A DNA stretch of 64,000 bases from Pedobacter sp. (GCA_050253415.1 JBFWJC010000005.1:64001-128000); one strand, 5' to 3'; shown: positions 1-64,000, counted from the first letter of the stretch. Notes: generated by a model from the sequence alone, not told the origin. A program made the numbers and translations.

Positions 1-1804
1 TCGTGCTCTGGGCCAACGCCTGGGGGAGGAATTCATTATCGATACTCTGGTGCGCCTGGGCACGGCCAATGAAACCGAAATTCTCAAACTGCTTCAGGAA
101 AAGCTGCATCTTGAATATGTGGATCTCAAGGAGATGAATCTGAGTGGCGAGGTGGTTCGCATTTTGCCCAAGGAACCTTGCATAAAACACCGCATGATTC
201 CCATTCGGCTTGATGACCGTCAGTTGACTCTGGCCATGGCTGACCCCTCCGACATCTATCAGTGCGACAATCTCGCCATGATAACCGGGTTCAGAATCAG
301 TCCGGTGATTGCCCGCAGTTCGGATATCCTGGAAAGACTCCACACCTTTCACGATACCGAGCCAAACCTAGGCAAGGTAAGTTTCGACGACATCCAGGAC
401 TTCGATCCCATGGATGAGGTGGATATTGTCATCGAGGACGATGAGGTAGATATCAGTGTCCAGGAACTCCTCAGTTCCTCCGAAGTCCCGCCTATTATCC
501 GGATTGTGAATTCCATCATATCCGAAGCCATCCGCTATCGGGCCAGCGACATTCACATCGAACCCAAGACCAAATACAGTGTTGTAAGATTTCGCATTGA
601 CGGCATGCTGCATGACAAAATCCGCATCCCTTCGGAACTGCATCCGGCGACGATCTCCCGGATCAAGATTCTGGGCAAACTCGATATTTCCGAGCGACGC
701 AAACCCCAGGATGGCCGCATCACCGTGAAATCCGCTACCCGGATGGTGGATCTGCGGGTTTCCACCATGCCGTCCATCAATGGCGAAAAGGTGGTTATGC
801 GGATCCTCGACAAAAGCGCCTCCGTCCGCAATATCGACGAGCTCGGCCTTCTCCCCGATGATCTGAAAAGCATCTACAGTCTGATCAAAAAGCCGCAAGG
901 GATACTCATTGCCACCGGTCCCACCGGCAGCGGCAAGACCACCATGCTCTACTCGATCCTGGGAAAAATGCTTGAAAGGTCTAAAAATTTCGAGACCATT
1001 GAAGATCCGGTGGAATATTTTGTCGAGGAGGCCAATCAGATCTATGTACGAGACAGGATAGGGCTGTCCTTCGCCTCCGTATTGCGAGCCACCCTGCGCC
1101 AAGATCCAGATGTCATTCTTGTTGGAGAAATCCGAGATTTCGATACCGCCGATGTCGCCTTCAAGGCAGCCCTGACCGGACACATGGTGCTCACGACACT
1201 GCATACAAACAGTTCCATTGCCTCCATTACCCGTCTTATCGATATCGGTATCAAGCCGTATCTGATCGCCTCGGCCCTGGAGGGGATTATTGCCCAGCGG
1301 CTAGTTCGACGCTGTTGTAAATACTGCAGGGTCGAAGAACCGCCGGATAGGGAGATCCTCGATCTTCTTCGCATCTCGCCGGAGATCATCGGTGAGCAGG
1401 TGGTTCGAGGCAAGGGGTGCCCCCGTTGTAATAATACTGGTTACCTTGGGAGGATTGGAATCTATGAGCTGTTCATGATGAACGATGATTTCCGCCATGT
1501 TATTTCGGAAACTTCCAAAGGGTCGGAGTTGCTGAACATGGCCAAGGCCATCGGCATGAAAACCCTGCTCGACGACGGATTGGTCAAGGTCAAGCAGGGA
1601 GAAACGACTCTGAGCGAAATTTTGAGGGTGCTAGGTCCTCAGATACGCCACGAAAGAGTCTGTGGAAAATGTCAGAAAATTATCGATGCCAAATTTCTCT
1701 TTTGTCCGTTCTGCGGACAATTCCGGCGGGATATCTGCGAAAAATGCAAAATTCCGCTGGAAGACGATTGGATCAACTGTGCAATGTGCGGCAGTAAACG
1801 ATAG
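1..1804 (+). CDS. GspE/PilB-family secretion/pilus assembly ATPase with C-terminal double zinc ribbon (5' end probably outside window)
   Basis: Walker A GPTGSGKTT, LRQDPDVILVGEIRD, His box HMVLTTLH, tetracysteine motif and four C-terminal CxxC pairs; the frame is open from position 2, so the true start is probably upstream of the window. Confidence 0.9.
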   Translation, partial: RALGQRLGEEFIIDTLVRLGTANETEILKLLQEKLHLEYVDLKEMNLSGEVVRILPKEPCIKHRMIPIRLDDRQLTLAMADPSDIYQCDNLAMITGFRISPVIARSSDILERLHTFHDTEPNLGKVSFDDIQDFDPMDEVDIVIEDDEVDISVQELLSSSEVPPIIRIVNSIISEAIRYRASDIHIEPKTKYSVVRFRIDGMLHDKIRIPSELHPATISRIKILGKLDISERRKPQDGRITVKSATRMVDLRVSTMPSINGEKVVMRILDKSASVRNIDELGLLPDDLKSIYSLIKKPQGILIATGPTGSGKTTMLYSILGKMLERSKNFETIEDPVEYFVEEANQIYVRDRIGLSFASVLRATLRQDPDVILVGEIRDFDTADVAFKAALTGHMVLTTLHTNSSIASITRLIDIGIKPYLIASALEGIIAQRLVRRCCKYCRVEEPPDREILDLLRISPEIIGEQVVRGKGCPRCNNTGYLGRIGIYELFMMNDDFRHVISETSKGSELLNMAKAIGMKTLLDDGLVKVKQGETTLSEILRVLGPQIRHERVCGKCQKIIDAKFLFCPFCGQFRRDICEKCKIPLEDDWINCAMCGSKR

Positions 1805-1883
1805 GTTCCCACTGGATATGTGGAAACGGAAATCCTTACCCGGCCGGTGCAACATTCGGCCTTACGGCGGAAGGCGGCGAGCT

Positions 1884-2444
1884 ATGGAAGAAACTATAAA
1901 CTGCATTTTGCTGGTGGACGATGAAGTTCATGTCGTCAAGGCGTTGCAGCGGGCTCTTATTGAAGAAGATTACGAAATTATTACAGCGAATAGCGGTGAA
2001 GAAGCTTTGGAGACCCTGTCCAGACATGCGGTCAAGGTAATAGTTTGCGATGAAAGGATGCCCGGCATGTCCGGGGCGGAACTGCTTTCCATCGTCAACA
2101 CCAGGCATCCGCAAATCGTACGGATCCTTCTTACCGGATATGCCACCCTTGAAAGCGCTATGAAAGCGGTGAACGAAGGTGAAATATGGCGGTTTTTCAC
2201 CAAGCCATGGAGCGATCTGGACCTTGCCCTAGCGATTCGCTTGGCTATCGAAAAATACGATATGGAAACGAAACTCCGGCAAATGATGGCCTTGGTGCGC
2301 ACGCAGCATCTCGAACTCGAAGCTCTTAAAGGTGTCAATTCTGGAAGCACGCTGTCGGGAAAAACCAAAGATGGCAGCTATTATATGCCTGAGCTGACGG
2401 AGCAAGATATTGCACAAATTTTGGAGGAATGCCGGACAAGTTAG
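1884..2444 (+). CDS. Response regulator (receiver domain plus short C-terminal extension)
   Basis: ILLVDDE...CDERMPGMSG...LLTGY...FFTKPW receiver motifs; ATG at 1884 preferred over the track start at 1662, which overlaps the ATPase. Confidence 0.88.
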   Translation: MEETINCILLVDDEVHVVKALQRALIEEDYEIITANSGEEALETLSRHAVKVIVCDERMPGMSGAELLSIVNTRHPQIVRILLTGYATLESAMKAVNEGEIWRFFTKPWSDLDLALAIRLAIEKYDMETKLRQMMALVRTQHLELEALKGVNSGSTLSGKTKDGSYYMPELTEQDIAQILEECRTS

Positions 2445-2743
2445 CTTTCCATCTGCAGATCCGGAATGGTCAGAATATACTCTATAGTGAGCCTCACCCA
2501 AAAACCGACCAAGACACACTTATAATTTCAAGTTTGCTTATCTAGATGAAAGAACGGTGCGGCGGCTGCCGTTGTAATGTTGGCGCCAACCTCCTATCTT
2601 TCTTTGAGCATCATGTTCGCTAATGCGGTAATGCTCCAAGAGAAAACTGACCAAAGTGTGACTAGAATCAGGCATTACCACTTTCCGGCAGAACATCTTG
2701 TATCAATTATTTTGCAATGGATTAGTTTTCAGGGGAAGGTCAA

Positions 2744-2971
2744 ATGCACTATAAATTTTCAGACATTGTTGATATCCCAACGATTCAAGAACTAATAGAG
2801 AGTTCATATAGAATATCTTGCATTCCAGTGAGGGTAATAGACACTTACGGAACAGTGCTAATCACCACAGAAAGGATTGATATTGACAGCCAAATTCATC
2901 GTGGTTTCCCGGAAACAAGGTTGCTTTTTCGTGAGAGAGAAACATTCCTTCAGGGGCATTTGGTAGTGTAA
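2744..2971 (+). pseudogene. N-terminal PocR-like sensor domain fragment truncated by IS256
   Basis: YKFSDIVDIPTIQELIESSYRISCIPVRVID resembles the start of PocR sensor domains; the ORF runs into the IS256 terminal repeat at 2962 and stops inside it. Confidence 0.6.
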
Positions 2972-4329
2972 AGAATTTTTCGCTTTTTTTCGGCAGCGCC
3001 CCTGTCGGTTAGCTGGTTTCGGCCCCCATGCTCAGTTCCAAATCTTGCTCCCGGAGAAGATCCATATTCAGGTACCGCCTTGAGCCCCACTTGATCCCGG
3101 CGATGTGCCGCAGACGGGCCGCACAGAGCATCAGGGCCGAGTGACCATCCGGAAAGGCTCCGACCACCCTGGTTCGCCTACGGATCTTCTTCATGATCCG
3201 CTCCAGGGCATTATTGGTGCGAATTCGCGTGTGGTGCTGGCGGGGAAAGTCATAATAGGTCAACGTTTCACCAATGGAATCGCGGACCTTTTTAGCGGCC
3301 TCTTTCAGGCGCATCCCGGCCAGTTTTTCGCGGACCTGCTCGGCTTTTTGCTTCGCCGCCTCCTTGTCTTCCGAGGCGTGAATCGCCTTGAGCATAGCCG
3401 CAACTTCCCGCATTCGCTTGGCCAGCAACTCGCTGAAAACATTGCGGTAGAAATGGACCATACAGCGCTGCCATTTGCCCGCAGGAAAAAACTCGCCAAG
3501 GGATTCCACCAAGCCCATGCAGGCATCGGTGATAAAAAGGCGCCCCCCCCCTGAGGCCTCGCTCTTTCAAATGACGAAGAAAATTGGACCATCCGGCTCG
3601 GTCTTCTTTGTGTCCTTCGGCCACCCCGAGAATTTTCCGGTACCCGCAGGCGTTTACGCCGATGGCGACCAGCACCGAAACGTTGCTGAACTCCCCGCCC
3701 CAGGAGCGCTTCAGAACGATACCGTCGATGTAGACGTAGGGGATTCCTCAATGGGGCGGTTTCGCCACTCTTCGATCTTGGCGTACACTTTTTTGTTGAG
3801 GTTGCTGATGGTCCCAGGGCTCACCTTGATGCCCCAAAGGGCTTCGGTGATATCCTCAACGCGGCGCACCGAGACGCCGGCCAGGTACATCTCGATCAAA
3901 GCTTCTTCCACCGAGGCCTCTCGGCGCCGATAGCGTTCGATGATGGCGGTCTCAAAAGTCTGGCGCCGTAGCTTGAGCATGTTCAGCGTCACCTCGCCGG
4001 CCTGAGTCTGTAATTTGCGCTGATAATGGCCGGCCCTGGTATCGGTGCGGGCTTCGTTGCGTTGGTATTTTTCAGCATTGCACAGCCGATCCGCTTCGGC
4101 ATCGAGCATGTCTTTCAGCGTCTGCTCCACGGTGCTGCGCACGATCTGCCCCAGGTGATTGCGGACAGCGGTTTCATTCAGTTGGATAATTTTGTCCCGA
4201 TCTGGTGTACAATCGTTGTCCACGGCAGTGCTTCCTTTCTTGGTTAAGGTTTGCGTTTGGCGACACAATTCTAACCTCAAGGGGCACTGCCGTGCCTCAT
4301 GAAAAAAGCGAAAAATATTTTACGTTATC
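2962..4329 (-). mobile_element. IS256-family insertion sequence
   Basis: Imperfect terminal inverted repeats ggtagtgtaaagaatttttcgctttttt (from 2962) and gataacgtaaaatatttttcgctttttt (reverse complement of the end at 4329) enclose an IS256 transposase. Confidence 0.88.
3009..4223 (-). pseudogene. IS256 transposase with two frameshifts
   Basis: Three consecutive frames: EMYLAGVSVRRVEDITEALWG; PYVYIDGIVLKRSWGGE...VLVAIGVN; WQRCMVHFYRN...IRTNNALERIMKKIRRRTRVVGAFP. Shifts near 3745 and at the C9 run 3543-3551. Confidence 0.88.
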
Positions 4330-4489
4330 AGGGCGATACCTGCGTCTTGCGCAGTCCCTTGTGAAATCTTGCTGCACTAACTGACAGGTCTGTTCCTATC
4401 TTAAAATTGGAATTGGACGCAACGCCAAGGCAACCCAAACGATGTTCGCTTAATGGCCAGGTAGGTTTCAGGTGGAAGGGATAGGCAGG

Positions 4490-4760
4490 CATCTCAAGAA
4501 TTTTAGCGCATTTAAGCAAAGAATAGCTATTAGTCATGCATTCCATAAATGGCAACCCTTTGTCAGGATGGTGCGTTCCGGCAAAGGGGTATGGGTGAAG
4601 TCGCTGAAAACCTTGCGGCAGGAGGAACAGCGATAACGCTGCCGGTCGTTCTGGGTACCGTAGCGAATAATCTTTTCATGCCTACAATGCGGCCAGGAAA
4701 AGCCTTTTCGGAACCTGTTATCACGGACCTCGCCAGTCAGGTTGCTGAACTTTAAAATTG
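4490..4760 (-). pseudogene. IS1595-like transposase N-terminal fragment (zinc ribbon plus HTH start), frameshifted
   Basis: NRFRKGFSWPHCRHEKIIRYG...RQRYRCSSCRKVFSDFTHTPL, then in another frame PFMECMTNSYSLLKCAKILE; no DDE part visible; boundaries approximate. Confidence 0.65.
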
Positions 4761-6296
4761 ACAATCTCATCAATAGCAATTGCTCCCTTCGCAAGCCCCA
4801 GCCTCATAGCAGCAGTTTTCTTGTCAACTTTACTCTTGAGGTAAAAATTGTAATACACTCTAAAAATATCCAGTAGCTTCTGTACCAACGCTGGGTTATA
4901 TGGCTGGTAGCCACTCCAGATTCGATTCTGGTTACTCTTGGACTTTTTTGGCCGATCCAATGGGTTCAGCCTAGTTCGGATCTGGTTGAAGTAGCTATCG
5001 ATGGCATGTAAGCTCGCCATGTGGTACAGATTAGCCAATTGCATCTCATCCAGATCGTTTCGGTTGGTCAGATAGAAAACGGCCTTTTCCGGCTTGCTCA
5101 TATCCTGGAACGGGTATTCCAACCACCGATCCTCCCACCTTCCGATGGTCTTTAGGCGTTTCATCTCCTCGGCAATCCGGAGCAGCCTTATCGATTTATC
5201 GGACAGCATTAGGTATTTGTAGCGTTGTGCATCCATGTCACGCTTATATATAGCAACAAGTCTCTGCTTTTGTGAATGGTCAGATCCTTATTGATGCGTA
5301 CGAAGAAGGCGTCACACTTCCCAGAGATAACTTCATCAGCAAAGGCAGACATACAGGCTGCCCGGATGCCCAAATCTTGATCCAAAAAGAACCAAATCTT
5401 TCCTGCGTTGGAGAGCAGCTTCTTGAGAAAAAAGAAGTGCCCGTACATCGTGTATTCCTCATGGATCTGCATTCCCTTGTGCGGCTCCGGATCGTCCGAC
5501 TCCTCGATCTCGCCTCGCTCCAGAGCATCCTGATAACGCATGGCAATATCGAAGGTCAGTCCTCCCGGCGGGATCGGCCCCTTCTGGTGCTTTGGCCGCT
5601 TGCGGTCGGCGTTGTCATGATCCACTTCAAGCCAAATCCGGGCAAATTCGCGAAACGGCATATCGAGGTTCTCGTCACCATTTTTTTCACAGTCGCCCGA
5701 ATAAAATCAGGGTCGAGGCTTGTGTCGTAGTTCACGTGCATGCCAAAGACGTAACCGGAGCGTATATCGGCCGTGCCGGTTGCCTTGATTATAACGTTGC
5801 GCTTATCCTTCGTATTCGTCCAGTTGACGATATATTCCTGTCGATCCGTGGCACAAGGTATAGACTGTGCATTGAAAGTCCCCCAAGGAGGAATTTGCGC
5901 TCCCTGTCAGCTATAAATGCAAGACAATGGGCATTGATAAAGTCTATCTTCCGATATACGGTGCGCATCGATACCTCGGCCACTTCACAGATGTGGACGA
6001 GCGGCTCCTTGTTCATCAGGAACTTCATGATCGTTTTATTTTTGTAGGCCACACGCTGTCGGGTGGTGGGTTTAGCACTGATTGAAAATGTTTTTCCACA
6101 TTCCTTGCAGCGATAACGTCTGGCACCCGTATCTGTCGTACCGAACTTCTGGTAGAAGCACTTGCCCTCGTTAACGTCGACACCGTAGTTGGTACAGGAT
6201 TCATCAGGACAGCATTGCACAACGTCAGAGGTTTTCTTCCAGACTGAACCCCAACTTATACCCATAGGTTGGGATTCGGTGATTTAGGGACGGCAT
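4721..6296 (-). pseudogene. Large zinc-finger transposase-like gene broken into at least four frames
   Basis: Fragments: CCPDESCTN...FYQKFGTT.TGARRYRCKECGKTFS plus HTH (5789-6265); HVNYDTSLD (5556-5741); YGHFFFLKKLL...FFLDQDLGIRAA (5209-5661); LHAIDSYFNQIR...YYNF...KTAAMRLGLAKG (4721-5236). Confidence 0.6.
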
Positions 6297-6591
6297 CCCT
6301 TTTTTGACATAAGGTTTGTACCGAGCCCTAAATTGACCTAGAAATTTGTCTCGTCAGAATAAATTTAACTCATATGTTCCTAGAACCAACAGAATCAATA
6401 TGCAAAAAATCGGTTTAGAACTATAAAAAACCTAGCGCCGGGTAGACGTACGGCGCAATCTAAGTCTGAGGTGCAGGCGTCTTAATCGAAGCGCTAAGAA
6501 TATTATTCAAATTCAGCTTGTCGTACTTTATTGAAAAAAGGGGGAGGGAATAATACTGCAATAGATACAATCTCTTAATTTTTAAGTATCC

Positions 6592-8754
6592 TTAAATGTA
6601 AAAGCCAACATCTCTATTATATCGCTTATTAATGGCATTGATGAATGCCGATCGGTCACCTACAAATATCACCCTCTCCATTCCACGCGTAAGAGCTGTA
6701 TAGATAATCGAGTTATTAAGGTTGCGGTTTTTATGCATGGGGACAATAACGTTTTTCCATTTAGAACCTTGTGACCTATGGATGGGTAAGGAATAGGCCA
6801 GCTCGATTTGATCAAAGTCTTTTTCATGGATAGAACGGGCCTTTCCATCATCCCAGTGAGCGCTTATAGTCCATCCGTTCTCCTGGTCTAGCGAAATATT
6901 TGTGATGATTCCGAGGCTGTTTTTGAACAATTCAAGCTCGTAGTCGTTCTCGATAAAAATGACGGGGTCACCGACAGCATATTTCCATATCTCGCCGCCA
7001 TAAAAGGTCGAATGATCTTCTATTTGTTGGTGTTGGAGCAATTGATTGAGCGGGTATACACCGGCTCTGCCATTCTGTACAGAGCCGAGAATACGAGTCG
7101 ATTCTATATCATCGTTTTTCAGCCCCTCGAAGGTCTCGGAGACTCTGGTTGGTATATCTTCAAGGGAACACTCAATGAAAAAGACTCCTGGTCTTTCTGG
7201 AGTGGATGGGTTGAAGGGAAGAATTGCATTATTGGCTTTTTCGGCATCGTTTAAGAGAATACCCTCCGCAACATCAAGGATAGCAGAATCCTTCTCCTGA
7301 CTACAGATGACCTCAAGCTCTACTTTGGGCACAAGAACCGATTCTACAAGTTTATGGAACACCAGGCCAAATGAATCGGGTGGAAGTTGACGAGAGTCGC
7401 CAACCATCAGGATGCTTGCACCTCCTGGAATACATGACAAGAGGCGGTACATGGAGGACAAATCCACCATGGAGGATTCAACTATGATGAAAAAGGTGTC
7501 CTCGACCACCTGCCGCTTTCCACTTCTAACGTCCATACAGAATTTAGCAATAGGTAACGCCGGATGTAGCGTAAGATCTCGCATACGCCGGGCTGCAGGT
7601 CCAGAAGGTGCCATTTGGACAACCGGAGTGCCGGTCTTTTCCAAAACTTCGTAAATAGCCAAGAGGACGGTATTTTTTCCCGTTCCGATGCCACCACAGA
7701 TAATACTGAATTTTTCTTCGAGAGCTTGATAAACAGCCTGTTTCTGCTTTTTATTGAGTGTAATGTTTTTATTCTGACGGGCGCTTAAAGCCTTCTCGGC
7801 CGCTCGTATTCCACATTCAATGTCCTTGTCCTCAAATGCGCTAACGAGTTGGGTATCTGCTTCCTTGCGGCCATGAATGGCAAGCAGTCGTTCTCGAATT
7901 CTCCTTTCAAGGCGGGCAACGCCTCTATGCTGATATCCATCTTGCTTATTGCCCACAAGGACCTTTATTTCTTTAGCAACCGTCAAAGCCTTTATAGGCA
8001 ACGAACTATCACCTTCGTTCAGGTTAGCTCTTACCTTTGCCAGTAATTTGGAGTGCGGCGTCAAAGTGTGGGCTTTATCGTGGCGTGAGTATAGAGCTGC
8101 TTCTACTGCTCCTAGAAGGCGTCGATTATCGCATCCCGATATTCCTAAAAGACGGGCAGCGTTATCAACCAACTTCCATCCTGTGAATGCAAGTAGCTTG
8201 TAGGGATCATTACTCAGAAGATCAATAGAGCAGGGGCCCCAAGCTCGGATAATTTCCTTTGCAAGCCGGAAGTCTATCTCATGGTCACTTAGCCACCATA
8301 TGACTCGAATTTCCAAGGAGGCGGCTTTCCAGCGCTCGACCAATTCGGAGGCAAGAGACACGCTGATGCCCTCAGCCTGAACAAGTGTTTTGACGTCCCC
8401 AAGCTCCAAATGGTCCCTTAGGGTAGGGCCAAAAGTCGTCTTGAGAGATTTTATTTTCTTGGCACCAAGTGCGAAACCTCTCATGGTAGGGCTTTTGGTC
8501 AAGTAGTCGATAACGAGCCGACCCGAGGGCATATCAAGCAGAAGGTGGGAAGCACGCAATTGCTTTCCGTGCTTAGGGTGGTGCTCGAACACCCCTGTCA
8601 CAGTCCAAACTTCATCCTTACCCGGAGTTTGGAGGATGATGTTGTAGGGCGCAACAACCTTTATCTCTCCGGAATTGCTCTTCCCGGTAAAGATAGCACC
8701 ACCTCCCTGTGTTGAGAGGACCCTGTCAACGATTAAGCTGATTTTTACGAGCAT
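6592..8754 (-). CDS. RecD2-like SF1B helicase with degenerate catalytic motifs
   Basis: RecD2 architecture: N-terminal OB-like GVFEHHPKHGKQL, DPYKL, GGIGTGKNT, VGDSRQLPP, GDPVIFIENDY, AYSLPIHRSQGS, IYTALTRG; start overlaps the stop of the preceding ORF. Confidence 0.85.
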   Translation of the reverse strand: MLVKISLIVDRVLSTQGGGAIFTGKSNSGEIKVVAPYNIILQTPGKDEVWTVTGVFEHHPKHGKQLRASHLLLDMPSGRLVIDYLTKSPTMRGFALGAKKIKSLKTTFGPTLRDHLELGDVKTLVQAEGISVSLASELVERWKAASLEIRVIWWLSDHEIDFRLAKEIIRAWGPCSIDLLSNDPYKLLAFTGWKLVDNAARLLGISGCDNRRLLGAVEAALYSRHDKAHTLTPHSKLLAKVRANLNEGDSSLPIKALTVAKEIKVLVGNKQDGYQHRGVARLERRIRERLLAIHGRKEADTQLVSAFEDKDIECGIRAAEKALSARQNKNITLNKKQKQAVYQALEEKFSIICGGIGTGKNTVLLAIYEVLEKTGTPVVQMAPSGPAARRMRDLTLHPALPIAKFCMDVRSGKRQVVEDTFFIIVESSMVDLSSMYRLLSCIPGGASILMVGDSRQLPPDSFGLVFHKLVESVLVPKVELEVICSQEKDSAILDVAEGILLNDAEKANNAILPFNPSTPERPGVFFIECSLEDIPTRVSETFEGLKNDDIESTRILGSVQNGRAGVYPLNQLLQHQQIEDHSTFYGGEIWKYAVGDPVIFIENDYELELFKNSLGIITNISLDQENGWTISAHWDDGKARSIHEKDFDQIELAYSLPIHRSQGSKWKNVIVPMHKNRNLNNSIIYTALTRGMERVIFVGDRSAFINAINKRYNRDVGFYI

Positions 8755-9188
8755 GTTTTGCGTCGAATTTCTCTTCCAGTTTCAAGGAGGTGATCTTCAT
8801 CAGATAGGGCGTTTTGAAGTGCCTTTTTAATAACTTTGTTTTCCTCAATCACAGTCTGGAACTGGTTTTGAAGTTCAATGATCTTATTATTAAGTTTTTT
8901 GATCTCACGATCCCTTTCTAGCAGAAGGGACTCGGTGTTTTTGTTGCTAGTCTTAGAATCCGTGTTGGTTGGTTCGATCATTGGCAGGGTATATCCATGG
9001 CGCTTGCAGTAGTCCACAAGCAATTTGGTTACACCAGTATTCTCATAGACAGGTGTTCTGTATTTGTAACCAACCATTCGAAAAAGCTGGCTAATATTCA
9101 CCTTGCCTGCACGCAGGGGTAATTCCGGCTTTAGAGCCAAAAACGATCGCATCATCTCAACGTGTTTTTTCCCCTGTTCCAAACTCAT
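8745..9188 (-). CDS. Hypothetical protein, possibly a second TnpC-like HTH/coiled-coil protein
   Basis: KVNISQLFRMVG...VYEN followed by a long coiled coil, the same layout as the adjacent TnpC-like ORF; tight operon spacing. Confidence 0.55.
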   Translation of the reverse strand: MSLEQGKKHVEMMRSFLALKPELPLRAGKVNISQLFRMVGYKYRTPVYENTGVTKLLVDYCKRHGYTLPMIEPTNTDSKTSNKNTESLLLERDREIKKLNNKIIELQNQFQTVIEENKVIKKALQNALSDEDHLLETGREIRRKTCS

Positions 9189-9202
9189 CGGTGGTTTCCT
9201 AC

Positions 9203-9607
9203 CTACTTAATAATTGCTCGCTCTAGTTCACGTATTTTACCGTATGCTTTCTGGGACTTTTCCTTTTCTTTTTTTAATTCCTCTTCAAGTTTTTTGATTT
9301 TCAATTTTAAGGTTGCATTGACAGAGGCTTTCGAACCTTCAGAAGGGCGCTCCCTTTTCGAGGTTTCGCCAGTAACTTGACCATGATCTCCTTGCCTTTT
9401 AATCAAATCTTCAATCCGAAGACGAAACTCGCTATGATCATAGAGGTATGTTCGCGAAACGCCAGCTTGTCTTGCTACCTCAGCAATAGAAAAAGGTATG
9501 TTGTCTTTAAGCATTTTCTTGATAGCTTTTTGGGTCGATTTGGACTTCTTGTCGACCTTGTTGGCAGTTGCGGCCGCGAGAGCTTCTAATTTTTTAATCT
9601 CAGACAT
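9203..9607 (-). CDS. Tn554 TnpC-like protein (DUF6262 type)
   Basis: KAIKKMLKDNIPFSIAEVARQAGVSRTYLYDHSEFRLRIEDL plus C-terminal coiled coil; lies after the TnpB-like genes. Confidence 0.8.
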   Translation of the reverse strand: MSEIKKLEALAAATANKVDKKSKSTQKAIKKMLKDNIPFSIAEVARQAGVSRTYLYDHSEFRLRIEDLIKRQGDHGQVTGETSKRERPSEGSKASVNATLKLKIKKLEEELKKEKEKSQKAYGKIRELERAIIK

Positions 9608-9618
9608 AGCTTCAATCC

Positions 9619-11517
9619 TTATATGGCGCTTGAACTTTCCAGACCGGTTATGATCTCTTTCAAGCGATCAATTTTCTTATTTGCTTTGGTTTGCTGTTCT
9701 TCCCAACCATTGTAGTAGGCGATCTTTTCAAGCTCTTCGTTTTCAGCAAGATGCTTTTTGTGAACAGGGAGAAAGACTCTCGTTGTTTTGAAGAATTCAT
9801 AACAGAATAAACAGGCGTCAGCATGGGGGCAATCGCCGGCTAGAACGGGTAGGGTGCAGACGCCATTAGGCAATATCTGTGTCATGATGTTTCTCCTTAA
9901 CCATTTTGTATCGAGGTTGGTGAGCGACATAATCTCATCAGCGACTTTGCCGATAACTTCACTTGTAGACTGAGCAACAAAAGCTTCAAATTCTCTTTTG
10001 GCGGTCTCATCGAATAGATGTGCATAAGTGTCCAACATTGTGTCACTATTGTAGCCCATGTAGCGCATTACGATATGTAATGCGACGTTGTTGTTGATCA
10101 TCCTCGTAGGGACTTGATGTCGATAGCGATGGGGACTCGGTACCCAAATAGAACCCTCTTCATTACGGATCTCGTTAGCCACTGCCCATTCGTGGTAATG
10201 TGCTATAAAGCTGGATCTGTGATAAGGTTGGCCTTGTTCATTTGGAAATAGCAAAGTGCAACCAACACCGTGTGTATCAACAACCCTTTTGGCTTGTACT
10301 GAGATACATTTGGCGAGTTCGAGCGTAATGGGAACGACATGCCACGTCTTTTGCTTGCGGAGATACCGGCTCATGTGCCAATCGCCATCGGAGTCCTGCT
10401 TAAGACAGGTTCTTTCTAGTCCACATATCTCACCAAACCTCGCTCCAGTTTCATCGATTATTGCCAAAGTTGTACGCCATGGTTCCTTTAGGATCTCCAT
10501 GTGCCGAATTATTTGCTCATAGACGAACTCAGAAATGTAGCCTGAGTGTTTGCCTACCCCGCGCGCAACATAAGGTATATCTTCGTTCCATATTAGACGT
10601 TCATCAGGGAATCCATGGTCATCGATGGCCGCTTCGGACTCTAGGATATTGCGAACTATGCTAAGGTTTTTTGCAATTGAGGAATCCTCCAGAACTCCTC
10701 CCTTATTCCGGCCGCGAGTGATTTTCCAGTTTTTAAGGTAACGAATGAACTGCTCAATCACTTCCCTGGTAATTTTTTCAGGAGAATCTACTTTAGGTTG
10801 TTTGTCACCAATGAACTTGGAGAACCGGTTGATGTCCGTGATGCAGCTCTTCAGGTATAGATAGTCGTTTGTTAGCGACCAGTCTTTCCATACGTCTTTG
10901 GCTGCCTTACGGAGCCAGCCTTGGCTGATACCAGTGAAATTGAGAGGCGTTGGAGAATTGCCGGCAGGGACATCAAGGCCTGTTTTAATTGGGCAGACCT
11001 TGTCTTTGCTCCATTCGTCTCTATCGTCATAGAAGTCTTCAAGGATTTTATAGAGAACCGCAAAACGGCAAACCAAGAAGTGCTTGGTCATTTTTCTTTC
11101 CGTGATACAGCCATCGGATTTTGAAAAATATCCTTTTTTAACCGGAAACTTGTACCCATTTTCTTTTAAATAGGTAGTTAGTAACGTTTCCCAAAACTTC
11201 AGAGACTTTTCCATGAGGGAGGATATGCCTGTGATATTGGAGTCAATTATCTTGATATAAATATGGACTCCAAACTGAATTACGTCGGTGCCGAATCTCC
11301 CTTCTTTGATTCCAAGGTAATGGACGACCTTTAATTCCTGGTTGATTTGCTCGATTTTACAGTTGAATCGCACCTCAAGATCAACCTTTGGGGGAGTGCC
11401 GATTGGTATTTCTTTTAGAGGCCAGGTGTTCTTAGCCCAGTAGCCCTGAAGGATTTGGGAGATTTCAAGACCCTTCTTTTCCGAAGCAGCCTGTTTAAGG
11501 ATATAATTTTGATCCAT
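9619..11517 (-). CDS. Tn554 TnpB-like tyrosine recombinase (copy 2)
   Basis: TGARFGE, HRYRHQVPTRMINNNV.LHIVMRYMGY...TYAH and the TnpB-type C-terminal motif LPNGVCTLPVLAGDCPHADACLFC. Confidence 0.88.
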   Translation of the reverse strand: MDQNYILKQAASEKKGLEISQILQGYWAKNTWPLKEIPIGTPPKVDLEVRFNCKIEQINQELKVVHYLGIKEGRFGTDVIQFGVHIYIKIIDSNITGISSLMEKSLKFWETLLTTYLKENGYKFPVKKGYFSKSDGCITERKMTKHFLVCRFAVLYKILEDFYDDRDEWSKDKVCPIKTGLDVPAGNSPTPLNFTGISQGWLRKAAKDVWKDWSLTNDYLYLKSCITDINRFSKFIGDKQPKVDSPEKITREVIEQFIRYLKNWKITRGRNKGGVLEDSSIAKNLSIVRNILESEAAIDDHGFPDERLIWNEDIPYVARGVGKHSGYISEFVYEQIIRHMEILKEPWRTTLAIIDETGARFGEICGLERTCLKQDSDGDWHMSRYLRKQKTWHVVPITLELAKCISVQAKRVVDTHGVGCTLLFPNEQGQPYHRSSFIAHYHEWAVANEIRNEEGSIWVPSPHRYRHQVPTRMINNNVALHIVMRYMGYNSDTMLDTYAHLFDETAKREFEAFVAQSTSEVIGKVADEIMSLTNLDTKWLRRNIMTQILPNGVCTLPVLAGDCPHADACLFCYEFFKTTRVFLPVHKKHLAENEELEKIAYYNGWEEQQTKANKKIDRLKEIITGLESSSAI

Positions 11518-11531
11518 TTACCCCTCCTGCT

Positions 11532-13373
11532 TTATAAATTTGCCAGGATTTTTCTGAGCTTTGTGCAGGTATTGCCTGAGATCTGGCGCTGTCTTTTCAT
11601 TCCTAGTGAGGCTGCATTCGATTCCAGCTCCTCCGCTCGACTCAGTTGATCCTCAAGTTCTGGCCGCCAAAATTCGCTTGTTCTGAATGAGCCACAGGTG
11701 AAGCAGGCATCGGCATGATCGCACGCTCCCATGGCCTTAGGGCGCCGGCAGAAACCGTTTGGAAGAACGTGAGTAAGCATGTTGTGCTTTAACCACTGAT
11801 TGTCTAAGGAGTTTGGGTCAAACGATTCTTCTGCGACATTTCCATCGCAATCCACGATGCGACCATGATATTCGGTCCACGCCTCTTTAAGGGTTGAATC
11901 GTAAAGATGAGCATATCTCCTTGTAGGTGCAGAGCTGGCATGACCGAGAAACCTTTGTACAGTTTTTTCGCTGCCGGTCTTGTTTAGCATTTCTGTTCCT
12001 GCTGTGTGGCGTGCTTGCTTGGAGGTATATCGCCAGATTGAACCATCCTCTTGCTTAATTTCATTAGCAATAATGAATTCGTTGACATTTTTATTGAAAG
12101 TTGTTTTGGAATAAGGCTTAAGCTGGGAGGACTTGAGGTTGGGAAAGAGAAATTTGGGCTCCTTGCCAAGATTATCTCTAAGATGCTCCTGCCAACGTTG
12201 AATTTTACATGCGAGTTCATCCGTGATAGGCACCACATGGTATTTGCGTTGTTTGAATAAGTATCTTTTAAAGCACCTGTCCTCACCATCATGGTGAAGA
12301 GCATCAAATTCCAATTTGGTGATTTCGGTAACCCTTGGACCGACTTCAAGAGAGATATCAAGCATCAAGTTCCAAGGGTTTTTGAGGTTTTCCAGCTTGT
12401 CAATAATTTGTTTTTTGACGAAAGGGGGGATGAAGTCTGGAAGCGGGTTATCGCTTTTTGGAATGAACTCCTCCTTGACCAACCTTTTAAGTGGGAAATC
12501 AGCCAATCCATGTTTCGCACTGTATTCTAAGAACCCTCTTAAGTGGTAGAGGAGGTTTGCTCTGCTGCCGTCATTTTTAATAATTTTGTTTATGTGGGCG
12601 ACAAAATCTTTAATGGATTTTCCATCAATATCGGAGGGCCTTGCGATCGTGTTCTTTTGTAATATGAATTTGGAGAGGTGGACCACCGCCTCTATGTAAC
12701 CACAAAGTGTCCCCCATGCAATCTCCTGCCTGTTCTGGGCGAATTTAACAAATATATCCCTGAGCCATTGAATCTCAATACGATTGAGGTTCATCGATTG
12801 GGGGTGGGAATCAGGTTCGTGACCTAGGAGGTCAGGGGTTATAATTCCTTTCTCCCAGGGTGTTCTTTTGTCCTCATAATTATAGATTTCTGCATATAAG
12901 CCTCGCAGGAAATTCAAAAGCGGATGATTCTCTGCGTGGTGGTAGGTAACGAGCTCCCCGTCCTTGTTGCGGTATTGAACTACACGAAATTTATTTGGCT
13001 CGAATTCTCTAGCGTAGGGAAGGGCTAGTTTTTCCCATTCTTCAAGCTCCAAATCAAGAATGGAGTGTGTCTTGGGGCGACAGAACTCTATAAATTTAAA
13101 AAATAAGCGAAGGGAAGTTGCGCCGGTGTGGCCCATAAAAGACCACTTGCCACTTATATAATTTCCTTTACAGAAATATTTACATTCGTTATTCAGTTGG
13201 GCTGAAAAGAATTTGAACTTAGAGAAATTATCTTGCCGGTGCAAAGAAGGATCGTTGCCTTCAACAGGAAGCGTTTTGGAAGACCACTGGTCTTTCGACC
13301 AGTATTCTCCAAGCGTTGACTCAATCGGAATTCGAGCCTTATTCTCTTTTGGCACAATAAAGAAACGATCCAT
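11532..13373 (-). CDS. Tn554 TnpB-like tyrosine recombinase (copy 1)
   Basis: VGPRVTE, KQARHTAGTEMLN...QRFLGH...RRYAH and LPNGFCRRP...CDHADACFTC. Confidence 0.88.
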   Translation of the reverse strand: MDRFFIVPKENKARIPIESTLGEYWSKDQWSSKTLPVEGNDPSLHRQDNFSKFKFFSAQLNNECKYFCKGNYISGKWSFMGHTGATSLRLFFKFIEFCRPKTHSILDLELEEWEKLALPYAREFEPNKFRVVQYRNKDGELVTYHHAENHPLLNFLRGLYAEIYNYEDKRTPWEKGIITPDLLGHEPDSHPQSMNLNRIEIQWLRDIFVKFAQNRQEIAWGTLCGYIEAVVHLSKFILQKNTIARPSDIDGKSIKDFVAHINKIIKNDGSRANLLYHLRGFLEYSAKHGLADFPLKRLVKEEFIPKSDNPLPDFIPPFVKKQIIDKLENLKNPWNLMLDISLEVGPRVTEITKLEFDALHHDGEDRCFKRYLFKQRKYHVVPITDELACKIQRWQEHLRDNLGKEPKFLFPNLKSSQLKPYSKTTFNKNVNEFIIANEIKQEDGSIWRYTSKQARHTAGTEMLNKTGSEKTVQRFLGHASSAPTRRYAHLYDSTLKEAWTEYHGRIVDCDGNVAEESFDPNSLDNQWLKHNMLTHVLPNGFCRRPKAMGACDHADACFTCGSFRTSEFWRPELEDQLSRAEELESNAASLGMKRQRQISGNTCTKLRKILANL

Positions 13374-13411
13374 TGGTTGTCATGACCTCCTAAGAAGCAC
13401 AGTTTGGCCTG

Positions 13412-14542
13412 TTAGTCCTTCTCCTTTTTTGAATCCCTAATATGGTTGTGATATATATTGATTGACACTCTTGATTCTTCATCATCAACGTGTGCATATC
13501 TATCTAGCAAAGTCGTCACGTCCTTAATCCCGGACCTTTCCTGGGCCACTTTGATGGAAACGCCACTTTTAAGCATGTCAGTGATATTGGTGTGACGAAA
13601 AAGGTGGGGATGTAACCTCTTTATGCCGGTCTTTTTCCTAACAGTTCTTACAATGCTATTAAAAGCACTAACCGTAAGAGCACTTCCTCTTGTAGGACCT
13701 TGCAAAACTACAAAAACGAAATCGTTTTCAAGGTCTTCAACCTCTTCGACAAGGTACGAAGTGTAGAGATTCATAACATCAGGTGTAACATCAAGGGTTC
13801 TCGGAGCTTTTGTTTTTTGATTGGATTTATTGGGATTGTTACGGCGCTTTCGGAAGGTGATTTTATTATCCCAGGCCTCAATGTCTTCATGTCGAAGGCC
13901 GAGTAATTCACCTATTCTGGCTCCCGTTTCATAAAATAGGGAGAATATGAGTTTATCCCGGATGGTTCTGCAACATTCAAAGATCTTGTCTAGTTCATGT
14001 TTTTTTAAAGGACGGATAATTGGAGGGGCTTCTTCGGGAAGCCTGATTTTATTGACAACTTGTGGAGCGTTTTTATCTATCCCTTCGAGGAAATTCCTGT
14101 ACTTTGTTTTTCTTTTGCCACGATGAGAGACAGAAACGGTATTCAAGGGATCGGTCTCGAAGGTACGTATTCTTGTATGGTAATCGTAAAAATTCTTAAC
14201 TGCTATATTTATTGTATTTATAGACTTGTTCCCACGAATGCGCGGTAGTGGCTCATCATTTATGTTTTTTGGGGCTACTTTTAAATAATTGGGATTTTTT
14301 AGCCACCATATAAAAGTTTTCAGTAAGCTAAACGATATATCTTCTTTCCAGTCAGCCTGAACTTGCTCGCAAAAAGTAAAAAAAAGCGTGAGGTGGCGAA
14401 CGTAGTTTTCGACCGTGTTTTCCTCGTAGAGAAGGGCGATAAAGTCAACCCACTTTTCGACATGGGGTAGCGGAAGATAGTCTTTGTTTGCGATGGTCCA
14501 TGATATTGTCCCATCGCTAAGCAGTATTTTCTGCATCTCCAT
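13412..14542 (-). CDS. Tn554 TnpA-like tyrosine recombinase
   Basis: RDKLIFSLFYETGARIGELLGL, HPHLFRHT, DRYAH; 376 aa with N-terminal ENTVENY..HL core-binding region. Confidence 0.88.
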   Translation of the reverse strand: MEMQKILLSDGTISWTIANKDYLPLPHVEKWVDFIALLYEENTVENYVRHLTLFFTFCEQVQADWKEDISFSLLKTFIWWLKNPNYLKVAPKNINDEPLPRIRGNKSINTINIAVKNFYDYHTRIRTFETDPLNTVSVSHRGKRKTKYRNFLEGIDKNAPQVVNKIRLPEEAPPIIRPLKKHELDKIFECCRTIRDKLIFSLFYETGARIGELLGLRHEDIEAWDNKITFRKRRNNPNKSNQKTKAPRTLDVTPDVMNLYTSYLVEEVEDLENDFVFVVLQGPTRGSALTVSAFNSIVRTVRKKTGIKRLHPHLFRHTNITDMLKSGVSIKVAQERSGIKDVTTLLDRYAHVDDEESRVSINIYHNHIRDSKKEKD

Positions 14543-14546
14543 TTAA

Positions 14547-15008
14547 TTACCTCTTTCCGGTGTGGCCCAACCCTCCTTCACCTCTTTGAGAGTTGCTACT
14601 GAAGTTATCAACGATCTTGAGATCGACTTGGACAACAGGTACAAACATCATCTGGCATATACGCTCTCCAGGTTTGATTTCGAAGGATTCTCCGCTACGG
14701 TTCCAAACACCGATCAATAGTTCTCCTAAATAGTCACTATCGATAACCCCAATTAAATTTCCCAAGACAATCCCATGCTTGATGCCCAAGCCGGAACGTG
14801 GGGCTAGGACTGCCATGTGGTTTGGGTCGTGAATATTGATAGCTAGCCCCGTTGGGATGATTTCAGTTTGGCCTGGCTCGATGGTTACGGGATTTTCAAT
14901 GCAAGCCCTTAGGTCCATTCCAGCAGATCCGTCAGTTGCGTATGTGGGCAAGGGGATTAGGTTTCCAAGCAATGGATTAACAACTTTCGCCTCGACTATT
15001 CTTTTCAT
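14547..15008 (-). CDS. dut: Trimeric dUTP diphosphatase, element-borne, E. coli-like sequence type
   Basis: All five motifs: [36 protein letters not shown]; 4-bp gap to tnpA. Confidence 0.95.
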
Positions 15009-15040
15009 TTATTATAAAATTTCCCCTATTTAATATTGAG

Positions 15041-15138
15041 CGTTGATTCAACGATACCCAACGTTCTTGACACTGTCAATATGCCCTGTCAAGAACGTTC
15101 TTGATATGTTAAATATCCTAACGTAGCTGACGTAGTTG
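15041..15138. repeat. Cluster of inverted and direct repeats at the element end
   Basis: 13-bp IR aacgttcttgaca (15060-15072) / tgtcaagaacgtt (15087-15099); 16-bp palindrome tcaagaacgttcttga (15089-15104); ttgacactgtcaa (15067-15079); cgttgattcaacg (15041-15053); tandem acgtagctg/acgtagttg (15121-15138). Confidence 0.85.
15051..15079 (-). promoter_or_regulatory. Candidate sigma70 promoter for the dut-tnp operon
   Basis: Minus strand TTGACA (15079-15074), 17-bp spacer, TATCGT (15056-15051), embedded in inverted repeats. Confidence 0.45.
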
Positions 15139-15163
15139 GCACAAGAATGGCATGTATGCATAA

Positions 15164-15352
15164 GATGCGGATTATCGAGGGGAACTCGGTATTATTCTTA
15201 TCAACCACGGCACGGAAAAATTTGTTATCTCCGATGGTGATCGTATCGCTCAGCTGGTTTTCGCTCCTGTTCAAACAGCCACCTTCGAACAGGTTGAAGA
15301 CCTGGATGAAACGGATCGCAATGATGGCGGGTTTGGTCATACGGGTTTTTAG
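15164..15352 (+). pseudogene. dut: 3' half of chromosomal dUTPase gene (motifs 3-5), lacking its 5' part
   Basis: Hand translation: [62 protein letters not shown]; preceded by in-frame TAA (15161-15163) and no start codon; absent from the ORF track. Confidence 0.93.
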
Positions 15353-15424
15353 TTAGGTGTCATCTGTTGTTTCCGGATGGGATCCATTGCCTTTGATCTG
15401 GAAAAAGGGAAAGGAAAACTTACC

Positions 15425-16039
15425 ATGTTGCTTGCCATAAATCCCGAAACACCCCAGAAACGTCTGATAACCCGTGTTGTCGATTGTATTAAGCAAGGCG
15501 GAGTTATCGCTTATCCTACCGACACTATTTATGGCCTCGGTTGCGACATTTTCAACCGCAAGGGAATCAAGCGGATTTATCAGCTTAAGGAACGAACGGA
15601 ACGAAAGCCTTTTTCCTTCATTTGTGCTGATCTTTCGGATGTTTCCAATTATGCGCAGGTAAGTAACTTCGCTTTCAAAATCATGAAACGCTATCTGCCC
15701 GGGCCCTACACTTTCGTTCTTGACGCTACTCGGGTGGTACCCGATTTACTGGTAACCAAACAGAAAACCGTTGGTATCCGTATTCCTTCCAATCCGATTG
15801 CGCTAGCTATCGTTCGTGAACTTGGTCACCCTCTTGTCACGACCAGCGCCAATATCTCCGGTGAAGAGCCGTGTTACGATCCTTCCCTGATCGATGAGCA
15901 GTTGGGCAGGCAGATCGATATGGTCGTCGATGGAGGCATTATTCAGGGGGAAGCATCTACCGTTATCAGCCTCATTGATGACAAAATAACAGTGCTGCGC
16001 CAGGGCGCAGGAGACACCAGTTGGATACATCAGCTGTAA
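15425..16039 (+). CDS. Sua5/YciO/YrdC-family protein (threonylcarbamoyl-AMP synthase family)
   Basis: GGVIAYPTDTIYGLGC, LKER...KPFS, LPGPYT, VGIRIP, TTSANISG. Confidence 0.9.
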   Translation: MLLAINPETPQKRLITRVVDCIKQGGVIAYPTDTIYGLGCDIFNRKGIKRIYQLKERTERKPFSFICADLSDVSNYAQVSNFAFKIMKRYLPGPYTFVLDATRVVPDLLVTKQKTVGIRIPSNPIALAIVRELGHPLVTTSANISGEEPCYDPSLIDEQLGRQIDMVVDGGIIQGEASTVISLIDDKITVLRQGAGDTSWIHQL

Positions 16040-16210
16040 TTTGGCAAGTCATTTCCCCCCCTCCCAGTAGTTTCTTTGGTCAAGTTTTGATTCGTTCGGC
16101 AATATTGGTCGCCCAAACTTGAAAAACCGCTGTGCATCGGATATAGTGCCGGCGGTTTATCTGTGCTTTATCTTCTGTTGTTTGCGGCTCCAAAAGGAGG
16201 ATCAATTCCG

Positions 16211-17899
16211 ATGCTGGATTTTTTCAACCAGGCTACCATTTTTGGCCTCATCGGCGGACTAGGCTTGTTTCTGTTCGGCATGAAGATTATGTCGGAAGGA
16301 TTACAAAAGGTTGCCGGGGACCGCATGCGCAAGATTCTTGCGGCTTTAACGAATAACCGTCTCATCGGAACTTTCGTAGGTCTGGCTGTTACAGCCATTA
16401 TTCAGTCTTCCAGTGCAACGACTGTTATGGTCATCGGTTTTGTTAATGCCGGTTTGATGACATTAATGCAGGCTATTGGTGTCGTTCTTGGTGCCAACAT
16501 CGGTACGACTGTTACCGCGCAGCTTCTTGCCCTTAAACTCAGCCAATTTGCCTTGCCCGCTATCGGTATCGGTACAGGACTGAAACTATTCTCTCGCAGT
16601 AAAAAATGGATGTATAGCGGTGAGATTCTCCTTGGGTTCGGTATTTTGTTTTATGGCCTTACCACCATGGAAAGTGCTTTTGTTCCTCTCAAGGGGAGCG
16701 ATGCTTTTCGTGACTTCTTCCTTGTGGTCGGTGATAACTATTTGCTGGCGATCGCAACCGGGGCTTTGCTCACGGTGCTGGTCCAAAGCAGCAGTGCTAC
16801 CATTGCCCTTACCATGTCTCTTGCGATGAGCGGTCTTTTGAGTTTCGATGTTAGTGTCGCTTTGATCCTTGGTGAAAACATTGGCACTACCGTTACCGCT
16901 AATCTTGCCGCTATCGGCACCAACCTTGCCGCTCGTCGTACGGCATTGGCCCACTTATTATTTAATGTTATCGGGGTCGTGCTGATTGTTTTGTGTTTTC
17001 CGCTTTTTTTACATCTTGTCGATGCCTGGACCCCGGGTGATCCCAACTTTGTAATTCATACCGCTATAGAGTCCGTCCAATATGGTGCGGCTATTGGTGA
17101 CCTGCCGAATATAAAATGGCACATCGCAAATGCGCATACATTTTTTAACATCATCAACACCATTGTCTTCCTGCCCCTTATCGGGTTGTTGGCCAAATTG
17201 GCTTGTTTAATTTTGCCGGGCAAAGATGCGTTGATGGAGTTTCACCTTAAATATATCGATAACCGCGTGCTTAATACACCGCCAATTGCCATTGGCCAGG
17301 CCCGTTCTGAAACCAAGCGGATGGCGCATATCACCTTTGAGATGCTCGATGAAACCATGGAGTTTTTTCTGGACGGCAACTCCAAGCGTCTTACCTCTCT
17401 GGATAAAAAAGAAGAAATCGTCGATCTGCTGCAAAAGGAGATTACGGATTTTCTGGTGAATCTCTCTCAAAAATCCATCACTCAGGATATGTCTCGCGAT
17501 GTCGCCTCCATGATGCATATTGTTAATGATCTTGAGCGGGTAGGGGATCATTGTGAGGAGCTCTGGAAATTGGCAGGGCGGCTTCGTGACCTGAATCAGC
17601 CTTTATCGGCAGTAGCTACGCAGGAGGTTGAAGAACTGGCCGGCAAAACCCGAGACTTCCTGGCTTTTGTGATCGATGCACTGGATCGTGGCGATACCAC
17701 AATTAAATCCAAGGCTAGCTATATGGTACATATTATTGACGAGTTGGAAGATACCCTGCGTAATAATCATATCGCCAGGTTGAATACCGGTGAATGTTCC
17801 GTACAGCAAGGATTGATTTTCATCGACATGTTGCATGGCTTCTCCAAAATTGGCAGTCATGCCTTTAATGTCAGTAAAGCTGTTGTTGGTGACAAGTAA
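16211..17899 (+). CDS. Na+/Pi cotransporter family protein with PhoU-like domains
   Basis: QSSSATTV and QSSSATIA repeats, GANIGTT/GENIGTT, DLERVGDH. Confidence 0.92.
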   Translation: MLDFFNQATIFGLIGGLGLFLFGMKIMSEGLQKVAGDRMRKILAALTNNRLIGTFVGLAVTAIIQSSSATTVMVIGFVNAGLMTLMQAIGVVLGANIGTTVTAQLLALKLSQFALPAIGIGTGLKLFSRSKKWMYSGEILLGFGILFYGLTTMESAFVPLKGSDAFRDFFLVVGDNYLLAIATGALLTVLVQSSSATIALTMSLAMSGLLSFDVSVALILGENIGTTVTANLAAIGTNLAARRTALAHLLFNVIGVVLIVLCFPLFLHLVDAWTPGDPNFVIHTAIESVQYGAAIGDLPNIKWHIANAHTFFNIINTIVFLPLIGLLAKLACLILPGKDALMEFHLKYIDNRVLNTPPIAIGQARSETKRMAHITFEMLDETMEFFLDGNSKRLTSLDKKEEIVDLLQKEITDFLVNLSQKSITQDMSRDVASMMHIVNDLERVGDHCEELWKLAGRLRDLNQPLSAVATQEVEELAGKTRDFLAFVIDALDRGDTTIKSKASYMVHIIDELEDTLRNNHIARLNTGECSVQQGLIFIDMLHGFSKIGSHAFNVSKAVVGDK

Positions 17900-18826
17900 A
17901 TGCTGGCGGCGGTAGATGTTGGTTCCAACACGGTACGGATGCTTCTTGGTGATGTTCGCAACGGCGCGATCATGCCGATTCGCTATGTGCGTCATGTCAC
18001 TCGTCTGGCCGGCGGTTCTGATCCCCGGTTGGGCCTGGCAGGTCAAAGCATGAATAATACCCTGACTGCATTGGGAGAAATGGCAGAAGCCATAAAAACG
18101 TCCGGTGCCGATAGGGTTAGGGTAGTCGGTACCGAAGCCTTACGTCGTGCCACCAATGGATCCGACTTTGCTCGCAGGGTTGAAGAGAATACCGGACTGC
18201 AACTAGAGATTATCGATGGCGAAGTTGAGGCATGTCTAAGTTGTAAGGGAGTTTTTGCTGCTCTGGATCCACGTCCGGATCGTTGTCTGATGTTTGATAT
18301 TGGGGGAGGTAGCACCGAATTCGTACTGTATGTCGACGGTCGGATCATGTTTCAAAGAAGCTATCCGCTTGGCGTTGTTGATCTCTGTGAGAAGTATTCC
18401 GATCCCGTCAATCAGCAAATATATATTGGTTCGATCCTCGATCGGGTGGCGGATGATTTGACGCTGTCTTCGTTGCTTGATACCGTCCTGGCTTCCTCAA
18501 CAATGTTGGTTGGGACCGCAGGAACGGTAACCACTCTGGCAGCTATCAAGCTCCGAATGACTGTTTATGATGGACTGCTTGTCAACAACCTGAATCTTTA
18601 TCCCGATGAACTTGCTTCATTGCTTCATCATCTTAAACCCTTATCAGATAGCCAGCGTGAGCAGATACCCGGTCTTGAAAAAGGCCGTGGCGATCTTATT
18701 GTACCTGGTATTCGCATTGTCCAGGGTATTTTCGGTCGCTTTCAAAAAGACGTGTTGAAAGTAAGCGATTTCGGTTTGCTGGAAGGGTTGCTTTTGACCA
18801 TGGCCGAAGAGCAGTCTTTATCCTGA
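17900..18826 (+). CDS. Ppx/GppA-family phosphatase
   Basis: DVGSNTVR, TEALRRA.NG, FDIGGGSTE, GLLEG. Confidence 0.92.
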   Translation: MLAAVDVGSNTVRMLLGDVRNGAIMPIRYVRHVTRLAGGSDPRLGLAGQSMNNTLTALGEMAEAIKTSGADRVRVVGTEALRRATNGSDFARRVEENTGLQLEIIDGEVEACLSCKGVFAALDPRPDRCLMFDIGGGSTEFVLYVDGRIMFQRSYPLGVVDLCEKYSDPVNQQIYIGSILDRVADDLTLSSLLDTVLASSTMLVGTAGTVTTLAAIKLRMTVYDGLLVNNLNLYPDELASLLHHLKPLSDSQREQIPGLEKGRGDLIVPGIRIVQGIFGRFQKDVLKVSDFGLLEGLLLTMAEEQSLS

Positions 18827-19092
18827 GAGGCTGTCGGACTTAGGTCAGAATCCGCTATAAAATGATTAACTCAGCCTATTCTGCGTAAACAGTCGATCCA
18901 TTCGCTCCCTTTGGGCTTACGCATTTACTTAAATCTGCTTCGAATTTCCACTATGTTAAAACGATTCTTTAAGTCCCACCGATTCCTAGAGTAATTGACA
19001 ATCTATTTCCGCTTCACTATATTAATTTTCAGCATTTTCAAACACCATTTGTGAAAACATACCATGACACAGAAGACTGAAAAGGACGCACC

Positions 19093-20859
19093 ATGAAACG
19101 CACCATGTTATCTGGAAACGAGGCCATTGCTCGTGGAGCTTTTGAGGCCGGTGTTAAGGTGGCTTCTGCTTATCCCGGTACGCCCAGCACGGAAATTCTT
19201 GAAAACATTACCCAATATCCCACCATCGATGCATCCTGGGCTCCCAATGAAAAGGTGGCACTCGAAGTAGGTATCGGTGCATCGTTCGGCGGTGGCCGGG
19301 CGCTTGTGGCGATGAAACACGTCGGGGTGAATGTTGCAGCAGACCCTTTGTTTACGCTTTCTTACACGGGGGTTAAGGGCGGGCTGGTTCTGGTGACCGC
19401 CGATGATCCCGAGTTGCATTCTTCCCAGAATGAGCAGGACAATCGCAATTACGCCAAGTTTGCCAAAATCCCCATGTTCGAACCGGCGGACAGCCAGGAA
19501 GCCCTGGATTTTACGTGTCTGGCTCTGTCCGTCAGTGAACAGTTCGATACGCCTGTTTTCTTGCGTACCACAACGCGTATTTCTCATTCCAAGTCGGTTG
19601 TCGAGCTTGGCGAACCGGTAACGGATCTTCCCTTGCCGTCGGCTGAAAAGAATCCTGCCAAATTTGTCATGCTGCCAGGCAATGCTCGCAAACGGCATGT
19701 ATTGGTTGAGGATCGTCTGCAACGCATGGAAGTGTGGGCCTGCCAGCAACCGTTCAACCGAATCGAAGTCGGGGAAGGTAAGGTTGGTGTCATAACAAGT
19801 GGTGTTTCTTATTTGTATGCGAAAGAGATTCTGCCTGACGCAGACATCCTGAAGCTGGGAATGGTCTATCCTCTACCAAAGCAGCTAATTAGGGATTTTG
19901 CCAATCGCTACGACACGTTATATGTCATAGAAGAACTTGATCCCTTTATCGAGGAACAGGTTCGGGCCATGGGGATTGCTGTACATGGCAAGGATCTGCT
20001 GCCCATCTGTGGTGAACTCACTCCCGGTCGCTTGCAAAAGGCGCTTACCGGCGAGGAATTCAAGAGTTTTTATATTCCGCAAGAACCTTTGCCCAACCGT
20101 CCGCCCAATATGTGTCCAGGGTGCCCGCACCGCAGTATCTTTCATACGCTCAATCGACTTAAGGCTTTTGTGACCGGCGATATCGGGTGTTACACCTTGG
20201 GCTTTATGGAACCCTTGTCCGCCATGGATACTTGCATCTGCATGGGAGCAAGTATCGGTAACGCAACCGGTATGTCAAAAGTGCTTGATGCACAGGATGC
20301 TCAGCGCATTGTTGCTGTTATCGGGGACTCGACCTTTCTGCACACCGGAATCAACGGTTTGATGGATATGGTTTACAATAAATCGACTGCCACGGTTCTG
20401 ATTCTGGACAACCGGACGACCGCCATGACCGGTCGCCAGGAAAACCCCGGTTCCGGGTATACCCTGGCAGGTGAAGAAACCTACCAAGTCGACCTCGAAG
20501 CCCTGTGCCGCAGTGTCGGGGTTAAGCATCTCACGGTGGTCGATCCTTATGATATTGCCCATACCCGTCAAGTTATTAAAACCGAGATGCAACGCCCCGA
20601 GGTTTCGGTAATCATAGCTAGACGGGCCTGTATGCTGGTTAAGCGGGATCCCGTTAAACGGCAGGCTGTGCTTGCGGTGGATGCGGAAAAATGCACAGGT
20701 TGCAAGGCATGCCTTGCCTTGGGCTGCCCGGCCATCGAATGGCAACCGGATGCTGGCGATAAAGGAAAAGCCGTTATTAATCCGCTGTTGTGCTGTGGGT
20801 GTGGTTTGTGTCCGCAGGTATGTCATTTTGATGCCATAGGAGGCCGTCATGAAGGATAA
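19093..20859 (+). CDS. iorA: Indolepyruvate:ferredoxin oxidoreductase alpha subunit
   Basis: SGNEAIARG, YPGTPSTEI, CPGCPHR, GDIGCY, GDSTFLHTG, C-terminal 4Fe-4S motifs. Confidence 0.93.
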   Translation: MKRTMLSGNEAIARGAFEAGVKVASAYPGTPSTEILENITQYPTIDASWAPNEKVALEVGIGASFGGGRALVAMKHVGVNVAADPLFTLSYTGVKGGLVLVTADDPELHSSQNEQDNRNYAKFAKIPMFEPADSQEALDFTCLALSVSEQFDTPVFLRTTTRISHSKSVVELGEPVTDLPLPSAEKNPAKFVMLPGNARKRHVLVEDRLQRMEVWACQQPFNRIEVGEGKVGVITSGVSYLYAKEILPDADILKLGMVYPLPKQLIRDFANRYDTLYVIEELDPFIEEQVRAMGIAVHGKDLLPICGELTPGRLQKALTGEEFKSFYIPQEPLPNRPPNMCPGCPHRSIFHTLNRLKAFVTGDIGCYTLGFMEPLSAMDTCICMGASIGNATGMSKVLDAQDAQRIVAVIGDSTFLHTGINGLMDMVYNKSTATVLILDNRTTAMTGRQENPGSGYTLAGEETYQVDLEALCRSVGVKHLTVVDPYDIAHTRQVIKTEMQRPEVSVIIARRACMLVKRDPVKRQAVLAVDAEKCTGCKACLALGCPAIEWQPDAGDKGKAVINPLLCCGCGLCPQVCHFDAIGGRHEG

Positions 20860-21442
20860 AGTGACCAATATTCTTATCTCGGGTGTTGGCGGACAGGGAA
20901 TCCTTCTGGCCAGCGAGGTACTTTCAGAGGTTTTGATGCTGGCCGGATACGATGTCAAAAAAAATGAAATTCATGGCATGGCTCAGCGTGGCGGAAGTGT
21001 CGTGTCGCATATTCGTTTTGGAACCAAGGTCTACTCCTCCATAATTCCGGAAGGTGAAGCCGATCTCCTGCTTGGGTTTGAATTGCTCGAAACGTATCGT
21101 TACTTGCCGCTGCTTCGTCAGGGGGCAAAGGTTGTGGCAAATAATTTGAAAATCCTGCCGCCACCTGTCACCCTCGGCAAGGAAAAGTATCCCGAGAATA
21201 TCCAGGAAAAAATCAAGAAAGCTTTTCCGGACACGCTGTTGGTCAATGGAATAGAGTTGGCCACTCAGGCTGGGAACCCGCGAACCGTTAATATCGCTCT
21301 TTTGGGTGCGATGGTCGGAACATTGCCGATCGAGGCTTCGTTGTGGCGTGAAACCTTGCGCCGGATGGTTCCTGAGCGTTTTCTTGACATGAATCTCAAG
21401 GCATTTGATCTCGGCTCCCAAGCCGCTTCAGCGCACAGCTAG
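20849..21442 (+). CDS. iorB: Indolepyruvate:ferredoxin oxidoreductase beta subunit
   Basis: GVGGQGILLAS, EIHGMAQRGGSV; overlaps the iorA stop. Confidence 0.93.
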   Translation: MKDKVTNILISGVGGQGILLASEVLSEVLMLAGYDVKKNEIHGMAQRGGSVVSHIRFGTKVYSSIIPEGEADLLLGFELLETYRYLPLLRQGAKVVANNLKILPPPVTLGKEKYPENIQEKIKKAFPDTLLVNGIELATQAGNPRTVNIALLGAMVGTLPIEASLWRETLRRMVPERFLDMNLKAFDLGSQAASAHS

Positions 21443-21457
21443 GGGAGGGGCTCCGCC

Positions 21458-22759
21458 ATGTACTGGAATGAAGAATTTGAAACCCTGCCGCGCGAAGCGA
21501 TCGAGGCTCTGCAGCTCAAACGGTTGCAGCATGCCGTAGAGCGGGTTTATGCCACGGTACCCTTTTATCGGGAAGCGTTCCAAAAAGCTGGAGTGACTCC
21601 TGATAAGATTAAGTCCCTCTCGGATCTCCAGCGTTTGCCTTTTACGCTTAAGCAGGATATGCGTGACAACTACCCTTATGGGTTGTTTGCCGTGCCTATG
21701 GAACGTATCGTGCGGATTCATGCCTCGTCCGGCACTACCGGCAAACCCACCGTTGTCGGCTATACCCGTCGCGATATTGAAATATGGTCGGAATTGATGG
21801 CCCGCTCTTTTGGCGCGGCGGGTGTCGGTCGTGGTGACGTTATTCATAATGCTTACGGCTATGGCTTGTTTACAGGCGGCCTGGGAGCCCATTACGGTGC
21901 CGAAAAACTCGGTGCCGCAGTGATTCCCATGTCCGGTGGCAACAGCAAAAAGCAGATCATGATCATGCAGGACTTTGGTTCCACCGTCCTTACCTGCACC
22001 CCTTCCTACAGCCTCTATCTTGCAGAAGTTGCTGCTGAACAGGGGGTCGATATCAAGAGTTGCGCTCTGCGCGTAGGTATTATGGGTGCCGAGCCGTGGA
22101 GTGAATCGATTCGTGCCGAGATCGAGGAAAAGCTTAATATCAAGGCCATCGATATATACGGCCTGTCGGAAATTCTCGGACCCGGGGTGGCGATCGAATG
22201 CATTGAAGAACAGCATGGCCTGCACATCTGGGAAGACCATTTCATCGCCGAGATTATCAATCCCGATACCGGTGAAGTTTTGCCCGCAGGGGAGCAGGGT
22301 GAGTTGGTGATTACCACCATCACCAAAGAAGGCATTCCCATGATCCGCTATCGGACGCGTGATATCACCCGCTTGATCACCGAGCCATGTCGCTGCGGAC
22401 GAACCCATCGTCGCCTGGAGCGCATGAGCGGTCGCACGGATGATATGCTTATCATACGCGGGGTGAACGTATTCCCGTCGCAGATCGAGAGCGTGTTGAT
22501 GAAGATTGAGGGCGTTGAGCCTCATTATCAGTTGATCATCGATCGTGAAGAGAATCTTGACTCACTCGAAGTGCAGGTAGAAGTCAACGAAGATACTTTC
22601 TCCGACACAGTTAAAACTTTGCAGGATCTTGCCGCTCGCATTCGTAAGGAAATCAAGGAACTGCTCGGCATTACCTGCAAAGTTCGCCTGGTAGAACCTA
22701 AAACCATTGCCCGGTCGGAAGGAAAAGCCCAGCGCGTAATCGATCAACGCATCAAGTAA
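21458..22759 (+). CDS. paaK: Phenylacetate-CoA ligase family protein
   Basis: [47 protein letters not shown]. Confidence 0.92.
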
Positions 22760-22788
22760 CCACGCATACCTGAGATAGGGGAGGTCGC

Positions 22789-23220
22789 ATGAAGGTTCAG
22801 CAGATTTCCGTTTTTATTGAAAACATACCCGGGCGTCTTGCCGAGGTAAGCAGGGTACTCGGTAAAGCTGGGATCAACATCCGCGCTCTGTCTTTAGCCG
22901 ATACCTCTGATTTTGGCGTTTTGCGCTTAATTGTTGATAAAATCGATCGCGCCAAAGAAGTGCTTGCAGAGCATCAATTTACGGTTACCAAGACCGATGT
23001 TGTCGCCGTGGAAGTTCCAGACCGCCCTTTGGGTCTTGCTGAAATCCTCCACATACTCGACTCTGCAGGAGTAACGGTTGAATATCTCTACGCCTTCGTT
23101 GAACGTATGGAAGAAAATGCTGTGATTATTTTCAGATTTGATAATGTTGATGAAGCTGTAAAGGTTTTGATGGGGGCCGGAATCAAAATTCTTCCAGGTG
23201 AAAGAGTATATAATTTGTAG
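22789..23220 (+). CDS. Tandem ACT-domain protein
   Basis: [13 protein letters not shown]...[21 protein letters not shown]; usual neighbour of paaK/ior. Confidence 0.88.
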
Positions 23221-23293
23221 GCGTTGTTTGACAAAACGCCGAAGTACTTGATTTTTAATGAAAAATATTCCCTGCCTGATGTATGATTTTAGC

Positions 23294-23322
23294 TTGACAA
23301 TTGGTCGCAGATTTAGCATAAT
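23294..23322 (+). promoter_or_regulatory. sigma70 promoter of tRNA-Pro
   Basis: TTGACA-17-CATAAT followed by a GC-rich discriminator ccgcgggc. Confidence 0.7.
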
Positions 23323-23339
23323 CCGCGGGCGTTGATTGA

Positions 23340-23417
<78 letters not shown>

Positions 23418-23420
23418 CGC

Positions 23421-23458
23421 AAAAGAGCCGCAATGAAAATTGCGGCTCTTTTTTTTTT
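23421..23458 (+). terminator. Rho-independent terminator after tRNA-Pro
   Basis: aaaagagccgcaat-gaaa-attgcggctctttt plus T run. Confidence 0.85.
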
Positions 23459-23575
23459 GATCAGCCTGGGGTGTGAATTCGCTGCGCTGAACGATATAAA
23501 GGTTGCTGGGTAAAATCGAGGGAAGCCTTCATCCTCCCTTAACCAAACTCTCCTTCTGAATTATTTTCTCAGTCC

Positions 23576-24340
23576 TCATCTGGAAATCTCCAATTCCCTC
23601 TTTTTTGTATAGAACAGCCTGACCATTTCGTATTCGAAAGGCGACCCCGTCTGGTAATACCGAAAGGATTGCCTGTGTCTTCGATCAACGCTGCTGACAC
23701 CTGTAAAGCTGCGAGACGCTGCATTGCTTTCTACCCAGGCAACGGGTCCCACACCGGCAAAGCTGGCAGAGTCACCGAGAATGCCAATGGTATCGCGCAG
23801 ATTTGACGGCCCAAGGATGGGCAGTATCAGGTATGGACCATGTCCTGCTCCGTAATAGCCGAGGGTCTGACCAAAATCCTCCGGTTGTTGATGTATTCCC
23901 CATCCTGTTGCGGGATCCCAGAGACCGCCGATTCCTACCGTGCTATTGATGACAAGCCTGGAAAGAGTAATCCCCGTGCCTTGTAATTTTCCCTGCAGGA
24001 GGTTGTTGAACAGATTGTTGAATTCGAACACGTTGTCGACAAAATTCGATATTCGGTCTTCTACATAGTTCGGCAAGACAAAATCGTAAGCACTTACCAC
24101 CGGTAAAAAAATATATTTATCGAAATAATAGTTAAATCTGTAGGTTCCTCGGTTGAACCCCTCCAGGGGATCGTAAATCTCCAGTGGGTGTTGTTTTCCG
24201 TTATCCACCAGATCCTCGTATTTCCGTATTGGCGGTTGTGTTTCCATGGTTGTGCGGGGCAGGGTGCTGCAACCGGTTAACAGAAGTCCTGAACACAGAA
24301 TTATGGGTGTCAGTATGGTGAAAATCAGGCGTCCTATCAT
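23576..24340 (-). CDS. mlaA: MlaA/VacJ-family lipoprotein
   Basis: Lipobox LLLTGC, DPLEGFNR, INSTVGIGGLWD, EDFGQTLG, PYLILPILGPS.LRD. Confidence 0.88.
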   Translation of the reverse strand: MIGRLIFTILTPIILCSGLLLTGCSTLPRTTMETQPPIRKYEDLVDNGKQHPLEIYDPLEGFNRGTYRFNYYFDKYIFLPVVSAYDFVLPNYVEDRISNFVDNVFEFNNLFNNLLQGKLQGTGITLSRLVINSTVGIGGLWDPATGWGIHQQPEDFGQTLGYYGAGHGPYLILPILGPSNLRDTIGILGDSASFAGVGPVAWVESNAASRSFTGVSSVDRRHRQSFRYYQTGSPFEYEMVRLFYTKKRELEISR

Positions 24341-24341
24341 T

Positions 24342-25631
24342 TTAGTTTTCCTCAGTGCGGAAAAAGTTTGTCATGAAGCGCACTACATCCGGATGGTTCA
24401 TGTTGCCGCAATGCCCTCCTAGCGGATAAATTTTCGCGCGGGGCCCGAAAATTTTGCGAATGTAATCGATGTCTCCCGGATCCAGAATGATATCGTCCTG
24501 GTTGTGCAATACGCCGATTTTATTCGCCTGTCGCAAGTAAGGTTCAAGGTAGTTAAGACTGAGTCTGTCTATCAGATTTTCCTCGGTCAGATTGGGGGTG
24601 AATTGTCTGATATGAGGAAACAGGTATTGATGGAAATAGTCGCCAAACGTCGTGCGAGAAGCGACCATGGCGTAAGGAGTCAGGGAGGTGGCATAGTTGA
24701 ACCCGGCATTTTTCGGTGTTATGTATCCTCCTCCGTTCATGATGTCTGCAGTGAAAATCATATTGGAGGACGACATGCGGAAGGAGAGACCAATGATAGC
24801 TCGGAGAACAGGTTCGCGGCGTGGATACCTTTCATGTACCTTGTAAATATATTCACCGGAAAATTCGAAATAGCCCATTTCCTTGTAAATATCTGAAAGG
24901 TTTTGCATGACGTCGTCAAGCCAGGCTTTAAAATTATTGATCCCGCCAGGAATATTGTCGTCAAGCAAACGATCGAGAATGGAGACCGAACGGTAAAGGC
25001 TGACTGGTGGGTTGATGAGCAACACTTTTTTGAATTGAAATTCCTTTTGCTCCTCGTCAAGTTTAGATACGAAAGCCGACTGAATGCCACCAAGGCTGTA
25101 GCCGGTAAGGTAATAGTTTGTGACGGAAATCTGATTGCTGACCTTTTCCATGGCCAGGCGCATGACCCGGTACAAGTCTTTGGCATCTTCGGTAAGGTCG
25201 CCGGGGACCATACTGGTGGAGGCGTTGATGACAAAGTCCATATGTGTTGGAGAAGAGATGGAAAAAACGTGGAATCCCGCCTGGTATAAGGCGCGTTGCA
25301 GGTCAACCATCTTTGGCGAATCGTAGCGAGCGCCGGTTCCGGCAATAATAAAGATGAGGGGCGCCTTGTGGTCCTGTTGTGCAAGGGAGCAGGGCAGTCC
25401 ATTTTCATACCAGAAAACTTTGGGGATATGTCTCTGCGGGAAAATCTTTAGATTGACAATTGTTTGTGGGATTTTTTTTGGGAGGTCTGCCTGCAATGCG
25501 GGCGGCGTTTCGATTACAGTCGCTTCATAAGGGTTGGTGAAAGGATAAAGGTAGCTGCTCTCGGCAATAGCGCCCCTTCCCGATCCAATAAGTACTATGA
25601 GGGTAAGTAGAATTATGCATAAGGAACGCAT
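24342..25631 (-). CDS. Secreted alpha/beta-hydrolase-fold protein
   Basis: Signal peptide, IIAGTG, nucleophile elbow GYSLGG, HNQDD, GGHCGN; 1-bp gap to mlaA. Confidence 0.7.
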   Translation of the reverse strand: MRSLCIILLTLIVLIGSGRGAIAESSYLYPFTNPYEATVIETPPALQADLPKKIPQTIVNLKIFPQRHIPKVFWYENGLPCSLAQQDHKAPLIFIIAGTGARYDSPKMVDLQRALYQAGFHVFSISSPTHMDFVINASTSMVPGDLTEDAKDLYRVMRLAMEKVSNQISVTNYYLTGYSLGGIQSAFVSKLDEEQKEFQFKKVLLINPPVSLYRSVSILDRLLDDNIPGGINNFKAWLDDVMQNLSDIYKEMGYFEFSGEYIYKVHERYPRREPVLRAIIGLSFRMSSSNMIFTADIMNGGGYITPKNAGFNYATSLTPYAMVASRTTFGDYFHQYLFPHIRQFTPNLTEENLIDRLSLNYLEPYLRQANKIGVLHNQDDIILDPGDIDYIRKIFGPRAKIYPLGGHCGNMNHPDVVRFMTNFFRTEEN

Positions 25632-25999
25632 GGCACTCTCCGATGAGTGAACCCTGGGGAGGGGTTCGCAATATTATGAGGGGGGAGGGGGCTTGCCCGC
25701 TCATGTGTAAAAACAAGGTTCATTAGCAATGTTTTAAATGTTGCTACCGGATCTCAATAGGAGATCGTCGTTCACAGATTATGTATTAACTAAAATGAAT
25801 TGGCAACACTATCCAATGAACTAAAACTTTAAAATGTAACTTACTGTAAATATGACTTTTATGCTCCTGAGATGGGATGAAGGGTGATGGGGGGAGGATA
25901 GGTTGTGCCAACTGAAAAAAAATTACTGGTTGTAAAACAGTTTTTGTTTTGTATCATTACCAGTTGTATGTGCAGGTCTTTTGTTCAGGGGGGTACGTG

Positions 26000-26245
26000 A
26001 TGTCGAAAGATTGTTTTGTCTTGGAGAGGCACCAGGAATACGCACAGAGTCTCAAAGAAATGCACTTTCGCTTGGGGCGGATGGCTACAGAGTTGACGGA
26101 TATTTACGGTAAGCCGTCGGCTTATTATGCCAAAAAAGCTCAGGATGCTATCGAAAGCCTAAGGGAATTGCTTGGCGAGGCTTTGTATGCCGAGCACCCT
26201 GAGCTTGATCAGGACGAATCGGGCCTTCTTTACATTATCTCCTGA
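26000..26245 (+). CDS. Small hypothetical helical protein
   Basis: Open frame with G-rich RBS before ATG 26000; no family recognised. Confidence 0.5.
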   Translation: MSKDCFVLERHQEYAQSLKEMHFRLGRMATELTDIYGKPSAYYAKKAQDAIESLRELLGEALYAEHPELDQDESGLLYIIS

Positions 26246-26319
26246 AAATCCTATCTCTCATCTTTTCTTCATGGTTAATCATTCCGGGTATCGGGACAGG
26301 ACAGGTACGCCCTTGCGGA

Positions 26320-26763
26320 CTAAATTTTTTGAATCCCGAGCGCCTCGGGAAGCGTCTCGACAAATGCCCTGATTTCATCTCGTATCCGCCTGTAACAATT
26401 CAGTTTATCTTCCTCAGTAGTAAAACTTTTCGCCATTTTGGGTGGGTCGTCAAACCCGACGTGGACCACGGTGGCCTGGCCGGGAAATACCGGACAGGTT
26501 TCATGGGCATGTCCACAAACTGTGATGACGTAATCGAAGGGGATGTCGAGCATGTCGCGGATATTCTGCGACTCTTGAGTCGAAATATCGACCCCTGCTT
26601 CGGACATCACCTGTACTGCCAGCGGATTAAGGCCGTGGGTCTCTATGCCGGCGGACCAGACTTCAACCTGATCGCTTTTAAGGTGTCTTGTCCAGCCCTC
26701 TGCCATTTGACTGCGGCAAGAATTTCCGGTGCATAAAAAGAGCACTTTAATTCTGTTTTGCAT
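26320..26763 (-). CDS. arsC: Arsenate reductase, thioredoxin-coupled (LMW-PTP fold)
   Basis: VLFLCTGNSCRSQMAEG, ITVC...CPVFPG, FDDP. Confidence 0.9.
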   Translation of the reverse strand: MQNRIKVLFLCTGNSCRSQMAEGWTRHLKSDQVEVWSAGIETHGLNPLAVQVMSEAGVDISTQESQNIRDMLDIPFDYVITVCGHAHETCPVFPGQATVVHVGFDDPPKMAKSFTTEEDKLNCYRRIRDEIRAFVETLPEALGIQKI

Positions 26764-27188
26764 GGGGTAATTCCTTTCATTTATCTGAATAATGGGTGCA
26801 TCAGTAGGCTGACTTTGCCCACATTCAAAGATGTAAGCCCTCTATCTGTCAAGAATAAACCTCCCAAAATCTTCAATACTCATCTAGTTATCTTGGACAA
26901 GGAATCCTGGTCGCCTGGTTTTGTCGACTCGCGTAATTGCTTTCTTTGTAACCACAGTAAAGTTGTGTGGAAACAATCTAGGCCACTTTTAAAAAAATAT
27001 ACGGGGTAAATTGGTTTATACTTTTCCGTAACACATCGAAATAATTACACCTATCCGATTTCTTGAGAGTATAACACAGCAAAGCACTGTGTTATTACCT
27101 AAAATTATGCTTGACTGAATAACAAAAGAAAGTTATCTTTCATGCAACTAACCCGACAAAAAAAATAGGAAATAGGTGGAGGACTGCC

Positions 27189-27413
27189 GTGGACACAGCC
27201 CGTCGTAGTATTGCAAAAGCCCTTTCGTGGAGGTTTCTCGCTTCCGCGATTACCGGCGTGATCGTTTACCTGGTGACAGGAGAGCTTGAATATGCTGCGG
27301 GTATTGGTCTGGCCGATACCATCATCAAGCTGGTGGTATATGTGGGCCACGAACGTCTCTGGAACAATATTAGCTATGGGCGCGTTGAGAAGCAGCCCGA
27401 GTATTTTATCTGA
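27189..27413 (+). CDS. DUF2061-type small membrane protein
   Basis: RSIAKALSWR...HERLWNNISYG; heads the cys operon. Confidence 0.75.
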   Translation: MDTARRSIAKALSWRFLASAITGVIVYLVTGELEYAAGIGLADTIIKLVVYVGHERLWNNISYGRVEKQPEYFI

Positions 27414-27432
27414 AACGCTAGGGGAGGTCGGT

Positions 27433-28146
27433 ATGTCGCAGGATGAAATTAACAAAAACGATTTGCGGTTGCCTGAGGTTGAAGGACTCCAACCTGAGGA
27501 AATCATTCTTGCTGGTGTTAAGGCTGCCTCTGGGGGCGTATCCATGGCCTGCTCTTTTAGTGTCGAGGATGTGGTGGTTGTCGATATGCTGCAAAAAATC
27601 GCTCCCCAGGTGCGGGTTTTTGCCCTCGATACCGGCCGACTCAACGAAGAAACCTATCAGGTTGCCGAATCGGTAAGGGTCCGTTACGACCTGCAGATCG
27701 ACTGGTATTTCCCTGAGCGTCAGGCGGTGGAAAATCTTGAAAGGGATAAAGGGCTTTTCTCTTTTCGCGAAACGCTTGAAAACCGCCATGAATGTTGCCG
27801 TATCCGCAAAGTCGAACCTCTTCAGAGGGCACTACAAGGACTCGGCGCGTGGGTTGTCGGTTTACGGCGTGAGCAAAGTGTGACGCGAGCCAATCTTCAA
27901 GCCCTTGAGGTTGATCAGGCTCATGGCGGGATTATCAAAATTTCCCCTTTGGTTAATTGGACCGAAAAGGAAGTCTGGGCGTATGCGGAAAAGCATGCGT
28001 TGCCCATCAACCGCTTGCATCGCATGGGGTATCCCTCCATAGGCTGCGCTCCCTGCACACGGCCCATCGAGCCGGGGGAAGATTTAAGGGCTGGGCGCTG
28101 GTGGTGGGAGAATCCGGAGCATAAGGAATGTGGTTTACACAAATAA
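27433..28146 (+). CDS. cysH: Assimilatory APS reductase (Fe-S type CysH)
   Basis: LDTGRL, ECCRIRKVEPL, GYPSIGCAPCT, RAGRW, KECGLH; RBS ggaggt before ATG 27433. Confidence 0.92.
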   Translation: MSQDEINKNDLRLPEVEGLQPEEIILAGVKAASGGVSMACSFSVEDVVVVDMLQKIAPQVRVFALDTGRLNEETYQVAESVRVRYDLQIDWYFPERQAVENLERDKGLFSFRETLENRHECCRIRKVEPLQRALQGLGAWVVGLRREQSVTRANLQALEVDQAHGGIIKISPLVNWTEKEVWAYAEKHALPINRLHRMGYPSIGCAPCTRPIEPGEDLRAGRWWWENPEHKECGLHK

Positions 28147-28236
28147 GGCGGATCCGGAAAAGCGGAAATCGCCTGAGAATAAGGCAATAGTCCGAATGTC
28201 GACAGACTTCGGTCTGGAACCCGGGATAACACCCCG

Positions 28237-29142
28237 ATGGAGAATGTCATGACTCATCTGGAACAGTTGGAAGCGGAAAGTATACATATTATTCGTGAGG
28301 TTGCCGCCGAGTTCGAAAATCCGGTGATGCTCTATTCCATCGGTAAGGATTCGGCAGTGATGCTGCACCTGGCCCGTAAGGCCTTTTATCCTGCGCGGCC
28401 ACCGTTTCCGTTGATGCATGTCGATACGACCTGGAAGTTCCGGGAAATGATCACGTTTCGCGACCAGATGGCTGCCGAATGCGGCTTTGATCTGCTGGTG
28501 CATGTCAATGAGGAAGGCGTTCGGCAGGGGATTAACCCATTTGTCCACGGCTCGGCCGTGCATACGGACGTCATGAAGACCGAAGGTTTAAAGCAGGCGC
28601 TGGACAAGTATAAATTTGATGCGGCTTTCGGCGGCGCCCGTCGTGACGAGGAAAAGTCGCGCGCAAAAGAGCGAATTTTCTCCTTTCGTACGGCCAGTCA
28701 TCGCTGGGATCCGAAAAATCAGCGACCCGAACTTTGGAACATATACAACGCCAAGGTACAGCCGGGAGAAAGTATTCGCGCGTTTCCCCTTTCCAACTGG
28801 ACCGAACTTGATGTGTGGCAATACATTTACCTGGAGAATATCCCCATTGTGCCCCTCTATTTAGCCAAGGAGAGGCCGGTGGTGGAACGTGACGGCATGC
28901 TGATACTGGTTGACGATGACCGTCTGCAGTTGCGGCCCGGCGAAGAGGTTCAAATCAAGTCGGTACGCTTTCGTACCCTTGGTTGCTATCCGTTGACCGG
29001 GGCTGTGGAGTCGACGGCGGCAACCTTGCCGGAGATTATCCAGGAGATGCTTTTGACCCGTACTTCCGAGCGCCAGGGCCGGCTCATCGATCACGATCAG
29101 AGCGGATCGATGGAAAAGAAGAAGCAGGAAGGGTACTTTTGA
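28237..29142 (+). CDS. cysD: Sulfate adenylyltransferase subunit 2
   Basis: [52 protein letters not shown]. Confidence 0.96.
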
Positions 29143-29289
29143 TTTCTGATCGAGATCAGAAATCAAAAGTAAGCCGTCAGCTGTAAGCTGTAAGTTTGAA
29201 ATTACTTCTTGTAACTAGAAAAGCAGCTTAGAACATATATTTAAGGAATTGCTTTACTTCCAGCTTATAGCTTCCAGCTTAAAGCTTTT
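29134..29289. repeat. Perfect 18-bp inverted repeat plus two complementary heptamer-repeat arrays between cysD and cysN
   Basis: tacttttgatttctgatc-ga-gatcagaaatcaaaagta (29134-29171); taagccg tcagctg taagctg taag (about 29170-29194) versus agcttat agcttcc agcttaa agctttt (about 29262-29289). Confidence 0.8.
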
Positions 29290-29306
29290 AAAATCGGAGA
29301 TTTTAT

Positions 29307-31055
29307 ATGTCCCATCAATCTGAACTTATTGCTGAAGATATTCACGCATATCTTAAAAGCCAGGAAGAGAAGGGGTTGCTGCGCTTTATCACCTGCGGAA
29401 GCGTAGATGACGGCAAAAGCACTCTCATAGGTCGCCTTTTGTGGGATTCCAAGATGGTTTTTGAGGATCAACTCGCTACCCTGACGGCTGATAGTAAGAG
29501 AGTTGGCACCCAGGGGGAGAATATCGATTACGCGCTGCTCCTCGATGGCCTGCAGGCCGAACGGGAGCAAGGTATCACCATCGATGTCGCTTATCGTTAT
29601 TTTTCTACCGACAAGCGCAAGTTTATCGTGGCTGATACCCCGGGTCACGAGCAATACACCCGCAACATGGTTACCGGCGCTTCCACGGCACAGGTTGCGG
29701 TTATCCTCATCGATGCCCGTAAGGGGGTGTTGACTCAGACCCGACGCCATAGTTACCTTGTGTCGCTGGTGGGCATCCGTCACGTGGTTTTGGCCATCAA
29801 TAAAATGGATCTGGTCGACTACAGCGCCAAGCGTTTCGAGACTATCCGCCGCGAGTACCAATTGTTTGCATCCAGCCTCGGCTTCGACGATATCACCGCT
29901 ATCCCGATCTCCGCTCTTGAGGGGGATAATATCCTGAGTGCCAGTGAGCGCACCCCATGGTACGACGGACCGTCCCTGATGGAACATCTGGAAACGGTGC
30001 AGGTCGAAGATGCGGCAGCATCAAGGCCGTTTCGGTTGCCGGTACAGTGGGTTAATCGCCCCAACCTTGATTTTCGCGGGTTTTGCGGGACCGTCACTTC
30101 CGGGACCATTCGGCCCGGCGACGAGGTGGTGGTGACATCATCCGGTAAAACCAGCCGTGTAGCCCGTATTGTCACTATGAACGGCGACCTTGAGGAAGCG
30201 GTGGCCGGTCAGGCCATAACCCTCACGCTGGCCGACGAGATCGATATCAGCCGTGGTGATCTGCTGGCCGCACCGGATAAATGTCCGCAGCATAGCGATC
30301 AGTTTGAAGCAAGGCTCGTGTGGTTGCACGAGCAAGCTTTGACCACCGGTCGCAGCTATCTGCTCAAGACCTCGTCCGGTAGCGCACCGGCGCAGGTCCG
30401 GGAGGTGAAATTCAAGGTTAATGTCAACTCCCTTCAACAGGAGGAAGGCGATAGCCTGACGCTGAATGAAGTCGGTATTTGCCAGATTATCGTCAGCAAA
30501 AGCATCGCCTTTGATCCTTACCGTGAGAACAGGGCTACCGGCAGTTTTATCCTTATCGACAGATTGACCAATGCTACGGTTGCCGCAGGTATGATTGATC
30601 GGGCTCTGACCGGTGGCGCAGGAGCTGAATGGCAAACCCTTGCCATTGATAAAGCTTCCAGGGCTGCCATCAAAGGTCAACAACCTAAAATTTTGTGGTT
30701 CAGTGAACAACATGGTCGAAATCCAGTGAATATACCTGAGTTGCTGGAGAAAAAACTGCACAGTCTCGGGCGGCATACTTATCTGCTGGATAGCGCCGCG
30801 TTCCATAGCAACGTTGCGAATAATGATGCAGATCAGCAAGTCGTATTTCAAAGGTTGGTGGAGACGGCCGGAATTCTTGCCGATGCAGGGCTTATCGTGT
30901 TGGTGGACGCAACCACTTTGAAAGAGGCACCGCAGATTCCCGCTGAACTGTTGACGGAACAATGGGTGGAGCTCGGCAGTACGGAATGGTCCACCGATAA
31001 GGACCTTGACCATGATAAATTCATTGAAAAACTGGTCGAGAAGATTTTTGTCTGA
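29307..31055 (+). CDS. cysN: Sulfate adenylyltransferase subunit 1 with degenerate C-terminal APS-kinase-like domain
   Basis: [38 protein letters not shown]; the tail [10 protein letters not shown]...LEKKL...HTYLLD resembles CysC but has no P-loop. Confidence 0.93.
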
Positions 31056-31196
31056 GCTTATTTGAAAATTCTTTCCATAAATTCCCCGGACACTATTGAC
31101 GTATATTTATGTCGGGGGCATATTGAAAAACGCCGGTCGGCTGGTAATGGCCGGCCGGCAGTACGTTTTCGGCCCTCCAACCAAGGAATTTGTCTG

Positions 31197-32498
31197 ATGA
31201 ACGATAGTGCAAATATCGATTACCGCAATTTTAAGATCAACGGCGTGTATCAGCAGAACGATACACCTGAGCTTATGGTAAGGGCAAAACTGCCGGCTGG
31301 TGTGCTTTCAGCTATTCAGGCTGATGCGATTTGTGATGCTTCCGAAAAGTATTCCAATGGCATGTTGCATTTGACCTGCCGGGGTAACATTGAAATTCAT
31401 GGTCTGCGTGGAGACATTTTACCTCAGGTGTTCCGGCTTTATAACGCCGTGGGATTGACCACCCGTGGCGCTTGCGGCGGGGCCGTGCGCAGCATCGCCT
31501 GCGCTACTGCAGAAGCGGATGGGTTTTCCCGGATTCAGGTATTAGCAAGGCGCCTGCACGATTACTTTACAGGGAATCCTCACTTTGAAGGCTTGCCCAA
31601 GAAGTTCAAGTTGGCGGTTGAAAATGGTTATCAGGGAGCGCGCCACCTCTGCCAGGATCTGGTGATGGTTTATCTCGGAGAGGAAGACGGTCGGGATCTG
31701 TGTGATGTGTGGGTAGCCGGTGGTCTCGGACGTCAACCGCAGGAAGGGTTTCTGCTGGCCGGACGGGTTCCCTTTGAGCGCCTCATCCCCCTCATCGAAG
31801 GCGTGATAAAAGTTTATCAAAAGAATACTCCGGCAGGCAAACGTCTCAAACATCTGCTTGCCGATATCGGTGAGACTGAATTTCGCACGCTGCTTTCCAA
31901 AGAAACCAGCGGTGCGCCGGTTTGTCCCGTTGCCACCCCCCTGGAGGCTGCTTTAGGTCAAGCTTCCGCGCCCGGAGCTTGCGGTTGGATTGAATTGCCT
32001 GTTTTTGCGGGACAACTTCCCGTAGCCGATCTGCGCAGAGTTGCTGCTATTGTTCGTGAGCTGGGGGATGGGTTTCTTGCCATCAGTCGCGATCAGAACC
32101 TGCTTGTATCCCTTGGTGCTGGAATTGATCCGGTACTATTGAAGGAGGCTCTCCAGGCTGCAGGATTGCTTAAACAGGAAAAAACTTTGCAGTGCCGTGC
32201 TTGTCCCGGTAGTCATCTCTGCCCTAAGGGACTGGTGCCGACACGCGATGTTGCCCGTCGGCTTGATGCCATCCTGGGCGATAACAGTCGATCGCTGGAG
32301 TGGGCCATTTCAGGGTGTCCCAATAGTTGCTCTCAACCGCAACTGGCCGATTTTGGGATTATTGGGGTTCGTAAGGGCAACGACGATAAAGAAGCGTTGT
32401 ACGACCTGTACAAACGATCTGGTGAAGGTTTTGGCATGCCCATCCGTGAGAAACTGAGCCTTGATGAGCTTCTTAAGGTTGTGGCCGAATTCGGCTAG
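31197..32498 (+). CDS. Nitrite/sulfite reductase hemoprotein-family protein
   Basis: LPKKFK, GGLGRQP, CRACPG...C and SGCPNSC siroheme/4Fe-4S ligands; follows cysN. Confidence 0.85.
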   Translation: MNDSANIDYRNFKINGVYQQNDTPELMVRAKLPAGVLSAIQADAICDASEKYSNGMLHLTCRGNIEIHGLRGDILPQVFRLYNAVGLTTRGACGGAVRSIACATAEADGFSRIQVLARRLHDYFTGNPHFEGLPKKFKLAVENGYQGARHLCQDLVMVYLGEEDGRDLCDVWVAGGLGRQPQEGFLLAGRVPFERLIPLIEGVIKVYQKNTPAGKRLKHLLADIGETEFRTLLSKETSGAPVCPVATPLEAALGQASAPGACGWIELPVFAGQLPVADLRRVAAIVRELGDGFLAISRDQNLLVSLGAGIDPVLLKEALQAAGLLKQEKTLQCRACPGSHLCPKGLVPTRDVARRLDAILGDNSRSLEWAISGCPNSCSQPQLADFGIIGVRKGNDDKEALYDLYKRSGEGFGMPIREKLSLDELLKVVAEFG

Positions 32499-32540
32499 TC
32501 TCGGCACGTAAATACTAAGCTAAACAGCTGTAGCCATAAC

Positions 32541-32590
32541 AAACGATAAAACGCCTCCCTTTGTTCATAAAGGGGGGCGTTTTGTCGTTT
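32541..32590. terminator. Terminator hairpin after the sulfite reductase gene
   Basis: aaacgataaaacgcctcccttt...aaaggggggcgttttgtcgttt. Confidence 0.7.
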
Positions 32591-32774
32591 TAAGGCCTAA
32601 GTGGTTATGTCCGCAAATAGCCATCTAGCTTAATATCTTTCCAGTATAATACCGTTATATTATTACGGGGCTATATGTAGTGACAAAAAAATAGCTAATT
32701 CTAGTGATTTACAAAAACGTCAAAATAAGGATAATCAGGCAAAATTCAATGAAGTAAAAAGGAGTTCTATTATT

Positions 32775-34322
32775 ATGTGTGAAGATTTAATGGCGCGGAT
32801 TCGTAAGGAGGATTTGTTTAAAAAGATCATGGATCCTGAAGATTGCATAAAGTTTTTCAAAAATGGCCAAAATCTCGGTTGGTCAGGTTTTACAACTGTT
32901 GGTTATCCAAAAGCCGTTCCAATTGCGTTGGCAGAATTCGTAGAGAAAAACTCGCTGCAAGGGCAGTTAAAGTTCAATCTGTTCGTCGGTGCATCTGCCG
33001 GTACCGAAACAGAGGACCGCTGGGCTCGCAATAACATGATTGATCGCAGGTGGCCTTATGCCTCCGGACCAGCTTTGCGGAAAGGTGTTAATGACGGGAA
33101 AATACGCATGGGCGACAAGCACCTCTCCATGTTTGCCCAGGATCTGAAATATGGTTTTTATACGAGAGAAAATGGTGGACGTTTGGATATTGCCATCATT
33201 GAAGCATCGGCTATCGATGAGCACGGTAATATCATCCTGTCTGGTGCGGTAGGTGCCGCACCTGAAATTATCGACGTAGCCGATCGAGTCATCGTGGAAA
33301 TTAATACTGTGCTGCCATCCTTTGAAGGTATGCACGATATCGTGCCAACCGACCTGCCTCCTGCGCGACAGGTTATTCCGATTACGAATGTAAGGCAACG
33401 GGTTGGTACCCCTTATGTTTCGGTTGATGAAAGCAAAATCCTTGCGATTGTCGAATCCCGTCATAGGGATAACGGGGCCTCCTTGCCGGAAACTGACTCT
33501 ATTTCATCGACTATTGCCGGCCACATTATCGACTTTTTCTCAAACGAAGTCAGTGCCGGTCGGCTGCCAAGGAACCTTCTTCCGTTGCAGTCTGGGGTCG
33601 GAGGCATAGCGAATGCGGTGGTGGCTGGCTTGGTGTCTTCGCCGTTTGAAAACCTGACTGTTTTTACAGAAGTACTGCAGGACAGTTTCTTGCCGTTTAT
33701 TGATTCGGGAAAATGCGAATACCTCAACTGCACGTCGTTAACCTTGTCAAACAAGGGCTTTTCTCAATGGTGGGAACGATTCGAGTTTTACAAAGATAAA
33801 GTTTTACTGCGTCCCCAGCAAATTTCCAATAATCCTGAAGTCATACGACGGTTGGGCGTGATCGCCATGAACACACCCGTAGAGTTCGACATTTTCGGGC
33901 ATGCGAACTCAACGCATGTCGGCGGCACAAAGATGCTAAACGGTATTGGCGGATCCGGTGATTTCGAACGCAATGCCTATCTCTCGATCATGCACTGTCC
34001 TTCGGTACGCGGTACGGCTACCGATCCCCTCGGTATCTCCGGGGTAGTGCCAAAGGTGCCCCATTGCGACCATACGGAACATGATCTTGATGTGCTGGTA
34101 ACGGAGCAGGGGTTGGCTGATTTGCGGGGGCTATCTCCCTGGGACAGGGCGCGAGCTATCATCGACAATTGCGCGCATCCTGAATATCGGAGCTATCTGC
34201 ATGATTATCTTGATCGCGCCATCACGACTACAGGCGGGCATCATCAACCGCATCTATTGAGAGAGTGTTACAAAATTTATGAAAGCCTTGAAGAACATGG
34301 CACCATGAGGTTTTGGCGTTAG
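32775..34322 (+). CDS. Acetyl-CoA hydrolase / succinyl-CoA:acetate CoA-transferase family
   Basis: SGFT.VGYPKA, DKHLS, LQSGVGGIANAV, TEVLQD, NGIGGSGDF, VTEQGLADLRG. Confidence 0.92.
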   Translation: MCEDLMARIRKEDLFKKIMDPEDCIKFFKNGQNLGWSGFTTVGYPKAVPIALAEFVEKNSLQGQLKFNLFVGASAGTETEDRWARNNMIDRRWPYASGPALRKGVNDGKIRMGDKHLSMFAQDLKYGFYTRENGGRLDIAIIEASAIDEHGNIILSGAVGAAPEIIDVADRVIVEINTVLPSFEGMHDIVPTDLPPARQVIPITNVRQRVGTPYVSVDESKILAIVESRHRDNGASLPETDSISSTIAGHIIDFFSNEVSAGRLPRNLLPLQSGVGGIANAVVAGLVSSPFENLTVFTEVLQDSFLPFIDSGKCEYLNCTSLTLSNKGFSQWWERFEFYKDKVLLRPQQISNNPEVIRRLGVIAMNTPVEFDIFGHANSTHVGGTKMLNGIGGSGDFERNAYLSIMHCPSVRGTATDPLGISGVVPKVPHCDHTEHDLDVLVTEQGLADLRGLSPWDRARAIIDNCAHPEYRSYLHDYLDRAITTTGGHHQPHLLRECYKIYESLEEHGTMRFWR

Positions 34323-34379
34323 GGGCGTAACCTTTGTAGGATGAGTAACGGCGAACTACTTGCGATGGTGGAGAGTATT

Positions 34380-34970
34380 ATGACAGAAGTAAAACAGGGG
34401 AATCCTGCAGTAGTGGGGTTGGCAGGCTTTGGATTAACGACTCTTTTGTTGCAATTTCACAACCTTGGATGGTGTGGAACGGGAGTGGTGTTCTGCGGAG
34501 CCTTGGTGTTGGGTGGGGCAGCGCAGATGATTGCCGGTCTTCAGGAATTCAAGTGTGGCAATAATTTTGGTTACAGTGCATTTACGGTTTATGGAGCTTT
34601 CTGGATATCCCTTGGCCTTATCTGGCTGGTTCTCGACCTTCAGGGCAATCCTGATGCGTTCATTGGACCGCATCTGAAAGTAAGCCACTTGGATATAGGA
34701 TTTTTTCTTCTCGGGTTTACGCTATATACGGCCATTATGTGGTGTGCATCGCTTAAAATTCACGGCGCGATGGCTTTTACCTTCACGACATTGTTGCTCG
34801 GTTTCATCGGGCTCGATCTGGTTTTTTTATGCGGCCTGAAGGGAGTCATGACATGGACGGCTATCGATCTGATCGCCTGCGCACTGTCCGCCTGGTACAT
34901 GATGGCAGGTATCCTATTCACTCAGGTGGTTGGGAAACCGGTGTTGCCTATGGGGAAAGCCTGGCTCTGA
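34380..34970 (+). CDS. satP: Acetate uptake transporter (GPR1/FUN34/YaaH family)
   Basis: NPAVVGLAGFGLTT, GGAAQMIAG, YGAFW; about six TM segments; adjacent to the CoA-transferase. Confidence 0.88.
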   Translation: MTEVKQGNPAVVGLAGFGLTTLLLQFHNLGWCGTGVVFCGALVLGGAAQMIAGLQEFKCGNNFGYSAFTVYGAFWISLGLIWLVLDLQGNPDAFIGPHLKVSHLDIGFFLLGFTLYTAIMWCASLKIHGAMAFTFTTLLLGFIGLDLVFLCGLKGVMTWTAIDLIACALSAWYMMAGILFTQVVGKPVLPMGKAWL

Positions 34971-35097
34971 CCTGCCGTTGGAGTTTTGCTCGACGGTATT
35001 GCAAAAAATGCCTTAAAGGGCGAGCACGTAACATCCCTTTGAAGGTAGCCCCTCTGACCTAACCGTTAAGAGGCACTTAACGTGGTGGCCAATATGA

Positions 35098-35138
35098 AAA
35101 AAAGAGCCTCCCTTGTTCTCAGGGGTGGCTCTTTTCTG
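35098..35138. terminator. Bidirectional terminator between convergent genes
   Basis: aaaaaagagcc.ccct...aggggtggctctttt. Confidence 0.6.
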
Positions 35139-35207
35139 TGCGCTGGTGACTGATAAATCCTTGATAATCTGATAGTCTTTTGCGCTATCTTATGTCGGGC
35201 AATCAGT

Positions 35208-36053
35208 CTATGCCCAATTCGCTGCCGCCAGCAGATCATTAATATCCGCCTCAATGATTTCAATTCCCATCCGGCCGCAGAAACGCACTGCTTTACGTGT
35301 CGGCTCTGGGATCAGCGCCCACTCCATTGTCGGCTGAGCAGCATCAGCGGCAATACCGGACATTATCATGCGCTCGGTATCCCGGCTAAAGGGAACACCT
35401 AGAAAGAGGTACTGTTTCTCTTTCCTGTACTGTTTAATGTAAGCGGGCAGGCCAAACCCGCTTCGAAGTTCGGTCAGGTAATCGACAAAGTCACAATCCG
35501 TTGCAACAAAGTGCGGTTCTGGGCTCGGTGAGCCTAATGGTTTGAACAGGATTGGCAACGTCTGGTCCATCGCTTCCTGGTCAATCTCGTTGTATTCGGT
35601 TCCGTCGTAGTGAAAGATCTTAAAGCGATAACCGGTGCTCTTAATATGAGCTACGCCCAATATCAAGTTGTGAGGCGCATCGGCATAACCGGCCTGCAAC
35701 AAAGTATCTCGGTTGATATCAATCATATAGGCAGGTTTTATAGATGACAGCCAGTCGTGGACCGGAGTACGAGTCCAGACATCCGGGCCATAACAGTCGG
35801 TCAAAAAACCAGGCACATAGGCAGGTCCGTTTTGTGTCTGCTGATGCATCGCCGCGCGGGAAAATTCATACATCAGCTCCGGAGCCATGGGCTCGCCATT
35901 GTTCATCGCCAGAATCAGGCTGTCGCTGTCAGCAGGAATGGGGCCGCCGGTTTCTTTATGAACCGAACCCTTCAAGGCATAGGGTCCGATATAGGGGATA
36001 ATCTGGTCAGCTTTTATGCCGCTGATAATGTCGCTAAGTATTGCCTGTGACAT
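35208..36053 (-). CDS. SIR2-like (SIR2_2) domain protein of the type recalled from nitrogen-fixation gene regions
   Basis: IIPYIGP, IPADSDSLILAMNNG, IDINRD, LFKPLGSP, DFVDYLTEL, YLFLG; family assignment from memory. Confidence 0.65.
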   Translation of the reverse strand: MSQAILSDIISGIKADQIIPYIGPYALKGSVHKETGGPIPADSDSLILAMNNGEPMAPELMYEFSRAAMHQQTQNGPAYVPGFLTDCYGPDVWTRTPVHDWLSSIKPAYMIDINRDTLLQAGYADAPHNLILGVAHIKSTGYRFKIFHYDGTEYNEIDQEAMDQTLPILFKPLGSPSPEPHFVATDCDFVDYLTELRSGFGLPAYIKQYRKEKQYLFLGVPFSRDTERMIMSGIAADAAQPTMEWALIPEPTRKAVRFCGRMGIEIIEADINDLLAAANWA

Positions 36054-36125
36054 GTTTACTCCTTGCGAAGTGAAAAATTGACAGGTGAGTCTCTAAAGGC
36101 AAAACATCCGGGAGCTGATTAAACG

Positions 36126-36180
36126 AAAAAACCGCGCCAATACGTTGTATACCAACAGTATAAACGCGGGCTTCTTTGCC
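36126..36180 (-). promoter_or_regulatory. Leader terminator overlapped by an ANTAR-like hexaloop hairpin
   Basis: Minus strand ggc-AAAGAA-gcc (loop A1, G4) runs into ccgcg...cgcgg-TTTTTT, about 70 nt upstream of the SIR2-like start. Confidence 0.55.
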
Positions 36181-36533
36181 TTGCAGAAATTTGTGAATAG
36201 AGTCCAGTAAGTTAAGCCTGGAGACACCAAGCAGGAATCAGATATTACACTCTGTATAAGACGTCATTTTATATATGCCAAAATATGAATTGTTGCCGAC
36301 TTCTGAGAGATAAGCAGGACATCCTTAAAGACCCATGGTGGCACTAAGCCAACCGAGTGGTGTGATCCATGATCTCGACTAGCTCTCCCATAAAACCCCA
36401 AAATTTTGTATCTTCTAGTATTTTCTAGACGTCCTGGCATGTCAAAAGGTTTTTTGACCCAAAAGTTGTTTCGCACATTATTCGACTAGAAAAACGATGC
36501 TTTTCTGGGATTCTCTCAATTCCTGCATTACGA

Positions 36534-36565
36534 GAAACCCCGTCCGGATCGCCAGACGGGGTTTC
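36534..36565 (-). terminator. Hairpin downstream of cueR
   Basis: gaaaccccgtc...gacggggtttc inverted repeat. Confidence 0.6.
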
Positions 36566-36631
36566 AGTGTTTTGGAACTGGTGATATTTGGGAGATACGG
36601 GGAGTCCGCCTTTTTGACCGAAGTTGTCGCC

Positions 36632-37045
36632 TCAGCTTTTGTTCTCTGCCAGATCATCGAGAATCGGACATTCCGGTCGGCTGTTGCCATGGCAGCGATC
36701 CGCCAGTTGTTGTAAGGTCTGTTTGAGGGCCTCCATCTCGGTGATCTTCTTTTCTAGCTCTGTGATCTGCTGGAGTGCGATTTTTTTCACATCACTGCTC
36801 GAACGTTCATGGTTGCGCCATAAGGCAAGGAGGTCGCGAATCCGCGAAACGGGGAAGCCGAGAGCGCGGGCGCTCTGGATGAACTTGAGGTCATGGACCT
36901 CTTTTGCCGAGTAAACCCGGTACCCGTTTTGCGCCCGGGTAACCGGGGCCAAGAGTCCGATTTGCTCATAGTACCGGACCATCTTGACCGAGACCCCGGA
37001 GATACGGGAGGTCTCGCCGATGGTGAATGTGCCTCTCTTATCCAT
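36632..37045 (-). CDS. cueR: Cu(I)-responsive MerR-family regulator
   Basis: TIGE...[22 protein letters not shown]-terminal [12 protein letters not shown]. Confidence 0.93.
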
Positions 37046-39542
37046 GAACCGCCTCCCGTCGGATTTCCGCCTTCATCGGCGGACGGAATCGCCTCAGCCG
37101 AAGGGCGTTGCCTAGAACGCAGACACTTGATGCCGACATGGCGATGGCGGCGAACACAGGGGAGAGCAGAACGCCAAAAGTGGGGTAGAATGCCCCGGCA
37201 GCAATCGGGATCAGGGCACTGTTATAGGCGAAGGCCCAGAAAAGATTCTGCTTTATATTGCGGATAGTCGCTCTGGAAAGAGCAATGGCGTTCGGCACGT
37301 TGCGAAGGTCCCCCGACATGAGGACGACATCGGCCGATTCCATGGCGATGTCGGTCCCCGTCCCGATAGCGATCCCGACATCGGCCTGGGCCAGTGCCGG
37401 AGCATCGTTGATCCCATCCCCGACAAAAACGACCTTACGGCCGTCCTTCTGCAATCCCTTGATTGCCTCGACCTTGCCTTCGGGAAGAACTTCGGCGACG
37501 ACCTCGTCGATCGCCAGGCGCCGGGCGATCGCTTCCGCCGTCCGGCGGTTGTCGCCAGTGATCATCGCCACCCGAAGGCCCGCTCTGTGCAGGGCTTCGA
37601 TAGCCGCCGCCGTCGAGTCCTTGATTGGATCGGCGACCGCCAGCACGGCGGCGAGGCGGCCGTCTATGGCGGCGTACAGCGGGGTTTTCCCCTCATCCCC
37701 CAGCCGTGCCGCCGTTTCGCCATAAGACCGCAGGTCGATGCCGAGACGCTTCATGTATCGGTCGGCGCCAACTTCGATCCGCCTGCCTTCGACTCGGGCG
37801 GAGATGCCGAGGCCGGGATGAGCATTGAAACCCTGCGCCTCGGCAAGGATCATACCGCGGTCTTGTGCGTCTTCCACTATGGCCTCGGCGATGGGATGCT
37901 CGGAAAGCTGCTCCGCCGAGGCGATCAATCGAAGTACTTCGTCCGACTCGCAGTCCTCGGCCGTTACAAAGTCCGTAAGCTCCGGCTGGCCCCGGGTCAG
38001 GGTGCCTGTTTTGTCCACGGCGATTACCTCGGCATCACGCATCGTCTGCAATGCCTCCCCCCTGCGGAAGAGTATTCCCATTTCAGCACCTTTGCCTGTG
38101 CCCACCATGATCGAGGTCGGGGTGGCGAGACCCATCGCGCAAGGACAGGCGATGATCAGGACGGCGACCGCGTTGACCAAGGCGTAGGTCAGTGCCGGAG
38201 CGGGGCCGAACAGCAGCCAGATGCCGAAGGTGACGAGCGCTGCGGTGATGATGACCGGCACGAACCAGGTGGTCACTCTGTCCACGAGGGCCTGAATCGG
38301 CAGCTTCGCCCCTTGCGCCTGTTCGACCATTCGGACGATCTGCGAAAGAAGCATGTCCGCTCCAACCTTTGTCGTACGGAAGGTGAAGCTGCCTGTCTTG
38401 TTGATGGTGGCGCCGACTACTAAGGCACCTTTTCCTTTGAGGCTCGGGATGGGCTCTCCGGTAACCATCGATTCATCAACATACGATTCCCCGTCCAGGA
38501 CTTCCCCATCCACCGGAATTTTTTCGCCAGGGCGAACGAGAACCGTATCCCCCACGCTCACATCTTCGATGGCGATCTCCATTTCCCCGTTGCCACGGAT
38601 TACCCGGGCCGTTTTGGCCTGCAACCGCATGAGGTGCTTGATCGCCTCGCTGGTGCGCCCCCTGGCAACTGCTTCCAAATAGCGGCCGAACAGAATCAGA
38701 GTAATGATGACAGCCGCCGCTTCGAAATAGACATGTACCGTCCCTGCCGGAAGGACGGCGGGGAAGAAGGTGGCCACCACCGAATAACCCCAGGCCGCCG
38801 AGGCGCCCAGCATGACGAGGGAGTTCATGTCGGGAGCGCCCCGCCGCAGGGCCGGCCACCCCTTGCTATAGAAACGCCATCCGGGCCCGAACTGCACGAT
38901 GGTGGCCAGGACGAAGAAGAGATAGTAGAGGTTGGCGCGGCCGACGGTGTCCAGCAGCCAGTGATGCAGGCCCGGGACGAAATGGGAGCCCATTTCGAGA
39001 GTGAACAGCGGAACGGTGAAGGTTGCCGCAACAATGGCCGCCCGCTTCAGGACGGCGACCTCGCGTTCCCGGGCCTCTCGCTCGCGGTCGGCGCGGTCCG
39101 GGGCCTGGCCGATCTCTTCGGCGCGGTAACCGAGTGTCCCGACGGCCTCGATGAATGTCGCGGGGGGGAGCGTGCCGAAAAGGGTGCGAACCGTCGCTTT
39201 CTCGGTGGCCATATTGACGGCGGCTTCAAATACGCCCGGGACGGCCTGGAGAGCCCGTTCAACGCGGCCGGCGCAGGAGGCACAGCTCATGCCGTCAATT
39301 TTCAGCTCGACCATATGCAGGGCAGGCTCGTAGCCGGACGCACGGATCGCATGCACGATGGCGGAGACATCCGTATGGCTTTCGGATAACTCAACCTGGG
39401 CGCGCTGCATGGCAAGGTTCACGGAAACCTTCAGCACCCCGGGCACGCTCCGGATGGCCTTTTCGACCCGTCCAACACAGGACGCGCAGTTCATTCCCTC
39501 AATCCCGAATTCTCCTGACCCGATTATTGTTGTAGGCGACAT
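37038..39542 (-). CDS. copA: Cu(I)-translocating P1B-type ATPase
   Basis: Two GMxCASC metal-binding domains, [35 protein letters not shown] and MSASS motifs. Confidence 0.95.
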
Positions 39543-39573
39543 GACCTCTCCTCTCGCATGTTAGTTTGGAGGG

Positions 39574-39604
39574 AAGATAAACCCTCCCACCATTGGAAGG
39601 TCAA
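39574..39604 (-). promoter_or_regulatory. CueR-dependent promoter with 19-bp spacer
   Basis: Minus strand TTGACC-19-TATCTT containing ACCTTCC-N7-GGAGGGT, close to the known CueR box ACCTTCC-N7-GGAAGGT. Confidence 0.88.
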
Positions 39605-39759
39605 GGGAAAAGTTCACCGGTTCTCTTGGTGAGCTTTTCCTGTGTGAGACCCTATCAAGACAGATTGCACCGATTTGCAAGCAGGTTTGCTCGACAGAAA
39701 CAGGGTGCCTGCGTGGCGTTCGTTCGCCACTGTGTCGAACCGTTGGTGCCAGGCCAAGA

Positions 39760-40198
39760 TGGCTGGCGACTTCATCCTCCAACTTCCGCCATAAATCCAG
39801 CTCCCAGCCGATGGTCAGGGAACCGGTGTAATTCCTGTCACTATCCTCCTCAGCACCAACAGATGCGCCTGCTTCGACAGTCGGTTTTCTTGTACCTTGG
39901 GCTGACGATATTCGGCCCGGCAGATACGCAGGGTCAACTGGGTCTGTTGCAATCCAGGATTGGCTGCATGAGCCTCGGAAACCAGAGCCTCGATCTCAGG
40001 CGAACCGATCAGTTCACCAAAAATGGATGTCTTTTTGCCACCGTCGAGCCTGGTCCAGCTTTCAATTTGACTGCTTTCCTATCTGGCCTTGGCCAGGTGG
40101 TCCACATGCATTCCCGGATTGCAGGTAATTACCATCAAGGCCCCGAGGGGAAGCAGCGCCTTAATAAAAACAAAGGGTTGCAACATCGTTTTCTCCAT
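39760..40198 (-). pseudogene. N-terminal fragment of a TolC/NodT-type outer-membrane efflux lipoprotein
   Basis: Hand translation: signal peptide ...LMVITC, internal TAG, LVSEAHAANPGLQQ, frameshift, YTGSLTIGWELDLWRKL; truncated ahead of the copA promoter. Confidence 0.7.
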
Positions 40199-41097
40199 TG
40201 ATCAAGCTGATTTCGGTTCTATGCCACCGTACCGAAATCAGCTTGACCTATTGTTAGCAGATGGAGGGTTAATAATTGGTTAAGGGGAAAATTGTGTACT
40301 GTGATTACTCTTCAGCGGAATGAGAACGTTTCTGAAAAATGATCGGGTGTCAGGATGACAAGAGTGTGGCCAAGGGCAGGTGGCAACAGTCCAATCAGTG
40401 GCGTAAAAGGACAGCGCCCCTGAAAAAGAAAACCATCGTGTCATTCTCCAAAGCTAAAACCGCCAAGCCTCGTGAAAGGAGAAGACGCAATGGTCGAATG
40501 CAGTGTAAAACTGCAGCACCATCTGGCTGGCCACAGTTGTATACTTGTCTTTGTATACTTGTCTAACAGGCGGTGTTCTGATGACAGTTTAAGTCAGGTT
40601 CGGCGCACTGGGCCGAAACATCCTTTCGCTAGATTCCAATATTTTCAGTTATCCAAATAGTTATCTCGTTTTTGCGTCTTGAACAAAAGAAGGTAAATAG
40701 CAGGGATATTGCAATTCCTCAATTCTAAGACACCAGCCGCCATCAAAAACGGCCCTCCAAGGAAGATACTGGTAGGGCCGTCTTTTTTTATGTCTCAGAA
40801 TGATTTTAGGCTGACTAAGGACTGCTTTTCTGTTTTTCTCAAAATCCCTGAGTAATAGGTACGGCCTGCCTGGTCTGCCAGGGGCCTTTGCATTTTAAAA
40901 TCTATCGTTGCTGTTAATTGACGCGCTTTGCCGATGAAGAAAGGTACTCACACGGGTAAAAGGTCGCTCCGGTCGAAGCCCTAACAAATTTCTTTTAAAA
41001 AGTCTTGCACGAAAGGCGCGACAGTAATATTACTAGCGTGAAAATTTTTCGGTGTCGATTTGCGTTTCCGTCAACCCCTACTTTCGAGATCCATAAA

Positions 41098-42774
41098 ATG
41101 ATTGAACCTTTTAAGATGGGCTACACCGTTCTGGGCGGACTCGGGATTTTTATCCTTGGAATGAAATTTCTGTCGGAAAGCCTGCAGATGCTTTCCGGAG
41201 GGCTGATCCGGAAGGCTATCTCTTCCGTCACCACCAATCGTATTCTGGCGGTGCTGGTCGGCCTGAGCGTCACCGCCTTCGTCCAATCTTCGTCCATTAC
41301 CACGGTTATGGTCGTCGGCCTGACCAACGCTGGCCTGATGCAGCTAAGTCAGGCGATCGGTGTCATCCTTGGTGCCAACATCGGAACCACCATTACGGGC
41401 TGGATTCTTGCCGTCAATATCGGCAAGTACGGCCTGCTGCTAGTCGGCATCGGTATCTTCCCGATGCTCTTCGTGAAAAATGAACGTATTTCGGGAATCG
41501 CCAAAGTTCTGGTTGCCCTGGGCATGATTTTTTTTGGTCTGGAGATCATGAGCGGGGCTTTCAAGCCGCTACGTGATGCCGAGGGCTTCAGGAACCTGAT
41601 GCTTATCCTCGATGCCCGATCGTTGCCGAGTCTTCTCGGCTGTGTCGCTATCGGCTGCCTGATGACCATGGTCATCCAGAGCAGTTCGGCGATGCTCGGC
41701 ATCACCATGGCCCTCGCTACGACCGGAGCCATACCTATGCAGACGGCCGTCGCCCTGGTACTGGGGGAGAATATCGGCACCACCATTACCGCCCAGCTCG
41801 CTGCCCTCGGCGGTACTTTTACTGCGCGGCGGGCCGCCATGGCCCACAGCATGTTCAATATTCTGGGGGTACTCGTTATTATCTCGTTCTTTTCTCCCTT
41901 TATGGGCATGGTCGAGACATTGGTCCCCGGCGCGGCCGATTACGTGAACAGTGCAGGGAGTCGGCCCTATATCGCTGCCCATATTGCCTTCGGTCACTCT
42001 TTTTTCAATATTGCGGCGACACTTATCATGCTGCCTTTTCTCCAATATCTGGAGAGGGTGGTTGTTAAAGTCGTGCCGGAGACCGGAAGGGCAGGAACGG
42101 GGCCATTCAAGTATATCGGTCCGCCCGGCAGCATGCCGGTGGCCATGGGAGTTTCGATGGTCCACGAGGAACTCAAACGGATGCAGGGAGATGTGCAAGA
42201 TGCCTTGCACCTTGTCGGTGACCTGTTGCAGCCGGACCTTAAGGGGCGGGATCGCTTTTACCAGAAGGTAAAAGCGATAGAAGAAGAGACCGATCTCATG
42301 CAGAAAGAAATCACTACCTTCACCGTCTCATTGATGCAAGCCGGCCAAGCTGGGCTGGACCAATCGGATCGGGCCTATGCGTACGTTCGCGCCGCAGACG
42401 AACTCGAATCGATTGCTGACTATGCGGTTTCGATCACCACCTATATGAAGCGGCTCGAAAAGAACGAACTCGATTTCAGCGAAGACGCCTGGCAAGACCT
42501 GAAAAACTTTCATGCCAAGGTTGTTGCTTTTTTCACTCTGGTAGAAAAGACCCTTCACAGCGAAACCAGCGACAGCATGATCGTCGTACGCGAGGAAGCT
42601 GGCCGACTCAACGAATTGGCCGACGAAATTCGCGACTCTCACCTTGGCCGAATGAAGGCCGGTTCTTGTGGGGCCTTGTCGGCTCTAATCTTTAGCGATA
42701 TGGCGATTGCCCTGCGCAGGATCAAGAACCATACCGTCAATCTCCACGAAGCGCTATCTTTGGAAGTCCAATGA
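41098..42774 (+). CDS. Na+/Pi cotransporter family protein (second paralog)
   Basis: QSSSITTV, GANIGTT, QSSSAM, GENIGTT, PhoU-like tail ELESIAD. Confidence 0.92.
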   Translation: MIEPFKMGYTVLGGLGIFILGMKFLSESLQMLSGGLIRKAISSVTTNRILAVLVGLSVTAFVQSSSITTVMVVGLTNAGLMQLSQAIGVILGANIGTTITGWILAVNIGKYGLLLVGIGIFPMLFVKNERISGIAKVLVALGMIFFGLEIMSGAFKPLRDAEGFRNLMLILDARSLPSLLGCVAIGCLMTMVIQSSSAMLGITMALATTGAIPMQTAVALVLGENIGTTITAQLAALGGTFTARRAAMAHSMFNILGVLVIISFFSPFMGMVETLVPGAADYVNSAGSRPYIAAHIAFGHSFFNIAATLIMLPFLQYLERVVVKVVPETGRAGTGPFKYIGPPGSMPVAMGVSMVHEELKRMQGDVQDALHLVGDLLQPDLKGRDRFYQKVKAIEEETDLMQKEITTFTVSLMQAGQAGLDQSDRAYAYVRAADELESIADYAVSITTYMKRLEKNELDFSEDAWQDLKNFHAKVVAFFTLVEKTLHSETSDSMIVVREEAGRLNELADEIRDSHLGRMKAGSCGALSALIFSDMAIALRRIKNHTVNLHEALSLEVQ

Positions 42775-42884
42775 CATTGAATTGGTGAAGAAGCGGTCCA
42801 GATGGGACCTTTCATGACTTTTCCACAATCCTTGCCAGATTGTTTGAGCGAGCCGCGGAAAGTCTTGTAATCCCTGCAATGCGA

Positions 42885-42918
42885 GAAAAGCCTGCCAAGT
42901 TTGCCTGGTGGGCTTTTT
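42885..42918 (+). terminator. Rho-independent terminator
   Basis: aaaagcctgcca...tggtgggcttttt. Confidence 0.6.
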
Positions 42919-43176
42919 GTGTCTGATGGGTAGTGAATGGTCTAATTCGTATTCGCATGGTAGTTCCTTACTTTCTTTCGAAAATGAAAACGACATTCAA
43001 TTTCCTGTTGACCCATTCCTCAGCTTCTCCTAAAATGATCACGGTTTTCAATAAGGCGCAAGAACCGCCTGCGTGGTGGAATGGTCTACCACGGCACATA
43101 TTGGCGGATCAACGCTGCCAAAGACTTCGCGTAAGGAACCATTGGTGCCAGCTACGCTTAAAAAAGGAGGGTTAGC

Positions 43177-43488
43177 ATGTTCAAAAAGATGGTTTTGACA
43201 TTAACGATGGCGGGCATAATAGGCGCTGGAGGGCTTTTGGCATCCGACACTTGGGCTGCGATGAACCATCAGGACCTCGACCACGAAGCGCATGGCCAGC
43301 ACGCAACTCAAACGGTTGTAGCGGGGAAGCAAATGGAGTCTGCCGGCAACATCATTTGCCCGGTAACCGGGGAAAAGATCGATGAAAAAGGAAAACTTAC
43401 CATCATGCATGACGGTGAAGTCGTCAATCTTTGTTGCCAATATTGTGTCGGAGAATTCAAAAAGAACCCGGAGAAATACTACAAGTAA
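43177..43488 (+). CDS. Exported YHS/TRASH-like metal-binding small protein
   Basis: Strong RBS aaggaggg, signal peptide, His-rich linker, CPVTG...LCC..C...F...PEKY. Confidence 0.8.
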   Translation: MFKKMVLTLTMAGIIGAGGLLASDTWAAMNHQDLDHEAHGQHATQTVVAGKQMESAGNIICPVTGEKIDEKGKLTIMHDGEVVNLCCQYCVGEFKKNPEKYYK

Positions 43489-43669
43489 AAAAGATTTGGC
43501 ATTGACGGCAAGAACCGGATGCCCGATCAGGTAAAAATAGGGTCGCAACGCATTTTCATGAATGGTTGCGGCCTTTTTTCACAGAAAATCCGTAGCTTGT
43601 TATTATGGCACGGGTTATTAAGCGGCATGGGGCAGGAGTCATTCAAAATCAATATCAAACAATAACCAC

Positions 43670-43987
43670 GCTGATACCGTTGTCACTCTCGACCTGGTTA
43701 TGGCGGTTGAATCGATCGGCCGTTTTTTCGCCAGTTGAGATCCATTGCACGATAAGATACGAGCTACTATTGAAGCTGAGGATGACAATCGAATCGCAGA
43801 TTTGCATATCTGGAAAATCGGTCCGCACCATCTAGCATCCATCATTACCCTGGTAACCCACTATCCCAAGCCCACGGAAAGCTATTGGAGGCTATTGGCC
43901 AAGTTTGACCAGCTCAATCATATTACCATTGAGGTTGTAAAATGCGAAGATTACCCCTGTTTTATACTAGATACCCTAGCGGTATAG
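43670..43987 (+). pseudogene. Internally deleted CDF (DmeF-like) metal efflux transporter remnant
   Basis: LVMAVESIGRF segment joined directly to the C-terminal domain IADLHIWKIGPHH...HITIEV; no proper start. Confidence 0.6.
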
Positions 43988-44286
43988 GCCTGTCCCTTCG
44001 CGTTACCGAAGGCGGCTTCCAATAAGACCTCTTTGCCCTTCCGCAATGGGTAATTCTTTTTGTTCCGGTTTTTCCGGAAACAATAGCTATGCAAGGAAGA
44101 CAATTGTTTATTTAACCATAAGGAAAACGGCCGTAAACCATATAGTTGAAAGTTCTTAGTTGATATTCGACTAGAAGTCTGTGGGGCCATTACTCAATTG
44201 AATTAGTGGCTAGCTAAATGATGGAAAACCTTTAAAATTTGAAGAAAGGATGACTTATTCAGTAAAATTTCCTGTATGGAGAGGGC

Positions 44287-46194
44287 ATGATGAAAGAATC
44301 TTATCTGGATATCGTTTCTCCGTTGATGAATAAAGGAAGCCTGGACAAGTTGCAGGCTCTGGAAAATCCCGTTTTGCACGCTTTCGTTGCCAAAGCTGCG
44401 GGTCTTTGCCGTCCGGATCATATTCTTGTATGCAATGACAGTGTCGAGGACAGGGAAACGATCCGCCAGCTCGCTTTGCAGCAGGGTGAAGAGATCGCTC
44501 TTGCGCGCCCCGGTCACACTGTTCATTTCGATGCCTTTAAAGACTGTCGTTTGCATGATCAATCCCGGGATAAGGCACATACACGCTACCTCATGGCTTC
44601 GGGACAAAACCTCGGTCCCGGCATAGCAACCCTGGACAGGGAAGAGGGGCTGACCGAAATGAGCGGTCTGCTTGATGGGATTATGGCAGGTAAAACCATG
44701 TTGGTCAGGTTTTTCTGTCTGGGTCCTACACAATCCGTTTTCAGCATCCCCTGCGTCCAAATCACCGATTCGGCCTATGTGGCGCATAGTGAAGATTTGT
44801 TGTTCAGGCCGGGTTATGAAGAATTTAAGCAGTTGGGTACTTCGGACAGGTTTTTTCGCATGTTACATGCCGCCGGGCGGTTGGAACATCATGTCTGTGC
44901 CGACCTGGTGCGCCGGCGTATTTATATCGACCTCGAAGAAGACCTGGTTTACAGCGTCAATACGCAGTACGCGGGCAACAGCGTCGGACTTAAAAAGCTT
45001 GCGTTGCGTCTGGCTATCCGCAAGGCTGACCAGGAAGGGTGGCTGGCTGAGCATATGTTCGTAATGGGGGTTCATGGTCCGCATGGACGAAAAGCCTGGT
45101 TTACCGGCGCTTACCCGAGTGCATGTGGCAAGACCTCAACGTCCATGTTGCCCGGCGAAAGCGTTGTGGGGGATGACCTTGCCTATTTGCGTGTGTGCGA
45201 AAACGATGTTCGGGCTGTCAATGTCGAGCATGGCATCTTCGGCATTATTGAAAACGTCAATCCCATAGACGATCCGGAACTGTTTCGCGTCTTGTATGAA
45301 GCTAAAGAAGCGATTTTCTCTAACGTGCTTGTTCATGATAATCAACCATACTGGCTGGGAATGGGGCAAGATTTGCCGAAAACCGGGGTGAATTATGCCG
45401 GTAACTGGTGCGAGGGTAAGGCCGACAGTTGTGGGCAGATTATTGCGCCATCCTATCGTGGTAACGCTCGTTTTGCCGTGCGACTTGACGAGTTGAGAAA
45501 TCTTGATCCCAGGGCGGACGATCCAGAAGGGGTGCCGGTTTCGGGTATTATCTATGGAGGGCGTGACAGCCAGACGTCGGTTCCGGTGCTGGAAAGTTTC
45601 GATTGGACCCATGGAGTAGTCACCATGGGTGCATCCCTGGAGAGCGAAACCACGGCCGCCGCCATGGGTGCCGAGGGCGTGCGTGCTTTTAATCCCATGG
45701 CTAATCTTGATTTTTTATCCATTCCTCTCGAGCGTTACGTAAGCAATCATCTGGCTTTTGGCGGCAAAGTGGCCCGCCCGCCACGTATTTTCTCGACCAA
45801 CTACTGGCTGCGAGATGCTCATGGCGTTTTTCTCAATGCCAAGCATGATAAGGCCGTATGGATTAAATGGATGGAGCGTCGCATTCATGGCGATGTCGGG
45901 GTGGTAGCCGGTCCCACGGGTTTTATGCCCCGGTATGACGATTTGCGGGAATTGTTCAGGGAGGTTTTAGGCAGTTCTTATATTGTTGAGGATTATCAGC
46001 AGCAGTTCTGCATGAAAATACCCCTGGAACTGGCGCGTATCGAGCGTGTCAAAGGATATCTGAGCCAGGCACCAGATATGCCCGCGGTAGTATTTTATAT
46101 GCTTGAGGGGCAAAGAAGGCGTTTGGTACGGTGGCAACATCAGGTTGGGGATCTTGTAACGCCTATCGACCTGGAACAAGCAACCACCGTTTGA
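44287..46194 (+). CDS. pckG: Phosphoenolpyruvate carboxykinase (GTP)
   Basis: YAGNSVGLKK, WLAEHM, GAYPSACGKT, VGDDLAY, IIYGGR. Confidence 0.92.
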   Translation: MMKESYLDIVSPLMNKGSLDKLQALENPVLHAFVAKAAGLCRPDHILVCNDSVEDRETIRQLALQQGEEIALARPGHTVHFDAFKDCRLHDQSRDKAHTRYLMASGQNLGPGIATLDREEGLTEMSGLLDGIMAGKTMLVRFFCLGPTQSVFSIPCVQITDSAYVAHSEDLLFRPGYEEFKQLGTSDRFFRMLHAAGRLEHHVCADLVRRRIYIDLEEDLVYSVNTQYAGNSVGLKKLALRLAIRKADQEGWLAEHMFVMGVHGPHGRKAWFTGAYPSACGKTSTSMLPGESVVGDDLAYLRVCENDVRAVNVEHGIFGIIENVNPIDDPELFRVLYEAKEAIFSNVLVHDNQPYWLGMGQDLPKTGVNYAGNWCEGKADSCGQIIAPSYRGNARFAVRLDELRNLDPRADDPEGVPVSGIIYGGRDSQTSVPVLESFDWTHGVVTMGASLESETTAAAMGAEGVRAFNPMANLDFLSIPLERYVSNHLAFGGKVARPPRIFSTNYWLRDAHGVFLNAKHDKAVWIKWMERRIHGDVGVVAGPTGFMPRYDDLRELFREVLGSSYIVEDYQQQFCMKIPLELARIERVKGYLSQAPDMPAVVFYMLEGQRRRLVRWQHQVGDLVTPIDLEQATTV

Positions 46195-46214
46195 GGTTTT
46201 AAGACATCGATTCG

Positions 46215-46248
46215 AAAGCCGGGCTGGAATACCAGCCCGGCTTTTTTT
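46215..46248. terminator. Terminator between convergent pckG and YyaL-like genes
   Basis: aaagccgggctgg-aata-ccagcccggcttttttt. Confidence 0.85.
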
Positions 46249-48383
46249 TAACTGTTCAGTTGCTGTACCAGTTGGTCTATGGTTGTGACGGGTGCCAGGC
46301 AGGTCCGCCCCCGGCACAGGTAGGCTGTGGTCTTGCCATTCTGCATAATCTTGTCAGCTACCAGTGGGGACAGTTCAGCGAGTGTCGTATCGTTCGGCGT
46401 TTGCCACAGAATCATGAGGTTGGGTCGAAACGCGTCACGGGCTGCTGTGATCATGCATAAGGCGTCGGGATCGTCTTCTGGTGCTGCGATGACCAGAATT
46501 TCCTGATCGGAAAGGGCCATGTTCAGCGCCATGAGTAACTGGCTACTGCCGGTTGGCATCTTTGTCCACTGGGTGGAAGATGCCAGTAAAATTTTCTCGA
46601 CGTGGTCTTCGAGCTCCATGTTGCCGGTTAATCTGGCCAGACGCAACAGTGCCATGGCTGCCATGGCATTCCCTGAAACCATGGCACCGTCATGCAGAGT
46701 CCGTTTGCGTACCAGAACCTCTTCGGCATCGGTTCCGGTATCGTAATAGGTGCCATCAGGGCTGCCGAAAAGCTCTTGCATATCTTTTCCCAGCTGCAGA
46801 GCTTCTGCCAAATAGCGACTATCGAAGCTGGCCTGATAGAGTTCGATAAGGCCCAGAATCAGGGCGGCATAGTCTTCCAGAAAGGCCAAAATGCCGGCCT
46901 GGCCTCTGCGCCAGCGCCGCAGCAAGCGTCCCTTGTCGTCACGCATGGCAGTGAGAATGAAATCCGCTGCCCGTAGGGCGGCCGTCAAATATTCGGTATG
47001 TCCCAGCAAGCTGAATGTACGCGCCATGGCGGCGATGGTCAGGCCGTTCCAGGCCACCAGTACTTTGTCGTCCCTGTGGGGGCGGATGCGCGATTTGCGA
47101 GCCTCAAACAACTTGCGCCGGCCGTCTTCCAGTACGGGGCCCAATTCTTCCGTTGTCGTGCTGAACCATTGGGCCCACTCTTTCAGGTCCATTTCAAGCC
47201 TGGGGATATTGCTCCCTTCAAAATTGCCTTCTTCAGAGATCTCGTAGCAATTACAGAAGATGGTCGCGTGCTGGTGGCCAAGGACGTCTTCTACTTGTTG
47301 CGGTGTCCAAAGGTAGTAAAGCCCTTCGATACCTTCCGTATCTGCATCCTCACCTGAGCAAAATCCCCCAGCAGGCAGGGTCAGATCACGCAACACGTAG
47401 TTCAGGGTCTGGTCGGCAAGCTCGGCGAAAAATATGTCCTTGGTTGACTGGTAAGCATCGAGGGCCGCCAGGGCCACCAAGGCTTGGTCATAGAGCATCT
47501 TTTCAAAATGAGGTACCCGCCAGAAGGCATCGACCGAATAGCGGTGAATACCGAAACCGATATGGTCATACATGCCGCCGAGTCGAATATGCTGAAGGGT
47601 TTTGATGGCCATGGCGCTGGCGTTTTCCAGATTGAAACGGTGGGCGATATGGAAAAGCAGTGATAAATTGTGAGGCATAGGAAACTTCGGTGCGCTGCCG
47701 AACCCTCCGCGCTTAGGATCAAAGGTTTCCATGAACCGCACATAGGCCTCTTTGAGCGGTTCTTCTGAGAGAGATTCAGAGGCAGTGGACGGGCTGCTTT
47801 CGAAGCGTATCAGTGCGTCGCTCAGTTCCTTGCCGGTGGCAAGCAACTTATCGCGATCGGATTGCCACATGGCACCAATTTTTGACAGGGTGGTGATGAT
47901 GCCGGGGCTTTCTCCACGTGCCTGGCGGGGCATGTATGTGGCGGCGTAAAAGGGCGCCTTGTCCGGGGTTAAAAAGATGTTTAGCGGCCATCCTCCGCCA
48001 CCTGTGATCATTTGGCAGGCCATCATGTAAAGGTTGTCGATGTCGGGGCGTTCCTCTCTATCGACTTTGATGGGAATGAAAAGTTTGTTGAGTACCTGCG
48101 CGACCTCAGGATCCTCGAATGATTCGTGTTCCATGACATGGCACCAGTGACAGGTCGAGTAGCCGATGGAAACCAGTACCGGCTTATTCTGCTGCCGGGC
48201 TTTATCAAAGGCTTCCTGTCCCCAGGGATGCCAGTTGACAGGGTTGGTGGCGTGTTGCAGAAGGTAAGGGCTGCTTTCAAATATAAGTCGGTTGTATTGA
48301 TCCCCTCCGTCCGGAGGCAACAGGCTTGTATCGATCTCAGACAGGCGACTTACAACAGTTTCTCTATCCTGCGAATTCGTCAT
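46248..48383 (-). CDS. Thioredoxin-domain YyaL/SSP411-family protein
   Basis: [62 protein letters not shown] aaggag before ATG 48383. Confidence 0.92.
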
Positions 48384-48526
48384 GAAGACTCCTTGTATGA
48401 ATAAAGAGAAAACAATTTTATTCAGCTTATCAGTAATGAAATGAATACGCAAATAGTCAGGATTTCGATTGTTTCGAATATATCGGGTTTTATCGCCTCA
48501 GGTAGTCCGTAAGAGGCGAAAAAGGA

Positions 48527-48560
48527 AAAAATACCCCGTGGAAGAGGGACTCCACGGGGC
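48527..48560 (-). terminator. Terminator after kamA
   Basis: Minus strand ccccgtggag...ttccacggggtatttttt. Confidence 0.75.
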
Positions 48561-48600
48561 CAGGAAAAATCATTCGTTGAATTTGTAAAGGCAGAAGTGG

Positions 48601-49695
48601 TTATCCGGCATGTGCAACCTGTGCATCGGGCTCTTCTACAGCGGGTAGGGCATTGCGATAGAAATAGCTGTCACCCTGATAATTTTTAAGGGCGACATTT
48701 TCACCCAGGGATTGCAGGTAGTTCGGGAGCAACGGGATCTTGCCACCACCACCGGGTGCGTCTATGACGTAAGCTGGGACCGCCATGCCGGAGGTGTGGC
48801 CGCGCAGGGCCCTTATGACTTCCAGACCTTCTTCGACTGTGGTACGGAAGTGTTCCGTTCCCTGCACAAGGTCGGCTTGATAAATGTAATAAGGACGCAC
48901 CCGTATGCTCAGCAGTTTCTGCATCAGACGTTTCATGACCTCGGGGTTGTCATTGATGCCACGCATCAAAACGGTCTGGTTGCCAAGAGGGATGCCTGCA
49001 TCGGCAAGGCGGGCGCAGGCCTTGGTCGAAGTTGGGGTGATCTCATCCGGATGATTGAAGTGGGTATTGATATACAGCGGGTGGAAACGCCGTAGCAAAC
49101 GTACAAGGTTACTGGTGATGCGTTGCGGCAACACCACGGGCACGCGTGATCCTATCCGGATGATTTCCAGGCTCGGTATGGTTCGTAGTTGCTGCAGGAT
49201 CCAACCGAGTTGCTCATCTGATAGCAACAACGGGTCACCGCCTGATAAAATGACGTCCCGGATTTCTGGATGCGCGCGGATATAGTCGATCCCCGCTTGT
49301 ATGGTGGAACGGTTTATGACCATGTTTTCGCCACCCACCTTGCGCTTGCGGGTACAGAAACGGCAGTACATGGCGCACTCGGAACATACCAGAAACAAGA
49401 CCCGATCCGGATAGCGATGCACAAGGTTGGGAACCGGACTCTGGAGTTCTTCGTCAAGCGGGTCGGGACAACACACGCTGTCTTCAATCTCTTCGATTGA
49501 CGGGATGGCCTGCCGCCAGATAGGATCGCCGGCAGAGCGGATCAAACCAAGATAGTACGGATTAACGCGCATAGGATAGCGCTCTACGACTTCATCGAGA
49601 GGTGCCGGATCGATACCGTAACGACGCAACAGGTCGCCGGGGAGTGTGGTGCTCGCCTGCAAAAGTTTTTGCCAGGTTTCCATGGGTAGCCTCAT
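48601..49695 (-). CDS. KamA-family radical SAM aminomutase (lysine 2,3-aminomutase-like)
   Basis: HRYPDR, CAMYCRFCTRKR, SGGDPLL, HFNHP.E, PLP-binding Lys in GGGGKIP. Confidence 0.92.
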   Translation of the reverse strand: MRLPMETWQKLLQASTTLPGDLLRRYGIDPAPLDEVVERYPMRVNPYYLGLIRSAGDPIWRQAIPSIEEIEDSVCCPDPLDEELQSPVPNLVHRYPDRVLFLVCSECAMYCRFCTRKRKVGGENMVINRSTIQAGIDYIRAHPEIRDVILSGGDPLLLSDEQLGWILQQLRTIPSLEIIRIGSRVPVVLPQRITSNLVRLLRRFHPLYINTHFNHPDEITPTSTKACARLADAGIPLGNQTVLMRGINDNPEVMKRLMQKLLSIRVRPYYIYQADLVQGTEHFRTTVEEGLEVIRALRGHTSGMAVPAYVIDAPGGGGKIPLLPNYLQSLGENVALKNYQGDSYFYRNALPAVEEPDAQVAHAG

Positions 49696-49740
49696 TGAGG
49701 GCAGAGTAGTGAGCTTATTGTTTCACTTTTAGAGTTCGAA

Positions 49741-50232
49741 TCATCGAACTGCCGTTTCGGTTTGGTTTTGTAGCCTTTTGATAAATGTGATGCGATCATC
49801 ACCGGGTCGATAGAAATCCTTGATGCACGATTCTTCCAGATATCCGGCTTTGCTATAAAAGGTCCGTGTTCGCTCGTAGCTTCCCTGGGAGGAAGTCTCC
49901 AGGCATATCAGGCGACCTTGCAGGCTTTGGCCATAACGTTCTACATGTTCCATGAGACGTTGACCGACCCCTTGCCCCTGAGACCGCGGAGATACGGCAA
50001 TCCAATAAAGGGTGACGTTGCCACTGGTCAGGGGGGTAGGGCCGTAAAGTACATATCCTGCGACGGCTCCGGCCACTTCCGCTACCGCCACCAGATAGTC
50101 ACGCTGAGAGGGATTATCCAGAACAATCTCGAGCAGTTCCATGGCGCAAGCGACTTCTTCTTCGGTAAAGGCGCCGGTGTCGCGTAAAATGCGCTCCAGG
50201 TCAGGCAGGTCCGAGAGTTTTAAATCACGCAT
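49741..50232 (-). CDS. GNAT-family N-acetyltransferase
   Basis: LYWIAVSPRSQGQGVG, ETSS...Y..TR.FY...GY, DFY..GDD. Confidence 0.88.
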   Translation of the reverse strand: MRDLKLSDLPDLERILRDTGAFTEEEVACAMELLEIVLDNPSQRDYLVAVAEVAGAVAGYVLYGPTPLTSGNVTLYWIAVSPRSQGQGVGQRLMEHVERYGQSLQGRLICLETSSQGSYERTRTFYSKAGYLEESCIKDFYRPGDDRITFIKRLQNQTETAVR

Positions 50233-51235
50233 GGGGCGTCTCCTTGCGTTGTTTCGCCATATCGAGAATGCGCTCGATAAGCGCCGGGTAGGTCAGTCCT
50301 CCGGCCCGTGCGGCCCGTGCCAGGCCGGCATCCTGTGAAATGTCGGGATTGGCGTTGACTTCCAGGATATAAGGGACTCCATCACGTAAGCGGATATCCA
50401 CCCTGGCGTAATCCCGGCATTCAAGGATCTTGCAGGCCCGTAAAGCAACGTCCCTGATCAACATGTCCTCCTTGCTCCGCAGGGAAGCGGGGCAAACAGG
50501 TCGGGTACGTTCAAACTCCTCTGACGTTTCCAGCCATTTACCGTCATAACTGACGATAGGGCGCACCAGGCCTTGCTCAAAAACGATTTCGGAGATCGGC
50601 AGAACTTCGAAACGTTTGTCACCTAATACGGAAACGTTAAGTTCGCGCCCCTCGATAAATTCTTCGACCAACGCTTCCTGCCGGTACATGTCATGGATGA
50701 AATGAACTCGTTCCCGAAGAGCCTTGTCCGAGGTGACGACACTGTCGGCGGTAATCCCGAGAGACGCATCTTCCGAGCGTGGTTTAACGATCAGGGGAAA
50801 CGCCATGTCATGTGTTCGCAACATGTGTTGCCCCGGTTTTGCCACGGTATATTTAGGCGTTGGAAGGTGATAGCGAACCAGCAGGTCTTTGGTTCGCGCC
50901 TTATCCTGGGTTAACCCCAGACACAAGGGCGTTGCCCCGGTATAAGGTATACGCATCAGTTCAAATAAAGAGGCGACGTTCATTTCCTGGCCGCTCTCGC
51001 CCCAGAACCCTTCGCACAGGTTAAACGCCACGGCAGGTGCGAGGTGTTGCATCTCGCTTATGAAGGTGGCCAGGTCCGGGCCGAGAGGTACCAGGCGCGC
51101 AGCATACCCACGCTTTTCAAGGGCCTGACGCACTTCTATGGCTTCTTTTTCGGCGCCCTGCTCGGAGATGAGGTCGGCTTGAGATCCCTTAACCGACTGC
51201 GACGGTGCGCGATTGAAACAAACAGCTACTTTCAT
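50225..51235 (-). CDS. D-Ala-D-Ala-ligase-like ATP-grasp enzyme (2)
   Basis: FNLCEG, PYTG, DKARTK, IVKP..EDASLGI, EEFIEGRE, YARVDIR, LEVNANP. Confidence 0.88.
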   Translation of the reverse strand: MKVAVCFNRAPSQSVKGSQADLISEQGAEKEAIEVRQALEKRGYAARLVPLGPDLATFISEMQHLAPAVAFNLCEGFWGESGQEMNVASLFELMRIPYTGATPLCLGLTQDKARTKDLLVRYHLPTPKYTVAKPGQHMLRTHDMAFPLIVKPRSEDASLGITADSVVTSDKALRERVHFIHDMYRQEALVEEFIEGRELNVSVLGDKRFEVLPISEIVFEQGLVRPIVSYDGKWLETSEEFERTRPVCPASLRSKEDMLIRDVALRACKILECRDYARVDIRLRDGVPYILEVNANPDISQDAGLARAARAGGLTYPALIERILDMAKQRKETPHA

Positions 51236-52271
51236 GATGAGTCCCCGTGAGGTTTAAACGTTCTGCGGCAGCGTCGACGACAGCAAGGATCAGTTCATCG
51301 TAAGACAGGCCTGCGGCGCGGGCAGCTTTGGGAAAGCAACTGTTCTGTTCCGGGCGTGGCAATATGCCCGGCAGGGGATTTAATTCAATGATATGAGGTG
51401 CTCCACGGCTATCAAGACGTACGTCGATGCGGCACCAGTCGCGACACCCTAAAACCGTGAAGGCCCGCCGACAAAGGTCTTCAATATCGGCCTGCAACTT
51501 GAAGTCAAGCAGTGCGGGGCAGGTGAAAATTTGCAACGGGTCTTCTTCGCGGTCCCATACCCATTTGGCTTCATAGGAATAGATAGGGTTGACACCGTCC
51601 GGCAGCGCATCGAAATTGATCTCTACGACAGGCAGGATACGTATACCGCTGCCGTTACCGAGTACTGCCACGGTAAACTCACGCCCGGGCAGAAAATCCT
51701 CGATAAGAGCCGGTTGTCGGTATTGTTCCAGCACCTTCTTGACCTGGCGTACCAGGGCCTTACGGTTATGCACCAGGGAAGCATCAGGCACACCTTTGCT
51801 GGAGCCCTCCAGTATCGGTTTGACCATCTGCGGATAACGCAATCGTGAGGGGATCTGGTCTACGGATGTAACCGTGACAAAACGTGGCGTGGCGACACCA
51901 TGATAGGCGAGAATTTCTTTGGTGCGGCGTTTGTCGAGGCAGATACCGAGGGTCACGGGATCGCTGCCGGTGTAGGCAAGACCCAACATGTCGAGCATGG
52001 CCGGCACCTGTGCTTCGCGACTTGCACCGAGTAGCCCCTCCGACATATTAAAAACCAGATCTGGTTTCAACTGTCGCAGGGTTTCAAAAGCATCGAGGTC
52101 TGCTTCCACCAGAGAAACCTGATGTTTGCGTGCCAGGGCTGACTTCACCGCTTCAATGGTGTGTATATCGTCCCATTCGGCGTAAAGGTCGTCATCGGCG
52201 GAGTAAGGTTCGTCGGAAATAGGTAATACGGGGGGAGCCCCCTTCAGATTGAAGGCGAGAGCGATGTGCAT
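51189..52271 (-). CDS. D-Ala-D-Ala-ligase-like ATP-grasp enzyme (1)
   Basis: AEWDD..TI, FNMSEG...SREAQVP, YTGSDP, EGSSKGV, RIDVR, IELNPLPG. Confidence 0.88.
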   Translation of the reverse strand: MHIALAFNLKGAPPVLPISDEPYSADDDLYAEWDDIHTIEAVKSALARKHQVSLVEADLDAFETLRQLKPDLVFNMSEGLLGASREAQVPAMLDMLGLAYTGSDPVTLGICLDKRRTKEILAYHGVATPRFVTVTSVDQIPSRLRYPQMVKPILEGSSKGVPDASLVHNRKALVRQVKKVLEQYRQPALIEDFLPGREFTVAVLGNGSGIRILPVVEINFDALPDGVNPIYSYEAKWVWDREEDPLQIFTCPALLDFKLQADIEDLCRRAFTVLGCRDWCRIDVRLDSRGAPHIIELNPLPGILPRPEQNSCFPKAARAAGLSYDELILAVVDAAAERLNLTGTHHESSCLFQSRTVAVG

Positions 52272-52728
52272 GTTTGAACCCCTTTTTAAAAGCCACGTAC
52301 GAAAAGACCCCCGTAGGGGTTGCCGTTTTTCAGGGGCGGGGTGCCTGGCGGCGGGCGGCGATAAAAAGGGGTTGCTTTTTATGTCGGTCGTCCTGCTGTT
52401 CCCGGCCTGAAACGGCTATGTTTCTTTGCTATATACTCCTGTCCATTTTACCTGTCAACAGTAAAAAAAACGTCTCATAAATGTCTGTAATTATATGGAA
52501 AAAACAACAAAGTAGGCGGTTGTATCCAGCGGTTTTAAAACAAAAAAAAGATTTCGATGCAGCCTCTATCAAGTACGCCTTATAGAGCCTTGGTAGCTTG
52601 ACTTTGAAGGTACATGGGACGTCCATAATCTGAGGTGAAAGTATGGGGCCTTGCCTTGACAAATCACCAGTCGGTAACTACATTGACGGGCGAAATAACA
52701 TGAATATAAAAAGGAGGTTTTAAGACCT

Positions 52729-54576
52729 ATGACGGAAAACGCCAAGGTGGAAAAAGGTAATATTTCCATCCATACTGAAAACATCTTCCCGATTATCAAA
52801 AAATGGCTTTACAGCGAAAAGGAGATCTTCCTGCGGGAACTGGTATCCAACGCCGTGGACGCCATCCACAAACTTCAGCATATTAACCTGATCGAAGGCC
52901 TGCAACTGGCTGATGAATACGCTATCGACATAACCGTGGATAAGGACGCCGGCACTGTTACTATCAAAGATAACGGTATCGGCATGACCGGTGATGAAGT
53001 GCGTAAATATATTAACCAGGTCGCTTTCTCTTCCGCAGAAGAATTCGTCGAAAAATTCAAGGATCTGGAAGATAAAAATCAGATCATCGGGCATTTCGGC
53101 CTGGGCTTTTACTCGGCCTTTATGGTTGCGGAAAAGGTTGAGATTTATACCCGTTCCTATCAAAACGATGCTGCTGCCATGCATTGGGTTTGCGAGGGAT
53201 CGACCGATTATTATCTTGAAGAGTGCGATAAAGAAAAGCGTGGGACCGAGGTGGTTTTGCACCTGTCCGCTGATGAAAAGGAGTTTCTTGAGGCTGTCCG
53301 GATCCGCGAGGTATTGAAGAGATTCTGCAACTTCCTGCCATTACCGATCCGTTTGGCCGGAGATGTGGTGAATGACCAAAATCCTTTGTGGGCTCAGTCT
53401 GCGACGGATCTCACCGACGAAGACTACCTGGGTTTTTATAAAAAGCTCTATCCCCTGGCAGAAGATCCCTTGTTCTGGATCCACCTGAACATTGATTATC
53501 CGTTTAATCTGAAAGGGGTGCTGTATTTCCCCAAGCTGACTACCGAATTCGATGTGGCCAAGAGTTATATCAATCTATTCTGCAATCAGGTTTTTGTTTC
53601 CGACAACTGCCCTGAATTGATACCTGAATTTCTCAATCCCCTGCAGGGTTGTCTCGACGCTCCTGATCTGCCCCTCAACGTCTCCCGCAGCTATCTGCAG
53701 AACGAACCTCAGGTTCGTAAAATCCGCGAAGTCATCAGCAGTCGCGTAGCTGCCAAAATTGCCGAACTCGGTAAAGGCGATCGCGATAATTTCATCCCCG
53801 TGTGGGACAATATCCATACGTTTGTCAAGTATGGCATGATGCGCGATGATAAATTTTACGACAAACTTAAGGATCAGGTCATTTATCGCATCGCAGGTAA
53901 GGGTGACTATACCACTCTGCCCGAATATCTAGAGAGAGCTGCCGGCAAACACACCGATAAGGTGTTCTATACCAATAATGAAGCGGCTCAAAGTACCTAT
54001 CTGAAACTTTTCGCCAACCAAGGCATGGAAGTTCTGGTGCTTGATAGCCTCATCGATAGCCATTTCCTCCAGTTTCAGGAGATGAAAAACGATAAGGTAA
54101 GTTTTCAACGGGTCGACAGCGATCTGACCGAGAACCTCATTGAAGAGGACTCCAAAATCCAGTTGCCCGGCAAGGATGAACGTAAGGAGCGGGCAGAGCT
54201 TATTCAAAAAGCATTCGAAGAAACACTGAAGGTAGATGGGCTTTCGGTGCGAGTAGAAAATCTCAAGGATGACAGCGTTCCGGGGATGGTGATTCTTTCA
54301 GAACATACGCGTCGTTTGCAGGAAATGACCAAAATGATGGGCAAGGGGGATGAAAATCTTTTCGGTGGTCATACCCTGTGTCTTAACGCCAAGTCCCCCG
54401 TGGTCGAAACCATCCTGGGCCTTAAAGATCAGGGCCGTGAAGAGGATGCCTCCATGCTCATGGAGCAAATCTATGACCTTTCTATGCTGCCTCACTGCGC
54501 CTTTGATAAAGATCGTATGGCGGCGTTTCTGGAGCGTAGCAATCGGATTCTCTGTAAATTCGGGTCCCTCGGTTAA
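52729..54576 (+). CDS. htpG: Chaperone HtpG (Hsp90)
   Basis: LYSEKEIFLRELVSNAVDA, DNGIGM, IGHFGLGFYSAF, LPLNVSRS. Confidence 0.95.
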   Translation: MTENAKVEKGNISIHTENIFPIIKKWLYSEKEIFLRELVSNAVDAIHKLQHINLIEGLQLADEYAIDITVDKDAGTVTIKDNGIGMTGDEVRKYINQVAFSSAEEFVEKFKDLEDKNQIIGHFGLGFYSAFMVAEKVEIYTRSYQNDAAAMHWVCEGSTDYYLEECDKEKRGTEVVLHLSADEKEFLEAVRIREVLKRFCNFLPLPIRLAGDVVNDQNPLWAQSATDLTDEDYLGFYKKLYPLAEDPLFWIHLNIDYPFNLKGVLYFPKLTTEFDVAKSYINLFCNQVFVSDNCPELIPEFLNPLQGCLDAPDLPLNVSRSYLQNEPQVRKIREVISSRVAAKIAELGKGDRDNFIPVWDNIHTFVKYGMMRDDKFYDKLKDQVIYRIAGKGDYTTLPEYLERAAGKHTDKVFYTNNEAAQSTYLKLFANQGMEVLVLDSLIDSHFLQFQEMKNDKVSFQRVDSDLTENLIEEDSKIQLPGKDERKERAELIQKAFEETLKVDGLSVRVENLKDDSVPGMVILSEHTRRLQEMTKMMGKGDENLFGGHTLCLNAKSPVVETILGLKDQGREEDASMLMEQIYDLSMLPHCAFDKDRMAAFLERSNRILCKFGSLG

Positions 54577-54585
54577 CGGATGTGG

Positions 54586-54629
54586 TCGCTGCCCTGCGAC
54601 AGGATAGTCTCAGGGCAGCGGATCTTTTT
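54586..54629 (+). terminator. Terminator after htpG
   Basis: cgctgccctg...cagggcagcg followed by a T run. Confidence 0.65.
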
Positions 54630-54736
54630 CCTGCATCTAATCATGCACATAAGGTATACGTTGCATAAGGACTCCATGCTCTGGTATTTTAGAGAAATAG
54701 TGTTTTAAAAATATTCGTGTGGGGAGGTAACTCGGT

Positions 54737-54970
54737 ATGCTGTTTCGCAACAAGTGCTCGGCCTGTGACTTTTGGACTATTTTTGAGTTGAAAACAGAAA
54801 GTGATAACGCCCTTAAAATTTGTACCCATTGCATGGACCAGACCGAGGTGACCAATGACGGTCGACTGGAAATCAGCATTCGCGATGGTGAAAACGATGT
54901 GAAAGCACTGGAAGGTCATTTCCCGGTGTTGTCCCAGTTGAAAAATCGCGGAGACCACGTGAAATTCTAA
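54737..54970 (+). CDS. Small CxxC...CxxC (zinc-ribbon-like) protein, paralog 1
   Basis: RBS ggaggt; CSAC...CTHC...QLKNRGDHVK. Confidence 0.7.
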   Translation: MLFRNKCSACDFWTIFELKTESDNALKICTHCMDQTEVTNDGRLEISIRDGENDVKALEGHFPVLSQLKNRGDHVKF

Positions 54971-55093
54971 AGGTTGTTACAGTTTGCGGATAGTTTTTAA
55001 CGGACGGTAGACTTCGGTCCATATGATGACCTTGTCGACAATCAATAACGGGAGAGGATAACCGGCCTTTTGGCTTGGTTTCTGGATGACATT

Positions 55094-55357
55094 ATGCAAA
55101 AAACTAAACAAGTTGAACCGATTCTTCATCGGCAAAAATGTCCGGCATGCGAATACTACACGGTATACCGTGCGATTCCGGCTGGTGATAAAGCCCTCGA
55201 TACCTGTACCCATTGCGGCCATCAGGTGGCCATCGCTTGGCATCATGAAATCAAGGCGGTTTTCAAAAATACCGAAAAATTTCTAAAAAATATGGAAGAG
55301 ATGTGTCCCGAGCTTAAACAACTTAAAAATCCTGGCGATCATATCAAGCTCGACTGA
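55094..55357 (+). CDS. Small CxxC...CxxC (zinc-ribbon-like) protein, paralog 2
   Basis: CPAC...CTHC...QLKNPGDHIK; alignable by eye to paralog 1. Confidence 0.7.
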   Translation: MQKTKQVEPILHRQKCPACEYYTVYRAIPAGDKALDTCTHCGHQVAIAWHHEIKAVFKNTEKFLKNMEEMCPELKQLKNPGDHIKLD

Positions 55358-55420
55358 CCATCTTCGCGATTCCATGATATCGCACCATATTTTCAATTTG
55401 ATGAGGCTATGGAGACCTAA

Positions 55421-55693
55421 ATGAAAACAACGCTTATCATACCCGATGCTGCAGTAGCCGAGAAACATGGGCTGGAAACGGTAACCGAACTGTTGTGCAA
55501 CGAGGAGTACTGTGCAACTTCCTACGGATACCCCGTCTTTCAATTGCCTAATGGTGACATTTTTGATGGCCCCACATTTCGCGAATTACGTGAGGCTTGC
55601 GGGGCTACCCTGGAAACCAACTGCCTGGTAAAAGTCTGTCTTGGGCTCGGTATGCCTAAGACCGAACCGGGTGTTGTGGTTATCGAAGATTGA
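55421..55693 (+). CDS. Small hypothetical protein
   Basis: RBS ggag, co-oriented open frame; no family recognised. Confidence 0.55.
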   Translation: MKTTLIIPDAAVAEKHGLETVTELLCNEEYCATSYGYPVFQLPNGDIFDGPTFRELREACGATLETNCLVKVCLGLGMPKTEPGVVVIED

Positions 55694-55787
55694 TGGTTTT
55701 TCTGGTGTAAAATATAAGGAGCGATGATTGCTGAAGGAGGTCAACCAGATATTTTGTTAGCAACTGTTTGAGAAAGGAACCCCAGTC

Positions 55788-55994
55788 ATGATGATTTCTG
55801 TGCAGTATAAAGATGGGACCTACGATCGGGTCAAAGATATCTATCTCGATCAACTTATCGGTGCAAACAAAGTCGACGTTTTTTGGAGGACATCCGGACC
55901 TGTGGTTGTAGGCCGCGACCCTGTTCGCGGGAAACATAACGCCTCGCTATACCGAGGTGTTGAACGCAGGTTTCATCGTTCATCTCAGTATTGA
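55788..55994 (+). CDS. GSU3473-family small protein
   Basis: MISVQYKDG.YDRV...LD.LI...F.R.SG.VVVGRDPVRG...ERR pattern recalled from Desulfuromonadales. Confidence 0.7.
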   Translation: MMISVQYKDGTYDRVKDIYLDQLIGANKVDVFWRTSGPVVVGRDPVRGKHNASLYRGVERRFHRSSQY

Positions 55995-56154
55995 TGCGAG
56001 ATTCATTCGATTTCCTTTTTGTCTGTATCATTAATCCCGATCTCTGGAGAAGATTTTCGCTTCAGATATCGGGATAGTTTATAAATGTATCACCTGTTTG
56101 ATAAGTAAAATATCCATCAAAATTCCTTCCCATTGTCCTGATTTCATCCATCAC

Positions 56155-57816
56155 TCAGGTTTTATTAATTCCCTTCCCTTTTTGCAAGAGCACCTTTACT
56201 GGAAAATATATAAAGAGTAAAAAAAGTGCCAGTAAACTAACAAGCTTACCTGACACTTCCCAAACATCTTCGACAAGTTTCAACGTAATAATATGATTAC
56301 CAGGGGGAACGGATACCTGTATCATGCCATTTTCCCCAGGTATTGCTTCAATATAGTTTTTAGCGTTGTTTATTCGGATTTTCCATAGAGGTAAATAGAA
56401 CTGATTGATTGTGACCGTAAATGGATGATTTGAAGATCCCTGCATTTCAATATCTCTCGGCAACCATTTTAGGATTCTTATTTGACCCACACCAGAGATA
56501 TTGAACCTATTATCTAATTTATTTAATTTTCTATGATGAATAGCTAATACTGTTTCATTAGAAGACCATCGAGGAAGATACTCAACGACGCCAACTTTGG
56601 CTTTAGTTTCACGTGAGACCCTAGTTATTTGTTTGTAGGACAATTCCTGAATCTTAAATGGAACAAGTTTTATAAATACAGATGCAACTTGTGAAATAAG
56701 AATAACAATCACAAAAAGTTTCAATACAAAGGCAATTTTATTAATTGTGTAATTCCTGAAATTTAATATTATAGAAATTGACACTATTGTTGCAATCAAG
56801 GTTATTTGATTTAATCTCCAAGGAAATTGTATTTTGCTTATCAATGGAATTGACTGCCAAATAAATGAAGAAATCTCAAACATCATAAAAATAGAAAGGC
56901 AACCGGAGAGAATCCAGAATGAGAGATCTTTATTTTTTGGTGTTTTAATTATGGTGCATATTATCAGTAAAATTAGATTGATTAAGGATAATCCTAGAAA
57001 GTAATTATTGTTTATTCCTTTTTCAAACGATAAAAAGTGATTATATAGTGAATAAGTTCCTTCCCACATTTTATTTAAACTTATGTATTTTTGATAAAAA
57101 ATCATTGGAAATATGTAGAATGAAGACAATAAAATACCGTAAAGCATAGAGAGTGATACGTATAATAAGTTTCTTATATAGTTATTTGTAGTTATTGGGT
57201 ATATTAATAATAGTGGCGTTAGAATTAAAAAAGTTGGTATGTGAGTTACTAGAAGTAATGCATAAGATATTGATAGACCTATTGTTGCCTTCTTTTGGCT
57301 GTGGAAAACTCCTATAGCAAAATAAAATATGAGTGGAGTCCAGGTGAATGCCCATATTTCTGGATAAGAAAATCTTTGATAAAAATTCACAAGTAAATGG
57401 AATGGTGCCAAGATGTAAAAAAGAGATAAAAAGAAAGCATATTTTTGTTGCGTATAATTTTTTAAAAGTGTGTAACAGGTGACACCAGATAAACCAAGAG
57501 CTAAGCCAATAGAATAATAAAGGGCATACCACTTTGGATGATGGTCTGGAATAAAATACTCGAAGAATGAAGAGATATAAAACGGTAATGGTGGGTAAAA
57601 AAAGAAAACTGGGCTACCTCGCCCTCCATTCATATCTATCAACCATCTTGGGTACCATTCTCCGGCGAGAAATTGGTCCGAGAAGCAATTATGCCAATTT
57701 GAGTATATGAGAATGTCATGACTTACAATCATTCCTTGGTAGAAGGCTGGAATTGTCAAAAGAAATCCCAAGGCAATAAATATTAAGTAAACTAATATGT
57801 TAGATTTGGGATTCAT
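56155..57816 (-). CDS. Polytopic membrane protein, PTPS-related/YfhO-like (putative GT-C glycosyltransferase)
   Basis: WYPRW...NGGRGSPVFFFYPPL, many TM segments, IQFPWR, EYLP; very AT-rich. Confidence 0.75.
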   Translation of the reverse strand: MNPKSNILVYLIFIALGFLLTIPAFYQGMIVSHDILIYSNWHNCFSDQFLAGEWYPRWLIDMNGGRGSPVFFFYPPLPFYISSFFEYFIPDHHPKWYALYYSIGLALGLSGVTCYTLLKNYTQQKYAFFLSLFYILAPFHLLVNFYQRFSYPEIWAFTWTPLIFYFAIGVFHSQKKATIGLSISYALLLVTHIPTFLILTPLLLIYPITTNNYIRNLLYVSLSMLYGILLSSFYIFPMIFYQKYISLNKMWEGTYSLYNHFLSFEKGINNNYFLGLSLINLILLIICTIIKTPKNKDLSFWILSGCLSIFMMFEISSFIWQSIPLISKIQFPWRLNQITLIATIVSISIILNFRNYTINKIAFVLKLFVIVILISQVASVFIKLVPFKIQELSYKQITRVSRETKAKVGVVEYLPRWSSNETVLAIHHRKLNKLDNRFNISGVGQIRILKWLPRDIEMQGSSNHPFTVTINQFYLPLWKIRINNAKNYIEAIPGENGMIQVSVPPGNHIITLKLVEDVWEVSGKLVSLLALFLLFIYFPVKVLLQKGKGINKT

Positions 57817-57927
57817 ATATCACATTGATACCTATAAACGTATGGTTCGCAGAACATTTTATCTTAAGTGTGTGTCGGCCGAAGCCTTTTGGCGATAGCC
57901 TTTTCGTCGGTTATCAAATAATCTGAA

Positions 57928-59049
57928 TCAAGCTAGTTTTCTTCCTACTATTTTCCAGATAAGAATCGTCACGGTTGCACTAAGATATCCATCCACTGCG
58001 TAGTGCCAGCCAAGGTGGATCGATCCTATTTGGATGACCACTGCAAAAAAAATCAATAACCAACCTGCCCACCGATCTATGTTTCTATACAGTAGAGCCA
58101 ATAATACTGCGATGGATACATGCATGCTTGGCATGGCGGAAATCCCACCAAGGGGCATGAACCGTCCTATTTGGAAAGCTTCCCAGAGTGATGTTTGGAT
58201 GCCTACGGCCCTGATGCCTGGAATACTATTCAGGTATTCAAAGAGTCCAGCGTAGGGATTGGCGGCAACTCCGGTAACTTCTGAAAAATAGCAGGGTCCG
58301 GCTGATGAGAAAAGTATAGCCAGTATGTTGCCTATCAAAATCCAGCAACAAGCTAAAGAAATAAAAAATTTTAGCCTTAGCTGCCGGTCGGAATGGCAGG
58401 CCATATATAAAAGAGTGTATGCGAATAGCGATACCCATGCCAGATAACAAAAATCGATAAAGAGTGTTATCGGGGGATACCCTATAACCGATTGCAGGAT
58501 TTCCCATGGTGAATGATTGAAGTGTAAAACTTTGTCAATTTTATAAAACGTTAAATCAAATGAGAAAAACTTCCATAAAGGAATGGTCTGCTTGATACTG
58601 CTATAAGAGCAGGCAAAAATTGGTAAAATTGAAAAAATAACAATAAATCTGGTTATGGTGGTTGAGGAAATGTATTGTTCTTTTAATTTTGACCAGATTA
58701 TTGGGATGCCATTGAAACCGTCTTTTGGATTCTTTATTAAGTAAACAACAGTAGAAAATGACCACATGAAAAAGAAAAATGCAAATAGGTATTCAAAAAA
58801 ATCAATATAGTAATAAAAAACATTCCCTGTAATATTAAAACCAATAATATGTCCAATTACAAAAGTGGATGCATAATAAAGTATACATATGTATACAAGT
58901 ACTATGTTTTCAATTAACGACGACTTTAAATCAACAATAAATCTTAATAAAATCAGTGGAATTTGTCCATCGACTAAAGAAAACGAGGAAGACTCTTGGA
59001 TTAGATAGGGTAGGTTGCATTTGAGAATTTTAGATATATAATTTCTCAT
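57928..59049 (-). CDS. PAP2-superfamily membrane phosphatase/phosphotransferase (AUR1/IPC-synthase-like branch)
   Basis: SAGPCYF, SAMPSMH, HLGWHYAVDG; multiple TM segments. Confidence 0.8.
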   Translation of the reverse strand: MRNYISKILKCNLPYLIQESSSFSLVDGQIPLILLRFIVDLKSSLIENIVLVYICILYYASTFVIGHIIGFNITGNVFYYYIDFFEYLFAFFFFMWSFSTVVYLIKNPKDGFNGIPIIWSKLKEQYISSTTITRFIVIFSILPIFACSYSSIKQTIPLWKFFSFDLTFYKIDKVLHFNHSPWEILQSVIGYPPITLFIDFCYLAWVSLFAYTLLYMACHSDRQLRLKFFISLACCWILIGNILAILFSSAGPCYFSEVTGVAANPYAGLFEYLNSIPGIRAVGIQTSLWEAFQIGRFMPLGGISAMPSMHVSIAVLLALLYRNIDRWAGWLLIFFAVVIQIGSIHLGWHYAVDGYLSATVTILIWKIVGRKLA

Positions 59050-59272
59050 GATTTGATAATGGTCCCGATGTTTAACAGCAATTCCGGTTGTTATCCCGAA
59101 TGAAGGTCATATGATTCCTAAAGGGACTTAAATTTAACCTGAAAGAAAAACAGTATATAAACCACAAGTTTATGATGCTAAACTATAACCATTAAAAATG
59201 ATTTTTCAAACGTTGAAGTGTTACATAGTCAATTATCTTAATATAACATAATGCCGATAGGGCTTTTTTGAT

Positions 59273-60277
59273 ATGAAGTTAATCATCCAGATCCCCTGTT
59301 ATAACGAAGCCGAAATCCTTGATATTACACTGGGCCTTCTTCCGAGGGAGGTGCCTGGATTCGACCGGGTCGAATGGCTGGTCATAAACGATGGCAGTAC
59401 CGATGCAACTTTGGCAGTGGCTAAACGTTTTGGCGTGGATCACGTTGTTTCTTTTAAGAAGAATCAGGGGTTGGCAAAAGGTTTTATGGCCGGTCTGGAT
59501 GCTTGCATTAAGAACGGTGCCGATGTCATCGTCAACCTTGATGCGGATAACCAGTACTGTGTTGACGATATCCCCGCGCTTGTTGATCCGATTCTGCAGG
59601 GCAGGGCTGATCTGGTGGTAGGTGCCAGACCCATCGGTAAGATCGAACATTTCTCCCCACTTAAAAAGTTTTTGCAGAAAGTCGGTAGTTGGGTTGTAAG
59701 GCAGGCGAGCAAAACAGACGTACCCGATGCACCGAGCGGATTTAGAGCTTTCAGCCGTGATGCCGCCATGCGCATCAACGTTTTCAATAAATATACTTAT
59801 ACCCTGGAAACTCTTATCCAGGCTGGTCGGCAGAATATGGCGATCATTTGGGTGCCGGTTAGGGTCAACGGAAATCTTCGTCCATCGCGCCTGATCAAGA
59901 GCCTTCGTTCTTACCTGTGGAAATCGTTGGTGACCATCATTCGCATCTTTGTGGTTTATCTCCCCTTTCGATTTTTCATGGGCATCGGTTTGTTTCTTTT
60001 TGTGCCCGGTTTCTTGTTGGGAGCGCGATTTCTTTATTACTATTTTGGTGGAGATGGGGCAGGGCACGTTCAATCGGTCATTTTGTCCAGCGTTCTGCTG
60101 GGCATGGGATTTCAAACGATGCTGGTTGCTTTTTTGGCAGATTTGCTGGCTGCCAATCGCCAGATGGTTGAAGATATCCGGTTTCGTATCAAGAATCTCG
60201 AAAACGGCGGAGCCTATTCACTGAGCGCTATAAGGAGGACGGATGAAGCTTCTGATAGATCTACAGCATCCAGCTGA
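59273..60277 (+). CDS. GT2 glycosyltransferase, polyprenol-phosphate type with C-terminal TM helices
   Basis: IQIPCYNE, INDGSTD, NLDADNQY, DAPSGFRA, two C-terminal TMs. Confidence 0.9.
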   Translation: MKLIIQIPCYNEAEILDITLGLLPREVPGFDRVEWLVINDGSTDATLAVAKRFGVDHVVSFKKNQGLAKGFMAGLDACIKNGADVIVNLDADNQYCVDDIPALVDPILQGRADLVVGARPIGKIEHFSPLKKFLQKVGSWVVRQASKTDVPDAPSGFRAFSRDAAMRINVFNKYTYTLETLIQAGRQNMAIIWVPVRVNGNLRPSRLIKSLRSYLWKSLVTIIRIFVVYLPFRFFMGIGLFLFVPGFLLGARFLYYYFGGDGAGHVQSVILSSVLLGMGFQTMLVAFLADLLAANRQMVEDIRFRIKNLENGGAYSLSAIRRTDEASDRSTASS

Positions 60278-61262
60278 CTTTCATTTTTTCCGTCCATTAG
60301 TGACGCGCCTCCAAGCGGAGGGGCATAATGTACGGTTAACCGGACGGGATAAGGATATTCTGGTGCAACTTGCGGCGGAATATGGAATGGACGTTGAGAT
60401 TTTCGGTCGGGCCCGAAAGGGTATTTGGAATCTTGGGCTGGAACTGATCTACAGGCAATGGCGACTTCTGGGTATTGTGAAGAAATTCAGGCCGGATTTG
60501 ATGATGTCCCTTGGCGGAACCTATGTAAGTCTGGTAGGAAGGCTATTGGGAGTGCCAACCTATGTCTTTTATGACACCGAGCATGCCACACTGTCCAATC
60601 TATTGTCCTATCCCTTCGCCAGCTGCATCTATGTGCCGCGCTGCTATCGTAAGCAGATCCGGTGGCGGCATCAGCGTTATAATGGATACCATGAGTTGGC
60701 ATATCTCCATCCCGATTATTTCACTCCCGACAAAACCGTCCTCGATGAAGTTGGCATCAAAGAAGGGGCGATCTTTAGCGTTGTGCGCTTTGTAGCCTGG
60801 GGCGCAGCCCACGATTTTGGTCTTTCGGGGTTCACTCTAGAAAACAAGCTCCGGGCGGTGAATGATTTGAGCAAGTTTGGACCGGTTTTTATTTCGGCGG
60901 AAGGGCCCTTGCCGGAGGAATTGGAAAAATTCCGTTTCCCCCTTAAGCTCAGTCGCATCCATCACCTTATGGCGTTTGCATCCCTCATATTCGGAGAAAG
61001 CGCTACTATGGCGTCCGAAGGGGCTGTTTTGGGAGTACCAGGTGTTTATGTCGATCCGGTAGGGCGTGGCTACACTGACGAGCAAGAACGCGAGTATAGG
61101 CTTGTTTTTAACTTTACCTCTGATCGCCAGGATGAGGCGATTGCTAAAGCAGTTGAAATCCTGGCCGAGTATTCTCCAGAAGAATGGATAGCCAAGAGGA
61201 AACGGTTGGTTGCAGAAAAAATCGATGTGACCGAGATGCTTCACGGGATAGCAAAGGGGTGA
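60243..61262 (+). CDS. DUF354-type GT-B fold protein
   Basis: IDLQHPADFHFF, YDTEHA, YHELAYLHP, GESATMASE.A.LGVP. Confidence 0.8.
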   Translation: MKLLIDLQHPADFHFFRPLVTRLQAEGHNVRLTGRDKDILVQLAAEYGMDVEIFGRARKGIWNLGLELIYRQWRLLGIVKKFRPDLMMSLGGTYVSLVGRLLGVPTYVFYDTEHATLSNLLSYPFASCIYVPRCYRKQIRWRHQRYNGYHELAYLHPDYFTPDKTVLDEVGIKEGAIFSVVRFVAWGAAHDFGLSGFTLENKLRAVNDLSKFGPVFISAEGPLPEELEKFRFPLKLSRIHHLMAFASLIFGESATMASEGAVLGVPGVYVDPVGRGYTDEQEREYRLVFNFTSDRQDEAIAKAVEILAEYSPEEWIAKRKRLVAEKIDVTEMLHGIAKG

Positions 61263-61427
61263 AAAAGAATCATGTTGTGCCAATATTGGGTATTGATTAA
61301 ACCGATGCATTTTCTAACTTTTTCGGGGAAATAGGGTGACATAGATAAAATTCTAAATTTCCTGGTCAGTACTGTCTGTTCCACGAATACGCTTGATCTT
61401 GAATTGAGTGAATCGAAAAGGTTGCCA

Positions 61428-62336
61428 ATGAACGATGCTTTAGTTTCCGTCATTATACCTGCTTACGGTCAATGTCCCCATATTCAAAAGGTAGTACAAG
61501 CTGTGTTGCATCAGTCTATCAGGCCGTTCGAGATAGTTGTTGTACACAGCGGTTCGCATGACCCTTCGGAAAAGTTGACGAAATTAGACAAAAGTGTCCG
61601 AGTCATCCATCGAGATGTACGAACATTTGCTGGTGATGCTCGCAATATTGGCTTGAAGGAAGTTTGTTCCCCTTGGGTCGCCTTTATCGATTCCGATGTT
61701 TTACCCGCTTCTGATTGGCTTGCCTCCTTGCTTAGTGGTGCACTGAATGAGGAAGGTCGTTTTGTGGTTGGTTCGGTCGACTATGCGACTACAGGAGGGT
61801 ACTGGGGACTTTGCCTTTGGACCATAGAGTTTAGCGGCGTTCACCCATATCTTCCAGACGGTACAACTCAAGGGGGGGCGTCTGCCAACATGTTGCTACC
61901 TCTCGACGCCGTTAAAAACGTAGGGGGGTTTCCTGAAGGTTTTGCCGCGAGTGAAGATTCCTATCTCACCGCAAGTTTACGGGAATATGGTTTAATCAAT
62001 TGGTTTTGTGCAGATGCCAGGGTGAAACATTTTAATAAAAAAGGGATGCGGCATTGTCTTGCCCACCTTCTCTGGCTTGGCCATTGGAGTGCGATCTGCC
62101 GCCGAGAAAAACCTTTAAGAGGGGCCCTGACAGTAAAGATCTGGCCGCTTGCTGCTGGTCTTTGGGTTGCAAAACTTATGCTGATTTATTGTCGAGCATG
62201 GCGCTGGAACAAAGGAGATCTTTTTAAACTTTTAACCCTTGGGCCTGGCATCGTAACGGGATTGCTTGCTTGGAATTTGGGGTTCTTGTCTGGTTTGAGC
62301 GCTAAAAGGCCGATTCCGTCGGATGTTACTTCTTGA
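61428..62336 (+). CDS. GT2 glycosyltransferase
   Basis: VSVIIPAY, ARNIGL, AFIDSD, VGGFPE...SED. Confidence 0.85.
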   Translation: MNDALVSVIIPAYGQCPHIQKVVQAVLHQSIRPFEIVVVHSGSHDPSEKLTKLDKSVRVIHRDVRTFAGDARNIGLKEVCSPWVAFIDSDVLPASDWLASLLSGALNEEGRFVVGSVDYATTGGYWGLCLWTIEFSGVHPYLPDGTTQGGASANMLLPLDAVKNVGGFPEGFAASEDSYLTASLREYGLINWFCADARVKHFNKKGMRHCLAHLLWLGHWSAICRREKPLRGALTVKIWPLAAGLWVAKLMLIYCRAWRWNKGDLFKLLTLGPGIVTGLLAWNLGFLSGLSAKRPIPSDVTS

Positions 62337-62371
62337 TTCTGCAATTTGTAAAATAGGGGAATGATACCAAG

Positions 62372-63319
62372 ATGACTACTGCGCCTAGATGCTCGGTTAT
62401 CATGCCAGCCTACAATGTTGAAGATTTTATTGGTGAAGCAATAGAAAGTGTACTCCGCCAAACAGTGTCCGATTGGGAGCTAATTGTAGTCGATGACGGG
62501 TCGACCGATGGCACAGCCATGATTGTCAAAAGGTACCAAGACGCTCGCATTCGCTATATTTATCAAGAAAACGCAGGACAGTCCGCTGCACAAAATCGGG
62601 GAATTAACGAAATACGCGGTGCATACGTGTCTTTTCTAGATTCTGATGACAGGCTTCAACCGACCGCCATCGAACGTCTATCGAAGGCTCTGGATTCTGC
62701 CCCGAAAGCCTGTGTTGCCTATGGGAACGCAGAGAAAATAAGAGTTACAGGAGAAGCTTTTGGTAAGAGTGCGCGGCCTATATTCAACCCTAGACCTTCT
62801 GGGGATGTGCTCCATTATCTGGTTAGATCAAATTTTATTGTGAATGGCGGAACTCTTCTGGTTCGTGTTTCATGCATAAATGATTCTGGAAAATTCAGAA
62901 CGGATCTTCGCATGCAACAAGACTGGGAGATGTGGTGTCGACTAGCTGTAGTCGGTGAGTTTATCTTTGTTGGCCATGAACCTGTATCGGACTATCGAAT
63001 TCGCGATGGCAGCGTTGCGAGAATAGACGGAAGTAGTATATCCAGCCACTGGCCAGCAGTCGAAGCAGTTTTTACCAATCCAAAAATAATACAAAAATTC
63101 ACCTTGCGAGAGCTTAAGCGTCTTCGCCGTGTCCGTGAGAGTGATGTGTATTACTTCACCGGGGTAGAGGCTATTAGGGGGCATCACTGGCGCCAGGCAA
63201 GGCAATGCCTTACAAAAAGCCTTCACCTCAATAGGGTAAATCCAAAAGCGATAATTTTGCTGGTTTGCGCTATCATGAGGCGAACACCCCGCTTTGTGGC
63301 ACGTCGCATAGGTTGTTAA
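62372..63319 (+). CDS. GT2 glycosyltransferase
   Basis: SVIMPAYN, VVDDGSTD, FLDSDD, QDWEMW. Confidence 0.9.
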   Translation: MTTAPRCSVIMPAYNVEDFIGEAIESVLRQTVSDWELIVVDDGSTDGTAMIVKRYQDARIRYIYQENAGQSAAQNRGINEIRGAYVSFLDSDDRLQPTAIERLSKALDSAPKACVAYGNAEKIRVTGEAFGKSARPIFNPRPSGDVLHYLVRSNFIVNGGTLLVRVSCINDSGKFRTDLRMQQDWEMWCRLAVVGEFIFVGHEPVSDYRIRDGSVARIDGSSISSHWPAVEAVFTNPKIIQKFTLRELKRLRRVRESDVYYFTGVEAIRGHHWRQARQCLTKSLHLNRVNPKAIILLVCAIMRRTPRFVARRIGC

Positions 63320-63397
63320 ACACAAAAAACTACCTTTATCATCTAAGAAAACTATTCATTGCAAATAACTTTTTCTACTAAAGCATTGGTCTTGAAA

Positions 63398-64000
63398 ATG
63401 TATTTATATAAAAAATTGAAAGATCTATTAGAACGTTGTCCTCTAATATATAGATTTATTAAAAAATCTCTATTGTTGGCGCATATATATATTCGCAGAA
63501 CTTTTTCTAAAAACATTAATTCTAGTAAACTATTATGGGGGGGAGAAAACGGTATCCCGGTTGCTAAGTATGCACGTTTAACTAATAATTTTCTTCGACC
63601 ATCTACTTTGCTTGCCGATATACCGCATGTGAAATTTCTAAAATTATACCAGGATATTGGCGATAGTATATTTATTAAAGAAGTATTTGAAAATACTGAT
63701 TACTATAAGAATGCTGCAGAAGCCATTGAACTCCGAGGTACTTATTTCGGAATATATGATAAAGCATGTATTGTAGAACAAGGACGAAGATTTGTTTCAT
63801 TGTATTGCGAAAACTGTAATTCCTTTAATCGGCAAAATTTTGAGGGAATAAGTTCGCCTAACATGCCGGTCCTAGTAAGAAAAATTAACTTTTCAAATGG
63901 TTTCTACGAGATAGTGGATGGACATCATCGGCTTGCTATTTCATTCGTTCGAGGCATTTCAAAACACCGAGCATTCGTGTTACCAGACAAGCCGGTTACA
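63398..64000 (+). CDS. Partial ORF running off the window, with a ParB/Sulfiredoxin-like motif
   Basis: Hand translation is open from ATG 63398 to the window end: MYLYKKLK...PVLVRKINFSNGFYEIVDGHHRLAI; not in the ORF track because it has no stop. Confidence 0.7.
   Translation, partial: MYLYKKLKDLLERCPLIYRFIKKSLLLAHIYIRRTFSKNINSSKLLWGGENGIPVAKYARLTNNFLRPSTLLADIPHVKFLKLYQDIGDSIFIKEVFENTDYYKNAAEAIELRGTYFGIYDKACIVEQGRRFVSLYCENCNSFNRQNFEGISSPNMPVLVRKINFSNGFYEIVDGHHRLAISFVRGISKHRAFVLPDKPVT

Follow-up and report, generated by a model that had tools for sequence, protein, structure and literature searches.

A Tn554-like element splits a host dUTPase gene within motif III and appears to replace it with a dUTPase gene of its own

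A site-specific transposon of the Tn554 kind, we conclude with a probability of roughly 0.8, has split the dUTPase gene (dut) of its bacterial host within motif III and replaces it with its own dut. The exact split and the empty site in relatives confirm that the host gene is divided in two by an insertion, and it is likewise confirmed that the insertion point lies in the most conserved codons of the only host-type dUTPase gene of this bacterium. The events would be as follows: 1) the transposon inserted into the DNA for motif III, G-T-I-D-[A/S]-D-[Y/F]-R-G-E, of a Syntrophotalea-like bacterium; 2) strand exchange proceeded across a 6-bp spacer, GAY-KCN, which would account for the presence of a spacer at both junctions; 3) two non-functional remnants, of 85 and 62 codons, stayed behind from the host gene; 4) the outermost gene of the element, a complete dUTPase of a different lineage that heads the recombinase operon, took over the lost function; and 5) thanks to this spare, the element could exploit a target that is invariant and almost universal and yet do its host no harm. 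A distant relative measures 6 kb; here the element would have expanded to about 83 kb (or 63 kb), as an island packed with signalling genes. Feature positions, counted in the window (the whole stretch of 64,000 nucleotides that was analysed), are collected in Table 1.

Table 1. Features of the element, its cargo and the adjoining host DNA, in window positions.
Feature	Position	Strand	Remarks
Island cargo: end of diverged second copy of signalling and MshE-like ATPase cluster	1..2435	+	78-89% nucleotide identity
IS fragments inside island (IS256-type N-terminal piece; IS1/IS1595-type zinc-ribbon pieces)	3711..6265	-	
RecD2-like SF1B helicase, 720 aa, cargo	6592..8754	-	TIGR01448, 345 bits, below cut-off of 500
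147-aa protein, first cargo gene	8745..9188	-	weak, below-cut-off coiled-coil-type Pfam matches
TnpC-like small protein, 134 aa, DUF6262	9203..9607	-	PF19776, E 1.6e-11
TnpB-like large tyrosine recombinase 2, 632 aa	9619..11517	-	PF00589
TnpB-like large tyrosine recombinase 1, 613 aa	11532..13373	-	PF00589
TnpA-like tyrosine recombinase, 376 aa	13412..14542	-	PF00589, 102 bits
Element-borne complete dUTPase, 153 aa	14547-15008	-	first gene of operon
tnpA-proximal element end	15009..15163	-	94% identical to L109 up to junction, then identity collapses
Promoter-like site TTGACA-17-TATCGT facing dut	15079-15051	-	consensus match only
Perfect 13-bp inverted repeat	15060-15072 and 15087-15099	-	within tnpA-proximal end
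Tandem ACGTAGCTG/ACGTAGTTG	15121-15138	-	within tnpA-proximal end
Terminal GCATGTATGCATAA	15150-15163	-	within tnpA-proximal end
Host dut 3' remnant	15164-15352	+	last 62 codons and stop
Host yrdC/sua5	15377..16039	+	flank, outside element

The 3' remnant of the host dut, whose translation ends in ...GGFGHTGF, begins inside motif III directly after an in-frame TAA (15161-15163), as a sequence-only reading of this DNA had described, and matches the Pfam dUTPase family PF00692 with 71 bits (E 2.4e-19). The 5' half ending in GTI that this reading predicted lies on another contig (C7:3624-3878), where the first 85 codons adjoin an M16 peptidase gene and terminate in ...NAPGTI(DA). Altogether, PF00692 has three matches in this genome (G000): the two pieces, which complement each other, and one gene that is intact. 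The expected empty locus is found in relatives: six genomes of the same genus carry a single dut 76-89% identical to the 3' fragment, the order M16-dut-yrdC is intact at 10 of 10 relatives' loci examined (L012 excluded), the 85- and 62-residue queries abut exactly there, and one same-genus contig (G006:C19) runs across from C7:3618 to C5:79164, the two matches sharing 6 bp. The yrdC/sua5 gene on the right flank probably starts later than position 15377, since the relatives' proteins have 204 residues.

As the genome is a draft metagenome assembly of 18 contigs with the two junctions on separate contigs, the dut pieces might come from mis-joined contigs with no real insertion behind them. We consider such an assembly or binning artefact extremely improbable: the same left junction recurs in the metagenome run of another study (X2; 24 differences over 2,021 bases), the right junction recurs in an independent metagenome contig (L109), an unrelated genome holds both junctions on one contig (L022), and the overlap of both contig ends here with one internal repeat is perfect over exactly 127 bases.

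The element-borne dut starts 155 bp from the host fragment on the opposite strand, and 4 bp separate its stop codon from the beginning of the TnpA-like gene; at 43% identity to the host 3' fragment, it is the intact, clearly different gene that had been noticed from the sequence. Its match to PF00692 (117 bits) spans positions 3-129 of 129, and it scores 181 bits against the NCBIfam dUTP diphosphatase model NF001862, above the curated equivalog cut-off of 103, which places it among the trimeric dUTPases; by eye, it has the conserved motifs. In a tree, the element duts group together (support 89/81) and are separated from the host type with support of 100/100. Compared with its counterpart in L109 (97% nucleotide and 98.7% amino-acid identity), the gene is under purifying selection, with 12 synonymous and two non-synonymous codon differences in 149 codons. 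At the codons of the insertion site it reads GAT AGT GAC TAT TTA, against GAY GCN GAY TAY CGN in the target. No second intact gene of the dUTPase superfamily was found in the assembly, of which all but 4,535 bases were read: there was no additional intact dut, no dcd and no dimeric dUTPase, in agreement with what had been supposed. With the target split, a substitute at the tip beside the recombinases and no other source of the activity in this part of the draft, the element dut would supply the dUTPase function that the host lost.

Judged by its TnpA-like, two TnpB-like and TnpC-like genes, the insert is of the Tn554 kind. The TnpA-like protein is 34% identical to TnpA of a staphylococcal Tn554-family element, and the first TnpB-like protein is 27% identical to a Tn554-family TnpB over 98% of its length (E 4e-53). 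The second TnpB-like protein is 30% identical to the first over the full length, and both share a Cys-rich C-terminus, LPNGxCxLP...CPHxxACLxC; there are three tyrosine recombinases, not the two that had been counted. The TnpC-like protein is 40% identical to its counterpart in L022, and the Tn554-family tnpC of another locus, L021, is also annotated as DUF6262. All three recombinases are full-length and keep the catalytic Arg-I, Arg-II and Tyr invariant, while the second conserved His is replaced by Ile in the TnpA-like protein and by Tyr in TnpB-like 2. The element's proteins thus show each of the features of TnpA, TnpB and TnpC in Tn554-related transposons (Tn558, Tn553 and Tn6674 of staphylococci and enterococci), which likewise carry an ordinary recombinase, a large recombinase (~600-640 residues, with an N-terminal extension) and a DUF6262 TnpC in this order at one end, reading inward. 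These transposons also enter one exact site inside a conserved gene (in L021 a radC/JAB fragment lies beside tnpA) and have 6-bp spacers at both junctions that are not necessarily identical, as well as imperfect terminal inverted repeats (PMC10214605). In contrast, the element described here has a second TnpB-like gene, a dut ahead of tnpA, dut instead of radC as target, a Desulfuromonadales bacterium and an unclassified low-GC MAG as hosts, 60-80 kb of cargo instead of a few kb, and only 27-34% identity to Tn554-family proteins.

The junctions read ACCATA-GATGCT-TTATGTATAG on the left and GCATAA-GATGCG-GATTAT on the right, with the 6-bp spacers GATGCT and GATGCG (15164-15169) in the middle; in L022 the spacer is GATTCA at both junctions, and the L109 junction reads CATAA-GACGCC-GATTAT. 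As in Tn554-type insertions, a 6-bp core is present at both junctions without a true target duplication, and the empty site in G006 overlaps the flanks by 6 bp. The terminal inverted repeats, which flank the spacers on the element side, are short (about 9-12 bp) and imperfect (TTATGTAYA and TRTRCATAA). A promoter within the 155-bp element end probably drives the element dut, and the host would depend on it; the promoter-like site there agrees with the consensus at 10 of 12 positions, a score that shuffles of the region reach as often. An Rfam search of both element ends found nothing. By eye, the left end contains a hairpin, GGCCACC...GGTGGC, which our terminator scan did not call, its loop being too long for the rule of the scan.

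The same architecture and target codon are found in an independent lineage, and the lineage described here is found in a second host. In L022/G031, an unrelated, unclassified low-GC MAG, a dut-tnpA-tnpB-tnpB'-tnpC element of about 6.0 kb lies between two dut halves on one contig; it has the same gene order and hits the same dut codon, its TnpA is 42% identical, and dut is its only gene besides those for recombination. The 5' dut remnant of L022 seems, by eye, to have a frameshift in an A-run. L109 carries an element that is 91-97% identical at the nucleotide level (94% in the element end) in the dut of a different host of another genus, whose dut piece is only 61% identical in amino acids and whose yrdC is 74% identical in nucleotides. 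The proposed tie between such recombinase modules and split dut genes is borne out in both cases. In a fourth metagenome (X3), the left end of the element adjoins a diverged dut 5' half, the loose end being read by eye. In run X4 an aligned piece ends exactly at the junction (C7:3619), which we do not count as an empty site.

The association of dut with the recombinases is nevertheless narrow. A dut is present in one of 80 TnpA-relative loci from species genomes (L022), and the junction pattern occurs in one of 401 sampled genomes of the phylum, which is this genome itself. In the 69 of 80 loci with enough upstream DNA, we searched for other rescue pairs, in which the gene preceding tnpA would have a homologous fragment on its outer side; only L022 fits. 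The candidates L064, a tandem pair of DUF3131 genes, and L098, a 143-residue ORF of which an inverted copy, 76% identical, lies within a 436-residue ORF, with no Pfam match, were rejected. A single-protein TnpA scan of species genomes yielded no relative, nor did viral contigs scanned with a two-sequence TnpA alignment, and the metagenome scan returned one short contig, L109.

Genes for dUTPases are common on phages and islands, and some phage Dut proteins act as regulators, so that the element dut could be ordinary cargo or serve the element itself, by keeping uracil out of a replicating intermediate or as a regulator, with the match to the target a coincidence or by-product. In line with this idea, 11 of 400 other genomes of the phylum have dut-type genes 56-68% identical to it that are simply native and lack a neighbouring recombinase. 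We nonetheless consider it improbable, as two lineages with TnpA proteins only 42% identical both keep dut outermost and both interrupt the same codon of their target dut, as dut is the sole gene beyond those for recombination in the 6-kb form, and as no other dUTPase-superfamily gene was found in the genome.

Perfect 127-bp contig-end overlaps join C7 to C5, both ends overlapping one internal repeat, and give an island length of about 83 kb (or about 63 kb) by a repeat-graph argument on a draft, not a closed genome; with this result we dropped the idea that an IS-mediated rearrangement had separated the two element ends. Position 6592, which had been taken as the limit of the element, is merely the end of the helicase gene, and the island continues beyond the window onto another contig. 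Neither the 147-residue cargo protein nor the RecD2-like helicase has a counterpart in the 6-kb element of L022. The native copy of the signalling and MshE-like ATPase cluster lies on contig C6, which G006:C25 (16.2 kb) matches in order, segmentwise, along most of its length, while it matches only about 7 kb of C5.

That an element 91-97% identical in nucleotides resides in a host of another genus implies recent transfer and is the only, indirect sign of a transposition that would depend on TnpA, TnpB and TnpC. We infer present-day mobility of the element; the copy in this genome may be immobile, given the second-His substitutions and the IS fragments in its cargo. These substitutions and fragments, the single copy of the element per genome and the frameshift seen by eye in L022 would also fit an old, frozen insertion with inactive recombinases whose dut is now simply that of the host, a view compatible with the origin proposed here. 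Such a fixed relic is rather unlikely in the light of the element in another genus, of three full-length recombinases with Arg, Arg and Tyr in place, and of two dut remnants whose reading frames remain open and which share 87-93% (5') and 76-89% (3') identity with same-genus relatives.

Mobile elements that enter conserved genes normally rebuild the displaced gene end. Integrative elements specific for dusA, icd, guaA and prfC keep the function of their target in this way, through a duplicated gene end that yields a hybrid gene. The present element instead leaves its target non-functional and substitutes for it a complete gene of its own, encoded separately on the opposite strand.

The arrangement had been thought to be without a known description, but its principle is in print, with a tested functional precedent: in Pseudomonas putida KT2440, a 65-kb island splits tmk, an essential gene of deoxynucleotide metabolism, and carries a dNMP kinase, PP_1964 (Wirth et al., 2023, PMC10653934), a case its authors call a first. 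The gene for the substitute enzyme is, as here, outermost and next to tyrosine recombinases, and relatives of the island retain it beside the same few orthologues; the substitute is, however, a non-homologous phage-type kinase, while the element dut is truly homologous to its target, and the tmk rescue is proven by genetics, while that of dut is inferred from sequence. 'Tn552-II', a Tn554-like element with tnpABC and a target-gene-like (tgl) gene (Wan et al., 2025, PMC12486829), likewise carries a homologue of its target, and its authors suggest a possible target rescue and describe a spacer brought from the donor site. Its target, in contrast, is a yolD-like accessory gene and not a core housekeeping gene, and tgl lies after tnpC, not at the tip, and is also read by the authors as a possible remnant.

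GInts, defined by ginABCD (Bardaji et al., 2017, PMC5385486), resemble the element in having three integrase-like genes and a small TnpC-like gene at one end; their cargo ranges from 2.5 to more than 70 kb and in many cases derives from related bacteria, their ends bear imperfect direct repeats, and 6-nt staggered cuts have been proposed. The main text of that paper makes no mention of dut. GinC is without the catalytic RHRY motif (PMC10214605; PMC5385486), whereas none of the three proteins described here has lost Arg-I, Arg-II or Tyr. Among the NCBIfam gamma-mobile-trio models, the only match is to GmtY, assumed to represent GInts, at 18 bits against a cut-off of 340. The element does not agree with the definition of RIT (recombinase in trio) elements (PMC10214605), as two of its proteins have 613 and 632 residues and its terminal repeats are imperfect and of about 9-12 bp.

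The sequence-only reading of an element inserted in dut and carrying its own dut is supported. Beyond it, we tentatively consider, at somewhat less than even odds, that a Tn554-type lineage consists of natural break-and-rescue elements that, in distantly related bacteria, home to the invariant codons of dut motif III. Their minimal 6-kb form would comprise only four recombination genes and a target-site-altered dUTPase; like SE and Tn554 relatives, they may never restore the empty site, so that the only dUTPase of the host would then be that of the element, which could not be lost and would become a permanent landing pad growing to 60-80 kb of cargo.

Killing a core gene while bringing a whole spare has been proven once before, for tmk in P. 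putida (PMC10653934), and dut is a second housekeeping target, with exact junctions and three or four host backgrounds. The 6-kb minimal element, whose only non-recombination gene is the spare, offers a small, clonable system. The finding raises the questions of how transposons with tyrosine recombinases recognise a motif within coding DNA as their target, whether a spare gene makes an element unlosable, and how elements of this kind expand to large islands. Annotators should also be aware that the only dut of a bacterium may be the gene of a mobile element. What we describe has the look of a selfish element that disrupts a housekeeping gene and brings the replacement with it.

The host dut gene of the Pedobacter sp. 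assembly (GCA_050253415.1; G000 below) lies in two pieces, the 3' one on contig C5, which includes the window, and the 5' one on contig C7. Searching the entire assembly for the family gave three dUTPase matches: these two pieces and an intact gene carried by the insert. The sequence-only reading had described the 3' piece, with an in-frame TAA immediately before it and an intact dut on the opposite strand, and both genes and their spacings stand; the 3' piece is a significant PF00692 match (71 bits). The matching 5' half that it predicted is the piece on C7, which reads MDILK...VTLVNAPGTID before passing into unrelated sequence and has an M16 peptidase gene directly upstream. The 3' piece was matched in 31 of 31 genomes (G000 and 30 relatives), with one match each in six same-genus genomes, at 76-89% identity and in open frames of 154-187 aa. 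The intact locus expected in relatives was likewise found: the two halves, as queries of 85 and 62 aa, abut to the base within a single dut between M16 and yrdC at 10/10 loci (L005-L011 and L013-L015; L012 omitted). In the closest relative, the same-genus G006, a 12-kb stretch aligns with C5:82834-79164 and then with C7:3618-10360, with an overlap of 6 bp; it thus spans both flanks and indicates that the host dut was cut cleanly and that nothing was lost. Judging from its YrdC, 89-90% identical to the proteins of S. acetylenica and S. carbinolica, the host is Syntrophotalea-like. The yrdC ORF itself (window 15377-16039, 220 aa) is probably 16 codons overlong; its close relatives are all of 204 aa and cover 93%.

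Coordinates of the dUTPase genes and of a restriction endonuclease gene of the insert
Feature	Position	Strand	Remarks
Host dut, 3' piece	window 15164-15352	plus	
Element dUTPase, intact, 153 aa	window 14547-15008	minus	start 155 bp from the 3' piece; end 4 bp before the tyrosine recombinase gene
Host dut, 5' piece	C7:3624-3878	minus	dUTPase model positions 3-69
BglII-like restriction endonuclease gene	C5:17354-17896		in the island; the ORFs around it lack family matches

In host orientation, the left junction reads ACCATA-GATGCT-TTATGTATAG... and the right one ...GCATGTATGCATAA-GATGCG-GATTATCGAGGG, so that a 6-bp spacer, identical at 5/6 positions (GATGCT vs GATGCG), is found at both. Next to the spacers, the element terminates in imperfect inverted repeats, and a subterminal CGTAGTTG-type motif occurs at both ends, in tandem at the right one. 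This layout is the pattern that two papers report for Tn554-related elements and SEs, where one copy of a 6-bp core is carried from the previous site (PMC10214605, PMC12486829). The incoming spacer GATGCT encodes Asp-Ala, and an earlier stay in another dut would fit. Some 140 bp inward of the left end, on the minus strand of the C7 locus (L020, ∼3445-3490), a GGCCACC...GGTGGC hairpin flanked by an A-run and a T-run was seen by eye; it could halt transcripts running on out of the truncated host dut, and a terminator scan did not call it, owing to its loop of 11 nt.

The element does not stop at position 6592, which had been proposed as its limit; its left end is on C7. C7:1-127 is 100% identical to C5:19586-19460 and C5:1-127 to C5:19769-19895, mismatches starting at base 128 in both cases, and we read these overlaps as the trace of a k=127 assembly graph with two occurrences of a 436-bp repeat, R (C5:19460-19895). 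The exact 127-base overlaps with R make C7 (reversed) and C5 neighbours, and the starts of the two contigs matched no other contig. The remaining path, C7(reversed)-R-C5(forward), would give an insert of 3,618 + 182 + 79,163 = 82,963 bp; if C5:128-19459 and R formed a separate 19.8-kb circle, the insert would be of ∼63 kb, and the depth, ∼75 on the R contig and 42-43 on the contigs next to it, is compatible with both the 83-kb and the 63-kb readings. A REP-like repeat of ∼58 bp, at which Logan contigs break, recurs over several G000 contigs (C7:215-272, C5:116-173 and ten or more further sites), its copies being 83-97% identical.

Several features of the insert fit an island. Its G+C content is 0.36-0.50 across most of C5:15-60 kb, the genome value being 0.529, and C5:20-58 kb is mostly absent from five same-genus genomes. 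Window 1-2435 (C5:58161-66435) belongs to a second copy of a response-regulator, kinase and MshE-like ATPase cluster, 73-89% identical to C6:168514-176742 on another contig; as the C6 copy is the native one, syntenic with relatives, the C5 copy looks like cargo from a related bacterium. Among the 62 cargo ORFs scanned, GGDEF/EAL proteins, sensor kinases and sigma-54 activators are abundant; TrkAH, the BglII-like nuclease, small antitoxin-like genes, a RecD2-like helicase and IS fragments occur as well. Window 3711-6265, which separates the helicase from the duplicated cluster, holds many broken IS genes, among them 189 aa of an IS256-type N-terminus and zinc-ribbon pieces of the IS1/IS1595 type in several reading frames.

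The element dut is 43% identical to the host fragment and clears the curated cut-off for the dUTP diphosphatase equivalog comfortably; from the copy on L109, a metagenome contig with a near-identical element end, it differs by 12 synonymous and 2 non-synonymous changes over 149 codons. Besides it, no dimeric dUTPase and no dCTP deaminase-family gene was found in the assembly, 4,535 withheld bases apart; by markers the assembly is 100% complete. A promoter-like TTGACA-17-TATCGT (a consensus match only) faces dut within a perfect 13-bp inverted repeat. The element dut probably rescues the lost dUTPase function, a well-supported reading. In the tree, three element duts group together (89/81) and nest inside a dut type native to other families of the phylum, which is split from the host type at 100/100; native genes of this type, 56-68% identical and with no recombinases nearby, occur in 11/400 other genomes. 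At the target position the element duts have the codons GAT AGY GAY TAY TTA GGN and the native ones (10/10) GAY KCN GAY TAY CGN GGN, a difference that would fit self-immunity.

Behind the element dut lie four genes, for a 376-aa tyrosine recombinase (TnpA-like), two large ones of 613 and 632 aa (TnpB-like 1 and 2) and a 134-aa DUF6262 protein (TnpC-like). The large proteins are 30% identical over their full length and both have the Cys-rich C-terminus of TnpB; the 613-aa one matches a 'site-specific integrase' of staphylococcal/enterococcal plasmids over 98% of its length (27% identity, E 4e-53), and the gene order in the one plasmid locus examined (L021), with a JAB/radC fragment, tnpA, tnpB and DUF6262, is the Tn554 family layout. 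When the three G000 recombinases were aligned with their counterparts from L022, a 6-kb relative described below, and with the plasmid TnpA and TnpB, all of them kept both Arg residues and the Tyr nucleophile; TnpB-like 1 has Lys for the first His in both elements, while the second His is replaced by Ile in G000 TnpA and by Tyr in G000 TnpB-like 2. GInts likewise have three integrase-like genes and a TnpC-like gene (PMC5385486, PMC10214605), but their third protein is without the catalytic motif, whereas the G000 recombinases keep Arg, Arg and Tyr. Because of this, and because the G000 proteins stay below the thresholds of the NCBIfam gamma-mobile-trio models, we file the element as Tn554-related with a duplicated tnpB, and as GInt-like in size and habit. 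A tnpA followed by two tandem TnpB-like genes, with no dut, is also found at L069, L087 (Clostridium) and L095 (a Verrucomicrobiae MAG), so the duplicated tnpB is not unique to the dut-targeting lineage.

Close TnpA relatives are rare, with 8 proteins at E <= 1e-10, query included. The association of recombinase homologues with dut, which the sequence-only reading anticipated, is borne out by a single case: in an alignment-based TnpA scan of species genomes, dut adjoins tnpA in 1 among the best 80 of 548 loci, L022, which has the dut-first order and a split host dut. This element of ∼6.0 kb, from an unclassified low-GC MAG, has the order dut-tnpA-tnpB-tnpB'-tnpC (65%, 42%, 42%, 45% and 40% identical to G000, respectively), dut being its sole gene apart from the recombination genes. 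It sits within a dut downstream of rpsO-pnp, and the only three dUTPase matches that a family search gave in its genome are on the same contig: the element dut, a 3' piece ∼150 bp beyond on the other strand, and a 5' piece 6 kb away, with a frameshift in an A-run seen by eye that could be a MAG error. Its junctions, ...GGGACCATT-GATTCA-TTATGTACACC and ...GGTATACATAA-GATTCA-GATTTTCGTGGGGAA, place the insertion at the identical codon of the identical dut motif as in G000.

Further cases come from metagenomes. On L109 (2,460 bp), the element dut is 98.7% identical to that of G000 in amino acids and 97% in nucleotides and the right end 94% in nucleotides, and identity collapses at CATAA|GACGCC|GATTAT; the host dut piece (61% aa) and yrdC (74% nt) place the host outside the genus. 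Its tnpA segment is inverted relative to dut (1-872 vs 865-1481), with ∼120 bp between them missing, which may be an assembly chimera or a real rearrangement. An oil metagenome run from a separate study (X2) has the identical left junction site with 24 differences over 2,021 bases, and in another run (X3) the element left end runs into a dut 5' half whose likeness soon falls under 90%, its 30-letter loose end reading, by eye, ALAIPVGYEG. No element match was found in the viral contigs searched, and among 401 sampled genomes of the phylum the junction pattern occurred in G000 only. The dut-targeting lineage is rare but real. In an Actinomycetota MAG (L098:8734-9885), a 143-aa ORF lies just ahead of tnpA and has a 76% identical inverted copy within the neighbouring 436-aa ORF, with no Pfam match; a gene present in several copies may here have taken up a Tn554-like element.

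We found no paper joining 'dut gene', attB and integrase, and the main text of the GInt paper leaves dut unmentioned (PMC5385486). Precedents exist for other targets. In Pseudomonas putida KT2440, a 65-kb island splits tmk, and the essential activity comes from the dNMP kinase encoded by the last gene of the island; in related islands the kinase gene keeps the company of two tyrosine recombinases, a TetR regulator and one unknown protein, and the authors call theirs a first-case example (PMC10653934). In the Tn554-like 'Tn552-II', a gene resembling the target gene 'may provide a rescue mechanism' (PMC12486829). In substance the sequence-only reading holds: the G000 element, a transposon or island related to Tn554, is specific for dut and supplies a dut of its own. 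The case is of value for its exact junctions, for the independent cases that repeat it and for the minimal form of 6 kb.
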